A stretch of DNA of 64,000 bases, from positions 3,590,165 through 3,654,164 of the forward strand of contig CAJFCJ010000005.1 of the NCBI GenBank assembly GCA_904063045.1, given 5' to 3'. This stretch comes from Dimorphilus gyrociliatus. Taxonomy: Eukaryota > Animalia > Annelida. Shown one piece after another: positions 1 to 64,000 of the stretch (within the stretch, counting starts at the first letter, position 1; each line of letters opens with the position of its first letter). The position numbers were made by a program, and so were the translations under genes. The notes below the pieces were generated by a model. That model was not told the origin of the DNA. It worked only from the letters and a program-made list of their open reading frames with translations, and made no database searches.

Positions 1-1018
1 AAGAAAAGAAAGAGGAATAATAAATTCTTACATTTAAATGAGAAGATTTTGTACACTTCTTATTAAGGTCGTTAAGTAGTTTTTTAGCAATAAATTATAA
101 AGCTATTCAAACAAAACTGACCTTATGCACGTGTCCGTAAAATTTCATATTCACCCAACTAATACTTCGTTCCCAATAATAATACAAAAAAAAAGATGGG
201 AAAGAAACATTTATCAAATACCTCCTTAAAATTTGTTTGAACAAGTATTCAACCGTCGAAAGATGGCAGTGAATAATACGCGTAAATCACCTTTTATTCG
301 TAGAGGCGTTGACGCGTTTTTATTGAAGTGCTAAAATTTCACTTCCATGAATATTTAAAATATGCTAATTATTTCAACTGGCTTCTTCCTATTTAAGCTA
401 ATAGAGACAATTTACTTTATAATTAACTTGAATTCACAATCGATAATTACTTTTTTGCAACATTTTCTCAGCCCATTTTACATATAATAAGGCCTAATTT
501 AAATATACTTTTCTTATCATTCCGTAATACTCGATCTAATTTATGCGTATGTAAAATATGCGTGTGTGAACACTTATAAAGCTGTTGAAAAATTCATCAA
601 TTAACAAATTAATAATAAAGCTCTTCCGTTTAATTAATAATTTATAGTAAATTGTATTTTGTACATTTTGGAAAGGCGATATAAATAAGAATGAAAAACA
701 TAAAGAGATTTTATTTAATGCTTTTCTTTTTAAAAAAACAAAATGAAAAAATAGTAAAAAATAAAAGTAGAAACGACCAAGTGATTGAGCTCTCAATCAT
801 GTTAGATATAATACAATATGTACACTTAATGTATATATTTATATAAGAGTAGTCATGCCTCACATTTATGGTCCTTAAGCACATCCAAAAAACAAACACT
901 AGAATAGCCTGAAGCTTGATTCGGATTAAGCCATTAAGATCAATTAAATTCCTCCAATTTCATATTTATAGCCACTAAGCATTGGAATTCGAGGAATTTC
1001 ATCCTTAAGAAAAATTAT

Positions 1019-3043
1019 TCAAGAAACAAGATTAATCTCTTCATCGCTCTCTTCTTTCTCTTCCTCTTTGTTATTGGACGATAAAATTTCACGTTCCTTT
1101 GAGTTTCGCCATTTCATTCTTCTATTTTGAAACCATATTTTAACCTAAAATTATAAAAAAAGGAGAATGATGAATGTTTTTAAATAAGCTAAAAAGAAAA
1201 AGATCAAATAGATAGTTAAATATAAATGTTTTTTGAACGAGAGGAGGTTTTATATCACCTATTTAAGGATTAAATATGGGTCGTAAAATGTAGCAAGCGG
1301 TTCGTTTAACTCCATCAGGCTAATAGACTTATCTGGCTAGAGATCTAAAGAGCAGTCTCCTGCTCATCCCGCCTCCCCCTCTATGCATGACTGTCACATG
1401 GGAGCTCTGGTTAATTTGTATATTCTTAGCAGCAGGGACAGGTGTCAGGATTTTCTAATAGCTTATTTTACCTTATTTATTGTATACTGTCTATGAGAAA
1501 AATTGTAAGTTTCTCTTGTTTGAACACACAAAAAACCGTCCACTATACTTTACTACTTTTACTCATTTTCTCTTCTCAATAATTATCTTTCTTACCAGTT
1601 TATACAATTAAACCATTCATTAATATTTCAATAACTACTTAACAAGAAAAGTTAGTAAACAAATAGTTTATATATTATATTTTGTAAAATTAATAAAAAC
1701 GCCTACAAACAACATTACTAATAATGTAGTATACACCTATTGAGAAACAATACTATTAGTTATTGCTATTATATATTTAACAGTGATACGAGAGTAGGGA
1801 AATCTATTCATTTATTCATATAATTTTACAATTGTCAGGAAATAAGCTTGATCTCATGGGCATAAATATGTTTATGTAAAAGTCGTATACTTGTCAAATG
1901 TCCGCATGAAGGCGTAATGATTGTATTGCATGCGTACAACTAACATTTGTTTAATATATGAATTACACATTTTTTTACATTTTTAATAAAACTTTTTCAA
2001 TGGAAAAGAAAGTTCTTTTTTCTATATTTCCTGTTCTTTAGCATTTAACCCTCTTCCATCCCTTACTCCTCCCCCTCCTTCTTCTTCTCCATCTCTACCT
2101 CCCACTATACTCTTCACAGCCACCCACGCTTAATGCATAAATCCCTCTTTTTCTCCGCCCTAACCTCTCATTCTGTCCTCTATCTGCCCGGCGAGAGATT
2201 TATTTTGTGCTTTTTAATGCCTATTTATATGATTTAACCTTTTTATGTCTTTGTATAAGCATCTATCAACCTTTAAATTATAGTGTATTTTTTTCTCTTA
2301 TCTGATTTTAAAGTGGGTTTATACTTTATCAAAAATTAATTAGACTTTTAGCGAAACAGAATTGTAAAAGGGTCAACAAAATATAATTTTAGGGTCGAAA
2401 TTTCTTTTTGTCCCTATTTATAGGCCGGTTGGATTAGGTGTTTTTTCGCACACCACCGAGTCAAGAAAAAGTTAAAAACTTAAAAACAAACTAAAAAGAG
2501 AAACAATTGAAAAAATATTAATAATTTACCTGAGAATCTTTCAAACCCAGCTTGTCGGCTAAATTTTTTCTATCGGGTTTACTTATATACTTTTGTTTTT
2601 GGAAAGTCTCTTCTAGGCCTCTTCTTTGTGAGTCGGAGAAGACGGCTCTTCTTAGCATTGCCCTTCTTGGTTTTCCTCGCGGGTTCCATAAAGAGTACTC
2701 TGTTTAATAACAATAGGCGTTTAAAGGCGTCTAATTAAATGTTTTCCAAATTGTACGGTGTAAGACGGTTAGCTCGTTAGATAGACGTTCGATAAGACGG
2801 ATTTGAAAAGAAAGGTATGGCTGAAAAGCGACGCCCCTCACCTGGCAGGTTATAATTCGGTGCTTGAAGAAACGGCGTAAATAAGGAGTATTGTGAAAAC
2901 TGAGTTGTTGTCCTTGTTTTCGGAGTTTCTTTTGATAAAATGGCATTTATTCCAAATTTTAGTTGCGGCTCTGCCTTTGGTGATTCTTGCAGTTGAGGTC
3001 TTTGAACAAAATTTTGAAGATTCATCCTGTAGTAAGGAAACAT
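1019..3043 (-). CDS. Dbx: Dbx (developing brain homeobox) transcription factor, 3 coding exons: 3043-2842, 2699-2530, 1144-1019
   Basis: Spliced translation gives WNPRGKPRRAMLRRAVFSDSQRRGLEETFQKQKYISKPDRKNLADKLGLKDSQ|VKIWFQNRRMKWRNSKEREIL, the characteristic Dbx homeodomain and flanks. An N-terminal eh1-like motif LKFGINAIL is present. GT/AG sites are canonical with matching phases, including the typical intron before VKIWFQN. The exon 1 donor (cag|gtgagg at 2842) is the least certain junction. Confidence 0.93.
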
Positions 3044-3079
3044 GACTGAGGTATGACGAACTTTAATCCAGCTCCTCCC

Positions 3080-3320
3080 GTCGTTGCTGATTGGTCAGAG
3101 CGAGTGAGCGGGTCAAGTGATGATGGGTCGATTTTATACGGAAGGGGCGGAGTCAGGGTCGCATAAGAAATTCTGAATATGGATTAATGGGCATGGTAAA
3201 TCCGTTACATCTGTCACGGTCGATCAGGGGCGTAAAAATTATGACGTAGGTCAATATAGAATGGTGACCCCGTTTTTATAAACGTCTTTGTTAAAACGAG
3301 CAACAGTCACGTAAGAGACC
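3080..3320 (-). promoter_or_regulatory. Putative Dbx proximal promoter
   Basis: Locally GC-richer block just upstream of the Dbx ATG. It contains CCAAT (3087-3096 on the minus strand), a GC box GGGGCGGAG (~3144-3152), TATAAAA on the minus strand (~3274-3280) and TGACGT/CACGT cores. Motif matches only. Confidence 0.35.
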
Positions 3321-3583
3321 ACACCCTTTGACCACCTGTTTAGTAGTAATGTTCATTTAAACGACCGAGAGCATAATTTTCTGTCCATAAACGCCATTTT
3401 ACCTAATTCGTTGATAAATTTGTCTGTATTACATAACAAATTCATGTCTTAATTTACTTATTCGAGGTAGGTAAAATGTCAACAATAAAAATCTAATAAA
3501 TCTCTGACCGTTTAAAATTCTTTCTAGATAAATTTACATATCTTATTTTGTCATTGAATAAAGAGATTGAAAGAGAGAAAAGT

Positions 3584-3586
<3 letters not shown>

Positions 3587-3636
<50 letters not shown>

Positions 3637-3641
3637 CGAGA
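3587..3641. repeat. (GA)n microsatellite
   Basis: Direct dinucleotide run. Confidence 0.95.
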
Positions 3642-5894
3642 GAAACTGATACTTATATAATATATGCAGAATGTATTATATATATATTCATATAATTAAT
3701 TAATTAACCAATTATTCACAACAATTCCATATAAACTAATGAATATTCATAATTACGAATTTATTTACAAATAGTAAATATTGTTTTTATTGCGACTAAG
3801 TAATAATAATATAAAGTATATTTTGTTAACGCTTTAAAATTAATTAGTTGATTTTATTGATCATTAAGACCACCTACATTATATAGTAAAATATTTATAC
3901 AAGTAATGAACAATTTAAACTATTCAATAACCACAAGTTAAATATTTAATAATAAATATCTTTTGAATTTATATAGATTTTACCTTATTAAGTTAATATT
4001 CTTTTCGTTTATTAAGGTTCATAAATTATTTTGACTTTTATAGAAATTTTAATCTAAGAAAAACAAAAAGATTAAATTAACTTCATAAAGTCAAAGAGAG
4101 AAGAAATAAGAAAGAAAAAGTACTCTATTCATTCAAGGTCAACAATTCCGAAATAAAATTTTAATTAACCAATAAAATGGAAAAGTACTTTACTTTTACA
4201 TTTTTTATTTAAGTAATACTTCATTTTCTATATAGATTTAATTGCTAAAGATACAATACATATACTATATATGTATATAAGTTAATAGGCCTATAGTTTT
4301 GTGTTTTTTTTGTCACGCAACAAGTACTTGAGAAAAACGAACCAATTAAAACATTGTCAACGAATTAAATGCAAAAAAGTCTAATGTAATTTAACGTAAT
4401 AGTCAACCCTTTAAAATGACGCTTCATTTTCTAATCGAGAAACGATCTGTCCACTCGACCTTCTGTTATGCATCTAGTAATCTGACACTCTTCAACCAAG
4501 ATCCTTATTAATTAAGCATTTTTATCTCTACAAATATATAAGTTTCTGACACCGCCCCTCCCACCCCTTTTGAACGCCTTTGGCGGACGGTCGTTAACAA
4601 AACATTCTCGTTTCTTTGTAATCCGAAATGTGTCCGGGATAATCCACCTTCCTGGAATTCCTAATGGAAATTCAAGTGTTCTTCATTTTAATAAAGCTTT
4701 GATCAAACTCGCCACACATAAAGCTAGTTACCAGGATTCTGTTCAATAAAACCTTCTTTAGTTTTATTAAAGCTTAATTAAACCTCTTACATAATTTAAA
4801 TATTAAGCTTGCAAAGAGTACCAAGAGAAATATGAAACGTTACAGTCACCAGATGTCAAAAGAGCTAGAAAGTTCTCTAGTGCATAATTTAACTGACTCT
4901 GATTACTTTATGTGCCTCTCCGTTTTACGGAAGCAAACGATACGCCCACGTAATTGCTGGGTTGTAATGTAAATTTAAATTTTCCCCCTCGTAGTAATTC
5001 GTTGTTTTGGCTATGAGGGGACAGATGGATAAGTTACGAGGAATCTTGGTAACCCCTCCTCTTTACTCCCACCCCACCCCCCCTCCTCCCTCACACATAA
5101 CTTTCACCTTTCGTTTCTTGTGTTCAATTCTTTTGTAAAAGAAAAGAAAAACTTCCGAGAAACTTGTTTTTCTTTTTTTTTAAAAAAAAAAACAGATTAT
5201 AACCGTTTATTTACGTTTGTAATAATAAGTTTACCCAGATTTTTAACGGACGATATATCGTTATTACGCTATTATCCATGCCTAATTGCACTAAGCGATA
5301 GAAGGATAATGTCGGAACTATTATAGAAAGACTAATTGGAAGGTTCTAAACGTAAAATAAGATCTAATATTAGTAAAATTGTGTATAATTATTTTTAACA
5401 ATTTTAGTATTATTATTGAAAAATGGTACTCTGCAGGTGTTGACACGAGGCGTCCATTTTCGAGCGTTGTTTGATTGATTTGTAAAGCAAAGGTAGCGAA
5501 AGTATAAGAGTTTACTTCATTCCATTTTCTTCGTTGTTATAAGTATCAGTTGAAATCTGAAAAGCTTGACATTTTTTTAAGTTAATTAAAGTTCTTCTTT
5601 TTTTACTATTTGAGGGAAATGTTATTTATTATTTTTTTTTAATATCCATTTGAATACAAATATTAAGTAGGTCATTCTTTCTTTTTCAATAATTTCATGT
5701 TCTTAGCATAGTTCTTCTTTACAAATTCTATTCAAGAATCCGCATGAGATTATTTGCATATTTCTTTTTTAAATAAATAGTTCACAAAGCTACGCGAAAG
5801 TATAGTTTTTACAATTGCTATAAGAGTACAACGAACAGCGCCCTCGTGGGAATTGTTTTCTACTATCACGTGATCAATAATCATGTGGTCGGTC

Positions 5895-5908
5895 ATCGTC
5901 AAGGTAAC
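5895..5908 (+). promoter_or_regulatory. Candidate RFX X-box
   Basis: ATCGTCAAGGTAAC matches 13 of 14 positions of the RTHNYYWTRRNRAC consensus and lies ~60 bp upstream of a ciliary-type gene. A palindromic E-box ATCACGTGAT sits at 5865-5874. Confidence 0.4.
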
Positions 5909-5968
5909 AACGTTGACGGCTGTATACTAAGCAAGTGGTGCCGTTATAAACAACAAAAAAAAAGAAAG

Positions 5969-7402
5969 ATGAGTGTTAGAATGGGCGAGGACTGTCGATA
6001 TTCTTTAGATCTCGAGGAGCAAAAAAAGAATATCTTTGTAACCCAACTGAACGAAAGGTAATATACAATATTTTATTGTTTACCATTTGTAGAAATAGAT
6101 TAATTACAAGCCAAAGGAGCATTCCTTATAAATTTTACATGTAAATAACGAGCTAATTTGCAACGATTATGTATCATGCAATGTTGAGGTGTAATTGTGG
6201 AAAGATATAATCTTACAGAGAAAATTAGCCTTTTGCTCCTTACATAAATTACCTGTCGTTACGACCTTTTTATCATTTTTCTCCTTTATTTGCCATGCTT
6301 TTGTATAATTCATATATAGGCTGTTTAAATTGTGTAGAAAAATCGCATTGATTTCCTTTCAATAACTTAACAACTTATATAATATCAGGGAAGAGGACGA
6401 TGATGTAAACGCCTTCCCTATTGTTAAAGATTCGGCAGGAAAGCTCTTAGAAACTGGAGTTAATACTCTTCAAAAAACTCTTCTTTTGAAAAAAGAAGTT
6501 GAAGTTGATAAAGTTGAAGCTCAATTAGACGCGAAGCGAAATGAATTTAGAAAACGTATGGAAAGTTGCGCAGAAAGACAACTTGAACTGCAAAAGAAAC
6601 AGCAAAAAATGAAAGATAGAGTATCAAAATTTGATAAATTTATTAAAGAAAACGAAGCTAAGAGGCGAAGAGCCGTATTAAAATATCAACAAGAGGTAAA
6701 AATGTTTGAACAAAAGAAACGTGAGTTAGAAATACTTGTTGAACAATTAGAAGACCTTAGAACAAAACAATGTAAATTAAGGGACAGGTTAGTAATATTT
6801 TATAATTAATTAATAACAACATTCTATTATTCATATTATTATTTAATTATTCTAGATTAGCCAAATATAAGAAATTCGAAGAATACTTAACAAAAGTTAT
6901 AGACATCTTACCGGCCGACTATTTAGAGGTTCAAGATAGCGCAATTGGAGCTCTGATGATGAGACATAAAACTTTACAAGCGACTAATAGTGGTCTTGTT
7001 GATTCTGTTGTTGTAATGACTGATGAAGTTGAAGATTTTAAAGCGTCTATGAATCAAGCTAAAATTGATAATGCAAAGCAAAAAGTTGAAATTAATGGTA
7101 AATTATCTTTGCTACAAAATGAAATGGAAGAAAAAATTGCTCACAACAAACATAAAGAGTATACATTTAGTGTTAAGAAAAAGGATATGAGAGATCAAAA
7201 TATAGAATTAGGAGCTATTTTTACCGCTATCGATAATATGGCTGAAAAATGTTGGCGAAGGACTGATCCTAATCTACAAACATTAGACTTTAGAGGAAAA
7301 TTGAGCATTGTTCATAAGTATGTCACCGATATAGCTGACGTAACAAGACTTGCTAATGCTGCCGCTTTAGCCAGTGCTAAAAGAAGAATGCAAAAATCAT
7401 GA
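5969..7402 (+). CDS. DUF4200-type coiled-coil protein (CCDC42/CFAP73/CCDC197 family), exons 5969-6057, 6389-6787, 6856-7402
   Basis: The spliced frame is continuous: ...KKNIFVTQLNE|REEDDDVNAFPIVKDSAGKLLETGVNTLQKTLLLKKEVEVDKV...KFDKFIKENEAKRRRA...RDR|LAKYKKFEEYLTKVIDILP. The FDKFIKENEAKR and YKKFEEYL blocks are typical of the family. The exact paralog cannot be resolved. The start could be 5969 or 5981. Confidence 0.75.
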
Positions 7403-7669
7403 GTTGTTATACTTTTATCATAAATACACACTTGTAAATATCGTTTTCGTTCTCTTTATCTCCCTTATTTACCCTTCCATTCAGGAAAGGATTAACTTTT
7501 AAACATCAATTATTCATATTAAATTGTCGACCATGATTATTAAATCGTAAATGATTATAGGTTTTTTTTACGATTCACTAGCAGACGACATCTATATGCA
7601 CGAGATGATTTTATTGTATCGAAAGTTGATTTGATCTCTTAAACACGCTATTAAGTCTTTTCACAAACA

Positions 7670-8962
7670 ATGTTGTTAAATAGGCAATTAAATTTTCTTC
7701 GGAATGTTTACAATAAGATTCCCTCCTTATGTTACGCTACGGTTATAAAAAAAAAGAAAAAGCGTTCTGATAAACCGTTTGTAAGTATACAGTATTAATT
7801 AAAGTTTTGATAGAATCAGACATTTTACAATTTTTTTTTATGAAGACAAAAAGATTTGTCGATTACCAAAGAGTTACGGTGAAAGGCGGTAAAGGTGGAG
7901 ACGGTTGTTGTTCATTTCTCAGCTTATTCGCTAACGAGTATGCCGGTCCAGATGGTGGGGACGGAGGTAACGGCGGTCACGTTATTCTTCAAGGTATATT
8001 GTATTGATATATATGTTCATTTAGGAATTGTAACTGTGGAATTGTGTTACACTTTTCAGCCGACGCGACCTCGACATCACTAGCCGGGTTAGGAACTCTA
8101 TTAAAGGGGCGTGACGGGGTGAGAGGAAAGGGAAAACATTGTCATGGAAAATGTGCTGAACATCTCTATGTTAACGTTCCTCTAGGAACCCTGATAAAAA
8201 CTGAAGAAAATGAACTATTAGCAGATTTAGCAAATTCCGGTGATATGTACCTAGCTGCAAGAGGCGGTGCTGGAGGAAAAGGAAATGCTTATTTCTTATC
8301 AAATGAAAATAGAGCTCCAAGGACATACGAATTGGGTGCTGCCGGAGAAGAAGCAACTTTAATCGCCGAATTGAATTTAATTGCTAACTTTGGATTGGTA
8401 AGTATTTATTCTTTTAAAACATCAAGATATTTACGGTCATTTGGTATTATTCTTTATTTAGATCGGATTTCCCAATGCTGGAAAATCAACTTTATTAAGA
8501 GCAATATCCAGGGCTCGGCCTAAAGTAGCGGTTTATCCTTTTACAACTCTTAATCCTCACGTAGGAGTAATAAAGTATGATGATCACGAACAAATATCAG
8601 TTGCAGATCTACCTGGTTTAATTAAAGGTGCTCATCTTAATTATGGTCTAGGCTTATCCTTCCTAAGACATGTAGAACGTTGTTTATGCCTAATTTTTGT
8701 ATTGGATTTATCTCATCCCCAACCATGGAAGCAATTTGACGATCTTTCCTACGAATTAGAACAATATAAACCCGGTCTATCCGAAATACCTCATGCAATT
8801 ATCGCAAATAAAGTCGATTTGCCACTAGCTCAAAAGAATTTAGAACTTTTAAGGAAGTACAGCAACTTGCCAGTTTTACCAGTTTCTGCTAAATATCTAA
8901 CGAATATTGATACTTTAACTGAAAAATTGCGAAATTTATTCGATGATGTTAAAAAAAAATAA
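7670..8962 (+). CDS. MTG2: Mitochondrial ribosome-associated Obg-family GTPase 2, exons 7670-7780, 7846-7993, 8060-8397, 8462-8962
   Basis: Obg fold (FVDYQRVTVKGGKGGDG...GPDGGDGGNGGHV), G1 IGFPNAGKST, G2 YPFTTLNPHVG, G3 DLPG, G4 NKVD, and a basic N-terminal mitochondrial-type presequence. All junctions are in phase. Confidence 0.93.
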
Positions 8963-9320
8963 ACTCATATAAATAAAATCAAAGAATTAGTTCTTTTTTA
9001 TTAATTTAATATATATTATTGATAAATTAAAGAATTATTTACAGCTTTAAGAACTTTCGAGTACTCGCCAAGATACCCCGCATTTACTAGTGATTGGGTA
9101 CTGCTTACCTCGACTGCGCAGGCGCCATTAAAAAAGAACGTACCATAGTATTTTAAAGTTTCAATACACTATTATTAACTCCATATTGATTGTTAATTAT
9201 AAATTGTTTGTGAGTTTGATTAAAAAAATTACTATAAAATAATTTTGCTTAATCAATTCAGATTATATTAGTTAGAAGAGAGGATTTGTAACATATCCCT
9301 TTTATCGCTCTGCTAAGAAA

Positions 9321-12300
9321 ATGTCGCAGCCTGGGAAAAAGTTACGAGTTGTCCCACAATCATCGATACTTGACATTAATTCTTTTGATATCCCTTTTAA
9401 AGGACCAACAGCTTCGAGTCCTTTCAGGAAAGGAAGCCAAATAGTTATGGTTGGATTTTTGAAGAATACTTTTTCATGATAATATATTTTTCTATTTAGA
9501 AAGGTGATTCTAAAGAAGACTTAAGGCACAAATCATTCGAGGAGCTTTCTAATACTCATGGAAAAAATCTCTCACAAGACTCTTCATACATCAGCGGATC
9601 TAAAAAGAATTCTCAGCCGACTCAAAATTACTTAAAAGAAGCCATGAAGCCTATAGAGAAATACACTCTGTTCCAAGATACTCAAGATGACTCTCTGGTG
9701 GATACTATTATTGATAATTCTTTAGAAGAATCTTTTAATGCTGAATTAACAGTGACAGATAGTAAATATCTTAATTCTCAAACTTACGATCCAAACGATA
9801 GTTCTCAATCCCTATTTTCGAGCGAAGAAACAGTGTTATCGAGCTCTCAGGTTGAATCTTATGATGAGTCCAATATTCAGGGAAAGTCATCTACTGATAA
9901 TAAAAATTGCAATTTGCTCTCTAAGGATTACAATAGTAAACATTTAGCAAAGAAGATAGATTCCCTTAGTAAAATAAATACTCTACCAATCAATTCATTA
10001 CCTAAAAGAGAAGAAGATTCAATAATTAAGCGGCCAGCTATATCAGGTGCAAGAAAACACTGGAAAATACTAGATAAGCGTACAACGAAAAAAAATTCTG
10101 CAGAAAAAGAATTTAGTATGAAGGAGTTCTCCGATACGCAATTTTTTGGTTTACCAGAAAAGATAGGCAAATCCTATAAACAGATTAAGAAAATTAACGA
10201 TCTCTACGGTAATATTTTGAATTTAATGCCTCTTTTAAACTGTCTAATGGCGTTTTCGTTCTCTCTTTAGATTGGCAAAAAGAATGCTTAAATCGGCCAA
10301 GTGTTATTGAAAGAAAAAATTTAGTTTACTCTTTACCAACTAGTGGAGGCAAAACGTTAGTTGCCGAAATTCTTATGCTTAAGGAACTATTAATGCGTAA
10401 AAAGAATGCTTTATTTATTTTACCATATGTAGCTTTGGTGCAAGAAAAAGTCAAAGCCTTCTCTAATTTATCATTAGAGTTTAATTTTTCTGTAGAGGAG
10501 TACGCCTCAGCTAAAGGAAAAATACCACCAAGAAAAAAGCGAACTCGATCTTCACTTTTCATTGCAACTATCGAAAAAGCGAATATTTTAATTAATTCTT
10601 TACTTGAGACCGGGAGAGAGGATGAATTGGGTATTGTAGTTATTGATGAATTACACATGTTGGGTGAACAGGGTCGTGGTGCAATATTAGAGGGCCTCAT
10701 CACTAAACTAATTGTGAGATGTTCTGATACTTTTATAGTGGGAATGAGTGCAACTATAGATAACATTTTTGAACTTGGAGACTTTCTAAGAGCAGAAGTT
10801 TATACAAAGGATTTCAGACCCGTAAATATTAAAAAATTCTATCAAATTAAAATTTTATAATTTTAATTACAGGTTAAATTAACAGAAAAAATTTTATATA
10901 AGTCAACCCTGTACAAAGTATCTCCTCTTAATAATTCTACTACTCAGGAGAAGTACCTAGGCTCTGACGTATGTACTTTCTTGGGAATATAAATGCTTAT
11001 GTTATTTAGTGAGTTTTTGTCTCTAGCAAACGGAGAATGAAAGGAAATTTGATCCAGATGGTATTACCCAGCTAGTCAAGGAAGTAATACCTGAAAAGTC
11101 ATGTTTGATCTTTTGTCCAATAAAAAAAAACTGCGAAAGTATCATTATATTATTAAGTAAACTTTTACCAAAGTGAGATTTATTTTAAAACTTATAAGTT
11201 ATATCTACTTTGTGACTTTTTTCCGTATACTCTTTGATAGATCTCTTCTAGATGTCAAAAAACATGAAAAAGCGAACTTGTTGAAGGAATTACAAACTGA
11301 AAACGAGCGTTTATGTGATGTTCTGGCCAAAACTGTTCCTTTTGGTATTGCTTACCATCATTCTGGTCTAACCCAGGACGAGAGAAGAACGATAGAAGAC
11401 GGTTTTCTCTCCGGAACTCTATGTTTACTTGCATGTACATCTACTCTGGCTGCTGGAATAAATCTTCCAGCGGCCAGAGTTATCATAAGAGCTCCCAAAA
11501 TTGCAGGGTTGCCTTTAAGTAAGAATCAATACAAACAAATGATAGGTAGAGCAGGAAGAGCTGGCTTGGACAGTGAAGGAGACAGTGTTCTTGTTTGTGA
11601 AAAAAAAGAAGATGTAAACAACAAAAGCAATTTTATTTATTCAATTAATTCTTTTCTCTCTTGTTTTAGGCTATTCGTCTACTGAATGACCCTTGTGAGA
11701 GATGCCTAAGTTCTTTAACCAATCCACAACATTTGCATAATTTTGTGCTATCTCTAATAGCATTAAAAGTAAATATGCATTACAGAAATGAACATTCTTT
11801 TTAATGAATTATTTTATTCAGGTGGCCATTAATAGAGTGACTCTAAACAAAATAACAAAGCATACCTTAGCTTTCATTCAAAAGGAAAGCTTAAATGAAA
11901 ATATACAAGAGCTATCTGATATCATTTTAAAAAATTTAATTGATGAAAATCTTATCATAGAAAAAAACGATGTATTTGAAATTACTGTGTTAGGAAAAGC
12001 ATGCTTCAAAGGTTGAGTTTTTACTCGTATTTGATAAATTTATCTTGAATGCAATATCATTGACAGGCTGCATTGATTCGAAGAAAGGTGGTCAACTACA
12101 CGCTGAATTATACGAAAATTTAGATTTTTTGACATTAAGACAAACTCATCTTCATTTGCTCTACCTTGTAACGCCTCTGGATTCTCCCACGATGATTAAG
12201 ACAAATTGGAAAGAGTACTTTAATGAGGCAATTTTTTTAATGAGATTTCCTTCAAACGTTAATTATTTTATCTTTACAGCTGAATCGTTTAACTGATAGA

Positions 12301-12925
12301 GATTTAAAATTAGTGTCTCAAATAGGAGTTTCAGAGGCATACGTAGCCCGAAAATCAGCTGGTATAAACTGCAAAGATCCTGCTAATTTATATAAAGTGG
12401 AGAAATTTTTTGCTACCCTTGTTTTACACAATCTATGGAATTGTAATAGTATATATAAGACTTCCGAAAAATTTGGTATACCAAGAGGTACTGTTCAGAA
12501 TTTGATGACAACCACAGCGTCCTATGCTTCTTGTGTAAACATGTTTTGCGGTGAATTCGAAGAATTTTGGCCATATGTTAAATTATTCGAGCCAGTTTTA
12601 AAACGACTAAGTACCCATTGTGTACATCCTGATGTAATGCAGCTAATGGAAGTGCCTGGTGTAAAACTTGTAATTAATTATTTAATTGAATACTTTCCAA
12701 AAGATTAAGAACATCCATTTTTTACAGGGACGAACTAAACAGCTCTTTGCGGCGGGTTATACATCTATTCGTAACATAGCACTTGCAAAACCTCTAGAAC
12801 TGATAGAGAAGATTGATAACCTGTCGGCAAAAACAGCAGGACTTTTAGTAACAACAGCTAAAATGATACTAAATGATCAAGTCGAAACTTTAAAGGAGGA
12901 AGTCGAATTTTTACTTAGTCCTTAA
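9321..12925 (+). CDS. HELQ: Helicase POLQ-like (HEL308/HELQ), multi-exon
   Basis: Disordered N-terminus, then DWQKECL...YSLPTSGGKTLVAE (motif I), VIDELH (II), GMSAT (III), GIAYHHSGLT, TSTLAAGINLPA and QMIGRAGRAG (VI). The C-terminus reads LMEVPGVKL|GRTKQLFAAGY and has no polymerase domain. The first donor (9443/9444) is tentative. Confidence 0.93.
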
Positions 12926-13162
12926 TATAGAGGAATGTTAGTTTTATAATTTATTGATAAATTCTACTAAATATAACTTTCGAGAGCTAAAAAAATTACA
13001 AATATAAAAAAATCTGTTGGTTTGACTTCAATTTTGAGTTTCTTTTTATTACACAGATCAAAAAAAATGTTTACTAACGTACACATCATTAGGTTTCCAA
13101 AGATATTACAAGTAAAAGGTACGAAATATAATTGCTATTCAATGTAAATAATAATATAGAGT

Positions 13163-15435
13163 CTAACTGTTGGAATTTTTGACAACAATATTGACAATGC
13201 TAATGTCATCCACTGGTTTATCATTTTCTTTATTAGTTTTGACAGTCGATATTGCTTGTACAACGTCCATTCCTCGAAAGACTATTCCAAACACAGTATG
13301 CTTATTATCTAACCATGGGGTAGGTATAACTGTTATGAAAAATTGTGAACCGTTTGTATTCGGCCCTGCATTTGCCATAGAAACAGTATATGGACGATCG
13401 TGTTTTTTTGAAGGGTGAAATTCATCTTCAAACTCTCCTCCCCAAATACTTTCTCCGCCTGTACCATTTCCTTTAGGGTCACCAGTTTGAATCATGAACG
13501 ATGGAATAACTCTATGGAATATATGCTTGTTGTAGTAGCCATTTCTCGAGTGAACAACAAAATTTTCTACGGTCTTTGGACATTCTTTCGGGAATAATTC
13601 AATATGAATATCACCCTTTGTAGTATGTATGATTGCGTATTTGCCCGTTCTTGATGGTCCACCAGCGTCAGTTGTAGCTGAGAGTATTTCTTCTTTAGTA
13701 GGCTTTTCGTTAAAAACATCTCTGTCGTCATCCTCGGTTTCACGCCTAGTCAGCAAAAAGAATCGATTCTTCTTAAAAGCAGTAGCGAATACAGTTGGAT
13801 CAGTTAATGATGAAGTTTGACTCAAAAGAGGATTGTCACTTGCAGCCATTTCAGCTGTGGGTACAGCTTTTTGTTGAGCACTACCTTGCCATAAAGATAT
13901 ATGTAAAAATCGAATAGTTTCTCCCTTTCCAAGAATACGGCTACAAACATTTGTTTTTAAATTTATGATCTTTATACCAATAGGACTTCCATAAAGAAGG
14001 AAATTTCCCGAACAATCAAATATGATATTGCAATAGGCGTAAGAGCTAGACTTTTCAAGTTCTTTTTCAATGGCAATTCTGCGATTCCATTCCATGTTTG
14101 TAACAAAATTTTTAGTTCTTTGTAAGTCTTCAGCAGAACTTATCGACTCATCAAGAACTTTACTTAATTTTCCAGTCAAGAAATTAAATATTCTTACCTA
14201 AAAATAAAGACATTAAATTTTAATTCTTACGAACAAAAGATAGTTTTCAGTAGGTAAATACTTTTCGATTTTTGCTGAGAGATGCCATTTTATTTCCGTC
14301 AGTGGAAAAAGCAAATTCTAATGGGAGTGTCTTTTCTTTCAAGAAATCGAACAAGTCGGTATCAAGCTTTGATTGCCAAGAAGCGTTGCCTATAGAATAT
14401 TTTTTAATATAATACTATAAATATAAAAGGATTATCAAGTACCGTTAATCTTGTAATCGCCTTGAGGTCCACACCAATATTCGACCATTCCTTGGGTATC
14501 AGCTGACACGATAGTATCGTAACGTGCATTATATCTCATAACAATTATAGGTGAGCTATGAATGTTAGATAAAATTTTCAAAGGTTCAGATGAACCTTTA
14601 CCGTCGAAAATATGAATATTTCCATTTAATTTTTCGCATCTGTACAAAAAAAATTTGTAATAAACAAATGTTTTTTTTTATCTATGATCTATTTTAGCTA
14701 ATAAGATAATTACATTGCCAAAGTGGGCATTGCGTCACCATGGGCATAAATCCATTCGCATTTTGACGGTTGAAATTGTAGTTTAAGCATATTTATCATG
14801 TCTGAAAGTTTAATAATTGTAAAATAATAATATAATTTATGAATAAATGAATATTCATTTTACCAAAATTAATTACATCGAAGACCTTAGCTATTTGGTC
14901 TTCAGCGATTGATGCGGCCATCTGTCCATCGTTACTGCCAGCAAGATCAAGAATATTGGTCAAATGACATCTAAAATGCTTAACGAATTCTATATCTCTA
15001 TCTGGGTTCTTTTTCCAAAATTTTACGTGTCCATCAGCACTTGCTGTTATGATAAAATCCGTTCTGAAATTCGAATAAATTACATAAATAGGAAATAAAT
15101 TAATAAACGTTGGTTATATTTACTTTGTTACCACAACATGAGTGATCACATCTCTATGCATGTAACTCTTTTCGTACATTTCACATGCAGGTAAATTATC
15201 TAAGTAGACTTTTTCAAATTGAAGAGCTAAATATAAAAAGAGCGATATAAGGTGGATATTGTTTAGCGGTAAATTGAAAAGTAAAAAATACAATTAGATC
15301 AAATCGAAAAATACAAAACAACAAACTTTTCCTCTTTTTTGCAGTTGCTGACTCTCCAATTTTAGGTCCAACCCAATCATCATCACTATCATTATTATCG
15401 GCGGGACGCTTTACCGCTTCAGCAGCGCTTTCCAT
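13163..15435 (-). CDS. PPWD1: Peptidylprolyl isomerase domain and WD repeat-containing protein 1
   Basis: N-terminus DDDWVGP...KRK, then [24 protein letters not shown] and WD repeats (KFWKK...[10 protein letters not shown]). The C-terminal cyclophilin domain reads PKTVENF...[15 protein letters not shown]...[16 protein letters not shown]...[10 protein letters not shown]. True ATG at 15435. Confidence 0.96.
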
Positions 15436-15624
15436 TTTGGACACTGTATTGTTAATAAACTGGGCATATATTTGTTAGAATCAAGGCGCCATCTGTAATA
15501 TATAAAAGTTCTTGAAGCAGATCATTGAATCATTTGAATCATAAATATGTTTATTAGAAGCTAAAACTAAATTAGGACAAACGATAAAGACATATGATTT
15601 AAAAAGAAAAAAATCCTTGGGATA

Positions 15625-17430
15625 CTAATAATAAATCAATGTTGTATCTTCACGGATCATTGAGGGGTAAGTTCCGTCAGCGTTCCATTGATCTTAAAAA
15701 CAAAATTTTTTTTGTGTGGCTTGTTAATATTGAAAATATTGAAAATAACGTATTAACGTAATGCTTTAAAAAAATCTTTCTTTTGTCAAGTGCTTTATAC
15801 TTACCTTCTGCCATTGCTACCACAGTTGCTTCTTCATCCCTCGCTTTATAAACTTCTACAGGAAAGTGAAGATATCCGTTGTTCAAAGTTAGTAATCTCA
15901 ACAACTCTACCAGCTGGAGAATGATTTGCCCTTTTGAAAGCTTCTTTCCGTTAAGTTTACCGTTTGTTGGGCATTTGTAAAAATCCAGTTCATAGCCTCT
16001 TGGTGGATACTTGTACAGGTAGTGCGAATATGGAACATTTCGCACTACTTGACAAAATCTCACCAACTTGGAGGTGAAATTTCTTAGCTTGTCAACGAAA
16101 TGGCTTGTTGTCCGCAGACCGTCTATCATCTGCTCAAATTCTACCCTCTCTCGAAACTTTGGATAAGCAAACTTGTAGTTGGTGTTCGGGAAGTCCACGG
16201 TTGGACTACAAAATAAAAAGAAATAAAGAATTATGATTAAAAGACTTTGTTAGGATGTATATGTAGAATACTTGGAGATCAGTGGGAATTCTGTAAGTTC
16301 GGAACACTTTCTAAAAATTTCCAACGAAACAGCCAAGTTTTTCTTCTGGTCCAGAGTTTTTTCTTCATTTTGTATATTCAACACCAAAATCCCATAAGTA
16401 TCAACCGTATTCTGCTCTGAGCAAACGGTTTCTATGCAATTGAAATATGCAAATGAATATTTTTTCCTCTACAGTATATACATTTTGATTGTTTTACCTT
16501 CACTTATAGGCTGAAACGAATTGGCCGTAAGCGTTTGTTGCGTTGGCCCTGAATTCGTCAGATTCTCGAAATGATTAGCCATGGAAATTCCTGTTACTGA
16601 TCACGTGTCAGGTATATCGAACAGGCGTACAGATAATTAATTTAAATTTGTTATTATACAGTGCTTAAACAAATGTTCCGTACAACCGACTTTTTTTTTA
16701 TAAGGGCTATTTTAAAGGGTAATCAATGGGATTTTTTTAGAAAAAATCTGACTACTGTGTAGGAAATTTTGTCTAGTTTTATTAGAAATTTTCAGGTGCT
16801 TTCTACCTCTTCTAGTTTACGAATTATTTACATATTTTGGTGAGTATGTATAATTCAGTACAAATTTTTTTGGAAAAGTCAAGCCAATTTTCCATATACC
16901 CAACACCTCCACTCTATGTATAATTAGGTTTAATAATGTATTGTATGGAAAATTTCGGAATGTTGAAAATCTCCGAAATCTGCCCATAGGATAAGCCTTC
17001 TTGGTGCCTATTAATATTATACCTTCCTATCATATTCATTGAATACTTGTTATAAACTACTCATGGATCATATTTTATAGGGGGTATACGGAAAATTGGC
17101 TTAACTTTTCCAAAAAAAAATTCATACTGAATTATACATACTCACCAAAATATGTAAATAATTCGTAAAGTAGAAGAGGTGGAAAGTCGGTTGTACGGAA
17201 CATTTGTTTCAGCACTGTATGCCCTCTATATTTACAAGGATTTTGGTCAAAATTGCCATTCAATCCATCTGTCTGTTGTACTGACACATCGGTCTGTTCT
17301 ATCGAAAAGTCAATAAGTTAATTAACACAATAACTTGCTATAATAAAACGACATTACTTTCCAAATCGTGGAAGAATAATTCCGTGTCTCTCGCATTTAG
17401 AAAGCGAGGAATAGATGAGTCTGGCGACAT
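15625..17430 (-). CDS. Uncharacterised ~287-aa protein, 6 exons: 17430-17358, 17298-17236, 16596-16498, 16431-16272, 16205-15805, 15692-15625
   Basis: All five introns are GT..AG with compatible phases, and the summed CDS (864 nt) is an uninterrupted ORF. Introns are 59, 639 (559 of it MITE), 66, 66 and 112 bp. I recognise no domain. Confidence 0.7.
16659..17217. mobile_element. Non-autonomous Tc1/mariner-type MITE (559 bp)
   Basis: Terminal inverted repeats CAGTGCTTAAACAAATGTTCCGTACAACCGACTTT (16659-) and AAAGTCGGTTGTACGGAACATTTGTTTCAGCACTG (-17217) differ by one mismatch. A TA target duplication flanks both sides. A second ~100-bp inverted pair lies at ~16800-16900 and ~17083-17183. No transposase ORF. 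Confidence 0.88.
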
Positions 17431-17865
17431 AAAAGCTTAAAATTAAAGAGAATAAATGTAAAGGTTGAACATTACTGTTGTTCATTTTGTTCACTCTGAT
17501 CTATTAGATTAATAAGAAGCTTCTTAAGCGACACTCGATGTTAGACAGATGAAATCTCCTATATAGAAATTTTGCAATATATTTATGAAATTGTGAAATA
17601 ACCACGAACTGGTGGCGCCCTTTTAGATTTGTATTCAATAACAATTTTAAAAAAATTAGGTCAAAACAAATAAAATCACATCAAAACGATTGGAAAAAAC
17701 ATTTTTAATACAAGTGAACACTGCTACAAATAACAGAATTACTTTTCATCATTGAATACTGTACAGTACTTGAATATTTAGCTCCAGAAATCTTGACTAA
17801 GCTGTCCAAGATTCAAACATTGAGACGTTCCAAATATAATTTCATAGAGAAAGATAAAAGAGAAA

Positions 17866-17872
<7 letters not shown>

Positions 17873-17906
<34 letters not shown>

Positions 17907-17921
17907 ATATATATATATATA
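17873..17921. repeat. (GA)n(TA)n compound microsatellite
   Basis: Direct run. Confidence 0.9.
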
Positions 17922-18233
17922 GTGTTTGAGTGACGTTTTTGATTATTTTTTTATAAAAAAAAAGGGTAGACAGAAAAGAGAAACACTAATTCTTAAAACT
18001 TCCTTTTGAAAAGAAAGAAATTTTGTGAGTAAAGATTTAAAAAAGAAAATAAAGTAACAAACAAACAAAACAATTAAAGAAAAAGAAGAAATCTAATGAC
18101 AAACAGGAGATTGCTTAATAATATTAGAAAATGTCACCATATTGAACGAGATTCTTAAACGGAAATGTTATTTTTTTCTTCCCTAATGAAAAACAAATTG
18201 AGCAAAAAAATTCGGAGGACGTTTAAAACTGTT

Positions 18234-20303
18234 TCACATATTCGAAATTGGATCGTGAAAAAGGCCATATACTTCTAGGATTTTTGACAAATCTAATACG
18301 TTTTTTATAAGCTGAGGCGACTCTAATAGTTCTTCTCGTGGGATTTTCGGATAACTCAAAGGGTAATGTTGGGAACCCTGTAAGAGTAAATATATATATA
18401 GATCAATACACAAGCATTTATAATTCCCACTCGCGCACCTACCTTAAAACTTTTATGTAGTAGGACAACAACCGAATAGAATACGAAGCGAAGCATGAGC
18501 AATCTTAGAAAGTCATCACCATAAAATTGAATGTAGGATTGATCTGAAAGAAATAAATTATAAAATTATTCACAGGAAAGCATAAAGAAAATAATAAACA
18601 ATTGAATAAACACACACCCAAAGTCTTTGATCTCATAAATAGTCTACCAGCGTCATTTAAAAATTTATCCACCTGTTCACAATAGAATCTTAATATAATT
18701 TAAACAATAAACTCAAAGAGAATTTATCTATTGGTAAGTAATGTAAAAAGCATTCTATTCATTCTTGTTTTAATAATAAAATCCATCACCTGAGATCTAG
18801 ACCTCTCCCACAGAGTAAAAGGTACATCGTTCAGTTTACATATGTAACAGAAAGCTGTTAGGGGTGAGTGGAGGAAAAGCGTCATTAAATTCCCCTTTTG
18901 GTGTTGTTCTGTCAGAAGGAACCAGTCAGCAGGCAATTTATATACACACAACTACATAAATAACTAATTAATTAGTGTTTTATAAAGTATTAATGGTGAA
19001 TTGTTTTGTTTTTTTGCTGTTGTTCATAAGCCAGCTAAACTAGGAGCAAACTATGTTGACTGCAGATAATAACATAGGCTACATAAATAGCATTTCATAT
19101 CTTACCTGGAAAACTATCTGGAAACGTCGCTGCTGATAATAAACAGACTAACGGTTGTCCAAATAGAACTGGCCAATGCTGTTTGTTTAATTAATAAATA
19201 AAAATGATACTAAATAAATTTTGATTAAAATAGACTGAGAATATATTACTAACAGCAAATGCTGAGCTATTATCACTATCGACAATAAGGAATAATGGTT
19301 TTCTGCAATATAAATATAAATCTCCTGGATGTAGGCTGAAAAAGAAGGAAAAAAAACAAAAAATGTATAATAAGGAAGAGGAATATTTATAAGATTAGAT
19401 AAAGATAATATTTATATTGTAATCAAATTACCAATGCATGTCTTTTAAAGCTCCCGACCTCTTTGTTTTATTCTGTACAAATTCTGGCTCTCTTTTATTA
19501 TTTGTAAGCAAACCTCCGTAATCGTATGCAACTGTATATACGTTGAAGCAGGCAGAGGCGTGTGCAGACGCACAAAAGAAGAAAAAAAAAAGTCAATTAA
19601 CAATTAATTAAACGTATCAGCAGCAATTTATCAATTTCTTTTATTTAAAGCCTCTACCACTTACTGTCAAGTTTTCTGCTGTTATCACAATGATTTCTAC
19701 ACCCATCAGCAGATAAATATATTAACATAGCCCCGGATGGCGGAAGTTCTTTAAATCCGGAAGCTAGGAATGCATTTAATTGCGAGAAAGTCGGTTTGTA
19801 TAATAAATATTTATGAGGATTCTCTCTCTTAGATATCCCAGATCCATCCTAAGAAAGGAAAGAAAAAGCATCTTAGTTAAATATGAAAGATAGAGAGAAG
19901 GAAAGAGGTAGAGCAAAGAAGGAAATTATAAAAATTAACTAACAAAGGGTATTCGACCAGGGGCCGGAGAGGCGTCAAAAATTTGATTAGTTAGATCTTC
20001 TTGAGGTTCCCTTTCTAGCGTCTGCAATATTCTGAACATATCTAAAGTCAATTCACTAAACTTGACCTAGAAAATATCCCCAAAAAAAAAAGAAACAAGT
20101 CGTTAATTTTGTTTAATGACACAAAATTAATCTAAACAAACTTGTGAGTGACTATTGCCAACAATTAATATCTCCTGAAGAGTTAAATAAATAGGCGTTC
20201 CTTTTTCCAGCGATACAATATTCGTTGGAGTTAGACGATGAGATAATATAACAGGAGTAGACTCAAGATCCGTAACGTTCACAACATTATCTGCCTATAT
20301 TTG

Positions 20304-20359
<56 letters not shown>

Positions 20360-21755
20360 CATAAAGATAAAAAAGAGAGAATGTTTAAAGAACCTGTATA
20401 AATGCCTGAATTTCCCCTAAAACTAGCGACCATTCTAACTGATCATCTGGAGAATAAGTACTGCTGTAGTCATCAATTTGTTTAGCCAGTTCCTAATAGA
20501 CAGAGAGAGAGAGAGAGAGAGAGAGGAAGAGAGAGATAAAAGGAGAGATAGAGAAAAAAAAATATAGATTAGTTTCTTTTTAAATAATGAATAAGATTGC
20601 TATCTTACTCTAACTAAGTCTCTAACTAATTTCATTTTCTTTAAAAGCAAGCAGACAACTATAAATCGGGCGTAATATCTCAATTTTTTCACCATCAAAT
20701 CAGGTCTGTAACGAAAAAATAAGAATAAATTTATACGAAGAAACAGAGAAGTATAGAAAAGGAGAGAAAGACGAAGAAAGAAGGGAGAAGGATAGTTTTT
20801 CTCTTTTATTGAATAAAGACGTATGTATATATTCCCTTACCTCTCTTCTTTATTGGCACTGGAATAATAAGCTCGCATTCTAATAGCATTATAAAACGAA
20901 AACGATTCATTTAAATAATTCGTTTCGCTTGTACGTAAACTGAAACGGAGAATAGAAATACATATTTAATAAATATTAAACTCTAATAACAAATATATAT
21001 GACCTTTAAACGTTAAATATTGCTAAATAAATTGCATACTTACTAATAATGATAATATAATTGCCCTATTTTCGATGCTATTTCTCCTATTTGCCACCTT
21101 TTAAGGGAATATTTGACGTCTAGAACGTGTCTGTTAATAATTTAATTAACGTTTAATATAATTAATTGCTTATTTAATTTCCCGACTCTTTTTTATCTTA
21201 CCGATTTTGCTGTTGGAATTTCCATAGTTTTGTATAGACATCGAATGTTCGACCAAAATACGATTGCCATTGCTTATGACCGTATTGGGGTAGATCTCTA
21301 TAACAGTAAGCACATATATGCATGTATATTTTATGTATACGTAGTCTTCTATCTATCAATCAATCTATATATATATATATATATATATATACTGTATATA
21401 CTATATATGTATATATATATGCATTTATTAACGACTAGTATTAAAACTATTATAATTATCTAACAATCTATGACAAACGTGTCTTATAGTGTCGATATAT
21501 TAACAAACAAACACTTGGCAACAATAAAGATTTATTTGCGGATTTCATACGTTATGCAAACGATGTCGATAGGGCCAACGTCACCGAAGAGACGCTCGCA
21601 ATATAATTATATGATGCATACAGATATTTTTTTAGAATTGGTTTGCAAAGCAAACTTAACTACCTTAATCCGTTGAATAGCTGCTTTGATTTTTCCAAAT
21701 AATGACAAAATTCGTTGACAATCTTGCGTTCTTGATCATCCATTTCAACGGACAT
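18234..21755 (-). CDS. SCAI: Protein SCAI (suppressor of cancer cell invasion), many short exons not shown in the ORF track
   Basis: Spliced translation: MSVEMDDQERKIVNEFCHYLEKSKQLFNGLR|DLPQYGHKQWQSYFGRTFDVYTKLWKFQQQNR|...LKRWQIGEIASKIGQLYYHYY|LRTSETNYLNESFSFYNAIR...KKLRYYARFIVVCLLL...VKFSELTLDMFRILQTLEREP...RENPHKYLLYKPT...LHPGDL...FGQPLVCLLS...QFYGDDFLRLLMLRF...HDPISNM*. These blocks match the SCAI family. Confidence 0.93.
20309..20352. repeat. (TA)n microsatellite in a SCAI intron
   Basis: Direct run. Confidence 0.95.
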
Positions 21756-22137
21756 ATTGATTACGATATAAGGCGTTGAAATGTCTCCCAACGAAACCTT
21801 AGTAACCAAAATGTCGTTTAAGACACTACCAGATGGGATTCATTTTGAATTGCAAAGATGGTATTTCCTCGTAGTCAAGCACATATTAATATATTGACAT
21901 AACACGCTGCGAGAATAATAAAATGGCGACGAATGTACTACAATGGAATCCATACTTTAATTCTCTATATAGCTTGTCGCAGTATAGAGCGACATCTTTT
22001 CCCCTAAAATCGTAGTAAGCGGAAGTAGTTTGTCTTTTTTCCGATTGTTCTGCTTCGGCACGATTTCTCTTTGAATTGATCCATTCTTAATTACACTTGG
22101 AGAAATCTTTAATCAATATATTTCTTTTACTTTTATT
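21756..22137. promoter_or_regulatory. Probable bidirectional promoter between SCAI and DHPS
   Basis: The divergent ATGs are only ~380 bp apart. The interval contains AAAATGGCG (YY1-like, ~21919-21928) and AGCGGAAGT (ETS-like, ~22018-22026). Confidence 0.55.
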
Positions 22138-23619
22138 ATGGAAAACTTAGCCGAACAAAGCGTTCTTTTAAAAAGTGGTGAATTACCTTGTGAACCGGTT
22201 GAAGTTAAAGGATACGACTTTGAAAACGGATTAGACTATTCTCAACTATTGAAAAGTTTTAGAACAACTGGATTTCAAGCAACAAACTTCGGAATGGCTA
22301 TCGAAGAAATAGAACGAATGGTAAAATAGTGCTTTCATCTATTATCGTTCCTTCCACGTGCGTTTCTTTTAACCAATTACTACGTATTGCGCAATATTTT
22401 TAGATAGATTGTAAACGGCAGCCGCTATCCAAGGCAGATCAAGAATGCCCTAATCTAAACCCAGTAGGAAGAGAGAAAACAAATTGTACTATTTTTCTCG
22501 GCTATACGTCCAATTTAATCTCATCAGGCGTTCGAGATACTATACGTTTTCTGGCTAAAAATAATTTGGTAATTACCTTTTTCCATTATTCTTTATTATC
22601 TATTACGTTATCTAATCCAAAATAACTAAGTAAACCTTCTATAGGTTGATTGCATAGTTACAACTGCTGGTGGAATTGAAGAAGACTTTGTTAAGTGTCT
22701 CGCACCTACTTACTTGGGAGATTTTAATAAATTTCCAGGGCAAATGCTAAGAGATAGAGGAATAAATCGAATTGGTAATTTACTAGTACCAAATGATAAC
22801 TATTGTTATTTCGAGGAATGGATTATGCCTATTTTTGATAAAATGGTATAGAATTATTTTCTACTATATTACTTTCGCTTTGTTTATTTTAATTCCATCA
22901 TTGCGTTCTTCTTCCAGCTTAAAGAGCAAAATGAAGAGGGAACTGTTTGGACTCCATCAAAGGTTATTGCTCGCCTAGGTCACGAGATTGATAACCCAGA
23001 TAGTGTTTATTATTGGTGCGCTAAGGTTCGTTTTAATAGAAATAGAATGGGAAAAATAATTGATCATGAAATAGATATTTATAAAAGAAAAAGAGGAGCA
23101 TCTAATGATAAATAAATTACTCTCTTGACAGAATAATATTCCTGTATTTTCTCCGGCGTTAACTGATGGATCTATTGGCGATATGCTCTTCTTTCATTCT
23201 ATTAAAAATCCTGGGCTAAAAATAGACCTTGTTGAAGACATTAGAAGAATGAATTTTCAAGCATTGTACGCAATTAACACTGGTATGATTATCGTAGGAG
23301 GCGGCCTTATGAAGCATCATATATGCAACGCAAATTTAATGGTAATTGCTTTACAAAGATATGATTATTATTATTATTAAAACTTCCGCTTCTTCTTTGT
23401 AAATAGAGAAATGGAGCTAATTTTTCCGTATTTATAAACACCGCTCAAGAATTCGATGGAAGTGATTCCGGTGCCCGACCAGACGAAGCAATATCTTGGG
23501 GAAAGATACGAAAAGACGCAAAACCCGTTAAAGTATACGGTGAAGCAACATTAATCCTACCATTATTAGTTGCGGAAACATTTTATAAATCTCACGAAAA
23601 TACTAAGAATACAAAATAA
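22138..23619 (+). CDS. DHPS: Deoxyhypusine synthase, 6 exons
   Basis: VKGYDF...[84 protein letters not shown]|[21 protein letters not shown] (catalytic Lys). Confidence 0.96.
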
Positions 23620-24329
23620 ACAATTCGTTTTGTTTGTTATTATTATTTTTTTTCATAATTTCAGTATCAATAACATTTTATGTTTTTTTTTTCTTTTCTT
23701 CCAAAGAAAAAAGGTTCTCTCTTCTAAAATTAACAAATTTGTGACATCAATTTACACACACAAAAAAAAGGTGAATACAAAGAAATAGTATAAAAAAAAA
23801 ACAACGTATAAATATAAAAAGACGATAATGTATATGCAATATTTACACACTATAATTCATGCTGTGTATGCATGCATGAACATCTCTTCTTGTTTTGTTT
23901 TTTTTAACATATAAAAGACATGTATATAGATAGATTTTAAAATAAAAAGTAATAAAAAATGAAGACTAGGCTAAGAAATTTCCATTTTTCAGAAAATCGA
24001 ACATAGTATTTAGCACCATTTTTGCGAAAACAATCCTTTATAATTTTTAACTTAATTATTTTTTTCCTTATCTCCTCCAAAAGAAAAAAATTTCATGCAG
24101 GTTTTCTAACGCAAATTGATTATTCGTTTGTTGATCAGCATTCATTGAAAAAAAAAACTTTCCTTTCCTTTAGTATATGTGTTTATATAAGTATTTAAAA
24201 AAATAAAAACAGCACCAAATTGCCTGTTTTAGCTTATTTTTGAAGTTGTTTCTTTTTGTTTAAGCAAACAAAAGCTTTTTCATACAAAACAAAAAAAAAA
24301 GGTAATATTGTTGAGCACATTTTAATTTC

Positions 24330-27300
24330 TTACACCTGGGTTTGCTTTGCTGCTGGCAATAACGCTAGATCTGAACGACCTTCGTCGTCGTTATCTTCGT
24401 CAGATAATTGGCTTATACGCTGATCATTATCATTATTATCATCATCACTTACTGCTAAACCATCCGTTGAAACATAGTCGTCGTAGGTTAACGGAGCCAT
24501 CGGTTTTATAGGAAAACCATATTGGAGATCGTCCGAATTCAGCATATCGGTACGAACTTTTAAATCTAAGGTCATATTACGAAATTCATCATCTAAATCA
24601 TCGTCTGTGTCACCCAAAAGTGATTCATCGCAGGCAAAATGACCTTCGGCAAAGCCGCCATCCGTCGCGTAATCATCATCGGTTATCTTATGTTGAAGGA
24701 TTGATCCTTTAGGAGACGGCGGACACGAATCAGGAACAACGCTACCTGATATCTATAAAAGAGTTCAACACGTTATTAGAATATAACTAAATATAAGTAG
24801 CTCTCGTACCTGAGTAATTTGTGGTAAAGGATCCCTAGATCTCGCCCAATCAGAAGTATCCCACGCATAGGCTAAAATCAATTTAACAATTATTAAAATA
24901 TTTTAATATAGTTTAGCGATCATGTGAATGATATTAAAAAGATGCCAAAGATAAATATTTAAATATATGTGAATAAGGGAGAATAAAAGCAAAATATAAT
25001 GAATTTTTAATATTAAAATCGTCTAAACCTAGATAATAAGAAAAGCCAAACTGATGAGGATAAATAAACTAGTCTTACTTAAATAAACTGATATATATAT
25101 TAATATATATGTCAAAAAAGAAATAAATAAGTAGCTATTTAAATAAATCAGCCATGCCGAATTGTAAAAGAATAAGGATAAATGTAAATAAGAGTTAGTA
25201 TTTAAAAAACATTCATTAAAAAGGCCAGGGGGGAAAGGGAGGAAGGTAGGGAGGGAGGGAGGGGTGCGTGATAGTGTAGAATTTGCTCTCTTTATTTTGA
25301 TATTTGTAATAGCTGTTGTTCATTTTTTTTTGGCATGCCTTTCTTACAAACGTATTGTACCTTTATTAGTAGTTGGTACTTTGAAATAGTTTCCTGAAGG
25401 TGCATTGATAAAAAAAGAATTGTTTTGTATGATTAAATTCGTCGTTTATCGAATTGAATATACAAAAAAGAAAGAACTAAACAAACACAAAAAGTAGTTC
25501 CCTTTTGTTCAATTTGTTCTCTCTCTCTTTTTTTTTTAAACGTATTTTAAACTGTTTATAATTTATGAAAACAAAACAAAAAGATACAATAACAATTGGT
25601 TAATGACTTACTTGGTCCTTCAGATTGAACGTCGAATGAACTTTGTCCTCCTGACGATGATAATTCCTTGTTCTGAGCCTTCTTCATGTTCTCATCGTCG
25701 AATGAGATGTTCAAATTGTTCTTATCGACTATCGGATAAGTACCTTTCGCCTGTAATCCCCTGGGCCTCTTTGAGTTACGTTCCTCTATTGCATCGTTAG
25801 AATAATTATTCGCTCGTTCTACCACCCCTAAGGCGTTGGGTACTAGAGTTGAGCCAACGTCTGATGGAGTATAAGACGAAGGCCTTTGTGGAATAGGGGG
25901 AGGTTGGTGGCACACAGTTAATTCTAGGTGATCACATTTGGCAGGATCTAAATCTTCACCAACTTTATTATAAGTGCAACTGCCATTCATCAATTCTCGT
26001 CTTTCACGGGCTTTCGTTTTTCTCTTTTTAATTAGACAGACGAGAGATAAGGCAAAAAGTATGAGGATAATGATAATACCACAGGCAATCAAGACTTGCC
26101 AAATTCTAAATTCGCCCTTTGCCGATATAACATCTGAAATGACTTTTTCGCAAGCCCGCCCAGTGGTATTTGGGGGACATAAGCATTTATAATTACTCTC
26201 CTCCGGTATGGGTTTGCAAATGCCACCGTTAGAACAGTACGACGATTGACAAAGACTCGCTGAAGATATTCCGCAACCCGCTTGAACATTCGAGAACATT
26301 GCTATACTGGGATGTAGAGGTTGGGAATTCATTACAATATGTCGAAGGCAACCCTCAAAACCCGATTTTACTGTGCCTCGTCGTAATTGAGCGCCGAATA
26401 TAATTGTTTCGGCTTCGAGGTTTACGTCATTCCTTAATACCCCAGCTTTTCCTCTAGATTTATATTTGTTATCGATAATAATCTCGGCGGAACAATCTTG
26501 ATTTCTCCTTACAATAACACTATGCCACCATCCGTCACTAATAGGCTGCTGCTGTATTCTAATAATATTTCTACCGCTTCCACAATCCCAACGATATTGT
26601 ATACAACCATCGGATATTTCAATAATACTAGAATAAAGCTTTGTACCGGAAGTATGCATTATCGGTCCTTTTGTTGCCAGAGTTCGTAATTCTAAAGATA
26701 GAATCATTTCTTGTTCAATAGACTTAGCAACCTTCCATTCGACGTAACTGTTTCCGGTGAAAGATAAAACTTGTTCTGTAAGGAGAAAATAAAAGAGATT
26801 AAAGTTAAACTTTGCCCTGAGCAATAATAGTTAAATTTTTAAATAGAAGGAATAACGAACCTTCATCTTGATCTTTAACACCCTGACAATTAAATCCTTG
26901 CGGGCACACACAAGAATATTCTCCATCAATTTTTTTACATTCTTCCGGTGCTCTGCATTTTATACACTCTCTTGCGTCCTCTTTACAAGATGGTCCACGA
27001 AAACCGATTGGACAATCGCATTTCGATACCATCTTTAAGCCTGGTGAAACGAAACTTTCTTGTTCTGTTATATACCGATTCAATTGAGGTGCAATTTCAA
27101 CTTCAGTTAGGCATTTATAAGGTTCGCATTTGGCTTTTTTGCATTCGTCTATCTTAATATTAACGATCCTTAAATTTCTGGAATCTCTTTCAATTTGAGC
27201 TTTAAAATTTAATAGATTCTCTCTAAGAATAACATTATTAACGTATCTTTCATCAGGCCTTATTGAATTTTTATCCGAGTGTTTAACAGCCAAAAACAAT

Positions 27301-30300
27301 AGCAAATCCGTGGGAACTGATCTTCTTTTTCTCTTTTCAATCACTTCCTCATCAAGAATAACATGATGAGCTTCCTCCATTCCCAATAATAATAATTGTT
27401 TATTAGATTCCGGTGGAGCAACAATACTGCTGACAACTTTCATAAAAGTTTCCTTATATTTGGCGTGGAGGAAATCGCTTGGAAGCATATCGCTTATATG
27501 TACAATAACAGAATTTTTAACGGCTTTTCTGGATATTTTCTTTACATTTATATAAACCATTGAATAGCTGACGTGTTTTGTGTCAGCAACACTTGTGTTT
27601 ACGGCGTATTCTCCCGGATCTAAAGGTTTCAAGGAGTGTAGAGTTCCGTCCTCAATGTCAACTTTAAAATACTTATTGTACGAATGAATAGAGAATCTCA
27701 GCATATTAGCGTCATATGGATCTTTATCATAAGCTCTTAATCGTCCCACTGGGCCAGGTTGAGCAGTCTCTCCAGATATTCTTAAAGTAGCGTTGAAGCC
27801 ATACAATTTTGGAGGATTTCGCCCTTCTTTTACAACCTTAACATTGACTATAGCCGTTGAATGTAAATTCCCTTGATCAAACGCTTTCACCTTAAAGGAA
27901 AATTGTTCATGAGGACGAAAGATGTCGGTAGTTGTTATCCAGCCAGTTTTAGAATCTACACGAAACTTTTTCTCACCACCATATAAAAGGCTGTAACGGA
28001 AGGGGCCAGCATGTCCTTCTCCATCGGGATCAGTTGCCGATACTTTAACAATACTATAGCCAACTTCGCTGCTTTCCTATTGAATGAAACGAGTGGATTA
28101 AGCTCTATTCATCTTATAAAAACAACAAGCACTTAATTAAAGAAATAACTTAAAAAAGGACCAAAATAATTAATTAAATAATAATAATAAACATGCTAGA
28201 AATACACGGATGTGGATTGTTTGGTGTTTTACCCTAAAAAAAAATAATTAAAGGATTAAGGTGCGACGTTAAACTCACAATAGACGGTAATCCGCCTTCA
28301 TTAACCTTATTGTAGCACGTTTCAATGGTTAGTAAAGGATATTCGATTAGTTTATTAATGTTATTTCGTAACAGGAAAAGTTTAACTTGAGAAAGCTGAT
28401 AAGAATCTTACCTGGACAACAGTTTCATATATACTCTTTGTAAATGTAGGGGTGTTATCATTTATATCATCGACAACTATTTGAACGGAAATTGTAGAAG
28501 ATAAACGAGGTTTCCCAAAGTCTTTCGCTTCAACTTTCAGATCGTATTGCGTGACCTTTTCTCTATCGATAACCTCGACTGCTTTCAATTCGCCAGACCG
28601 TTCGTCGATGATAAAATGGTGTTCAGGTTGACACTCTTTCAATGAATATTCAATTCTTCCATTATCCCCGCTGTCAATGTCCTTGGCACTTACTCTAAGT
28701 ATAGTCTTTCCCCTCGCCTCTTCCTCACGTACGTGCTTCTGAAATAGAAAATTAAATTCGTTCATTCAATCGTTATTGATGACTTGGCAAATTGAAAGCC
28801 TTACGATTATCGGAATATTAGTCCCAAAATATGGAGCATTATCGTTCTTATCAGTAACAATTATCTTTAGTTGAGTATTTGAACTTAAGGGCGGTACCCC
28901 AGAATCGACAGCCTGAATTAGTAAAGAGTATTCCTTCTGCTTCTCGTAATCTAATTCCTTAGATAATAAGATTGTACCCTCTTTGCGATCGATAGTAAAA
29001 ACTCCATCAGTATTTCCTCTGATAATTTCATAAGATAATTGAGCGTTAATTCCAACATCCAAACTAGTGGCTTGGATTTTAAGAACATTAGATTTTATTG
29101 GAAGATCTTCAGCCAATTCAATAGAGTATAGCTCTCTTTCCCATATCGGAGGATTATCGTTAACATCTAAAACGACCACGTTAACCGTTGCGTAGTTGGA
29201 ATGGGAATCAACCTAAATAATCAGATATGTTCAGATAAAAAAAAAAAGAAAACCATTGGATAAATTGAATTTGTTATTTCGCTTACATCGTCATTCGCTA
29301 CAACTTGAAATGTATATTTAGCTTTCTTTTCTCTATCAAGACTTTCTAATAGAGTTATTATACCCTTTTCTCTATCAATTGCAAATTTGTTACTCGAATC
29401 AGAAATTTGATAAGTTATCAGCTGGTTTGCATCTGCAAAAGAATTTATCGTTTAAATAATTTATTTCCGAAGAAAATAACCTAAATTAAGAAAGAAAAAT
29501 ACCTAAATCTGGGTCAAATGCCCATACTCGTCCTACTACTCCATTATTAATTCCTTCTCGAATTTGAAAGTTATAAGTATCTCTTTCGAATTTTGGAGGA
29601 TTATCATTGACATTCTTTATTTCGATTAATAATCGAGTTTCACAATATCTTCCACCAAAATCTTTAGCTTTGGCTGTTAAATTATAGTAAGGATGTACTT
29701 CATAATCGAGTTTAGCTTTGGTCACTATTTGTCCGTTCTTTGCTCCGATAGAAAAGTCATAATGTCTTTCGCCCGAAAGCGAATAAGATATTTGTCCATT
29801 CTTCTCTATGTCAGGATCGTGCGCTTTTATCGTATATACCATTGTATCAATATTTACATCTTCGTGAATTGCAGCATGAGCTTGTTTCTATAATACGTAA
29901 ACGAAAACATATTAGTTATGTTTATATAGCGTTTTTAAATTTGAAAACTCACCTCTTCGCATCTTGGATCATTGTCGTTAATGTCATTGACTTTAATTTT
30001 AACAGTTGCGGTCGTAGTGTACAAAGAGTCCGTGGCTAGAATTTCTAATGTGTACTCTGATGTTCTTTCACGATCTAATTCCTTGTTTATAGTTAACTTT
30101 CCACTTCTATCAAGTTTAAATTTAGACTCTTCATTACCCGAAAGAATGTAATGAGATACGCTTCCATCTTCATCTGTTTTTAGAAAATGGAAAACATCAT
30201 TCGAATTTCGCTCATATAAATGTTTATTTAAGAAGGGAGAAAAAGACGTTTTTCTACCTTTTCTACATACCTAAATCTACTGCTTGAAGTATTAACACTT

Positions 30301-33300
30301 CTTGTCCAATAGCTGCATCTTCATATATACTATGTTTGTATAGATCATTTTCAAACTTTGGCCGTTCATCATTAAGGTTGTTAACCTTAATTGTAACTGT
30401 CATTGTTGATGCCAGAGGAGGACTTCCCAAATCGGAAGCAACCACTGCCAATTTGTACTCTGTTACCTTTTCGTAGTCTAACACCGCTGCCGTATGTATT
30501 TGACCAGAAGTTCCATCTATAGAAAATTCATTCGGAAAGTTGGCTAAAGTATAAACTATAGTTCCGTTCGGTCCATAATCTGGGTCAAAAGCAGAAAGCC
30601 GTGACACCGGTGTTCCAATATTTTCATTTTCATTCACTACCACTTCATTAACTAAGGGTTCGAATTCCGGTGAATTATCGTTCATGTCGAGCAAATTAAT
30701 GAAAATTGAACAATGCTCCACAATGGGTGGAGTAGCACCGGTTTCACCGCGAATTGTTATTTCGTATTGCTCTACTTCTTCTCTATCGACTCTTTTAAAA
30801 ACTGTTAATTTACCATGGTCGTTGATAGCGAATTGGTCGGCTCCGGTTCTCTTTGAATTTCCCGGCACTATTGATAATTTATTACCACTATTGATCGTTC
30901 GAATTTCAGTGACAAAGCTGCCGATGTTGGAATCTTCTCTTATTGACAACGTTTTATCACAAATTCCTAGATCGAATCCCGGTACTGTTTCAGTAATACC
31001 TCTGACATATATTTCAACGGGAACTTGATTCTTTAAATCCGAGTGTAGACTGTGCTCGACAACAGCAAAGAATTGAAAGAGTTTTGTAGCTATATTTTTT
31101 TTGGGATAAAAGAAAAATATTTCTTAAAAGAGTTCTAAAGGAATTATGATTAGATGGAAAACATCAATAGCATGATGTATTATTCTACTCACCGTGACTA
31201 GAATCTAGATCAACAGTCAATGATATCAGACCAGTCGAGTCTATGGCAAAGAGATTATGTATTATCTTATTTTCGCTTAGAAGCGAGTATTTGACAGGAA
31301 AATCTTGCTCAATTCTCAATTGAACGACGTGAGTTCCGAGCAGGTTGCCTACAATAAGGTTAGCTCGATATTCTTTCATGATGAATGAAGGGGTTAAATC
31401 TTCCCGACCAATTACGTTTATTCTAACGAGACATTTGCTTTCTCTACCTCCTCCGTCCGTGGCCTTTACGGACAATTCAATGGGACTTATGGAGGGGTCG
31501 AGCTCTCCCAAAACGCTTAATTTACCAGTTCTCTTTCTTATATTGAACGATTTACAATAGTCCTCACACTCCAAAGTATATTTTACTTTGCCCATTTTCC
31601 CATCGTCCGCATCATTAGCCTGAATACTAACATTCAAAATTCTCACGTCTCTTCCCTCACTATTCTCGAGTGAAGTTTCGTAAACATTCTTTGTGAATAT
31701 TGGTAAATATCTGTTCCGCTTATTGACCTTAATGTTAAGTACGGCAAACTCAGTGAAAATACCATCCGTAACCGTCACATTTAACACGTATAAACTATTT
31801 TTAATTTGTTTCCTACTGACTGCATCAGCCATTGTAATTATACCAGTTTTGGAATCAATTCGAAATAGATTTTCTTGATTGCCGTTGATGAACGAATAGC
31901 GCAGTTTTCCCAAGTCGCTAATGTCGTTATCGGTTGCATAGATGACAGAGACGAAAGTCTTTGGACTAATATCATCATATATTTCCACCTTTAAACTATC
32001 CGATTGTATAGTTGGGCTGTTGTCATTGACATCTTCAATTTGAATAATAATATCAGCTTCAGAATAGAGAGACGGAACTCCAGAATCTGAGACTCTTACT
32101 GTAGCCTGTATTCGGCTAATTGATTCTCTATCGACGCTCTCGATTAAATAAATCGCCCCAGTTTCAACATCAATTCGCAAGTATTCATTTTCTTCGGGAA
32201 CGAAATAGTACTTCAGCTTGGCATTTTGTTTGGAATCTTTATCAGTGGCAGATATGTTAAGTAAGAGCGAATTGATGCTCGTTCTTTCCGATATAGAAGT
32301 TTGATATTCAGATAAGCTTAGCACAGGAGCGTTATCATTTGCATCCTATTAAAGAGAAGAAAAGTATTATATCGTGACATAATAAATATTTTTGTTTATG
32401 TTTTTGACTTACTTCAACAAATATTTGAAGTGAAGCTTCATGGTATGACTTGGTCGGAATTTCAGTAACTCTTATTATTAATTTATAAAATCTATAATTC
32501 TCGTTGTCGTAGTCCAAAGGTCGTTTTACTTTAATAGAACCTATAAAAGTGACAGAAAATCGATATTTTAAACCTCAATATTTTATATAAATAATAATAA
32601 TATAAGACTTTATGTGAATTTAATTATTAGGAGATTAAGTAAATGAAAAAAATTGTCTTTTTTTATCCATAAAATATTGTCATATTTGCGTGCATATACA
32701 ACTTTTAAAGAGAAGTTAAGCAAAGCAAAATAATAGCAGAAAATAACAACTTAACGCGGGTAAATAATCACAACTTCATTAAATATAAAAGGAAGGCATT
32801 ATATTTTATACTGTATATTTTAATATATATACAGACTTTGATTGTTATAAATAAATGGAAGGAAGTGAAGGAATAGGAATAATTATCATGTTAATGGGGA
32901 ATTAATTAAGCAGTTAATTATCTGATGAGTATAATTTATTTGTTATACTTACAGATTTTCGAATGTTCATTATCTAATCACACCATATCACAATTATAAA
33001 TAATAACTTATTTTTTGCACTATTATTGCTTTCTTTTAATTACTAATATTATGCTTTTCCTTATTATTATTCATAATTATTTTTAATAACTAGAAACAGT
33101 AACTAAATCTAAATTAAAATAATCTGTTAATTCTCTACTATTCGTATAGTTTTTCTATGTGTTTCTCTCTTTTTTTTCTGTCTCTCTCTCTCTCTCTTTT
33201 TCGTCAAAATATTAAAATACAATCAATCGTTCTAAATCAATAAATATAAAAAAAATAAAATAGAATCTACTAAATAAACTAGGAAATGAGAGTACAAAAT

Positions 33301-36300
33301 ATATATAAAAAAAAATACAATCAGAAAGAGAGAAAGCATACCAAAATCTAAAAATATATAAATTAGTTTTATAGATAGAGGAAACGTGACTCACCAATGT
33401 TGTAATCAACTTCGAATTCATCGAATTCGTCACCATGTACAATCGAATAGGATAAAATGTTTCCCGTCTTGCTTTCAGCTTCTACTGTTGTTACGACTGA
33501 TCCAATTTCCGCGTCCTCACTAATTTTACCAACGTAATGCGTTTGTTTAAACGACGGTGAAACGTCGTTAATTACTTTCATTACTAATGTCGCTTCCGAT
33601 TGTAAATATTTGGTAGCTGCAAACATAATTAAGATGTTTACTTATTGACTATCTCCGTTGAAGTAGTTATTGATGAGCTCAGTCTAACATTTAAATTGAT
33701 CGGTTCTTACCTGAGTCTCTAGCCCTTACAGTCATACGGAATTCTCGCCCAACGTCGTTTTCGCTTAACTTCTGACTTAGTTTGACCTTTCCCGATTTTG
33801 AACTAATACTAAAGTAATCCCTTTCTCCCGAATATTCAAAATCGAGATCATATTTAATGACACCATTGACACCGATGTCCTTATCGACCGCTGACACCTG
33901 TTATTGTTTAATCAACGCATAATTAAGGGATATAGTTACTCAATTTAAACAATACCTGGAAGCACTTTCTTCCGACTCCTAGGTTGTAGTTTACAAAACC
34001 TATGTAAGGTTGTCTAACAAAAAGTGGTGAATGGTCGTTTATATCCTCAATAGTAACATTTACGAAAACTAGAGCAGAATTTTCCGATTTGGTCAAGTCG
34101 TGCGCTTCTATAGCTAAAAAGTAATGAGATTGTTCTTCTCTGTCAAACGGAAGACCATTGGTAACTACCATGCCAGAATATGGTCTGACAGAAAAGAGAT
34201 TCTTGTAATTAATCAGTCTGAAACGAAGGGGAATATCCGATTGATGGTTTGCCGGAAAAATTGTTGCTAATTCAACGGCTTGCCGCGATTCCTCAACAAC
34301 CTTCGCCTCATAATTCTGGAACATTAGAGTTGAGCTTTTAGATTGTTTCAAGTGCACTTTTACTGTCGACCAGTCAGTGAAAATCTGGTCTGACACAACA
34401 GGGGTAAGTATAACTTTATCTGGTTGGCTTAGGTGTTTAACGATTGTAATCTCGCCAGTTATTGGGTTAATTTCAAAGCCGTCTACCTTATTCTTTAATG
34501 AAAAGGTTAGCTTGGATGTTTCATCTTCATCTGTCGCACTAACAGTAATTACGTGAACTCCCGGGTAGGTTGGAAGAAGTATAGTGGTTTCGTATCTGTT
34601 GTTTTCAAACTGTGGATGAGTATCTTCTACGTCTTCTATGTCAATTATTATTGTGGCATCTTCGTGTGCAAGTAATTTTCTGGTTGGGCTTTTATCGTTT
34701 ACTCGTGCGGTAAAGGTGAATCTACTTTGTTTTTCACGGTCTATTAACCCATTAACTAAAACTGCCCCAGTCACTTCATTTATAGTAAAGTTTTGCTTAA
34801 CATGCGACTCTATTAAGCTATATTCTACTTGACCATTCAACCCACTGTCTTTATCAAAAGCTTTTAGTGTCAGTAGACTTCCATCTTCCGCTATAATAGC
34901 GGTTCCGACACGAGAATTTTCCCTAACTCTACCCTTCCATAGTAATTGAGACCAAACGGGACGATTATCATTTACGTCAATCACTCGGACAGTCACGAAC
35001 ACGTTTACACCCTTCAATGCCAAATTCATAACCCGAATTGTCAGATTATGCAACCGCTCTGCCTCGTAATCAAGGGGCTCTGTCGTTAAAATTGTTCCGG
35101 TTGTTGGATCGATGACAAATCTTCCTAAGGCATTTCCAGCTAAAATCTCGTATGATACTGATACCCTATTCAATAATTGAAGAGTAATAATCGGATAATC
35201 TGCTTCTCTATTCTCTTCAATATCAGCGTAAAAATTTCTCTGAGAAAATTTAGGCAATTCATATTCAGAAGAAGAAAGGCTTATTGCAACATTTGCTCTA
35301 TCAAAATGCTTCTTATCTGAAGCCTGGACAGACAGGTGGAACGTTTTTCGTTTAATATTAGCCAGATTTGTGTTTGCGAATATGCTACCATCGGACTCAT
35401 CAATTCTCCAACAATTTCCAGTATTACCTGCAATAGATGGCGTTACTTGTAAATTCAATAGAGTGATAAAGAAAAGTAAACGGAAAGGAAAAATGCTCTA
35501 AGGTTAATCCAAATTCCAGACGAACGCTTCAACAAAGAGACTTAAGACTCTATTCATTCTCAACTCGTTGAATATATTACAGACAAGAAGAAAAAAACCT
35601 GCGGCCAATTCAAACAACCTCCAAAAATTGCCGATTACGGTAAACAGAATTCTTCAAGTGTGCGTATTATTGACCGTGCAGCTATTGTCCAGTAAAAGGA
35701 ACGCGTGCCCTATTTAAATTTTGCATTGTTTGGGTAGCTGAGGGACAGCTAGGTGGAAAGGAAGGGAGGCGACGAGGGAGATTTTCAAATGGAAAACACA
35801 AAATCATAAAGGAGGCTTATGTCTACTAAGTGCCTCAGCTAAAAAGAGTGTAGTTCGTGTCATAGTTGAATTTTATCAGATAAACCTTAAAAATTCATAT
35901 AAAAGAGAGTACGAGTACGATAGGCAGACGATCGGTGGGTAAAATAGATTAAGATTCTGCAGGTGTTGTAAAGTTCAATCTATTTTTCTCCCCACCCTTT
36001 TCCCCTTTCAGCCTCATTGTATAAATAAAGGAGCATTTTTCTGAAGAACGTAATTACAGGTGGGAGCGTCATATTCCCCGTACAACATTTTAATAGTACT
36101 TATTGGAGCGTTCACCCGAAAAACGAGTTGTGTCGGTAAATCCAACGCAAATACGAGCAACATAAGAACCGAGATAAAAGTCATAAATCATATCTGAGAA
36201 CTGACCGCCAGATTCCAACAAAAAGCAATCTGTGAGCAAACAAGACGAAACTCGAAGCTCTTGCCAGAAATTGACATCATATGTATAGGGAAACACCTGC

Positions 36301-39300
36301 TTTACTATATTATAATTCACTTATAGTAGATCGTTATAATTAGCTACGTTTTCCATCGACTACTAATTACCCGATTTATATACAAATCCGGCAACATTCA
36401 AAAGAAAAAATTATAGCTAAATAATTACCGCCAACAATCGAATATCTCACTTGTCCCGCCTCTCCTTTATCGGGGTCTCTAGCAGTTACCTATCAGAATA
36501 AAAACGTCAACAATGAAGATTTAGGGGCCTTCGAATAATTGTCCTTACCTGTAGTACTTTAGATCCGAAACTTGTTGACGGTGAAATATTAATCGAATAT
36601 TTACTACCAATAAATTTCGGTTTGTGGTCATTTTCATTTTTCACTTTTATTAAAATCCGACTAAGAACTTCGTGTTTACCGTCGGAGACACTTATAACAA
36701 GTTCATGTTCAGTTTGTACTTCGTGATCCAAGCGCTTTTTGAGCCTTAGTACTCCTGTTTAATAAATAATTAAAAGCTGATTAATATATTTCATTGGTAC
36801 AATCGTTTAATCTTTCCTTTTTGATACATACAACGAAAAGAGTATTATAGGAAAAGGATAATTTGTGGGAAAAAAAAAACATATAGTGCGTGTTTATTAC
36901 CGTAATATTAAGCGAGTATTATGTGTAAAAGACATACTGTATCGTATGTAGTTTTTATAGATATACACAACTATATATAAATATATTGTAGGTATATTTT
37001 ATATATACAGCACAATATATTAAAATATCTTTACATATGTATATCTATATAGGTTTTATCATTTTTATGTAACACATATAATACAGTAATAAAATATCAA
37101 TGAATAAACTTGGAGAAAGAAAATAATTAACGTTATAAAAAGCTATACAATAAGGATACCTTTACACTTATGAACGCCATCTGCAATGGTATAAGGAAAA
37201 AAAGGAGATTACTTCATGTTTGTCTACTATCTGCGAGTTAATAACTATTGTTTATTTAATCGATGTGGTTTTAATCGATTATTTTCTTATAGACGGTATA
37301 TATACAAGTATATTTGTATCGTATATTTATATACACATACTCAGGTCCATACATTTTTACTTTTATATATCTGTCTCTGCTATCTGTATAAATACTCGAA
37401 AATATATAAGTATAAATATATTTTTTAGAATGAAACCTATACTCTATTTTTAGTTATTGAGTATACTAGAACATGTGCGCGCGTATTTTTATTACACCCG
37501 TTTGTTTGTCGTAAATCCAGCTAGATAATAGCACAGGGGCGGCAACTTGTGCTATTGACTTAATTGTTTTTAGCGAAACTGAGAATTCGAACTAACCTGT
37601 CCTCGAATCAATCCCAAATGTACTTAAACTAGAAGTCGTAGAGGCGAACTTTATGATAAAGTCTAGTTGATCTCCATCCGGATCGGAAGCCGATAATTCG
37701 TACAATTCTTCATCGATCTTCGCGTATTCGCTTGCAAACACTTCGTGAACTTTATACGATTCGATGATAGGATATTCGTCGTTGACATTCTCCACCTCGA
37801 CCTTGAACTGTATAAACGATTTAAAACAATATGTAAATATGAGGATAAACGAATAAAAAAATAAACAAATAAATAATTTGAGTGTTTTGTAAAGTGAATA
37901 GTCATGTCTTGATTGGATTAAAAACTCTCTAAAAGATCGAACGGCTCCTTTCAGCTAATAAGACTTGTACGCTTGGCGACAAGATCAATTTACGCACGTT
38001 TTATCACTCATTGGCTTTTTTCTAGCAAAGGAAACTCACCCAGGCAACTACTTTCTTGTGAGCATCAGTGACCAATACAGTAACATTATATACTTTCTTC
38101 TTTTCATAATCCAGCTTAGTAGAAAGCTGAACAATGGGAGCTTCGCTATCCGTTATCACAAAATCATTATTATCCTCATTAGATGCTATATGAATAGGTG
38201 AAAGGAAAAGAACAAACGTTAAAAAGAGGTTAGAATAATGCAAAAGAAATGCCGGATAACGTACAATCTAAAAAGTATCTGACGCACTCCACGTTAGACG
38301 GTTCAATGGATATTTTTATAACTTCCTCTTTCACATCAGTATCTTCAGATACTCGAAACGTATGCCCAGAATTTTTAATAACGAAGTCTTTTTTCTCAGC
38401 ACACTCGATGACATTTAAATGAATCTTGGATTCACTGATCAACTTTCCATTTGAAGCAATTGCAAAGAAATTGGTTGAGAGCCGTAATAGAGTCTTCCTA
38501 GCATAAATCCAACCGTATTCCGAGTCAACGTATATGATGTTCTTTAATTGACTTGAGACGTTTCGCAAAGAGTAAATGATACGACCATTATTTCCGGAGT
38601 CCGGGTCAAAGGCAGTAGCTTTATAGAATGCTTTTTCAAGCGGTAAACCTTCTTGAGGTAAATGTAAGGCAATCGTATCGGAAAAAAATTGAGGAGAATT
38701 ATCATTTTCATCGGTAATTTCTACCTCGACAATTGTTATCGAGTACAGTTCAGGAGTTCCATTGTCGCTTATCTTCACCTGTACGAATAAGAATGCAACA
38801 ACAATTATATGTGCGCATATACTAAATAGCATTTCAAAGATAAATTTTCAAGCCCTAGTAATCTTTTCCGGCACCTAGATTTTTCTATCAACGGTTAAAA
38901 GAGGCGTAGGAGTCTTTTATATATATGAAAGCCTAATATAGAAAAATCAGTGCAAAAGAAACTTGGGGAAAAAGAGAAGCTTTAGGCTACATAGAGACTG
39001 TTAGCTTAGAAAAGTGAAACGTTGCAGTTCCCCTATGTCGCAGTTAAATTAGTGATGTGAGGATGACGATTAGAAAATGAGAAAAAAAAGAAAGCAAGGG
39101 GAGATGTAGATAGTGTCTGCCTAACGGCAACGAAATTTATTTCCGTCTAACTTCGTGGGGAGCAACCTTGAATTCTGTAGAGATTTTTATGGGTGACACG
39201 CTAGAGTAAGTGGGATGGAACCGTCCTACAGGAGCACCTGACCTTAGTTAGATATCTCCCAGCTGGGGGGGAAATTAGGTAAATGAAGCTGCAACTGTCA

Positions 39301-42300
39301 CCGATATATATTTATGTATAAAGACTGCTAATCCCAGTAGTGTCGTTACTTTCGTTAGGCGTGAAAAAGCACGTCCATTGTTCATTAAGTTTGATTCAAT
39401 TCAAATTCTGCAAGTCTCTTTTGTTTCAAATGATAATTTTTTGGAATAACTATGCCTAAATTAAGTCATAAAGGCCAGTTGATCATAAAAAATAAAAAGC
39501 CCAATCGCTAAAATACGCCCCTGAGATACTGGTCAAAATGACAAAAGCTCATCACCTTAGGCATCATCCTCAAATGAGACTATTAAAACAACTAACTCAA
39601 AAATGTAGTACATTCATGGAGACTACATAGTTTATGACTGCTTTGTTTACTTCCATATGTCCACTATATGAGGACTCAAAAGGGCGATGCTTACTTTTTT
39701 TTGTTTGGATGCAAACGAAAACGGATGTTCATTGTTACAAGCAGCTACTTTGAACTACAAATGAAAATACCCTTATCCATTCTCTTCCATCCAACCGGAA
39801 GAACACGCATATATTAGCTGTTAAGACGTTCCTATATATACACACCCTTTCTTGCCGAATATTTCGTCATTTGTCAAAGCGACCAGCCAATTTGTCTCAC
39901 CAATTATTCATACGCTTCTGCCGGACAATACCACTACGCGTGACACAGATTTTCAAGTATAATCGTGTCTTTATGTTATTTTTCCGCAACAAAATCAACC
40001 ATGATTTTCTAAATACTTTGGATTTGAAGAAGAATCAGAGGAGAAAAGTACGATTAGAGGCAATTTAGAGCAAAAATACTGTATACAACTAGTAAATGGA
40101 GGTGAGAGAAAATATCGTAAAGTGTTTTACCAGAACGTGGGGGAGTGTCAACGAAATGTCACACTAACATTCGATACTTTAACGACGTATTGTCAAAAGG
40201 GAGTATTTAAAATTCCTCGCCTCCCTACCCATCTTTGTTAAATCCCGTGCAGAAAATTCCGATTAACTTAAGAGGCGCGCCCAACCGAGACGCTCGTTCA
40301 ACAGCTGACGCTGTATATGACGTCATCGTTTGATTACATAACCGGCCCCCTCACGAACGCCAACTGCTCGACGCTCTTTATCGTTTTATTATTTAAAGCG
40401 AAAAGTAAACTTACTTGCAGCTGAAATTTGTCGTTCTTCTCCCGATTAATTATTCTTGGACTGGCCGTTGTTATATTTCCTAAAGAAAGAATAAAGAAGG
40501 ATCTTAATAATAATAAAAAAAATACTTTATAAAAAATATATTAGACGCAGAGTAAAAGCGCTAAAAGGTTTGGCTTAAGAGAAAACAGAAAACTTAGCCC
40601 ATGGGCGAGGAGTAAGATAATCTTCAGGGTTTAGCTATATGCGGTAGACACTAGAAAGGGAAAATTATTTTCTGACCGAAAGCAGAATTAATTATTTCAC
40701 ACTTCCATTGAATACATTTACCAAACGAATATTCTTTAAAAAAAAAACAAAATATAATTACAAAAGCCTTAGAGAGACAAACAAAACTCTCGTGTCGCGC
40801 GTGTATAATCCGAATAGACAAAAAAAATGGAAAACCAGATACTTTAGATCAATTTTTTTTCTCTCTTACAACTTCAAAGTCTGGAAACACCGTTTTACTG
40901 ATGCTGACAGTAAATTAGGGAAATGTATACACTCAAACCGCAAAGTATATAGTATAAGAATAAACAAAGTTCGGACTTTCGTAAAACAAGCCGACGCCCA
41001 CAGATAATGGTCTTAATAAAGCGAAGAAAGTGAATTATTTTGAATTATGCAAAAGGAAAGTATCTCGAGGCTGTACCGCATCGAATTGAGACATAAGACT
41101 AAGACAAACTCTGTCTAGTTAAGATAAAGGATTTGGCATCTACTGTCGTCTTTATATTTCTTTCTAGTAATTACTTAGCAATTTTTCAATCTCAATGAAT
41201 GGAATCTTTGTAGCCCAATAAACAAGCCGATCGATTCGTTTCGCTTCGTATACCCTGAAATTTTCGTATACGGACCTGCTCTAAATCCGCTTGTCAGCCT
41301 TTTCAATACCATTCGAAATTAATTTCTTTCAATTGCGCAAGCGAACCGTTATCAATCGGTTAAAAATAACCAAAAAAAGGAAAAAAACGAAATTAGTTAT
41401 CTTTACTGTAACAGGTTGAAAAGGCGCTTATTAATGTAGGCGTTAAGGGTAAAGATTAAAAAAAGTAGACTAAATAAGAGGCACGCAAAAAAGCATTAAC
41501 TAATTATTCAATTAGGATTCGGGATGGATAAAAAAAGTTTAATCTTGTTGTCGTAGCAGGAGGAGATATATGACTGTTTTGGGCATTGTACGTTGTTCGC
41601 AATTAGTCAAACGCATTGAATAGTCATTTTTCAAAGGACTCTATTATTTACCGTATTAAATAAGCCTTGCATATGTCTATAAAGACATCTGACTCGGGTA
41701 GTCAAATTGATGGATGAGTACTTCAAAGGTATTAGAAAGTTAGAAAGTTCATTGTAACTCCATTTCGGTCCGTTTAGCGTATTTCACGTTCTGTAGACTT
41801 CCGAACCAGGGTATTAGACGGATTTAACCAATTCAACCGGAATACTTTCATTATGCTTATATGATATTAGACGTTAAAAATCCTCTACTACTCTTACACG
41901 CTCATATGATATATATTAAATAAAGGAAATCTAAATATTTATTCGCTTCGCAGAGCTTTCTTATAACACACTCGTAAAGAGCGTGTAATCTTATAGGACG
42001 GTCATCAATCAAATATTTCTCATAAGCGTAAGTCTACCAAAGCCTAAAACTGACAGCTAGAAAACTAGAAAGGGTCTATTTCAATTCTCAGCGATGACGG
42101 GTCATGTATGCTTCCTCTATCAGTAAATCAATTACTTGAATAGACGGCTTGAGTTGGGTCGGAAAATATTAACCATAGCCCGGGGTATATGGAAAAGCTT
42201 TATGTATATGCGTAAATATATATATATCTATTGGTAATCAATAACCTACGTATCGAATATCAATTGTTTTTTGTACAAGAGTAAGGGCTTTTAACAAACA

Positions 42301-45300
42301 ATGGTCAGCGTGCATCAATCGGCCCCTTACAAACTTTTGAAAAATTCATTTTGCCCATGGCAAAAAAAAACGTACAAAGCTCATTAAATGTAACAAATGA
42401 TACTCAGGTGAGTAGTTCGATCCGTGGGACAAATAGATGAGAGATTTTACTTCAGCAATTAGCAATCATCTATCAAACATTATTCTCCCTTCGCTATCAT
42501 AAAAGGCAAAAAAAAAAGGAGAGGGGAGGGGGAGATAGAAAGAAACGCTAAATGTTCCGTGAACCAGAGCGTATTCGTGCGAAAAGCGCTAAAGCCAGGT
42601 GGTAAATTCAAAAACTTTCTTCTCCATCGATTTTGCATTCAGCCCTCTCTCGTAAATATAAACTTGTCAGACAGACGAGCATTTAAGAAAACCTGGCGTG
42701 TTAATCTCATACTCACCAGTATAGTTATCTATCTTGAAAAAGTGCTGGGGATCTCCTTTAATTATTTCGTATGTAATTATTGATGGAACCCGATCTTGGT
42801 CAGTAGCTCTCAATTGTATGACGGGTCGTCCCGGACGGGAATTCTCAGGGATGGATGGTCTATAGACTTGCTGTGATGTTCTTGGAGCATTATCATTGAC
42901 GTCCTTTATATCAATATTAACGAAGGTCACGTCGGATTTGGATACTAATCCTTTATCCGCTACATGAACTTCTATCCAATAGTTGTCTACAGTTTCACTG
43001 TCAAATTTTGCATTGGTTCGAATCTCTCCTGTTTAGAAAAAATAAAGATTTGTTAAAAATACCCTATTATACTGAAAAAAGATTTAACAGGGCATTGAAA
43101 GTGGAAAGGAAAGGAAAAGACGTCACGCGCGGAGCGTTCTCACAGTATTGTGGACGTCTTTCTGTAGTAATGGCTCGAGTGGCTTTTTTAAAAGAGGTCG
43201 CTAGAGGGTTAACTTTTGTTACTCGTCCTTTCATCTGAACGACATATACGCTTTACTTCCGTGTCCTTTTCATCATGCGCGTCGCATTGTATTTCGGCTT
43301 TTTTGCTGTTTGTTCTGTTTGCCAAACGACATATGCTAACAATCTGTTTCAAAGCAATAACGGAGTCGGGTGGAAATTCTATCATACAAGATTATATAGT
43401 TTAGCCTTTTACCAGTGTTTAGATTCACTTTACTTGAACCTCAGATCGATATAATGTTTTGAAACGAGGGGAGAAAAAAAAATGAAGTGATAAAGGTTAT
43501 TCGCATTCCTTGCCTATTTTGAGTCAATACAACATTTAATAGAACCTTTTAACCGATAACAGTCAATGGAACCTTCTATGATCTGTTACCATATACATGA
43601 TTTTGAAAGGAAAATGTCTACGCTATAATTTATATACCTTATATATATATATATATATACAATAGCTCAATGAATAATTGGGTAGGTTACACTTTTGTAG
43701 TGTTAAATATAACGTTATTTCTGAAAAAAAGCGGCTTGAATGCACCTATGAACAGAAGAAAGATAAAAAAGAAATTAAAAAGATTTTTATTGAGATTATG
43801 TTTTACTCTCATTCAGAAAAAGAGGCACGCTATGATTAGAACAAACGTAAGGGCGAGTACACCATAGAGATTCCCCCACCCAACGTTTTGCACTTAGCTA
43901 TTGCGATTTTATTAACGAAAAGATACAACGCCGTTTGCGTATTCATATTCATTCATTAATAGAGTTTGTGACCGTTGCACGATATCGTGTGAATTGCTAG
44001 TAATTGCGATTGACACGGCCCGATGTTTCATTGTCAAATTGTTTGGTTGTTTTTTTTTTATCTATTGAAAGCTCCCTCGCTTTTTATATTCATCATGCAG
44101 AAAAACGACGGGAAATTACTCTCTCTTCTTTTCTTAGACGTTTTACGCCCCCCTCTCTACGTCTTATTAATCGCTATATGCACCTTCCATTAATTTGCAT
44201 ATAGATCAATACACATTCCGTTTTTTTTAACGAGACCCTCACTTGACCTCGCTATAACCTCTTCCCGACCTAAACAGAACGTCTAACCGCCTACGCATTC
44301 TCCATTAGGGTCGTATATTTTAGGCGGCCCGTCTAGCAGGAGAAAGAATGTATTGATACAGCTGTGCTCCTCCTATAAAAGAATACTGACGATTCCTGCC
44401 ATGCGTTGTAGCCTTCAATTAGTTAAAAGATTAGGCCTAGATGCATGTACAATCCCCAAAAAGTGGCCATAGATATTTCATTGGCCGCTCTCTGGCGCAC
44501 ACTCTTTTTGTCTTATTGGTATACACTTCTTTACAGTTCATATATTCAGTAGTTGTATAAATACGGGAAACCTGTGTAAAGCTATAAAGTAGAGTGGTTT
44601 GGAAAAATGAGCAAAAATAATCTAGGACTGTTGGCAAGTGGGATGATTGCTGATTCCCAGCCATCATCACAAGTAGTCACCTGTTGGATTTCTCATAAAA
44701 AAAATACTACACGCGTGAAAGAGTAAAGTAGGGTCGAATTATTGATGCAGCAATACATCAGCAGAATAATTGACTCTGATAAGAGCTTGGCAAAAAATAC
44801 CTAAAAGCAAATAAACAGTCTAGACTTCAAGATATAGCCCTATGCATTATACAAGCCACAGACGCCAATAAACGAAATAAAATGCGAAAATTTAGTCAAA
44901 AAATATTTTTACATGAGATAAGACTAAATGATGACTAATTCGTATTAAATATTATAAGGACAGTGCAGATTAAAACACGGAATTTCCACCTATCACTGAA
45001 TAACCTATGCCTAAACGTCTGTTGTTGTCCTATAAATCTTTCCCACGAAAATTAATCAAACGTAGTAAAAATTCCCATACTGTAAAGCTGAATTGAGTGG
45101 GATGATTAAATAACAGTTATTGATAACGATAACAATGAAGGATCGGTACGTTAATCTATCAATTATCAAAGTATTTACTCATACTGGAAAAACAACCGGA
45201 AAATGACGTACTAGCTGAACCCGGTTGTAAACTTCAAAAAGAAATATATACAGTATATATTTAATATATATATATATACTGTATATAAGATATGTACTAT

Positions 45301-48300
45301 ATAAGTACAACACCAAAAAATTCAGAAAAATAAGGCTAAATATCAAATCCATTTGCAAATAGTCGGTCTCTTACATGTCAAAAAATTTTACGTCAGAGTA
45401 TTAAGGGAAAAAAATGATAGGTGACAAACCGATCGGACTAGGGATTTGTTTGCAGTAGGGAAGGTAAATAGAATAGTCGTATTGGATTTATGTTTATTTG
45501 TTGATAAACCTACTCCTTTTTATATCCAGCTTTACTATTTAATCGCTCAGCTTCTACTCTTTCAATAATATGTGGATGATCGCTAATTAGCGAACTGACT
45601 ATTGTCACCAATGTCACCAATTGTACGTACCTTCATTGTTAATAGTGAATAAGCCAAGGCCAGTTCCGCCACGAATTGAATAAGTCAGATCGTAATTTCT
45701 TTCCTCCTCGTTATCCTTTTTATCTTTATCCACAGCGTTCAATTGGGCGATAAATGTGCCTCGTTCAACATTTTCCGGAACAGCAAAAGAGAAGACACTG
45801 TCTCCAAAGCGGGGGGAGTAACGATTCTCATCGACGTCGGTAATTTCGATTTTTAACTTGCACCTCGAACTAAGGCTATGTTTTCCCCGATCTTTTAACA
45901 ATATCGTCAGGTTATACGACGTTTTCAAAGAATATCGTAATTCGGTCTGTAAACGGATTATTCCTGTCGTTTTGTCAATGCTGAATGGTGGTTTCGATTT
46001 CAATGTTTTCCTCACAAAGTTATATCGTATTCGTCCCGAATTTCCCAAATCACCGTCTTTGCCGTGTACAACGGTTACAACTGAACCAACAGGCAAATCC
46101 TCTCTAACGTGCAATATCGGAGATGAAATTAAACAAACAGGAACATTATCATTCACGTCAGTTACGTCTACAATTACTCGAGTACTAGACTCCAACTGCA
46201 CTTTTCTACCCATATCGGTAGCCGTGACTATTAATTCATAGTTATCAATTTCCTCTCTATCCAACTCTTCCATTACTTTTATTCGACCAGTCTTTTCGTC
46301 AACATTAAAACGTTCATTTTCCAGTTTATATAGAATCATACTATTTGGCCCTGTATCTGCATCAGTTGCGCTAACCTGCAGTATTTCGCTATTAGGCTTA
46401 GTATTTTCTGGTATAGAAATTCGGTAAATTTTGCGTTCAAAAATGGGATAATTGTCGTTGACATCACGAACATTTACAATTAACTCTCTTGTCTGCATTT
46501 TAGGTATATTTGCACTATCCGAAACAGTAACGGATAATTTGTATAATTTCTTTCTTTCCCTATCAACACCACCGAAAATTAAAAGTCGGCCGAACGTATC
46601 GGTGGTTTGCATTTTGAACGCCCCATCCTCGTTTCCTGAACTGATGACAAACACGAGACGCCCATTATATCCTGGATCGTCGTCACGAGCCGTTATCGTG
46701 GCTATTGTTACATTAGGAGCGACATCTTCATCTATAGAAACTTCTTGTGGGAAATCAAGGAACTGTGGAGCGAATCGGTTTTCATATAATCTTGTCGCCA
46801 TTGGCAAATCACGAGAGTTAAAATGTGGTGCTGTTTTTGTATTATTAATTGCTATAAGCGCTTCTTCATTATCTAGACATCGAATCAACCTGGTCTTCTT
46901 TCTGTTTCGTAGGTACTTAACTGAAATCTTCGTAGGACGAATAGCTTTATATTTATCGCTATCCTTCGCGGAAACAAATAAATTCTCAGTTAATGTACCT
47001 CTTTGATGTCGTCTTTTTCTGATGTCAGTATTATTAAAAGTCAAGACTCCCGATTCTGGATTAATAGAAAAAGACTTTTTTGCAGTACCTCCTGTTATTT
47101 CCATTCTCACGGGATTTCCATCGGGGTCCATTGCATTTACTGGTAGCTCACGGAAAGTATAAGAGGTTGCTCGTTTGTTTATTTCGATAGTACACGATTT
47201 TTTCATCATAATTGGTGGATTGTCATTAACGTTTGTAATCTCCAAAGTAATATTCTGATGGGCTGTTCTCTGGAAGGGTGAGCCAGAATCCCTTGCCACA
47301 ACTATAAGATTCCAAACACGAATACTATAATCATAATCAAGTTCATTAGTTGTGAAAAGCTTGCCATTGTTTCGATTAATGACAAATGGACATTTTAATT
47401 TTTTATTACAGTTCTTTAATATGTAGGTTACTTTACCGTTGTAACCTGAATCAGCATCTGTAGCTTTGAATTGTAGAATTAATTTACTAACAGAATTCTC
47501 AGAAACGAACATTTTAGGTACTTTCGGCTTGAAAACTGGAAAATTGTCATTGCAATCTTCCAAAGAGATACGAACTACGGCTGAAGACACTTTTCTAGAC
47601 GCTTTATTGGCTTGATCCTGAGCTTTTACTATCAATACTACAGTCTTTTGTTTCTCATAATCAAGAGAATTTGCTATGCGAATAACGCCTAGTCGACCAT
47701 CTATCGAAAACCAATTACGTTCGTTTCCCGATTCGATCGAGTAAAAAATTTCGGCATTCTTCCCCAAATCCGTATCTTTGGCATTTAGCTTAATAACAGG
47801 CGTTGAAACAAGAGCGCATTCACTAACGTACGCTGTAAAGTTGTTAGACTTGAAAAGAAAGTGCGGTGCGTTGTCATTCATATCCGATATAGCAACGTGT
47901 ATACTATAATTGTTGGACTGGAACGGATTTCCCTTATCCTTAGCTTCAATTGTCAGGTTAAAGCCCATTGGAAAGGCTTCTCGGTCAACGCTTTTTCTGG
48001 CGATTAGCCTATATTCCTTCTTATCCCGTTTAACAATGTCGAAGTAACCGTGCGAATCGCCATCAACAATCCTTACTGAATCAATTTGACCCTTTCTTCC
48101 CTTATCCCTGTCGGTTACATCGAAAACTGCATAGATGACATTCTTCGCACCATCTTCAATTAAATTTGGAAGTTCTTTCACTCTGAATTCAGGACGGTAT
48201 ATATTAACAGGAATAACGTTTACGATTAGAGTTATTTTTTGAGAGAATCTATCTTCTAGTTTCATATATGGTCTAGATTTATAACCGTTTATAGCAATGA

Positions 48301-48973
48301 CGGAGAGTTTATATATTTTTTTAGTAGATTTTTCTAAAAGAAGAGGTTTTGCAACTATTACCCATCCGGTTAATGGATCAATGAAGAATTCTTCGGAATA
48401 TTCTAAGAAAGAATAGTAGATAGCACTATGCTTAGTCAGATAGTCGTAATCTTTCGCCTCGAATCTGGCTAACTTGGAAAAGGTGGTAATGTTTTCCGGT
48501 ACGCTGATATTTCTTTGCAGATCGCCTTCATCAACCCAATACGGGCCTAGATCATTCCTATCTTCTACACGAACTGTAACATGTGCAAAGCAAAATAATG
48601 ATTCGCCGACCAGCGACGCTTTAACTTTAAAATTGTAAATGGATCTTTCTTCATAGTTAAAACTCCAAAAGTAACTTGGCTTTGTTGAGAAATCGGCAAC
48701 AACAAACCTATCGCCAAATGGTCTCTTATGAACAATGAATAATCCGCTATCGTCATCTACAATTTCCATAATAACTTTATCATAAGTCCAATTTTCATGT
48801 GCTAAAGAGACGCCAGCTAGTTTTCTATTATGCTGTAGCACCTGAGACTCTTCCGCAGCGGTTAAATTGTAATTCGAGTAAGTAAACTCAAATTTGATTT
48901 TGTCCGCGAGATGAACAGATAAGTCGGCTAAGAAGACGACTAAGAATTTGATTAAAAGTCCGTTAAAAGTCAT
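24330..48973 (-). CDS. FAT1: Fat-like atypical cadherin (FAT1/FAT3; Drosophila Fat2/kugelei type), ~4,400 aa. Exons: 48973-45631, 43028-42717, 40479-40415, 38778-38265, 38185-38040, 37807-37597, 36754-36549, 36489-36429, 35427-33956, 33897-33711, 33616-33395, 32540-32413, 32345-31193, 31089-30271, 30173-29953, 29887-29503, 29432-29287, 29212-28805, 28738-28412, 28076-26861, 26775-25612, (25393-25361 optional), 24871-24810, 24752-24330
   Basis: Signal peptide, then a long array of cadherin repeats (LDRE/LDYE, DxNDNxPxF, AxDxD), EGF-like repeats, a single laminin-G domain and a TM helix (VLIACGIIIILILFALSLVCLI). The cytoplasmic motifs PPIPQRPSSYTPS and YAWDTSDW and the PDZ-type end QTQV match FAT1/FAT3 rather than FAT4. 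The summed exons (13,191 nt without the microexon) are a multiple of 3 with matching phases. The symbol denotes the FAT1/2/3 group, not a specific paralog. Confidence 0.95.
25361..25393 (-). other. Candidate 33-nt cassette microexon of the Fat-like gene
   Basis: Minus strand: polypyrimidine tract ...tttttttatcaatgcaccttcag|GAAACTATTTCAAAGTACCAACTACTAATAAAG|gtacaa. Length 33 nt, phase 1-1, no stop codon. Confidence 0.6.
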
Positions 48974-49807
48974 TATGCCGATCTATGATTATCCTTAAAA
49001 GTTATTGTCGGCATTGCTTAATAAAATCGCTCTATTATCAAAACTTATACTTCACATTGTCCGAAAAATAAAACATGTTCACTACATCTGCTCAGATCGC
49101 AGAATGGTAAATGGGACTCGTAGCGGTTATAGGGCGAAACTTTCCTCCTCCGCGACAAAAGTTTTAGCGGCCAGAAAATATATTTTTATTCGGCAATTTG
49201 CCTTAATACAACAGAAACTGATTGAATACGGTCTATTAGTATTTTGGCAGTTGACGGTCTCAACCTAAATTCTATAATACTCGAAAAAAAAACCGCTTGC
49301 CTAATCTCACTGACTCGCGCAATAATATTGCTACATATACGACCCCTAGTGAACGGAAGTGGCATTTTCTCAGCCTATATAAAAAACAGACGACGTCTAC
49401 CGGTATATTTTCTGCCGTATATAAATATATATATATAAGTGAAATTATCAATTAACTTTTTACGATAAAGATAAGGAATAACCAAGTAGATCTGATTAGC
49501 TACTTTTCACCAATAAACAGTCCTTTCATAAAAAACAGAATATAAATAACAGTATGTAAATACTCATAGTAAAAAATTCTGCTCTACTTATTCATTAATT
49601 TCTACTGATAAAAGTAAATAAAATGTATTAAAAAAAATTCCTTTACTAAAAGATAAATAAGAAGAAAACGAAAAAAAAAATTTTAACGTTTTATCTTCTT
49701 CATTTTTTTTTTATTGTTATTTTTATTGTTCAATAGAAATTCAATCAGTAAAAAAAGAGCCTTTTTCTCTCTTTTATCTTTTTTAATAAATATATATTTA
49801 TATTTAT

Positions 49808-49811
<4 letters not shown>

Positions 49812-49860
<49 letters not shown>
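49812..49860. repeat. (CT)n microsatellite
   Basis: Direct run. Confidence 0.95.
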
Positions 49861-49862
<2 letters not shown>

Positions 49863-50102
49863 TCTCTACCTCTCTTTACCTTTCCTTTTTGTCCTATATA
49901 TGGAATGCCGCAATAAAATTCCTGTAAACATTGCCACATAGGCCTTTATCTAACATTCCGTAATAGTTTAAAGCCATATACACTCTCAAATTTTAACAAT
50001 ATCTTGTCAATGTATATTCAATTTGCACTGAGTACTATTATGAGTTTGTTCCATTTCGAAACGACAAAAGACTCTAGTAAAAATACAGTACTTTTCTCAT
50101 TC

Positions 50103-50200
50103 AGTGAGTGAGTGAGAGATAGAGAGAGAGAGAGATAGATAGATAGATAGATAGATAGATGTATAGATAGATTGATTGATAGAAAGAAAGAAAGAATGAA
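50103..50200. repeat. Compound microsatellite (TGAG)n-(AG)n-(ATAG)n-(ATTG)n-(AAAG)n
   Basis: Adjacent short-period runs read directly. Confidence 0.9.
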
Positions 50201-50453
50201 AGGAAAAAGAAATTTATGGGCCAATATTTATGTATCATTTATTTACTTTATAATTGATAATTCCGGTAATTTTAGTTATATTTTCAACCTCTCAACCAAT
50301 AATTTAGGTACTGTTAATTGATCTGCTCGATTAAGTAGGCCAAAATTACAAATATGGTCATAGAATGAACAAATATTTCTAAACAGTTTTTAACATTTTC
50401 TCAATAAAGTTAACTTGTATAAAAATATATATACTAATATTTATATATACATA

Positions 50454-51923
50454 CTAAAAGAAATCGGAAGCAGCGGATCTAACTCTTTCACTTCTCGACT
50501 TAACTAATGGCGAATACTTGTCTTGAACATTCAATTCTCGTTCACTTTTATGTTCAGTTTGTCTCTTTCTTTTTACTAGAAGGTTATCTGTTAATGATGG
50601 TGTCCTCTTACCCAACAATGTGGGCGTGCTCCTGTCATTTATGGGCGTTGTAGGGGTTTTAGCCTTGGGCGATGGAGTGTAAGACGACTTGAGAGCTTTA
50701 TCCGTTGATGTACGGATGCCCAACTTTCTCTGTAAGTTATGACCAGCTGGAGAAAGTGATGAACTTCCAAATTTTGGTGTATGGAATGACGAGTGTACGT
50801 GTTGTAAAGTTTTATTCTTTTTATCCCGGTGGGCTTTTAAGTTTTTTTCAGAAAGCTCTAGGGCGATCTTATCTCTTTGAGGCAAGTCGGGTACCTTAAA
50901 AATCGGCCCGCTATCAACAGATGGCGTGCTGGGTGGATCTAATCTGGCAGGCGTAGAAGCAATATTACCCCAAGACATAAGTGGCGATTCGTTAACGCCT
51001 GGACAAGGCGACGGGGTAGCCAAATAACCATAGCCCCCGGCACCGGGCGTGGTTGCAGCTAATTCTTTACCATCTATTCCATATTTTCCTTTTAATTGGT
51101 GAATGGCATTGCTAGTTGCGTCCTTCAAACTTTTGGCGGCGTCTTCAACCGACATTTTCTTTTGTAATCTTGTATTTTTATGAACAATTTCTCGAGGCGC
51201 AATTTTTTGTTGTTCAATTTTTTCTTGCTCTGAATATTCCATTCCTTCAGGAAAGTACATAAGTTCATTCTTTCCTTTATAATTCCAAGTAGCTAGGGCC
51301 TTTTGGGGTTCTTTCGCCTGATCTTCTATACTAGGTAAAGCTTTTTGACTATTTGTTGCCTCATCAGCAGAATTTTTATATAACCAGGCGTGTTTTAAAC
51401 GGTGTTTTATATCATTTTCTCGCATAATTTCCGAAAAGGATTCGTTATCTTCGCTGGTATTCTTCGAAAGATATTTATCGAGTGTCAGATTACCATCATT
51501 CTTTTTCTCCGGGTTTATGTCTGGATTTTCCTTCTTTAAACTTTCGTCTTCCGGTCCTATCACTTTTTCACCAGTCAAAGGGTTCATTTCAGACTCGGGT
51601 TGAGGAACGGAGAGTAATGGCGTTCCACCATGGTTCGAATACATAGGAGTAAACTTACCGCCATGTTTCAAATGTAATTCTCTTAATTTGGCGTAATCCT
51701 TCTTCTCAACGGCTTCCATATACTCTTTCTCTGCTTTTAACATAGGTAAGTCGGGGAAAAAATCCCTTTCAATGATGTTTTCTACTTGCTCCGTGTATGT
51801 ATCTTCGCCCAAAACATTTTTCTTTGGTTTTTTGACAAGACCGCTAAATTCTTTACGTTTAGCTACCATCAAGGCTTTCTGTCCAGGTTTATCCAAAACG
51901 AGAGACTTCTCCTTGTTGTCCAT
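50454..51923 (-). CDS. ESS2: Splicing factor ESS-2 homolog (DGCR14/ES2), single coding exon, 489 aa
   Basis: VLGEDTYTEQVENIIERDFFPDL, LTLDKYLSKNTSEDNESFSEI, KNELMYFPEG, GYLATPSPCPGVNESPLMSWG and FKVPDLPQRDKIALEL, with an S/T-P-rich tail. These blocks match the ES2 family. Confidence 0.92.
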   Translation of the reverse strand: MDNKEKSLVLDKPGQKALMVAKRKEFSGLVKKPKKNVLGEDTYTEQVENIIERDFFPDLPMLKAEKEYMEAVEKKDYAKLRELHLKHGGKFTPMYSNHGGTPLLSVPQPESEMNPLTGEKVIGPEDESLKKENPDINPEKKNDGNLTLDKYLSKNTSEDNESFSEIMRENDIKHRLKHAWLYKNSADEATNSQKALPSIEDQAKEPQKALATWNYKGKNELMYFPEGMEYSEQEKIEQQKIAPREIVHKNTRLQKKMSVEDAAKSLKDATSNAIHQLKGKYGIDGKELAATTPGAGGYGYLATPSPCPGVNESPLMSWGNIASTPARLDPPSTPSVDSGPIFKVPDLPQRDKIALELSEKNLKAHRDKKNKTLQHVHSSFHTPKFGSSSLSPAGHNLQRKLGIRTSTDKALKSSYTPSPKAKTPTTPINDRSTPTLLGKRTPSLTDNLLVKRKRQTEHKSERELNVQDKYSPLVKSRSERVRSAASDFF

Positions 51924-52744
51924 TTTTAAGAATATTACGATATTCTTACAAAATAACAGAGAGCGATATTAGAATAGTACTTCAATGCTATGTCGTAAAC
52001 GTTGGGTGTATTTTGGAAAACAAACAACGCCATCTGCTGTTTATTGAATTTCTTTAAAGTAATGGCGGTGAATTTGAAATTCTCTTTTATGAAAAAGATA
52101 CTTAACCCAGTTTAAAAGTCGTAAAAAGGACGAGAGAGGAAGGAACGGAGCAAAATAGCATAAAGAGAAAGGGGCGGGAAAATAAAATATAACTGAAAGC
52201 TATAAAATTGTATTCATACCCCGATTGGGTGCAATAAACATTTAAGAAAAGTCTTAAGAAATAAGAATAAGCTGCGTAAAATTGACTTTTTAGTAAGCAA
52301 ATACAACACATATTTTGGGAAACTAATTAGCAAATAAAGTATGCGAACTTTAAGTCCCGCAACTAAGTAGATGACGTCAGGAGCACGTGATCTTTATACA
52401 TCATGCACAATACGAATAGAGTCGGGCGCTGATAGAGCTTCAGTGGAGACGTTTATTGGTTAACTACACGCGAAGCTATTACTATTTAAAAAAGAAAGAA
52501 AGAAACCAATTGACGGTTGAAACAGGAGGAAAAGAAAACGACTACTTTGCTCTTCTCTCTATGACAATTTTTTTTTACAGTTGGCTAGCTGGAGGTAAAT
52601 GCTAAGACAAATCATGGAGCCTATCTAAAATTGCAAATTGCGGCTTAACTCCACTCTTTAAACTATATAAACTACGACTCGCAAACAACTGTAAAAGAAC
52701 CAATTGGTTGCTTTTCTTCTATTTTATTCAACAGGAAAATAAAT

Positions 52745-55700
52745 ATGCTGAATTCTTTGCTGGCTAAGCTGTCTACTGCAATCGTTTTATTCCATTGTGT
52801 CTTATCAGTGACAAAAGGTAGGATATTTTCCTTTTTCGTGTCTAATCTAAATGTTTATATGTCGAAAGCGAAACAGACACGTAAGAGTTTGTAATACACA
52901 ATCATCGAGAAATAATAGGATTACATCAGCTCTTACACCAAATGTCGATTTTAGCCTCTTTTTTCTCTCTTTCTGCTAATGTTCACTTATACAAACGAAA
53001 ATATGCTTGCGTCTCGAGTATACATTCATTATCCCTTGTCAGATGTACTTTATAACGGAAGTTCGGTTCTAAAGCATTTCCTGTCCAGTTTGAAACTGTC
53101 TCACGCAAACCTCTGCAAAACTATTCCGTATTCATGAGGTATACCTGCACGACTACGGCGCCAGTTAGACGGCATTTAGCCTATATTTTTTACAATGATA
53201 CAATGTGTACGTAATGAAGCGTTTTTTATACATACAATATGCGTGCAATCAATGCAATAAACTGCAAATTACATTGAAATTTCTACGCAAAGACTATAAA
53301 TTTGCCCTATCTAATTAGTGCATAAAACGCTTTGTTTTGTTGAATTCCTCCCACTGTCTTCGGTTACAAAGTGTGCAATTTATATCTTTGATAGTCTTGA
53401 CAGTAGGCCAAACAGTTTATTTATTAGTATGAATTTTAGCAGCTATGAATAATTTGTGACGTATTAGTGCAGTAAATTTCAACTTTCTAGTCCCTATTCC
53501 AAACCTAATGCTCATAAGAGGAACGCCTATAGACTAAAAGACAAAAAGCAGGGAATTAGGCGGCGGTAGGTTCAAACGTTATTTTTTTACGCTGGAGACT
53601 AGCTCGTTAATGTTTTATATACTGTGTATATATATATGAATATACGTAAATGTATGCTATATATATATTCTGTATAAGCGTTGAAATAAAACATAACCGC
53701 TTATAATGTAAAGATAAATAAAGTATTCAACATAGACAAGGATTCCCTCAATTATCTTTATTATATTTTGAAATGCGAAAAAGTAAAGAGCATGGTCTAT
53801 TCTATTAATATAATATGTTTATAATACATGTACATACATGTATATTACCATATATAAATCTATCTATATATATATATATATATACATGTTGGAAGAAACG
53901 CTTAATGTTGCAGAACAGAGACTTATAGAGACGCTCTGTTAGCTCCTGTTAGGATAAAGCAAAAAAAAAAGCTGTATTAAAAAAAATTTTTTTTGAGGGA
54001 GGGGGAGGGAGGTGGAGGGGTGGTGGTAGGAGATTTACAAAAGAAAAAGAAAAAAGCTTTATAATCGCTTTTTATTTCTCTTTTCTCTTAAGTCTTCGAT
54101 TTGTCTTTATCTTTCTCATTTTTTTTTTAATTTTAGCAGACAAACTCAAGGATTTGTCTGTTGTAAAGCGAGTTTTTATTTTATATACAACTCCCGTTGG
54201 TAAAAAAAAAAAGCGCAACCCATTTGCGATGACATTAAATCGTAATTAGCGTAATGTCACTCGTTCCGAGAGATTCTTTCTATTCTGTCTCTTTCTTCGT
54301 CCCCTCCATTTTATCCGACTTCTATCCCTCCCTCCCGACCTTCTTAACAGTGGTAATTATTCAAAACTTTGCATTCGGATGACGGATCTGGTTTTTGTCT
54401 GATGCACGCGATTATTTTAATTAAAAGGGAAGTGTTTAAAAAAAAACAAGTTTCTTCGTGTTTTAATCTCTCCTTTCCCCGCCATCTTTACTACAGTCGG
54501 TTTGTTTGTCAAACTATATCGTTATTTTTGCACTTTACGTCTGTCATCTATTACTTAATTCCATTATATTTCGATGATTGCGTAATTTACATTACAGAAA
54601 TAATCAAGTTAATTCTTTGTCAGATATTGGAACCAGGCGGAAGTTGGTTGTAACAGCTGTAAAAGTAAGTAAGAATGATACATAGAAACTAATAAAAAGG
54701 GGAATTTTTAAGGGTTTTAAGGTTCTTTCGACCAATTGATTTTTTCTTAAGTTCTAATGCATTCCTTCCGGTCTATTCTCTTAACAGGAAGCACCTTATT
54801 TAGATACGACAACGTCGAACAGGACCTCAAGACGTTACGTAGGTTATATCCCGGAGTTGCTAGATCATTTAGCGGCTCGTTTAAAATTTGACTACGAAAT
54901 AAGACTGATAGACGAATACGGCTACTGCAAAAGGACGTCTAGCAGGGACAATTGCACGGTCGATAAGTGGAATGGTATGGTTAAAGAGATCCTTTATAAT
55001 GTGCGTATAAATTACTATAAAAAAATATAAATAAACGTACTCTATCTCCGATATCTATAAAAAAAAGGGTATCGATTAAAGATTACTGCTTAATTTTGCA
55101 GAAAGCCGACTTATCCGGACCGATGCTGATGACTAGAGAACGAGCAAAGTTTTTACAGTTCACGAGCGCCTTATTCTACGATACGGCTTCTGTTCTAATC
55201 CGCCGAGACGAAAGGGAAGATTATAACATTACACTAGCAACAGATTTATGGAAGAAGAGGAGATATTTAGCATTTGGTATTCTGAAATCAGGAGCTGAAA
55301 GTGTGTTCTTAAAGAGGCTATCAAGATCCAGTACGGCGTACAGAAGGTTATATAGCTATCTCAAAAAGCAAAGTCGAATGTGCACTTATTACAAAACGTG
55401 TCTAAGTAAAGTAATAACCGGTATAAGGACAAGGAGGAGGGGAAAAAGGATCGGATTCGCCTTCATACTTATCAGATCCAAAGCGGAATACGAAGCGTTT
55501 AACATAATTCGACGCTCGTTCGACAATAAGCCTCAATGCGATTTAACAGTTACTGATAGTTTCCTTTTTAAAATTCCAAGGGGACTTGCTGTAAGAAAAA
55601 ATGGGGAATTTTCGGAAAAAATTACTCAGGAAATAATTCAAATGGCAAAAGATGGCGTTCTTGCCAATTTATACGCTAGATGGTTCATTGGGTTAACCTG

Positions 55701-55905
55701 CGATAATAGTCTTATCTACCAAGAAAAAGTAAAAGAGAGATTACTAGATGACTATTTTACAGAATATTCTAATTCTATGGGAGAGAACGTTTTCGACGCC
55801 TTTACAAACAACACTCAAAAAATACGTTTATCAATAAGATATATATTATTGTGGTCTTCCTTAATTGCTTTAACAGTAAATCATTATTCACTTACCATTA
55901 TATAA
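52745..55905 (+). CDS. iGluR/IR-derived ligand-binding-domain-only protein (~376 aa, no pore region), exons 52745-52817, 54624-54664, 54788-55000, 55102-55905
   Basis: Exon 1 is signal-peptide-like (MLNSLLAKLSTAIVLFHCVLSVTK). S1 follows: RKLVVTAVKEAPY...YVGYIPELLDHLAARLKFDYEI...WNGMVKEILYNKADLSGPMLMTRERAKFLQFTS. S2 follows: DL...FGILKSG...CD...GLAVRKNG...GVLANLYARWF..C. The summed CDS is 1,131 nt and all phases match. The first exon assignment is less certain than the rest. Confidence 0.8.
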
Positions 55906-58071
55906 GGTAATACAAACAAACTGGTAAATATTTAAAAGTATCTAATCAACCTAATACAAAAGGGAATAATAGTTGTATATATATATATATATATTAAAAA
56001 AACACTACAACCAATACAACGCATTTTATTTATTGTATCTAATTAAATTCAACAGAAAAGAAAAATGGCTACTTTATTTTCTTAATAAAAAATATGGACA
56101 AACTACAAAGAAATGAGGATAGAAAGTAAAAGGATAATAATAACATATATTACATATATACAGAATATTCTATCCCTTTAAGATTCAATTCAATATTGTT
56201 TACTTCACTTGCTTCATTCACAGATTACAACAACTAAAAACATTATATTGATAATAACAAATTTCTTTAAGTATTCATAAAACTTGTTATTATATTATTT
56301 TCTGTCAATCTTTTTATCAGCTGTCATATTTTATTCAATATTTCGTTTTTCTTTTCTTCTCCTCTTTCTCCTTCCTCTCTCCCCCTTCTCCCTTTTTATT
56401 TGTCTCTATATGCTTTTCTATATTCTTATCACCTTTAGGCCTATTTACAATTAGGGAGAAAATTATGGAAAATTTCTGTCATCTTCTTTACGATGATTAG
56501 TATATGATTGATATCGTAGGGTAGCAGAATTTATTATGAGATGGAAGGATTTTACAATACGTTATTATATTTTGCTTCTATCGGTGAAGTTAGACTAAAT
56601 AAATTTATTATTCATTAATGAAATTAAGTTTAATTTATTCTGTGAGAAGTTTATTAATATCATAGAATACTAGATGAAAAACGTTTACATATATATTGCC
56701 TAAAAGCTTTCAATTGTTATTGGTTTCGTACTCTTTTTTAACCGTTTAACGTAACTTAAAGGATAATTGGAAAGATTAAGAATGGGATTATTTTAGAAGA
56801 ATTAGGGACGGGGAAAAAAACCCGTTAATATCCATTTAACAAGGTTTAGATGTTATATTTTAACTCACTATGAAATATTTATTAGAAAGATTCCTTTCTC
56901 TTATTTGCTTAGATATAGGAACGTAATCTTGAAAAAAAATATGTCTACAGATGAGATAAAGTATAATCCTTCCGTTAAAGAATCCCAACTAAGAATTGTT
57001 AACTTTTTTCTTTGTTTTCTCTCTCTCTTTTTCCTTTTGTCCAGTTTTCTCTTTTTTTTTTTTAATCTCTAATGTCACTCAACACACGAAAAGTAGACAA
57101 AGATATAGGTTTTTCTATCTTTTATGACTTTTATACGTTGTAAGGGATCTTTATCTTTCTTTAAATAATAATAGGTTTAAAGCATACATATTAAAAATCA
57201 TATTATATCATTTATATGACAATAAAGTTGTGAAGTTAAATATATCGCAAATATTTCTCTTTCTAAAAATATATAAAATCTGATGTAAAATACAATAATA
57301 TAGAAAACTGATCAGTCAACAATTGTATACAACTAAAGGAGCTATCTTTCTTTAACAGAGAATCATGGGGCAAGGTGTATACAATATCTATTTGAAATGT
57401 ATAAAGACTTATTGATTATATATATATCTATATATATATTGAAATTTGTATATAGACATATATAGATACATATATATATATATATTACATGTAAGTAATC
57501 TAATGTACAACGTTGAATTAAATAATCATTCAATCCTCAATTGATATTCTCCTCTCTTTTTTTCAAAATGTTTTATTAATCGCTTCTTTTATTAATAAAT
57601 ATATATTATAAATACATTACTTTTTATTTACTCTATGAAATAATATTAGACCATTTTATGATTATGGTTTATCTTTTAAACAAAAGTTGACTGTGCAAAT
57701 AATTATCTATTAACTGAAATTTTATATAAGCCTAGTATATTTTTTTTCGTTCTTTTCCTTCCTTCCTTCTCTCTCTCTCTCTATCTCCATCTATCTCTTT
57801 GTTTTTAAAAAAAAAACTGTCATAAAAAGAACATAAAAATATTTTTATAAATATTTACACTAGAGTTTAATAAATTTTATATTTTTTATTAATGTTTAAA
57901 AGAAAATCAGAAAAAGAGAGCAAATAGAAGAATGTTAACAAAATTTTGAAGAGAAAGGAAGGGAGTGAAAGAGGTAGAAGGTTTACAAAAAAGAGTAAAA
58001 AATAATAGCAAGACAAATCTAAAGGTGAAGAGAAAGATTGAAAAATTTCTCCGTCTTTTTTAAAACTAGTT

Positions 58072-59601
58072 ATGAGCTGTTTTAAAGTTATAATAACGCT
58101 TATAATCTTTATTATTATTGCAAAACAATTGATTATAATAAACAGGTAAGCAAGTAGATAAATAGTATTATATTTTAATTTATTAAAAAACCTAAAAACA
58201 CAAGAACAGTTTTTAGATAAAACAGATGTTACATAGCAATTTTATATATATAAATTATATATACTAATATAGAACAATTATCGATAACAAGGCTAATAAA
58301 AATCATGATATGTTAAACGCATGGGACCATGCAAAGAAAAGACTTAAAGATACGTTAAATCAAGTTGGAAAGAATTTTACAAATATTCCATTAGGGGATC
58401 ATTTATTATTATTTACGAAAAGAATTAGAGTTTTTGGTAAAAGCGCCATTGATTTCCTAGAAAGAGCCCTAAACTCTAATCAAGTAGTACCTTATATTTT
58501 CTATTATTATCTCTACTTTTGTTAACTGTTAAACGATTCGATTGATTTTTCTTTTAAAAAAATGATGTTTCGATTAACGAAGAAACGATAAAGGGTAAAG
58601 TAAAAACAAGTATTTAAGATAGATGGCGTATTGGTATATCGAACATCTTAGTCATCTTTCGAATCTTTTTTTGTTAACAATTTGTAAAGTTTTCATCACG
58701 AAATCAAAATAAACAGGTTTCACGTTCCTTGAGGGTTTTTGACGATTTCCTTTATAAGACTGCATCGAGTTTCAACTATTTTTTTAAGTACCTTTCTGAT
58801 TATATCAAAGTTTATAAAGAGCAAAAAACTAAAAGAATAAACGAGAGGGAAGCAGAAAGATATTACAATGAAAGAAGGAATATTGTTGGAGCGATTGCTA
58901 ATCCTTTTATAGGAATTGTACACTTATTGAGATATTTAAAAGATTATAGCAAAGACGAGATTAGATTGTGGAATTTTCGTCGGTATCCTAACCGTAATGA
59001 AGTCAAGAGGAAACATAGCAATGCCTACCGTTCCTGTCAAGTCATATTGAATTGTAAGTTTAGATTACCCTATAATGTAAATATTACGAATGGACAGCAT
59101 TATCTGAAATTTTTCTACTAGGCCCATTTTATTTGGTAATCAAAATGCCTCTGACAACTTCAGGGCCAATTGTCTGGGTCAGATTATGCAATTCACGTAC
59201 CTGGATATGTTTTAGGACATATATATTAGTTTTTATAACATTATCAACCATCCTTTTTTCTATTAATAGCTTGCAGAAGAGTTCTAATTTTCTGTGTAGA
59301 AAGGATTCTACTCCTTAGTGCTATAGCATTGAGCTTACTCGTCTTCTTCAAAGTCGTTTCACCAAAAAATTGCAAAGCTTCACATCAAAGTTTAAAAAGA
59401 AGACCCATCGTAACAACCAGAATAAGAATTCATTACGGATGCAATGATATTAATGGTACAACGGTTCACCTAGTTGAGGGGGAGGGTCATAAAACACGAA
59501 TTTATGTTGAAGATATTTCCAGAGCTGGCAAACATTCTCAAGTGATAAAATATTATCGTGTGGTGAATGTCCTAGATAACGAAAGCGAAGATATTGAATA
59601 A
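58072..59601 (+). CDS. Candidate uncharacterised secreted or membrane protein; tentative exons 58072-58145, 58273-58483, 58717-59053, 59122-59196, 59270-59601
   Basis: A hydrophobic N-terminal exon (MSCFKVIITLIIFIIIAKQLIII) with a strong donor (cag|gtaagc) is in phase with the next open exon. Further open segments are separated by intron-sized AT-rich gaps, and the last has a hydrophobic stretch ILLLSAIALSLLVFFKVV. The 3' junctions are ambiguous and this could be two genes. Confidence 0.45.
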
Positions 59602-60126
59602 CATAAATCAACTATTCTATTTAACTCGTTTGAACAATCTATTTAAAAATGTAGTCTCAATTTCTCTTAGCTTTAAGAGTCCTTAATCGAATCTTATTAG
59701 AAAAAAGCACTTCATAAATTCATTTATACTATTAATCAGAGAAAAAATATGTTATTCCCCTGAAGTTTATAAGTGAAAGTTTATATTGAGATCTCAGCAG
59801 GGAGCGCGATTTCCCCAAACCAACACTAGGTGACTCTTGTTCTTCCAAATACGATCCTAGTATCTTAGGCACTGGGTAAGGCGAATTCAATTTGGGCGTG
59901 AGTTGCGCGCTCTAATTATGTTCAATAATATTCGACGAACAGACATATTGTTATAGGAATAATAAAAAGCATTTTAGTCAAATTTCCCCGTATTCTATTG
60001 ATAACAAATTATGTTGAAGGAGCCCTACATATATATATATGTCAACCCAGCAAAAAAGCCGCCAGGTGAAGGGGGGTTAGGCAGTAGAGAATTTGAAGCG
60101 GGCGGGGGGTTAAAACTTTTAATATA

Positions 60127-60708
60127 ATGGAATCGCCCGTAACGCGCAGAACAACCGAACAGTTCGTATTCTGCTATGAAATAAGAATGTTAAACCAGCA
60201 CGCTTCTCTCCTTTTTCTTATTGGTCAAATATATTATTTAATACATACAAGGTAAGCTCTATATGATTAAAAATAGAATAAATTTATAGTATACACAGTA
60301 CACTGAGAATACCATATTCTCTTAAAACTTTGTTTTTGTTTAAAAAGCTAGCTTAAAAAATACTTTTATATTTAAATATAAAACTTTCCTTGTCTTCTGT
60401 ACGCTTAGTTCACAGTCTACTTATTACATTTGAACTAATTTGCCTTTTTTTTCTTTACTCCCCTTTATCGTATCGTACATTTTAGCGAATCAACTGCTAA
60501 TGCACCAGGTGATTGTGGAGAACAAAGAAACGCTTATCCCACAGCTATAGAAATGCTACGAATACAAACTACGAAAATGTGTAGAAGATACTATATAATA
60601 CTGTTTACCGTACTATTACTTCTTACTATTTTAATTGTACTACAATGTGTTCAAATAAAATTGGATAGACGGTGCAAACAAAAATCTTTCGACGTTATCG
60701 TTGTTTAA
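60127..60708 (+). CDS. Candidate small single-pass membrane protein; exons 60127-60251 and 60486-60708 (or a 51-aa product from the internal Met MLRIQ...)
   Basis: Donor aag|gtaagc and acceptor tttag|c are phase-compatible. Exon 2 encodes MCRRYYIILFTVLLLLTILIVLQCVQIKLDRRCKQK, a strong TM helix with basic flanks. It is absent from the ORF track. Confidence 0.42.
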
Positions 60709-61358
60709 CGATTGAAAAACAAACTTATTAACGAACTGCTAAAGGAGTTTTTGGGAGGAGGAGGAGGAAAAAAACACTTTTAGTTTGTATACTTTAAATT
60801 TATTCTTTTTTTCGTATTTAGTCAAGTGGTTGAAAGCCAAATAAGAGTGTGTTGTTTATTACAATTCGCAAGTAGTCCTGAAAAAGGATAAGAAAAGTTA
60901 AAAACTTTGTATAACAACAACTTGCATCTTATAAATTCTGTGTTAATGTTTATTGTTTGATTTGTTTTTTTTTATACATATAGATTTTATTTATTAGTAA
61001 TAAAACATAGACAAATAAGATATTACTCTTATCTTTTCTTATTCTTCATCTGGCTCATTTTCAACCATGTATATTACATAGAGCATTTATCTGTACCTAT
61101 ACAATAATAAAAGTTTATACACACTGTACTATCTGTATTTGTAATTCGATAGAGCTTTAAATTCCATTAAAATTTTCATCTTAAATTATCAATGCAATTG
61201 AAGAGAAAGACTATCCAGAAAGGGAATATATCAACTTTGTAAATATTTACTTTATTTTGAAATATTATCGAGTGATAAATTTTCAAAAAAATATTGAATA
61301 TTTGTAGTTTGATTGTCGTCATCAATTCTATTAATTTTTTCATTATAAAACTATCTAA

Positions 61359-61974
61359 ATGACAAACGCCTACGCCATCTTGTTTATTCTATCTATTCAA
61401 TGGATAAGACACTTAAGAGAGGGGTGTTTAATTGACAAGTTAGTTATAAAGAAATATAAAATTCGTTTTATATAGTAATATATAAGTGTAAGTGCGATTT
61501 GTTTTCTAGCCAAAAAGTATTAGTTAGAGTGAAAACTAGAGATTTTGCACAATTAGATCCATTCAACATCTTTTATTCTCAATACGAAATCGAATCAGAT
61601 GATTATAACAGTGAATTATGGAAAGTTCATTCTAATTTACTTCTTTTATCATTGATGTCAATACTATTGCTACTGTTGGCCTACTTTTCGCTAAGATACT
61701 GTTACATTCGAAAGGCCGAAAAGAGCAAGGAAAAGAAGCTGGGTAGAATTCTATTGAGATATTTATATACCTTTCAATTTTCCCCATTTTTTACAAATAT
61801 ACTCTTTAAAGTTTCTATTTTAATAACTCATTAGATTCGAATAGGGAGACACCAACAAAGAGTTTACAGATAAAGGTCAGACGTAGAAAAGGTATAATAA
61901 CCGGTGTTTACACTTCAACAAATAGCGGAAGAACATGGAAAGCATACACACCTAGATATATATATAAAAATTGA
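61359..61974 (+). CDS. Candidate uncharacterised type I membrane protein (~150 aa), exons 61359-61438, 61510-61742, 61835-61974
   Basis: Two GT..AG introns (71 and 92 bp) have matching phases. The product has a hydrophobic N-terminus (MTNAYAILFILSIQW), a short acidic ectodomain, a TM helix LLLLSLMSILLLLLAYFSL and a basic cytoplasmic tail. Confidence 0.6.
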
Positions 61975-62378
61975 TACTAAATGAATAAAATTGAATTTGT
62001 CTGTAATAAGTGAAATTATAAAGAGAAATATAAAAAAAAGTGGAAATAAAATCTTAAATATTGTTACATAAAACTGTATATACTATTATTAGTTTGGCAA
62101 GGCTATTGCACACTTTCTATACAGAACATTACCTTAGAATCGTAGTACAATTATTATTTTATCAAATTGATAATTGTTCACAATTTATATACTATAAAGG
62201 AATATAAAACATTTTCATTCTGGGGAAGTTTCGAATGAATATGACTAATAAACTATTATAATCGCTATCTATATATAGATTAAGGCTTTTAATGGATGAG
62301 TAAAAATTCGTGCCATATGTATATTCTGTCAAGAGTTTAAGGGAACTGCCCTTCTTTTGTCTATCATATATTTATAGA

Positions 62379-62870
62379 TTAAGAATACAAGATTTTCTCA
62401 TGAATTAGCATTTCGTTAAATTCACGATCCTCCCTAATATGGTTCCATATTAATTCGAACAATAGAAATTCAACATCGGCATCTTCGCAACATTCTCTTA
62501 ATAAATCTTCGTCCGCTTTTAATTCAAAATTACATTGACGCTTTTGTTCTTCAATGGAAATGTAATCAGGATGTGGCCATCTTTCATCCGATCCTACACT
62601 ATAAGGTACAACGCCTCCGATATCAATCTTTCCCTGAGCAATTTCACAGTCTGTTGATGTGGAAACATCCGTCGTCCTACATAAATTTGATGTTATAAAG
62701 TTAGACTGGAAATATGATGGTTGTTGGTGTAGTATTGTAGAAAATTGTGGTTGTCTGACAAGAGAAAAGGGAAGTATATGGCCTGAGTTAGTCCTAATTC
62801 GAACCAAATGAATTGGATGACTAATCATTTTTCCAGGAAGAATGATTTTATCAGCAATTAAACGATTCAT
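62379..62870 (-). CDS. Uncharacterised ORF (~163 aa from ATG 62870)
   Basis: A long open frame in very AT-rich surroundings. The C-terminal part looks helical and acidic (WPHPDY...EDLLRECCEDADVEFLLFELIWNHIRED). No family recognised, and the 5' end is uncertain. Confidence 0.5.
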   Translation of the reverse strand: MNRLIADKIILPGKMISHPIHLVRIRTNSGHILPFSLVRQPQFSTILHQQPSYFQSNFITSNLCRTTDVSTSTDCEIAQGKIDIGGVVPYSVGSDERWPHPDYISIEEQKRQCNFELKADEDLLRECCEDADVEFLLFELIWNHIREDREFNEMLIHEKILYS

Positions 62871-63298
62871 ACCACACAAGTCTTAAGTTAGTTAGACAAC
62901 ATGGTAAGTCTTTGTTAAAAGAACAATCAATGATCACATTCCGTTTAAAAAACCTTCTATAATTCTAATAACGAAACGTCGTAGGACACAAAAAAAGTGG
63001 TTCTTTTCTTTTCTCTCTTTTTTTAAAGTAAATAGAGAAACGTCATTTATTCGAAAAAATTACGATTATTAAATGATCACATATATATATATATATATGA
63101 TTACACATATATAAATGTATACATATATATATATGATTCTTATGAATTTTCATTATTTAAATTATCAATATTTATTAATTTTTGTATAATATAATACAAT
63201 TGTTAATTTTTTTTCTTTTTGCATGCACGTGAAACAACATTTCCTAAAAATGTCTCTTATATTGACTTACAAGTATTAAATTTTTAACTTATTCCTTT

Positions 63299-63343
<45 letters not shown>
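63299..63343. repeat. (TA)n microsatellite
   Basis: Direct run. Confidence 0.9.
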
Positions 63344-63344
<1 letters not shown>

Positions 63345-63470
63345 AATATATTAAGTTATATACAATCAATTAAACTCTTTTTCTCCATACGACTTTTAAT
63401 TTTTTTCCCCTTCTTAGTCCTTCACAAAAGGCACAATCACAGGCGACTTCTGCGTATATAACAAATTACT

Positions 63471-64000
63471 TTAGGCATATATTTTTTCAAGCTTGTTGCA
63501 AGATGGTGTTGCCATTTGTGATGCTCTTTCATACATTTTTTGATCACTATAATGTCTAGCTCTCCATAACATATTTTCTTTAAGAGTTCTTTCCTTAAAG
63601 CACTGATGCCTTAAATTCTCAAGATGGTCTGACTCGACACTCTGTTCTAATTGTCGCATAGAGCCATGATATTCCGTATTGAAGTCTCTTTTCACCCAAT
63701 ACGAAATTCTTAAATTTTGTGTTGTTCTCATATGCTGATATTTTCCAGTTTTTGATAAAGAATAATGAGGCTCTGACACGAGAAAGGAGCTAAGCAGCGA
63801 CAAGACAACCAACATTAAAATTGGAGCGAGCTGCAGGAGCATTGTGTAATTTGTTTCCACTTCGGGTTGGGCACCATTCCTTCTACCGGTATGTCTTCTA
63901 TAAGTATATACATTACCTCCTGGAAAGCCACCTCCGAAAAACATATTAAATACTTCCTCTGGTGATATATCGCTCTCGAAGTCATCTGGATAGTGTCGCC
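63471..64000 (-). CDS. DNAJB12: DnaJ homolog subfamily B member 12/14, 3' portion (the 5' end lies beyond the window)
   Basis: FESDISPEEVFNMFFGGGFP (post-J-domain G/F region), TM segment LLQLAPILMLVVLSLLS, and a DUF1977-type luminal domain (PHYSLS...R.T.NL...YWV...LEQSVE...LRHQC...TPSCNKL). DNAJB12 and DNAJB14 cannot be distinguished. Confidence 0.9.
   Translation of the reverse strand, partial: RHYPDDFESDISPEEVFNMFFGGGFPGGNVYTYRRHTGRRNGAQPEVETNYTMLLQLAPILMLVVLSLLSSFLVSEPHYSLSKTGKYQHMRTTQNLRISYWVKRDFNTEYHGSMRQLEQSVESDHLENLRHQCFKERTLKENMLWRARHYSDQKMYERASQMATPSCNKLEKIYA

What the first reader, a model, noticed from the sequence alone, without database searches (positions are those of the whole stretch)
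25361..25393. Candidate 33-nt microexon in the Fat cytoplasmic tail at the position of the vertebrate FAT1(+12) alternative exon
The intron between ...SEGP and the YAWDTSDW exon (25611-24872) contains a well-formed cassette. It has a strong acceptor with a TGC close to the AG, 33 nt in phase 1-1 encoding (R)NYFKVPTTNK(A), and a gtacaa donor. GCATG motifs follow ~25 and ~205 nt into the downstream intron (25334-25338, 25153-25157 on the minus strand). From recalled literature, vertebrate FAT1 has a 12-aa alternative exon immediately before its YHWDTSDW motif, SRRM3/4 (eMIC) microexons carry UGC near the 3' splice site, and RBFOX binds downstream GCAUG to promote inclusion. The inference is an ancient or convergent tissue-regulated splicing switch in Fat signalling in an invertebrate.
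Basis: partly seen in the sequence, partly recalled or inferred. Interest (0 to 1): 0.75.

Follow-up and report, generated by a model that had tools for sequence, protein, structure and literature searches.

The report
Real alternative microexon in Fat1-like cadherin
A 33-base mini-exon in the tail of this marine worm's Fat1-like adhesion gene is really spliced into about a third of its messages, at the exact spot where vertebrate FAT1 has its known 12-residue optional exon and where several other animal phyla have one too, so this splicing switch probably dates back to early bilaterian animals.

Summary
The 33-nt cassette (25393-25361, minus strand) has AG/GT borders, phase 1-1 and an open frame. 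Spliced RNA contigs hold both forms: exon A joined straight to the YAWDTSDW exon, and exon A-microexon-YAWDTSDW exon. Both occur in a 100%-identical transcriptome (depth 353 skipped, 158 included) and in an unrelated coral metatranscriptome (3.95 and 2). It is therefore a real alternative exon, included in roughly a third of transcripts.

The gene is a Fat1/Fat-like (kugelei-type) cadherin, not Fat/Fat4. Rodent and fish FAT1 isoforms carry their +12 insert at the same place, just before GYHWDTSDW. So do annotated isoforms of a crinoid (+11), a hemichordate (+6), nemerteans and many molluscs. DNA from three of these species shows separate phase 1-1 microexons with weak donors in the same intron.

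An ancient bilaterian origin is therefore more likely than convergence, but it is not proven. RBFOX control is plausible: two GCAUG lie within 204 nt downstream against 0.09 expected, and the rat Fat1 exon is RBFOX2-dependent. Neural or eMIC control is untested, and mouse FAT1(+12) is a non-neural isoform. I found no paper describing the exon outside vertebrates.

The parts
25612..26775 (-). Exon A of the Fat1-like cadherin: last laminin-G domain, EGF, transmembrane helix and proximal cytoplasmic tail. It ends ...QSSFDVQSEGP plus one base (A), and its donor is a strong gtaagt.
   Evidence: Spliced contigs of X7 and X3 cover 25612-26775 and join to 26861. Pfam finds Laminin_G and EGF.
25394..25611 (-). 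Upstream intron (218 nt) with a polypyrimidine run and the acceptor ...tcaaTGCaccttcag.
   Evidence: Joint 25393/25612 in X7 and X1; sequence.
25402..25404 (-). The only UGC in the last 40 nt before the microexon, 11 nt upstream of it.
   Evidence: 1 seen in -40..-4 against 0.32 expected, which is weak on its own.
25361..25393 (-). 33-nt alternative cassette microexon, phase 1-1. Inclusion turns ...SEGP-T-YAWDTSDW into ...SEGP-RNYFKVPTTNKA-YAWDTSDW. Its donor is a weak gtacaa.
   Evidence: A 91-nt contig in X7 (depth 158.4) and a contig in X1 (depth 2) carry it between exon A and exon B. The skipping joint is also present in X7 (352.7), X1 (3.95) and X3 (72.4).
24872..25360 (-). Downstream intron (489 nt).
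   Evidence: Joint 24871/25361. A low-depth unspliced contig covers 24844-25193 in X7 (depth 9.1).
25334..25338 (-). GCAUG 23 nt downstream of the microexon donor (candidate RBFOX site).
25153..25157 (-). Second GCAUG, 204 nt downstream of the microexon.
   Evidence: 2 in the first 300 nt against 0.09 expected from the density on the gene strand.
24810..24871 (-). Exon B (62 nt), encoding (T/A)YAWDTSDWARSRDPLPQITQ. This is the conserved YxWDxSDW motif of Fat1/2/3 and Fat-like tails.
   Evidence: Contigs of X7, X3, X1 and X2. The motif is shared with all the Fat1-like proteins listed.
24330..24752 (-). Coding part of the last exon, an acidic tail ending ...KQTQV-stop (a PDZ-ligand-like end, as in Owenia ...HLHTQV). 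The 3' UTR runs on to at least 23800.
   Evidence: Joint 24752/24810 skips 57 nt, and X7 contig 17 covers 23800-24752. Translation is; the Owenia tail is.

Best explanation
The 33-nt segment is a genuine, frame-preserving cassette microexon of this worm's Fat1/Fat-like protocadherin. It is included in roughly a third of transcripts in whole-sample RNA. It lies in the phase-1 intron that splits the conserved tail motif just before Y-x-W-D-x-S-D-W. This is the same intron, in the same phase, that holds the 36-nt FAT1(+12) exon of vertebrates and short optional exons in a crinoid, a hemichordate, nemerteans and molluscs. It is therefore most likely the annelid copy of an ancestral bilaterian splicing switch.

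Shown: the exon exists, both isoforms exist, and position and phase match other phyla.

Inferred mechanism: inclusion puts 10 extra residues, three of them basic, between the acidic/serine-rich stretch (...SSFDVQSEGP) and the YAWDTSDW motif. This pulls apart a composite docking site. In mouse Fat3 and Fat1 the equivalent site is the DNxYH/Kif5-interaction, PTB-like motif. The likely result is a change in which partner binds and where the cadherin sits in the cell.

Inferred regulation: the weak donor makes inclusion depend on activators, and the two downstream GCAUG suggest RBFOX, as shown for rat Fat1.
For: RNA. One search gives inclusion joints 24871->25361 and 25393->25612 (X7 depth 158.4, X1 depth 2) and the skipping joint 24871->25612 (X7 352.7, X1 3.95, X3 72.4), all with GT..AG ends. 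The neighbouring introns, 57 and 85 nt, are also removed in the same contigs, so these are spliced RNAs.

Gene identity. One search finds cadherin, laminin-G and EGF domains. In some searches the best named relatives are 'protocadherin Fat 1-like' and 'fat-like cadherin-related tumor suppressor/kugelei'.

Same position elsewhere:
- Rodent FAT1 with or without ESLAAPDLSKPR.
- Catfish Fat1a with or without ESLPSHELKNPR (and a +32 form).
- Antedon with or without VIRGSQVIKIK.
- Glandiceps with or without APQQKK.
- Argopecten with or without AARRKKNK.
- Inserts in Tubulanus, Lineus, Haliotis, Physella, Biomphalaria, Babylonia, Mytilus, Saccostrea and Ruditapes.
All lie directly before (G/D)YHWDxSDW.

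Phase. The first inserted residue always has a G-initial codon (A, V or E) and Gly or Asp is restored after the insert. Genomic DNA shows separate AG..GT exons of 24, 18 and 36 nt in phase 1-1, each with a donor lacking G at +5.

Function in vertebrates. The insert disrupts the DNxYH/Kif5-ID and changes localisation (PMC5082931, PMC8865054, PMC10297709).

Regulation. One search finds 2 GCATG in the 300 nt downstream against 0.09 expected. Summed over the four species the count is 5 against 0.91. The rat Fat1 36-nt exon is co-activated by RBPMS, RBFOX2, MBNL and QK (PMC12721327).
Against: - The inserted peptides share almost no sequence between phyla apart from a terminal K or R. That residue is partly forced by the ...AAAG|GT donor, so homology rests on position, phase and optional use.
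- Insect models, the two annelid gene models found (Owenia, Capitella) and one amphioxus isoform show no insert. This could mean loss, missing annotation or independent gains.
- The strict vertebrate Kif5-ID pattern Qx(2,3)SxQx(4)Dx(3)Y is not met by the worm tail.
- A ~91%-identical relative (X3) shows only the skipped form, although contigs drop minor variants.
- Contig depths are a crude measure of inclusion.
- No tissue-resolved data exist.
- The motif statistics are post hoc. Tubulanus has no GCAUG within 300 nt.
Confidence: 0.72

Rival explanations
1. Convergent exonisation. The phase-1 intron before YxWDxSDW is ancient, but short optional exons arose in it independently in several lineages, including this worm, because the intron is a tolerant 'hotspot' inside a disordered tail.
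For: Insert lengths (15 to about 63 nt) and sequences differ widely between phyla. Ambulacrarians and vertebrates also carry other, larger optional exons in the same intron, so it does accept new exons. Torres-Mendez et al. favour convergence for most exons at equivalent fly and mammal positions (PMC8797185). Owenia, Capitella and insect models lack an insert.
Against: The same phase, the same immediate adjacency to the motif, optional use, a weak donor and a basic C-terminal end recur in at least six phyla on both sides of the protostome-deuterostome split. Within Spiralia the inserts are recognisably alike (A-x-K/R-rich-K). Repeated independent gain of such similar exons is less parsimonious than one origin followed by losses.
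Confidence: 0.22
2. Neuron-specific eMIC (Srrm234)-dependent microexon. In this reading, inclusion is restricted to neurons through the UGC next to the acceptor.
For: The size (33 nt), the UGC 11 nt before the exon and a long pyrimidine run fit the eMIC code described for flies and mammals (PMC8797185). A UGC within 40 nt of the acceptor is also present in the three other species examined: 6 in total against 1.6 expected.
Against: One UGC is close to chance (0.32 expected). Inclusion of about 30% in whole-sample RNA of a tiny animal is high for a neuron-only exon, though not impossible. Mouse FAT1(+12) is the isoform of kidney, liver, lung and ileum rather than brain (PMC10297709). In rat smooth muscle it depends on RBPMS, RBFOX2, MBNL and QK (PMC12721327). 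No tissue data exist for the worm.
Confidence: 0.2
3. Splicing noise. A cryptic exon is used at a low, functionless level because the intron happens to hold good splice sites.
For: The intron is AT-rich, and AG/GT pairs with open frames are common. The peptide has no recognisable motif. The relative's contig (X3) shows only skipping.
Against: The included form reaches about 45% of the depth of the skipped form in two independent studies. The exon preserves the frame. It lies exactly where other phyla have an optional exon. Its host intron is 740 nt, whereas the two neighbouring introns are 57 and 85 nt, so the extra sequence has been kept.
Confidence: 0.04

Closest known systems
Vertebrate FAT1(+12) alternative exon (36-nt penultimate exon; Braun et al. 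2007, as cited in PMC5082931, PMC10297709 and PMC12721327)
   Same: It is an optional, frame-preserving short exon in phase 1-1, inserted directly before (G)YHWDTSDW in the cytoplasmic tail of the orthologous cadherin subfamily. It has a weak donor, UGC near the acceptor and GCAUG downstream (catfish locus). Both isoforms are co-expressed.
   Different: It is 33 nt rather than 36 nt, and the peptides are unrelated (RNYFKVPTTNK against ESLAAPDLSKPR). The worm's split codon starts with A, giving Thr when skipped and Arg...Ala when included; vertebrates have G, giving Gly when skipped and Glu...Gly when included. The worm tail does not match the strict Kif5-ID/DNxYH pattern. Function and regulation in the worm are untested.
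Mouse Fat3 exons 24.1 and 24.2 (+32) that disrupt the Kif5-interaction domain (PMC5082931, PMC8865054)
   Same: Same intron, and the same idea: splitting a docking motif that spans the exon junction, with a developmental isoform switch.
   Different: In Fat3 two obligate exons (56 + 40 nt) add 32 residues. The worm has a single 33-nt exon, and no second exon was seen in the RNA contigs.
Annotated Fat 1-like isoforms of invertebrates (RefSeq models of Antedon, Glandiceps, Argopecten, Haliotis, Tubulanus and others)
   Same: Short optional inserts at the identical junction and phase. Spiralian inserts start with Ala and end with Lys, and the worm's ends ...TNK.
   Different: Mollusc and nemertean inserts are strongly K/R-rich and 5-12 residues long (Lineus 21). 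The worm's is 11 residues and only mildly basic. These isoforms exist only as automatic annotations; I found no paper discussing them.
eMIC/SRRM3-4-dependent neuronal microexons (PMC8797185)
   Same: Size class, UGC close to the 3' splice site and a pyrimidine-rich acceptor region.
   Different: Neural restriction and eMIC dependence are untested here. The vertebrate counterpart exon is not a neural-specific isoform.

Membership tests
Fat1/2/3 - Fat-like (kugelei) cadherin subfamily | Very many cadherin repeats followed by laminin-G and EGF modules and one transmembrane helix | tested here: met
   Pfam finds 8 cadherin stretches in one 1119-aa exon, 4 in another, and Laminin_G plus EGF in exon A.
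Fat1/2/3 - Fat-like (kugelei) cadherin subfamily | Cytoplasmic YxWDxSDW motif followed by ...LPxITE-like sequence (absent from Fat/Fat4) | tested here: met
   YAWDTSDWARSRDPLPQITQ is in exon B. The same motif is in all Fat1, Fat3 and fat-like proteins listed. PMC11269957 names YHWDxSDW as the motif shared by Fat1 and Drosophila Fat2.
Fat1/2/3 - Fat-like (kugelei) cadherin subfamily | Best named relatives belong to that subfamily | tested here: met
   The full-length hits to exon A that were looked up are named protocadherin Fat 1-like, Fat 1a, Fat 3 or fat-like cadherin-related tumor suppressor homolog. Tail searches seeded with two of those relatives give the same names. No formal tree was built.
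FAT1(+12)-type alternative tail exon | Lies in the intron immediately before (G)YHWDxSDW | tested here: met
   Worm junctions come from RNA. Rodent and teleost isoform pairs differ by 12 residues at that point. The catfish exon is mapped at L003 76166-76201.
FAT1(+12)-type alternative tail exon | Short, symmetric (phase 1-1), frame-preserving cassette | tested here: met
   The worm exon is 33 nt in phase 1-1. The 36-, 24- and 18-nt exons of catfish, Tubulanus and Glandiceps are in the same phase.
FAT1(+12)-type alternative tail exon | Optional: included and skipped mRNAs coexist | tested here: met
   Both joints occur in X7 (158.4 against 352.7) and in X1 (2 against 3.95).
FAT1(+12)-type alternative tail exon | Inclusion changes partner binding or subcellular localisation of the cadherin | not testable with these tools
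   Known only for vertebrate Fat1 and Fat3 (PMC5082931, PMC10297709). The worm tail keeps the Tyr and the acidic stretch but not the strict Kif5-ID pattern.
FAT1(+12)-type alternative tail exon | Common descent with the vertebrate exon | tested here: inconclusive
   Position, phase, optional use and a weak donor are shared across at least six phyla. There is no peptide similarity between phyla, and the exon is absent from insect, Owenia and Capitella models.
RBFOX-activated cassette exon | (U)GCAUG within about 300 nt downstream of the exon | tested here: met
   GCAUG at +23 and +204; 2 seen against 0.09 expected. On the minus strand of the whole 64-kb window there are only 22.
RBFOX-activated cassette exon | Inclusion depends on an Rbfox protein | not testable with these tools
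   Shown only for the rat Fat1 exon (PMC12721327).
eMIC (Srrm234/SRRM3-4)-dependent neural microexon | UGC close to the 3' splice site of a very short exon | tested here: inconclusive
   One UGC at -11 against 0.32 expected by chance.
eMIC (Srrm234/SRRM3-4)-dependent neural microexon | Neuron-restricted inclusion that depends on the eMIC domain | not testable with these tools
   Only whole-sample contigs were available.

The most novel reading that the evidence does not exclude
The optional microexon before YxWDxSDW is one ancestral exon, more than 500 million years old. On this reading it has been kept as an RBFOX-tuned switch in Fat1-like cadherins from annelids and molluscs to echinoderms and mammals. 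It toggles a composite motor/adaptor docking site and hence the polarised placement of the cadherin. That would make it one of the very few alternative microexons conserved across Bilateria.
Probability: 0.35. Interest if true: 0.78.

Novelty: new member of a known kind. Interest (0 to 1): 0.62.

Why it matters
Alternative microexons shared between phyla are rare. A systematic fly-mouse comparison found only four eMIC exons at equivalent positions and judged most of them convergent (PMC8797185). Here an optional microexon with direct RNA support in an annelid sits at the exact junction of the functionally studied FAT1(+12) and Fat3(+32) switch, and annotated isoforms of echinoderms, hemichordates, molluscs and nemerteans show the same thing.

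If the exon is ancestral, the isoform switch that decides whether Fat1/Fat3 goes to leading edges and neurite tips or to cell contacts is an old part of Fat-like cadherin biology. It could then be dissected in small, tractable invertebrates. It would also give a concrete test case for deep conservation of RBFOX-dependent splicing.

Tried and rejected
- **Word-index protein search with exon A.** It returned only one hit, a genomic contig of a relative with 87% amino-acid identity that reads into the intron after SEGP. Its DNA could not be fetched because the file is too large, so the intron could not be compared with a close relative.
- **Degenerate-codon pattern of the microexon against JGI metagenome contigs.** No match.
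- **DNA for other species.** The Owenia model and the Antedon isoform with the insert are not on record. Antedon X1 is over the tool's length limit. The Pecten and Ruditapes genes are longer than 100 kb, so no DNA was returned. An unannotated microexon in another annelid therefore could not be looked for.
- **Braun et al. 2007.** The paper is not held, so its content is cited second-hand from PMC5082931, PMC10297709 and PMC12721327.
- **tblastn of an annelid Fat1-like protein on the window, to survey intron sizes.** Cadherin-repeat cross-matches swamped it, so only the RNA-defined introns are used.
- **Run X2.** It adds nothing at the microexon. Its contig runs from exon B into the intron, so it is unspliced RNA or DNA.
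- **Joined model.** Exons were handled one by one, by reference.
- **Rejected: chance cassette.** The RNA evidence rules it out.
- **Rejected: constitutive exon.** The skipped form is the more abundant one.
- **Rejected: Fat/Fat4 identity.** The tail motif and the named relatives are Fat1/Fat-like.
Full report
**Observation**

On the minus strand, exon A ends ...TCT GAA GGA CCA A at 25612, followed by gtaagt. After 218 nt comes the acceptor ...tcaatgcaccttcag. A 33-nt open segment follows (25393-25361), then the donor gtacaa. After another 489 nt the next exon begins at 24871 with CC TAT GCG TGG GAT ACT TCT GAT TGG.

The frame is phase 1-1:
- Skipped: ...SEGP-T-YAWDTSDW.
- Included: ...SEGP-R-NYFKVPTTNK-A-YAWDTSDW.

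Every sequence statement in the finding is correct.

**RNA evidence**

I found public runs that hold this stretch and laid four of them on 23800-27900.

- **Run X7** is 100% identical to the window. Its contigs lack the 57-nt (24753-24809) and 85-nt (26776-26860) introns, so they come from spliced RNA. It holds the skipping joint 24871->25612 (depth 352.7). It also holds a 91-nt contig made of 28 nt of exon B, the 33-nt segment and 30 nt of exon A (depth 158.4). All borders are GT..AG.
- A 32-nt node at depth 177.5 and an unspliced contig at depth 9.1 fit the expected branching of the assembly graph around such a cassette.
- **Run X1**, an unrelated coral metatranscriptome at 99% identity or more, also holds both forms (3.95 skipped, 2 included).
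- **Run X3**, a relative about 91% identical, shows only the skipped form in a 6.1-kb contig. Contigs drop minor variants, so this decides nothing.

The segment is therefore a real, alternatively used exon. Judged by the depths of the two graph branches, it is included in about a third of transcripts in both studies. That figure is a rough proxy, not a measurement.

**The gene**

The surrounding minus-strand exons encode many cadherin repeats, a laminin-G domain, an EGF domain, one transmembrane helix and an acidic tail ending ...KQTQV.

The word-index search with exon A found only a genomic contig of a close relative. I therefore used the exhaustive HMMER search. The full-length hits that were looked up are named protocadherin Fat 1-like, Fat 1a, Fat 3 or fat-like cadherin-related tumor suppressor homolog, and tail searches seeded with the Tubulanus and Owenia relatives gave the same names.

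The YxWDxSDW motif is the hallmark of the Fat1/3 and Drosophila Fat2 (kugelei) tails (PMC11269957). So the gene belongs to the Fat1/Fat-like subfamily, not Fat/Fat4.

**Position relative to vertebrate FAT1(+12)**

Isoform pairs of rodent FAT1 differ by ESLAAPDLSKPR, inserted between ...SESCDDN and GYHWDTSDW. Examples are Phodopus (4351 and 4363 residues) and models from Meriones, Microtus and Cricetulus. Teleost Fat1a differs by ESLPSHELKNPR or similar at the same point, and a +32 form adds 20 more residues in front.

In the catfish locus the insert is a separate 36-nt exon (L003 76166-76201), AG..GT, in phase 1-1.

The literature agrees:
- Fat1 and Fat3 are alternatively spliced between the exons that together encode the DNxYH motif. 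The insert disrupts a Kif5B-interaction domain and changes localisation (PMC5082931, PMC8865054).
- The 36-nt penultimate Fat1 exon disrupts a PTB-like motif (PMC12721327).

**Other phyla**

Annotated isoforms show optional inserts at exactly this junction:

| Taxon | Insert |
|---|---|
| Antedon (crinoid) | +/- VIRGSQVIKIK |
| Glandiceps (hemichordate) | +/- APQQKK |
| Argopecten (scallop) | +/- AARRKKNK, plus a one-residue-shorter variant |
| Tubulanus, Lineus (nemerteans) | insert present |
| Haliotis asinina, Physella, Biomphalaria, Babylonia, Mytilus, Saccostrea, Ruditapes, Dreissena | insert present |
| Octopus | insert present |
| Limulus | possibly |

Close relatives, or other isoforms of the same species, lack the insert: Haliotis rufescens, Lymnaea, Bulinus, Ostrea and Argonauta.

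In every case the first inserted residue has a G-initial codon (Ala, Val or Glu) and Gly or Asp is restored after the insert. That is the signature of a phase-1 cassette behind an exon ending in G. The worm differs only in having A there, giving Thr when skipped and Arg...Ala when included.

Genomic DNA confirms separate phase 1-1 exons of 24 nt (Tubulanus, L001 50779-50802) and 18 nt (Glandiceps, L002 55024-55041).

All four microexons examined end ...A(A/G)AG|gt and have donors without G at +5. Three of the four upstream constitutive donors have that G.

In invertebrates the upstream exon ends ...(L/E/G)P, as in the worm (SEGP).

Insect models, one amphioxus isoform and the two annelid models found (Owenia, Capitella) show no insert. 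I could not fetch their DNA to look for an unannotated exon.

**Ancient or convergent**

Five features recur on both sides of the protostome-deuterostome split: position, phase, optional use, a weak donor and a basic C-terminal end. Spiralian inserts also resemble each other. I therefore favour a single origin with losses, at about 0.7.

Three caveats apply:
- Peptides are not alignable between phyla.
- The terminal Lys is partly dictated by the donor consensus.
- This intron also accepts other, larger optional exons, so it may be a hotspot. Examples are the vertebrate +20 exon and inserts of about 240-530 residues in Glandiceps and Antedon isoforms.

**Regulation**

GCATG is rare on the gene strand (0.29 per kb), yet two lie within 204 nt downstream of the exon: 0.09 expected, Poisson P about 0.004, a post hoc figure.

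Counts in the first 300 nt downstream in the other species:
- Glandiceps: 2 (0.30 expected).
- Catfish: 1 (0.32 expected).
- Tubulanus: 0 (0.20 expected).

The rat Fat1 exon is co-activated by RBPMS, RBFOX2, MBNL and QK (PMC12721327). RBFOX control is therefore a reasonable inference, at about 0.45.

The eMIC reading is weaker. One UGC at -11 is near chance. Mouse FAT1(+12) is the isoform of kidney, liver, lung and ileum, while brain uses +32 and +8TR (PMC10297709). No tissue-resolved data were available for the worm.

**Mechanism**

Shown: two mRNAs that differ by 33 nt in frame.

Inferred: the insert separates the acidic/serine stretch from the YAWDTSDW motif and adds three basic residues, changing a composite docking site as in Fat1 and Fat3. 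The worm tail does not meet the strict vertebrate Kif5-ID pattern, so the partner may differ.

The host intron is 740 nt, against 57 and 85 nt for its neighbours. This is consistent with the exon and its control sequences being retained.

**Novelty**

The kind of feature is known from vertebrates. This is a new, RNA-supported member in an annelid-like worm, and it comes with a much wider phyletic distribution.

In the papers I could search, I found that distribution only in automatic annotations. Braun et al. 2007 itself was not readable.

The scan had no other finding on this feature elsewhere.

**Limits**

- The species name was not given to me, and run names were coded.

Noticed in passing
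window 23858-24098 (minus strand): Three minus-strand GCATG lie within about 240 nt in the 3' UTR of the same Fat1-like gene (23858-23862, 23871-23875, 24094-24098). The whole 64-kb minus strand has only 22. These could be further RBFOX sites acting on the mRNA.
   Followed up: no
L002 about 54400-54613 (Glandiceps); P0154/P0079 against P0151/P0153; Antedon P0157/P0029 against P0158/P0160: In the hemichordate and the crinoid, the same intron also holds a large optional coding block. It adds about 240 and about 530 residues to the isoforms, upstream of the microexon. The intron therefore carries two independent optional units, as in vertebrate FAT1 (+20 and +12).
   Followed up: partly
P0184 against P0183/P0011 (Argopecten irradians isoforms): The scallop insert occurs as AARRKKNK and as ARRKKNK. 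The one-residue difference looks like tandem (NAGNAG-type) acceptor use at the microexon.
   Followed up: no
mollusc and nemertean Fat 1-like proteins (P0011, P0177, P0180, P0182, P0192, P0193, P0204, P0107): The spiralian inserts are almost pure Lys/Arg (for example AKRGKRK, ARRGKRK, ANRKKGKK), set right after an acidic SESEDD stretch. This charge flip could act as a basic patch or a nuclear-localisation-like signal in the released tail.
   Followed up: no
P0001 against window 25613-26773: In a relative with 87% overall identity in this exon, the transmembrane helix and cytoplasmic part are nearly unchanged, while the laminin-G/EGF part carries most of the substitutions. The tail is therefore under stronger constraint than the last extracellular modules.
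   Followed up: no
window 24330-24344; P0194 C-terminus: The worm protein ends ...KQTQV and the Owenia orthologue ends ...HLHTQV. This shared T-Q-V end looks like a class I PDZ ligand.
   Followed up: no

Follow-up and report, generated by a model that had tools for sequence, protein, structure and literature searches.

A channel-less, putatively surface-tethered ligand-binding clamshell derived from ionotropic glutamate receptors in the annelid Dimorphilus gyrociliatus

The annelid Dimorphilus gyrociliatus carries a gene of ionotropic glutamate receptor (iGluR) type without the M1-M3 pore module, the amino-terminal domain and the cytoplasmic tail. It lies at positions 52745-55905 (+) of the window, i.e., the 64,000-nucleotide stretch of contig CAJFCJ010000005.1 analysed here, and its four coding exons specify a 376-aa product consisting of a signal peptide, iGluR S1, an 8-residue linker, S2, and a C-terminal hydrophobic tail. 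We are fairly confident that the locus is a genuine, expressed gene that derives from an iGluR and is preserved by selection, and that its product is a channel-less tethered clamshell within a wider annelid family. Its architecture, splicing, conservation, and fold are demonstrated by the analyses described below. The S1S2 core had to be excised from glutamate receptors by hand for structural study; here, evolution made the same cut and the product was kept under selection.

Gene model and transcript

The gene model (Table 1) relies on four GT..AG joints in X2, a transcript contig set from 2017 (52817/54624, 54664/54788, 55000/55102, and 55906/56056), of which contig 7 spans 52500-52817; the 5'UTR reaches upstream to about 52403. 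Expression is documented by assembled contigs from one transcriptome and one relative, and the contig of the relative (X11) has the joints 52817/54624 and 54664/54788 just as X2 does. These data bear out the intact splicing of the original prediction, with the same phases found in the ortholog, and correct its exon structure by defining exon 2 as 54624-54664 and by adding a UTR intron at 55907-56055. Candidate exon-2 acceptors at 54609 and 54637 were discarded since the RNA puts the acceptor at 54624. Exon 2 of the ortholog is of equal length (41 nt), exon 3 shares 80% amino-acid identity with its counterpart, and exon 4 forms a single open frame with the stop codon at 55903-55905. The 3'UTR intron begins one base past this stop codon, and the ortholog likewise shows a "stop + G/GTAAT" arrangement. 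The four-exon structure corrects the public model DgyrCDS3954, a 275-aa fragment with truncated N-terminus that is 100% identical to exon 4 and has SBP_bac_3 as its sole annotation. Searching the window by tblastn with family members revealed no further exons or copies besides this gene.

Table 1. Features of the channel-less S1S2 gene (window positions; the ortholog exon is numbered along L001)
Feature	Position	Strand	Evidence or remark
Exon 1, coding part: start codon and signal peptide MLNSLLAKLSTAIVLFHCVLSVTK	52745..52817	+	Joint 52817/54624 (X2); ends phase 1
Signal-peptide exon in ortholog	L001 5119-5191		
Intron 1, 1806 nt, GT..AG	52818..54623	+	Skipped in X2 transcript contig
Exon 2, beginning of S1 (DIGTRRKLVVTAVK)	54624..54664	+	Joints in X2 and X11
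Exon 3: S1 core with lid Tyr (YVGYIPELL), Cys85/Cys94 pair, WNGMV	54788..55000	+	PF10613, RNA joints
Exon 4: S1 end, linker, whole S2, stalk, hydrophobic tail, stop	55102..55906	+	ORF 55096-55905, PF00497, RNA joints
Arg123 codon (equivalent of GluA2 R485 / GluN1 R523)	55141..55143	+	Alignment to GluN1 S1S2
S1-S2 linker DEREDYNI, natural	55207..55230	+	Sits where channel subunits have M1-M2-M3
Lineage-specific S2 insertion: Cys203/Cys209 pair and polybasic loop RTRRRGKR	55381..55449	+	Gap versus GluN1 and family
C-terminal hydrophobic tail (RYILLWSSLIALTVNHYSLTII)	55831..55902	+	Hydropathy; kept in ortholog; predicted helix
3'UTR intron, 149 nt	55907..56055	+	Joint 55906/56056 in X2

Poreless architecture, fold, and selection

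As originally proposed, S1 passes into S2 without a break in the frame of a single exon, and both DNA and RNA confirm this: exon 4 reads ...FLQFTSALFYDTASVLIRR-DEREDYNI-TLATDLW...FGILKSG.... Independent views of the junction come from five places, namely X3 (a DNA contig that covers the whole stretch but may be the source of the window itself), X2, X11, and L001 and L002 (Logan assemblies of another species). At the same junction the ortholog has the linker NEKEDYNI, and a conserved N-glycosylation sequon (N151-I-T) lies within the linker. Pfam assigns exon 3 to Lig_chan-Glu_bd (PF10613; E 9.3e-11, 42.3 bits at a cutoff of 30) and exon 4 to SBP_bac_3 (PF00497, residues 3-195), while the same search of the gene's exons gave no match to Lig_chan (PF00060). 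Hydrophobic segments of the protein are confined to residues 1-22 and 353-376, none of them internal, in agreement with the claim that no pore is encoded. The predicted signal-peptide exon, WNGMV motif, and S2 disulfide cysteines (QCD...GLTC; C255/C309, kept in the ortholog) are all present, and this basic protein (pI 9.7) has three Cys pairs and as many N-glycosylation sequons in common with its ortholog. By its S1 (PF10613, WNGMV) and S2 the gene thus belongs to the iGluR superfamily, but it has neither the pore module nor the canonical agonist triad of an iGluR channel subunit.

Structure prediction gave the S1S2-type fold that had been anticipated: folding and searches were run on exon translations and P0001, and the AlphaFold model of residues 102-376 (pLDDT 79.5) matches ligand-binding domain (LBD) crystal structures of AMPA, kainate, and delta receptors in Foldseek (E 1e-10). 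At the sequence level, the best PDB matches are engineered S1S2 constructs (of GluN1, GluA2/3, and GluK2) that align colinearly across the S1-S2 junction.

A related species carries a syntenic ortholog with Fat cadherin and Es2 upstream, and its exon lengths, phases, and junction are those of the window gene. Comparison of the two yields an overall dN/dS of 0.158 (S1, 0.10; S2, 0.11) at a dS of 0.96, and the divergence estimate is calibrated by the adjoining Es2 gene with its dS of 0.93. The shared exon structure and junction together with a dN/dS of 0.16 at this dS show that the gene is not a pseudogene and did not arise from faulty assembly, and along with spliced RNA and synteny they corroborate the view of a maintained gene rather than a broken fragment. 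The truncated public model with its SBP_bac_3 annotation, and exon 4, which by itself resembles a bacterial family-3 binding protein to Pfam, could raise the suspicion of a gene relic in decay, of an error in annotation or assembly, or of a bacterial solute-binding gene that was transferred or is present as a contaminant. However, the gene has four spliceosomal introns confirmed by RNA, a dN/dS of 0.16 with the frame intact in two species, conserved synteny with animal genes, and an animal-type S1 (PF10613, WNGMV) combined with the iGluR S2 disulfide, and X3 covers the whole stretch (though possibly as the window's own source). We therefore regard such an origin as refuted by the introns in RNA, the dN/dS, the synteny, and the animal-type S1, and as scarcely credible.

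Conservation extends to the RTRRRGKR insertion with Cys203/Cys209, which is fully conserved in the ortholog, and to the tail codons, whose synonymous divergence is unusually low (dS 0.21 on about 19 sites), so that conservation of the tail may partly act at the RNA level. Intron 1 carries conserved non-coding blocks with 84-86% identity to the relative in which mismatches show no 3-base periodicity as a sign of coding. An Rfam search of 52000-56500 returned only sub-threshold microRNA-like matches in TA-rich repeats.

Relatives, ligand pocket, and hydrophobic tail

Word-indexed homolog searches were nearly blind to relatives of this protein (2, 9, and 10 matches), and an exhaustive HMMER search was required. 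Among 1.84 billion representatives, the best non-self matches are proteins of 215-290 aa that align in a single colinear stretch with scores of 49-36 bits—the top-scoring S1S2 construct in the PDB reaches 29 bits—and no channel-bearing iGluR was found at E<=0.001. Relatives without M1-M3 thus do exist, comprising the syntenic ortholog and short annelid S1S2 proteins. No account of natural iGluR ligand-binding proteins that lack the channel was found in the literature searched, as the original prediction had surmised, but the gene is not unique, as it belongs to, or at least parallels, a wider annelid family. The Lamellibrachia satsuma member KAI0219233.1 (342 aa) consists of signal peptide, S1, S2, and tail, and its gene also has four coding exons (residues 1-27, 28-49, 50-117, and 118-342 in L003) and shares with the window gene two intron positions in S1, i.e., past the first S1 strand and ahead of "[EK]AD[IL]". 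ORF calls of other members begin in the acceptor "FQ" preceding "EADIAA". The intron positions shared with Lamellibrachia might be ancestral to channel-bearing iGluR genes. A second channel-less member (P0006) is present in the relative that holds the ortholog, DgyrCDS1714 and a 272-aa entry (R7U7X4) are short look-alikes in the AlphaFold DB, and dust mites have channel-less S1S2 forms that are secreted and tail-less.

The ligand pocket of the window protein is partly retained and partly rebuilt. Arg123, the equivalent of the residue that binds the alpha-carboxylate, is invariant in 27/27 family sequences, and the lid tyrosine is in place. The domain-2 Ser/Thr pair (S654/T655 equivalents) is Ala/Glu, the T480 equivalent is Leu (Tyr or Phe in 20/21 annelid-type members), and the E705/D732 equivalent, an acidic residue that holds the ligand amino group, is Ile (Pro in 18/21 annelid-type members). 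With Ile at this last position, glutamate in its canonical binding mode is probably not the ligand, and loss of the amino-group-binding residue also makes a role as "glutamate buffer" unlikely. The changed pocket, new disulfide, and polybasic loop of this locus illustrate how much divergence can be reached under constraint.

Judging from sequence, the gene appears to be a very divergent, fast-evolved member of the annelid family of channel-less tethered S1S2 proteins: it shares their signal peptide, missing amino-terminal domain, S1-S2 fusion, hydrophobic C-terminus, and four coding exons, but not the Pro and the aromatic residue at the E705 and T480 equivalents. A maximum-likelihood tree of 26 channel-less proteins, computed with no channel-bearing outgroup, gives it a branch of 3.55 substitutions per site and fails to place it owing to long-branch attraction, so that with regard to common descent or independent channel loss the relationship is best worded as "belongs to, or closely parallels". 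A separate truncation of another iGluR or IR that converged on the family architecture would fit this very long branch with its unresolved position in the tree, the identity of only about 25% to family members, the Ile in place of the family Pro, the extra Cys pairs and S2 insertion, and the top PDB match to GluN1, whereas the family best matches AMPA receptors; moreover, the mite proteins demonstrate more than one origin of channel-less S1S2 proteins. We nevertheless consider this unlikely because the channel-less family provides the best matches of the all-protein search without any channel-bearing iGluR at E 0.001, the four-exon plan and junction position agree with the Lamellibrachia gene, and the family has the same general arrangement of parts, ending in a hydrophobic tail.

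A hydrophobic C-terminal stretch is found in 20/22 annelid-type members. In the window protein no charged residue follows it and eight uncharged residues lie beyond its core, making the tail a candidate GPI-attachment signal or terminal membrane helix. The combination of N-terminal signal peptide and C-terminal hydrophobic stretch with no cytoplasmic residues conforms to the pattern predicted for GPI-anchored proteins; the omega site, made up of small residues 8-12 positions ahead of such a stretch, is not obvious, with NNT in the window protein and NAN in the ortholog as candidates. Of the original proposal of a secreted or surface-tethered clamshell, the predicted tail thus favors the tethered over the freely secreted form.

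Two other readings of the tail were weighed. It could be an M4-remnant helix that sits beside the pore of a complete iGluR/IR complex, with the clamshell as an extra regulatory ligand sensor of this accessory subunit. The Lamellibrachia tail starts at the pre-M4/M4 start position, its "LVNVGG" motif resembles GluA1 "LSNVAG", the alignment reaches GluA2 residue 824, and the tail of the window gene is better conserved relative to the ortholog than the stalk before it. But in known tetramers, as in the GluA2 structure, the subunits themselves already occupy every M4 site, the tail of the window protein has no significant match to M4, and family tails differ greatly in sequence and, like GPI signals, have no cytoplasmic anchor at their end, so that we find this quite unlikely. 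Alternatively, the protein could become soluble after processing, either by removal of the tail or by cleavage of RTRRRGKR by a furin-type protease, and act in the body fluid more like acetylcholine-binding protein (AChBP). The R-x-R/K-R motif is unchanged in the ortholog, shedding is common among GPI-anchored proteins, and the mite relatives are entirely without a tail. Yet the tail is conserved, and the modelled fold has the polybasic loop within lobe 2, flanked by a helix and a core strand, so cleavage there would split the domain, and we deem this outcome very unlikely. The tethered clamshell is the reading that we follow below.

Putative function and comparison with known systems

Compared to its iGluR ancestor, the gene has lost the amino-terminal domain, the entire pore module (M1, pore loop, and M3), and the cytoplasmic tail, leaving a signal peptide, the S1S2 clamshell with its 8-residue linker, a short stalk, and the C-terminal hydrophobic segment. 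In the scenario that we favor, the protein would travel through the secretory pathway and remain attached to the outside of the cell membrane by a GPI anchor or a terminal helix, and its clamshell would most likely close on a small carboxylate-bearing molecule other than classically bound glutamate. Without a pore there is no signalling by ion flux. The most likely mode of action would resemble that of solute-binding proteins: ligand may be captured at the cell surface, and the loaded clamshell may then present it to, or modulate, a membrane partner, for instance a receptor or channel; as the second possibility, the protein may buffer its ligand locally. We thus infer a putative surface-tethered ligand-binding protein that serves as co-receptor, presenter, or buffer.

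If ligands are bound, an iGluR clamshell works outside a channel in animals in one of these capacities, naturally soluble or tetherable binding domains become available for ligand screening, and annelid chemosensory or synaptic signalling has an unrecognised component. A further-reaching idea, which we put forward only tentatively, is that the surface-tethered iGluR clamshells of annelids form a family not described before, which signals without a pore by docking to a membrane partner in the manner of bacterial solute-binding proteins, and that the window locus has neofunctionalised toward a non-amino-acid ligand under tight, conserved cis-regulation. If true, this would open a new branch of glutamate-receptor biology that is non-ionotropic, and provide a natural S1S2 reagent.

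The closest structural counterparts are the engineered S1S2 cores of GluA2 (S1S2J), GluN1, and GluK2, laboratory constructs with a short linker in place of M1-M3. Their topology is the same, their fold matches, and their junction is nearly the same, with 25 residues from the "RR" ending S1 to the "GIL" of S2 in the window protein compared to about 22 in GluA2 S1S2 (1ftk). Unlike these constructs, the window gene is natural, has its S1-S2 junction in one exon, and encodes its own signal peptide, a C-terminal hydrophobic tail, a pocket changed to Ile at the E705 equivalent, and, within lobe 2, an additional polybasic insertion with a disulfide bond. The annelid channel-less proteins (KAI0219233.1, DgyrCDS1714, and the unnamed Logan/ENA proteins P0003-P0033), which we found uncharacterised and undescribed, share with it the fusion of S1 and S2 in the last coding exon, the invariant Arg, and the S2 disulfide, but not the extra Cys pairs, S2 insertion, pI of 9.7, and post-stop 3'UTR intron.

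Kainate-binding proteins and insect/protostome IRs likewise do without an amino-terminal domain, yet as channel subunits they retain M1-M3 and M4, whereas the window protein has no pore module. In IR tuning subunits, as in the window protein, at least one residue of the ligand triad (Arg/Thr/Glu) is lost, and these subunits bind ligands other than glutamate. The bilobed fold and stand-alone architecture are those of bacterial family-3 solute-binding proteins (GlnH/HisJ, PF00497), which likely provide, by analogy, a working model of binding, closing, and docking to a membrane partner; the window gene differs from them in its spliceosomal introns, its S1 of iGluR type, and the S2 disulfide of iGluRs, and it has reverted secondarily from a channel ancestor to stand-alone form.

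The original prediction drew a parallel to the AChBPs of molluscs and annelids, and its logic stands in that each is the ligand-binding part of a ligand-gated channel as a poreless stand-alone gene. It does not carry over to fold, tethering, or pocket: AChBP is a soluble Cys-loop pentamer that kept its transmitter site, whereas the window protein has the unrelated bilobed periplasmic-binding-protein fold, is probably tethered, and no longer has the residue that binds the amino group. The comparison is thus an analogy of evolutionary logic and not one of membership. Similarly, SmGBP of Schistosoma mansoni (PMC3206071), a metabotropic glutamate receptor in truncated form, is a glutamate-receptor-derived Venus-flytrap module without the transmembrane signalling part in a spiralian, but it originated from class C GPCRs (type-1 PBP fold) and not from iGluRs.

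Gene model and protein architecture

Candidate exons of the window gene were taken from sequence reading and open reading frames, and a transcript contig then fixed their joints: X2 (2191 nt, from a run of 2017) is spliced at four GT..AG joints (52817/54624, 54664/54788, 55000/55102, and 55906/56056). These joints therefore define an RNA-supported coding sequence (see table) and supply the transcript confirmation that the original prediction had left to RNA data. The last of them removes a 149-nt 3'UTR intron (window 55907-56055) that opens one base past the stop codon (TAA G/GTAAT). The first two joints recur in X11, contigs of a relative with ~88% nucleotide identity, one of which also spans the S1-S2 junction colinearly. 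The DNA contig X3 covers the entire gene stretch with zero differences and may itself be the source of the window. The public model of this miniature annelid (Dimorphilus gyrociliatus), DgyrCDS3954, is 100% identical to exon 4 of the window gene. It leaves out exons 1 and 2 and the greater part of exon 3, and with them the signal peptide as well as the first half of S1.

Features of the window gene, its surroundings, and a second channel-less member in the relative
Feature	Location	Strand	Description
Window gene CDS	window 52745-52817, 54624-54664, 54788-55000, 55102-55905	+	376-aa product, RNA-supported
Public model DgyrCDS3954 (P0001)	window 54976-55905		275 aa; starts at internal Met of exon 3 (MVKEILYN...)
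Es2-family gene	window 50454-51923	-	single exon, 489 aa; immediately upstream, syntenic in relative
Upstream conserved non-coding block	window 52319-52501		compared with relative (L001)
Intron 1 conserved non-coding blocks	window 52886-53326, 53404-53637, 53898-53971, 54173-54428		compared with relative (L001)
P0006	L007 5001-5855 (also L008, L009)		second channel-less member in the ortholog-bearing relative; one 284-aa open frame with part of S1

The original prediction of an S1S2 protein derived from ionotropic glutamate receptors (iGluRs) but devoid of the M1-M3 pore module proved right in every sequence detail and is supported here with refinements. In Pfam, exon 3 hits Lig_chan-Glu_bd (E 9.3e-11) and exon 4 hits SBP_bac_3 (residues 3-195); the channel family Lig_chan is matched by neither translation. 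In a comparison with PDB sequences, exon 4 matches engineered S1S2 constructs best (GluN1, GluA2/3, and GluK2); these align as a single colinear stretch across the laboratory linker that replaces M1-M3. Hydropathy analysis finds only 2 hydrophobic segments, the signal peptide (residues 1-22) and the extreme C-terminus (353-376). There is no amino-terminal domain, and the mature protein opens with the first S1 strand, KLVVTAVKEAPYL. Residues 102-376 were modeled with AlphaFold from a 27-sequence alignment (mean pLDDT 79.5); the best PDB fold matches of this model are ligand-binding cores of AMPA, kainate, delta, and NMDA receptors (E ~1e-10), and the C-terminal tail forms a helix in it.

Conservation and selection

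An ortholog with 73% identity (P0002) was found on Logan contigs from two samples of another species, the longer of which is syntenic with the window, with a Fat-type cadherin and the Es2 gene upstream in both. All four coding exons are present with the same phases and with identical lengths for exons 1-3, and the S1-S2 junction lies at the same place (linker NEKEDYNI). The stop codon again sits next to the donor (TGA G/GTAAT), an arrangement absent from family members on contigs L003, L004, and L007. Six of seven cysteines, in three plausible pairs (85/94, 203/209, 255/309), and three N-glycosylation sequons, one of them within the S1-S2 linker (N151), are conserved in the ortholog, which fits a fully extracellular protein.

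Between the two orthologs, dN/dS (Nei-Gojobori) is 0.158 overall at a dS of 0.96, with 0.10 for S1, 0.11 for S2, and 0.42 for the stalk. The Es2 neighbor has a dS of 0.93 (omega 0.085), so silent sites have diverged widely between the two species and the low dN/dS of the window gene reflects real constraint. Taken together, these results rule out a pseudogene, an assembly collapse, and contamination from bacteria. The proposal that this is a maintained gene is thus borne out. The tail codons (window 55828-55902, ~19 silent sites) have a dS of only 0.21 compared to 0.96 for the whole gene, which hints at RNA-level constraint (splicing or regulation) on top of protein constraint.

The non-coding blocks listed in the table are 83-86% identical to L001, a contig of the relative, compared to ~77% for coding exons and ~52% for the downstream kilobase, at a silent-site divergence of ~0.95. 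Neither 3-base periodicity of mismatches nor a long open reading frame was found in them. TAATTA-type sites within the blocks are perfectly conserved, and upstream a pair made up of TGACGTCA and CACGTG lies close to the transcript start. Judged by sequence, these blocks are likely conserved regulatory elements. Intron 1 also holds low-depth RNA contigs.

A wider family of channel-less proteins

A HMMER profile built from the two orthologs gave only 15 matches at E <= 0.001 among 1.84 billion cluster representatives, none of them a channel-bearing iGluR. Most are proteins of 215-290 aa with one colinear stretch across the S1-S2 junction; the exceptions are the query itself, a 144-aa fragment, P0008 (276 aa, two stretches), and the 4365-aa P0005, in which six stretches match the S2 part of the profile and which may be a multi-clamshell protein. 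The short family proteins score 49 to 36 bits, compared to <=29 for equally colinear PDB S1S2 constructs. Similar proteins lacking M1-M3, which the original prediction had proposed to look for, do exist.

In these sequences the end of S1 is followed by a short linker, S2, a stretch rich in Ser, Asn, and Gly, and finally a hydrophobic C-terminus, the last being shared by 20 of 22 annelid-type members. A complete example with signal peptide, S1, S2, and tail is Lamellibrachia satsuma KAI0219233.1 (342 aa), which belongs to one of the clusters; it can be aligned with GluA2 S1S2 over its whole length (E 1e-52). Because its tail opens at the pre-M4/M4 boundary ('LVNVGG' compared to 'LSNVAG' in GluA1), the family tail is probably a shortened M4. 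The L. satsuma gene has four coding exons and shares both S1 intron positions with the window gene; the same exon boundary shows up in other members, where many prokaryote-style ORF calls open in the '...FQ' of the acceptor site that immediately precedes 'EADIAA'. P0006 from the ortholog-bearing relative is nearer to the typical annelid family than the window gene is. Short structural look-alikes in the AlphaFold DB include DgyrCDS1714 (316 aa) and R7U7X4 (272 aa), and the ESM Atlas holds a 147-member cluster of such proteins in which annelids are commonest. Two further ESM Atlas clusters of 337-372-aa SBP_bac_3/Lig_chan-Glu_bd proteins are labelled Nucleocytoviricota (giant viruses).

The window protein shares ~25% identity with family members, and its branch is so long (3.55 substitutions per site) that common descent cannot be proven from the tree. 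Membership in the annelid family is nevertheless likely from architecture, exon plan, and best matches, and we regard an independent loss of the channel as improbable. Compared to the family, the window protein is basic (pI 9.7) and has an additional cysteine pair in S1 as well as a lobe-2 insertion (window 55381-55449) with a CxxxxxC pair and the polybasic loop RTRRRGKR, both fully conserved in the ortholog; the 3'UTR intron is likewise particular to this locus. RTRRRGKR matches a furin-type motif yet sits inside the fold.

House-dust mites (Dermatophagoides pteronyssinus and Euroglyphus maynei; P0034, P0035, P0013) encode secreted S1S2 proteins (260-296 aa) that carry a signal peptide but neither pore nor hydrophobic tail. 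These retain the Arg/Thr/Glu agonist triad and may still bind amino acids, and they look like a separate origin of a soluble, possibly amino-acid-binding iGluR domain.

Ligand pocket, putative mode of action, and known analogues

Pocket residues were mapped by alignment to GluA2 and GluN1. The alpha-carboxylate-binding arginine is invariant in 27/27 sequences, and the window protein has the lid tyrosine (YVGYIPELL). The acidic position for the amino group (GluA2 E705, GluN1 D732) is Ile in the window protein, Pro in 18 of 21 annelid-type members, and Glu in the mite proteins. The S654/T655 pair is replaced by Ala/Glu in the window protein and by hydrophobic residues across the family. Between window protein and ortholog, the segments that form the pocket show 100% conservation. 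We infer that the pocket is functional and accepts a ligand with a carboxylate group, which would not be held like glutamate.

The protein would be translocated, glycosylated, and held at the outer membrane face via a GPI anchor or its terminal helix. Ionotropic action would be impossible because there is no pore. Most likely, in our ranking, it acts as the ancestral fold does: ligand capture and closure would lead to docking to, or modulation of, a membrane partner. Local buffering of the ligand ranks second. Less probable, though possible, is that the protein serves as an accessory subunit through an M4-like helix, because the tails of the family vary and terminate in the manner of GPI signals and sequence comparison found no M4 similarity in the window protein's tail.

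Natural channel-less ligand-binding proteins of iGluR type are not described in the full-text literature searched, and iGluRs are not a topic of the D. gyrociliatus genome paper. The window gene thus encodes an iGluR-derived protein of an architecture undescribed in that literature. The closest analogue that turned up there is SmGBP, a truncated metabotropic receptor from Schistosoma (PMC3206071).
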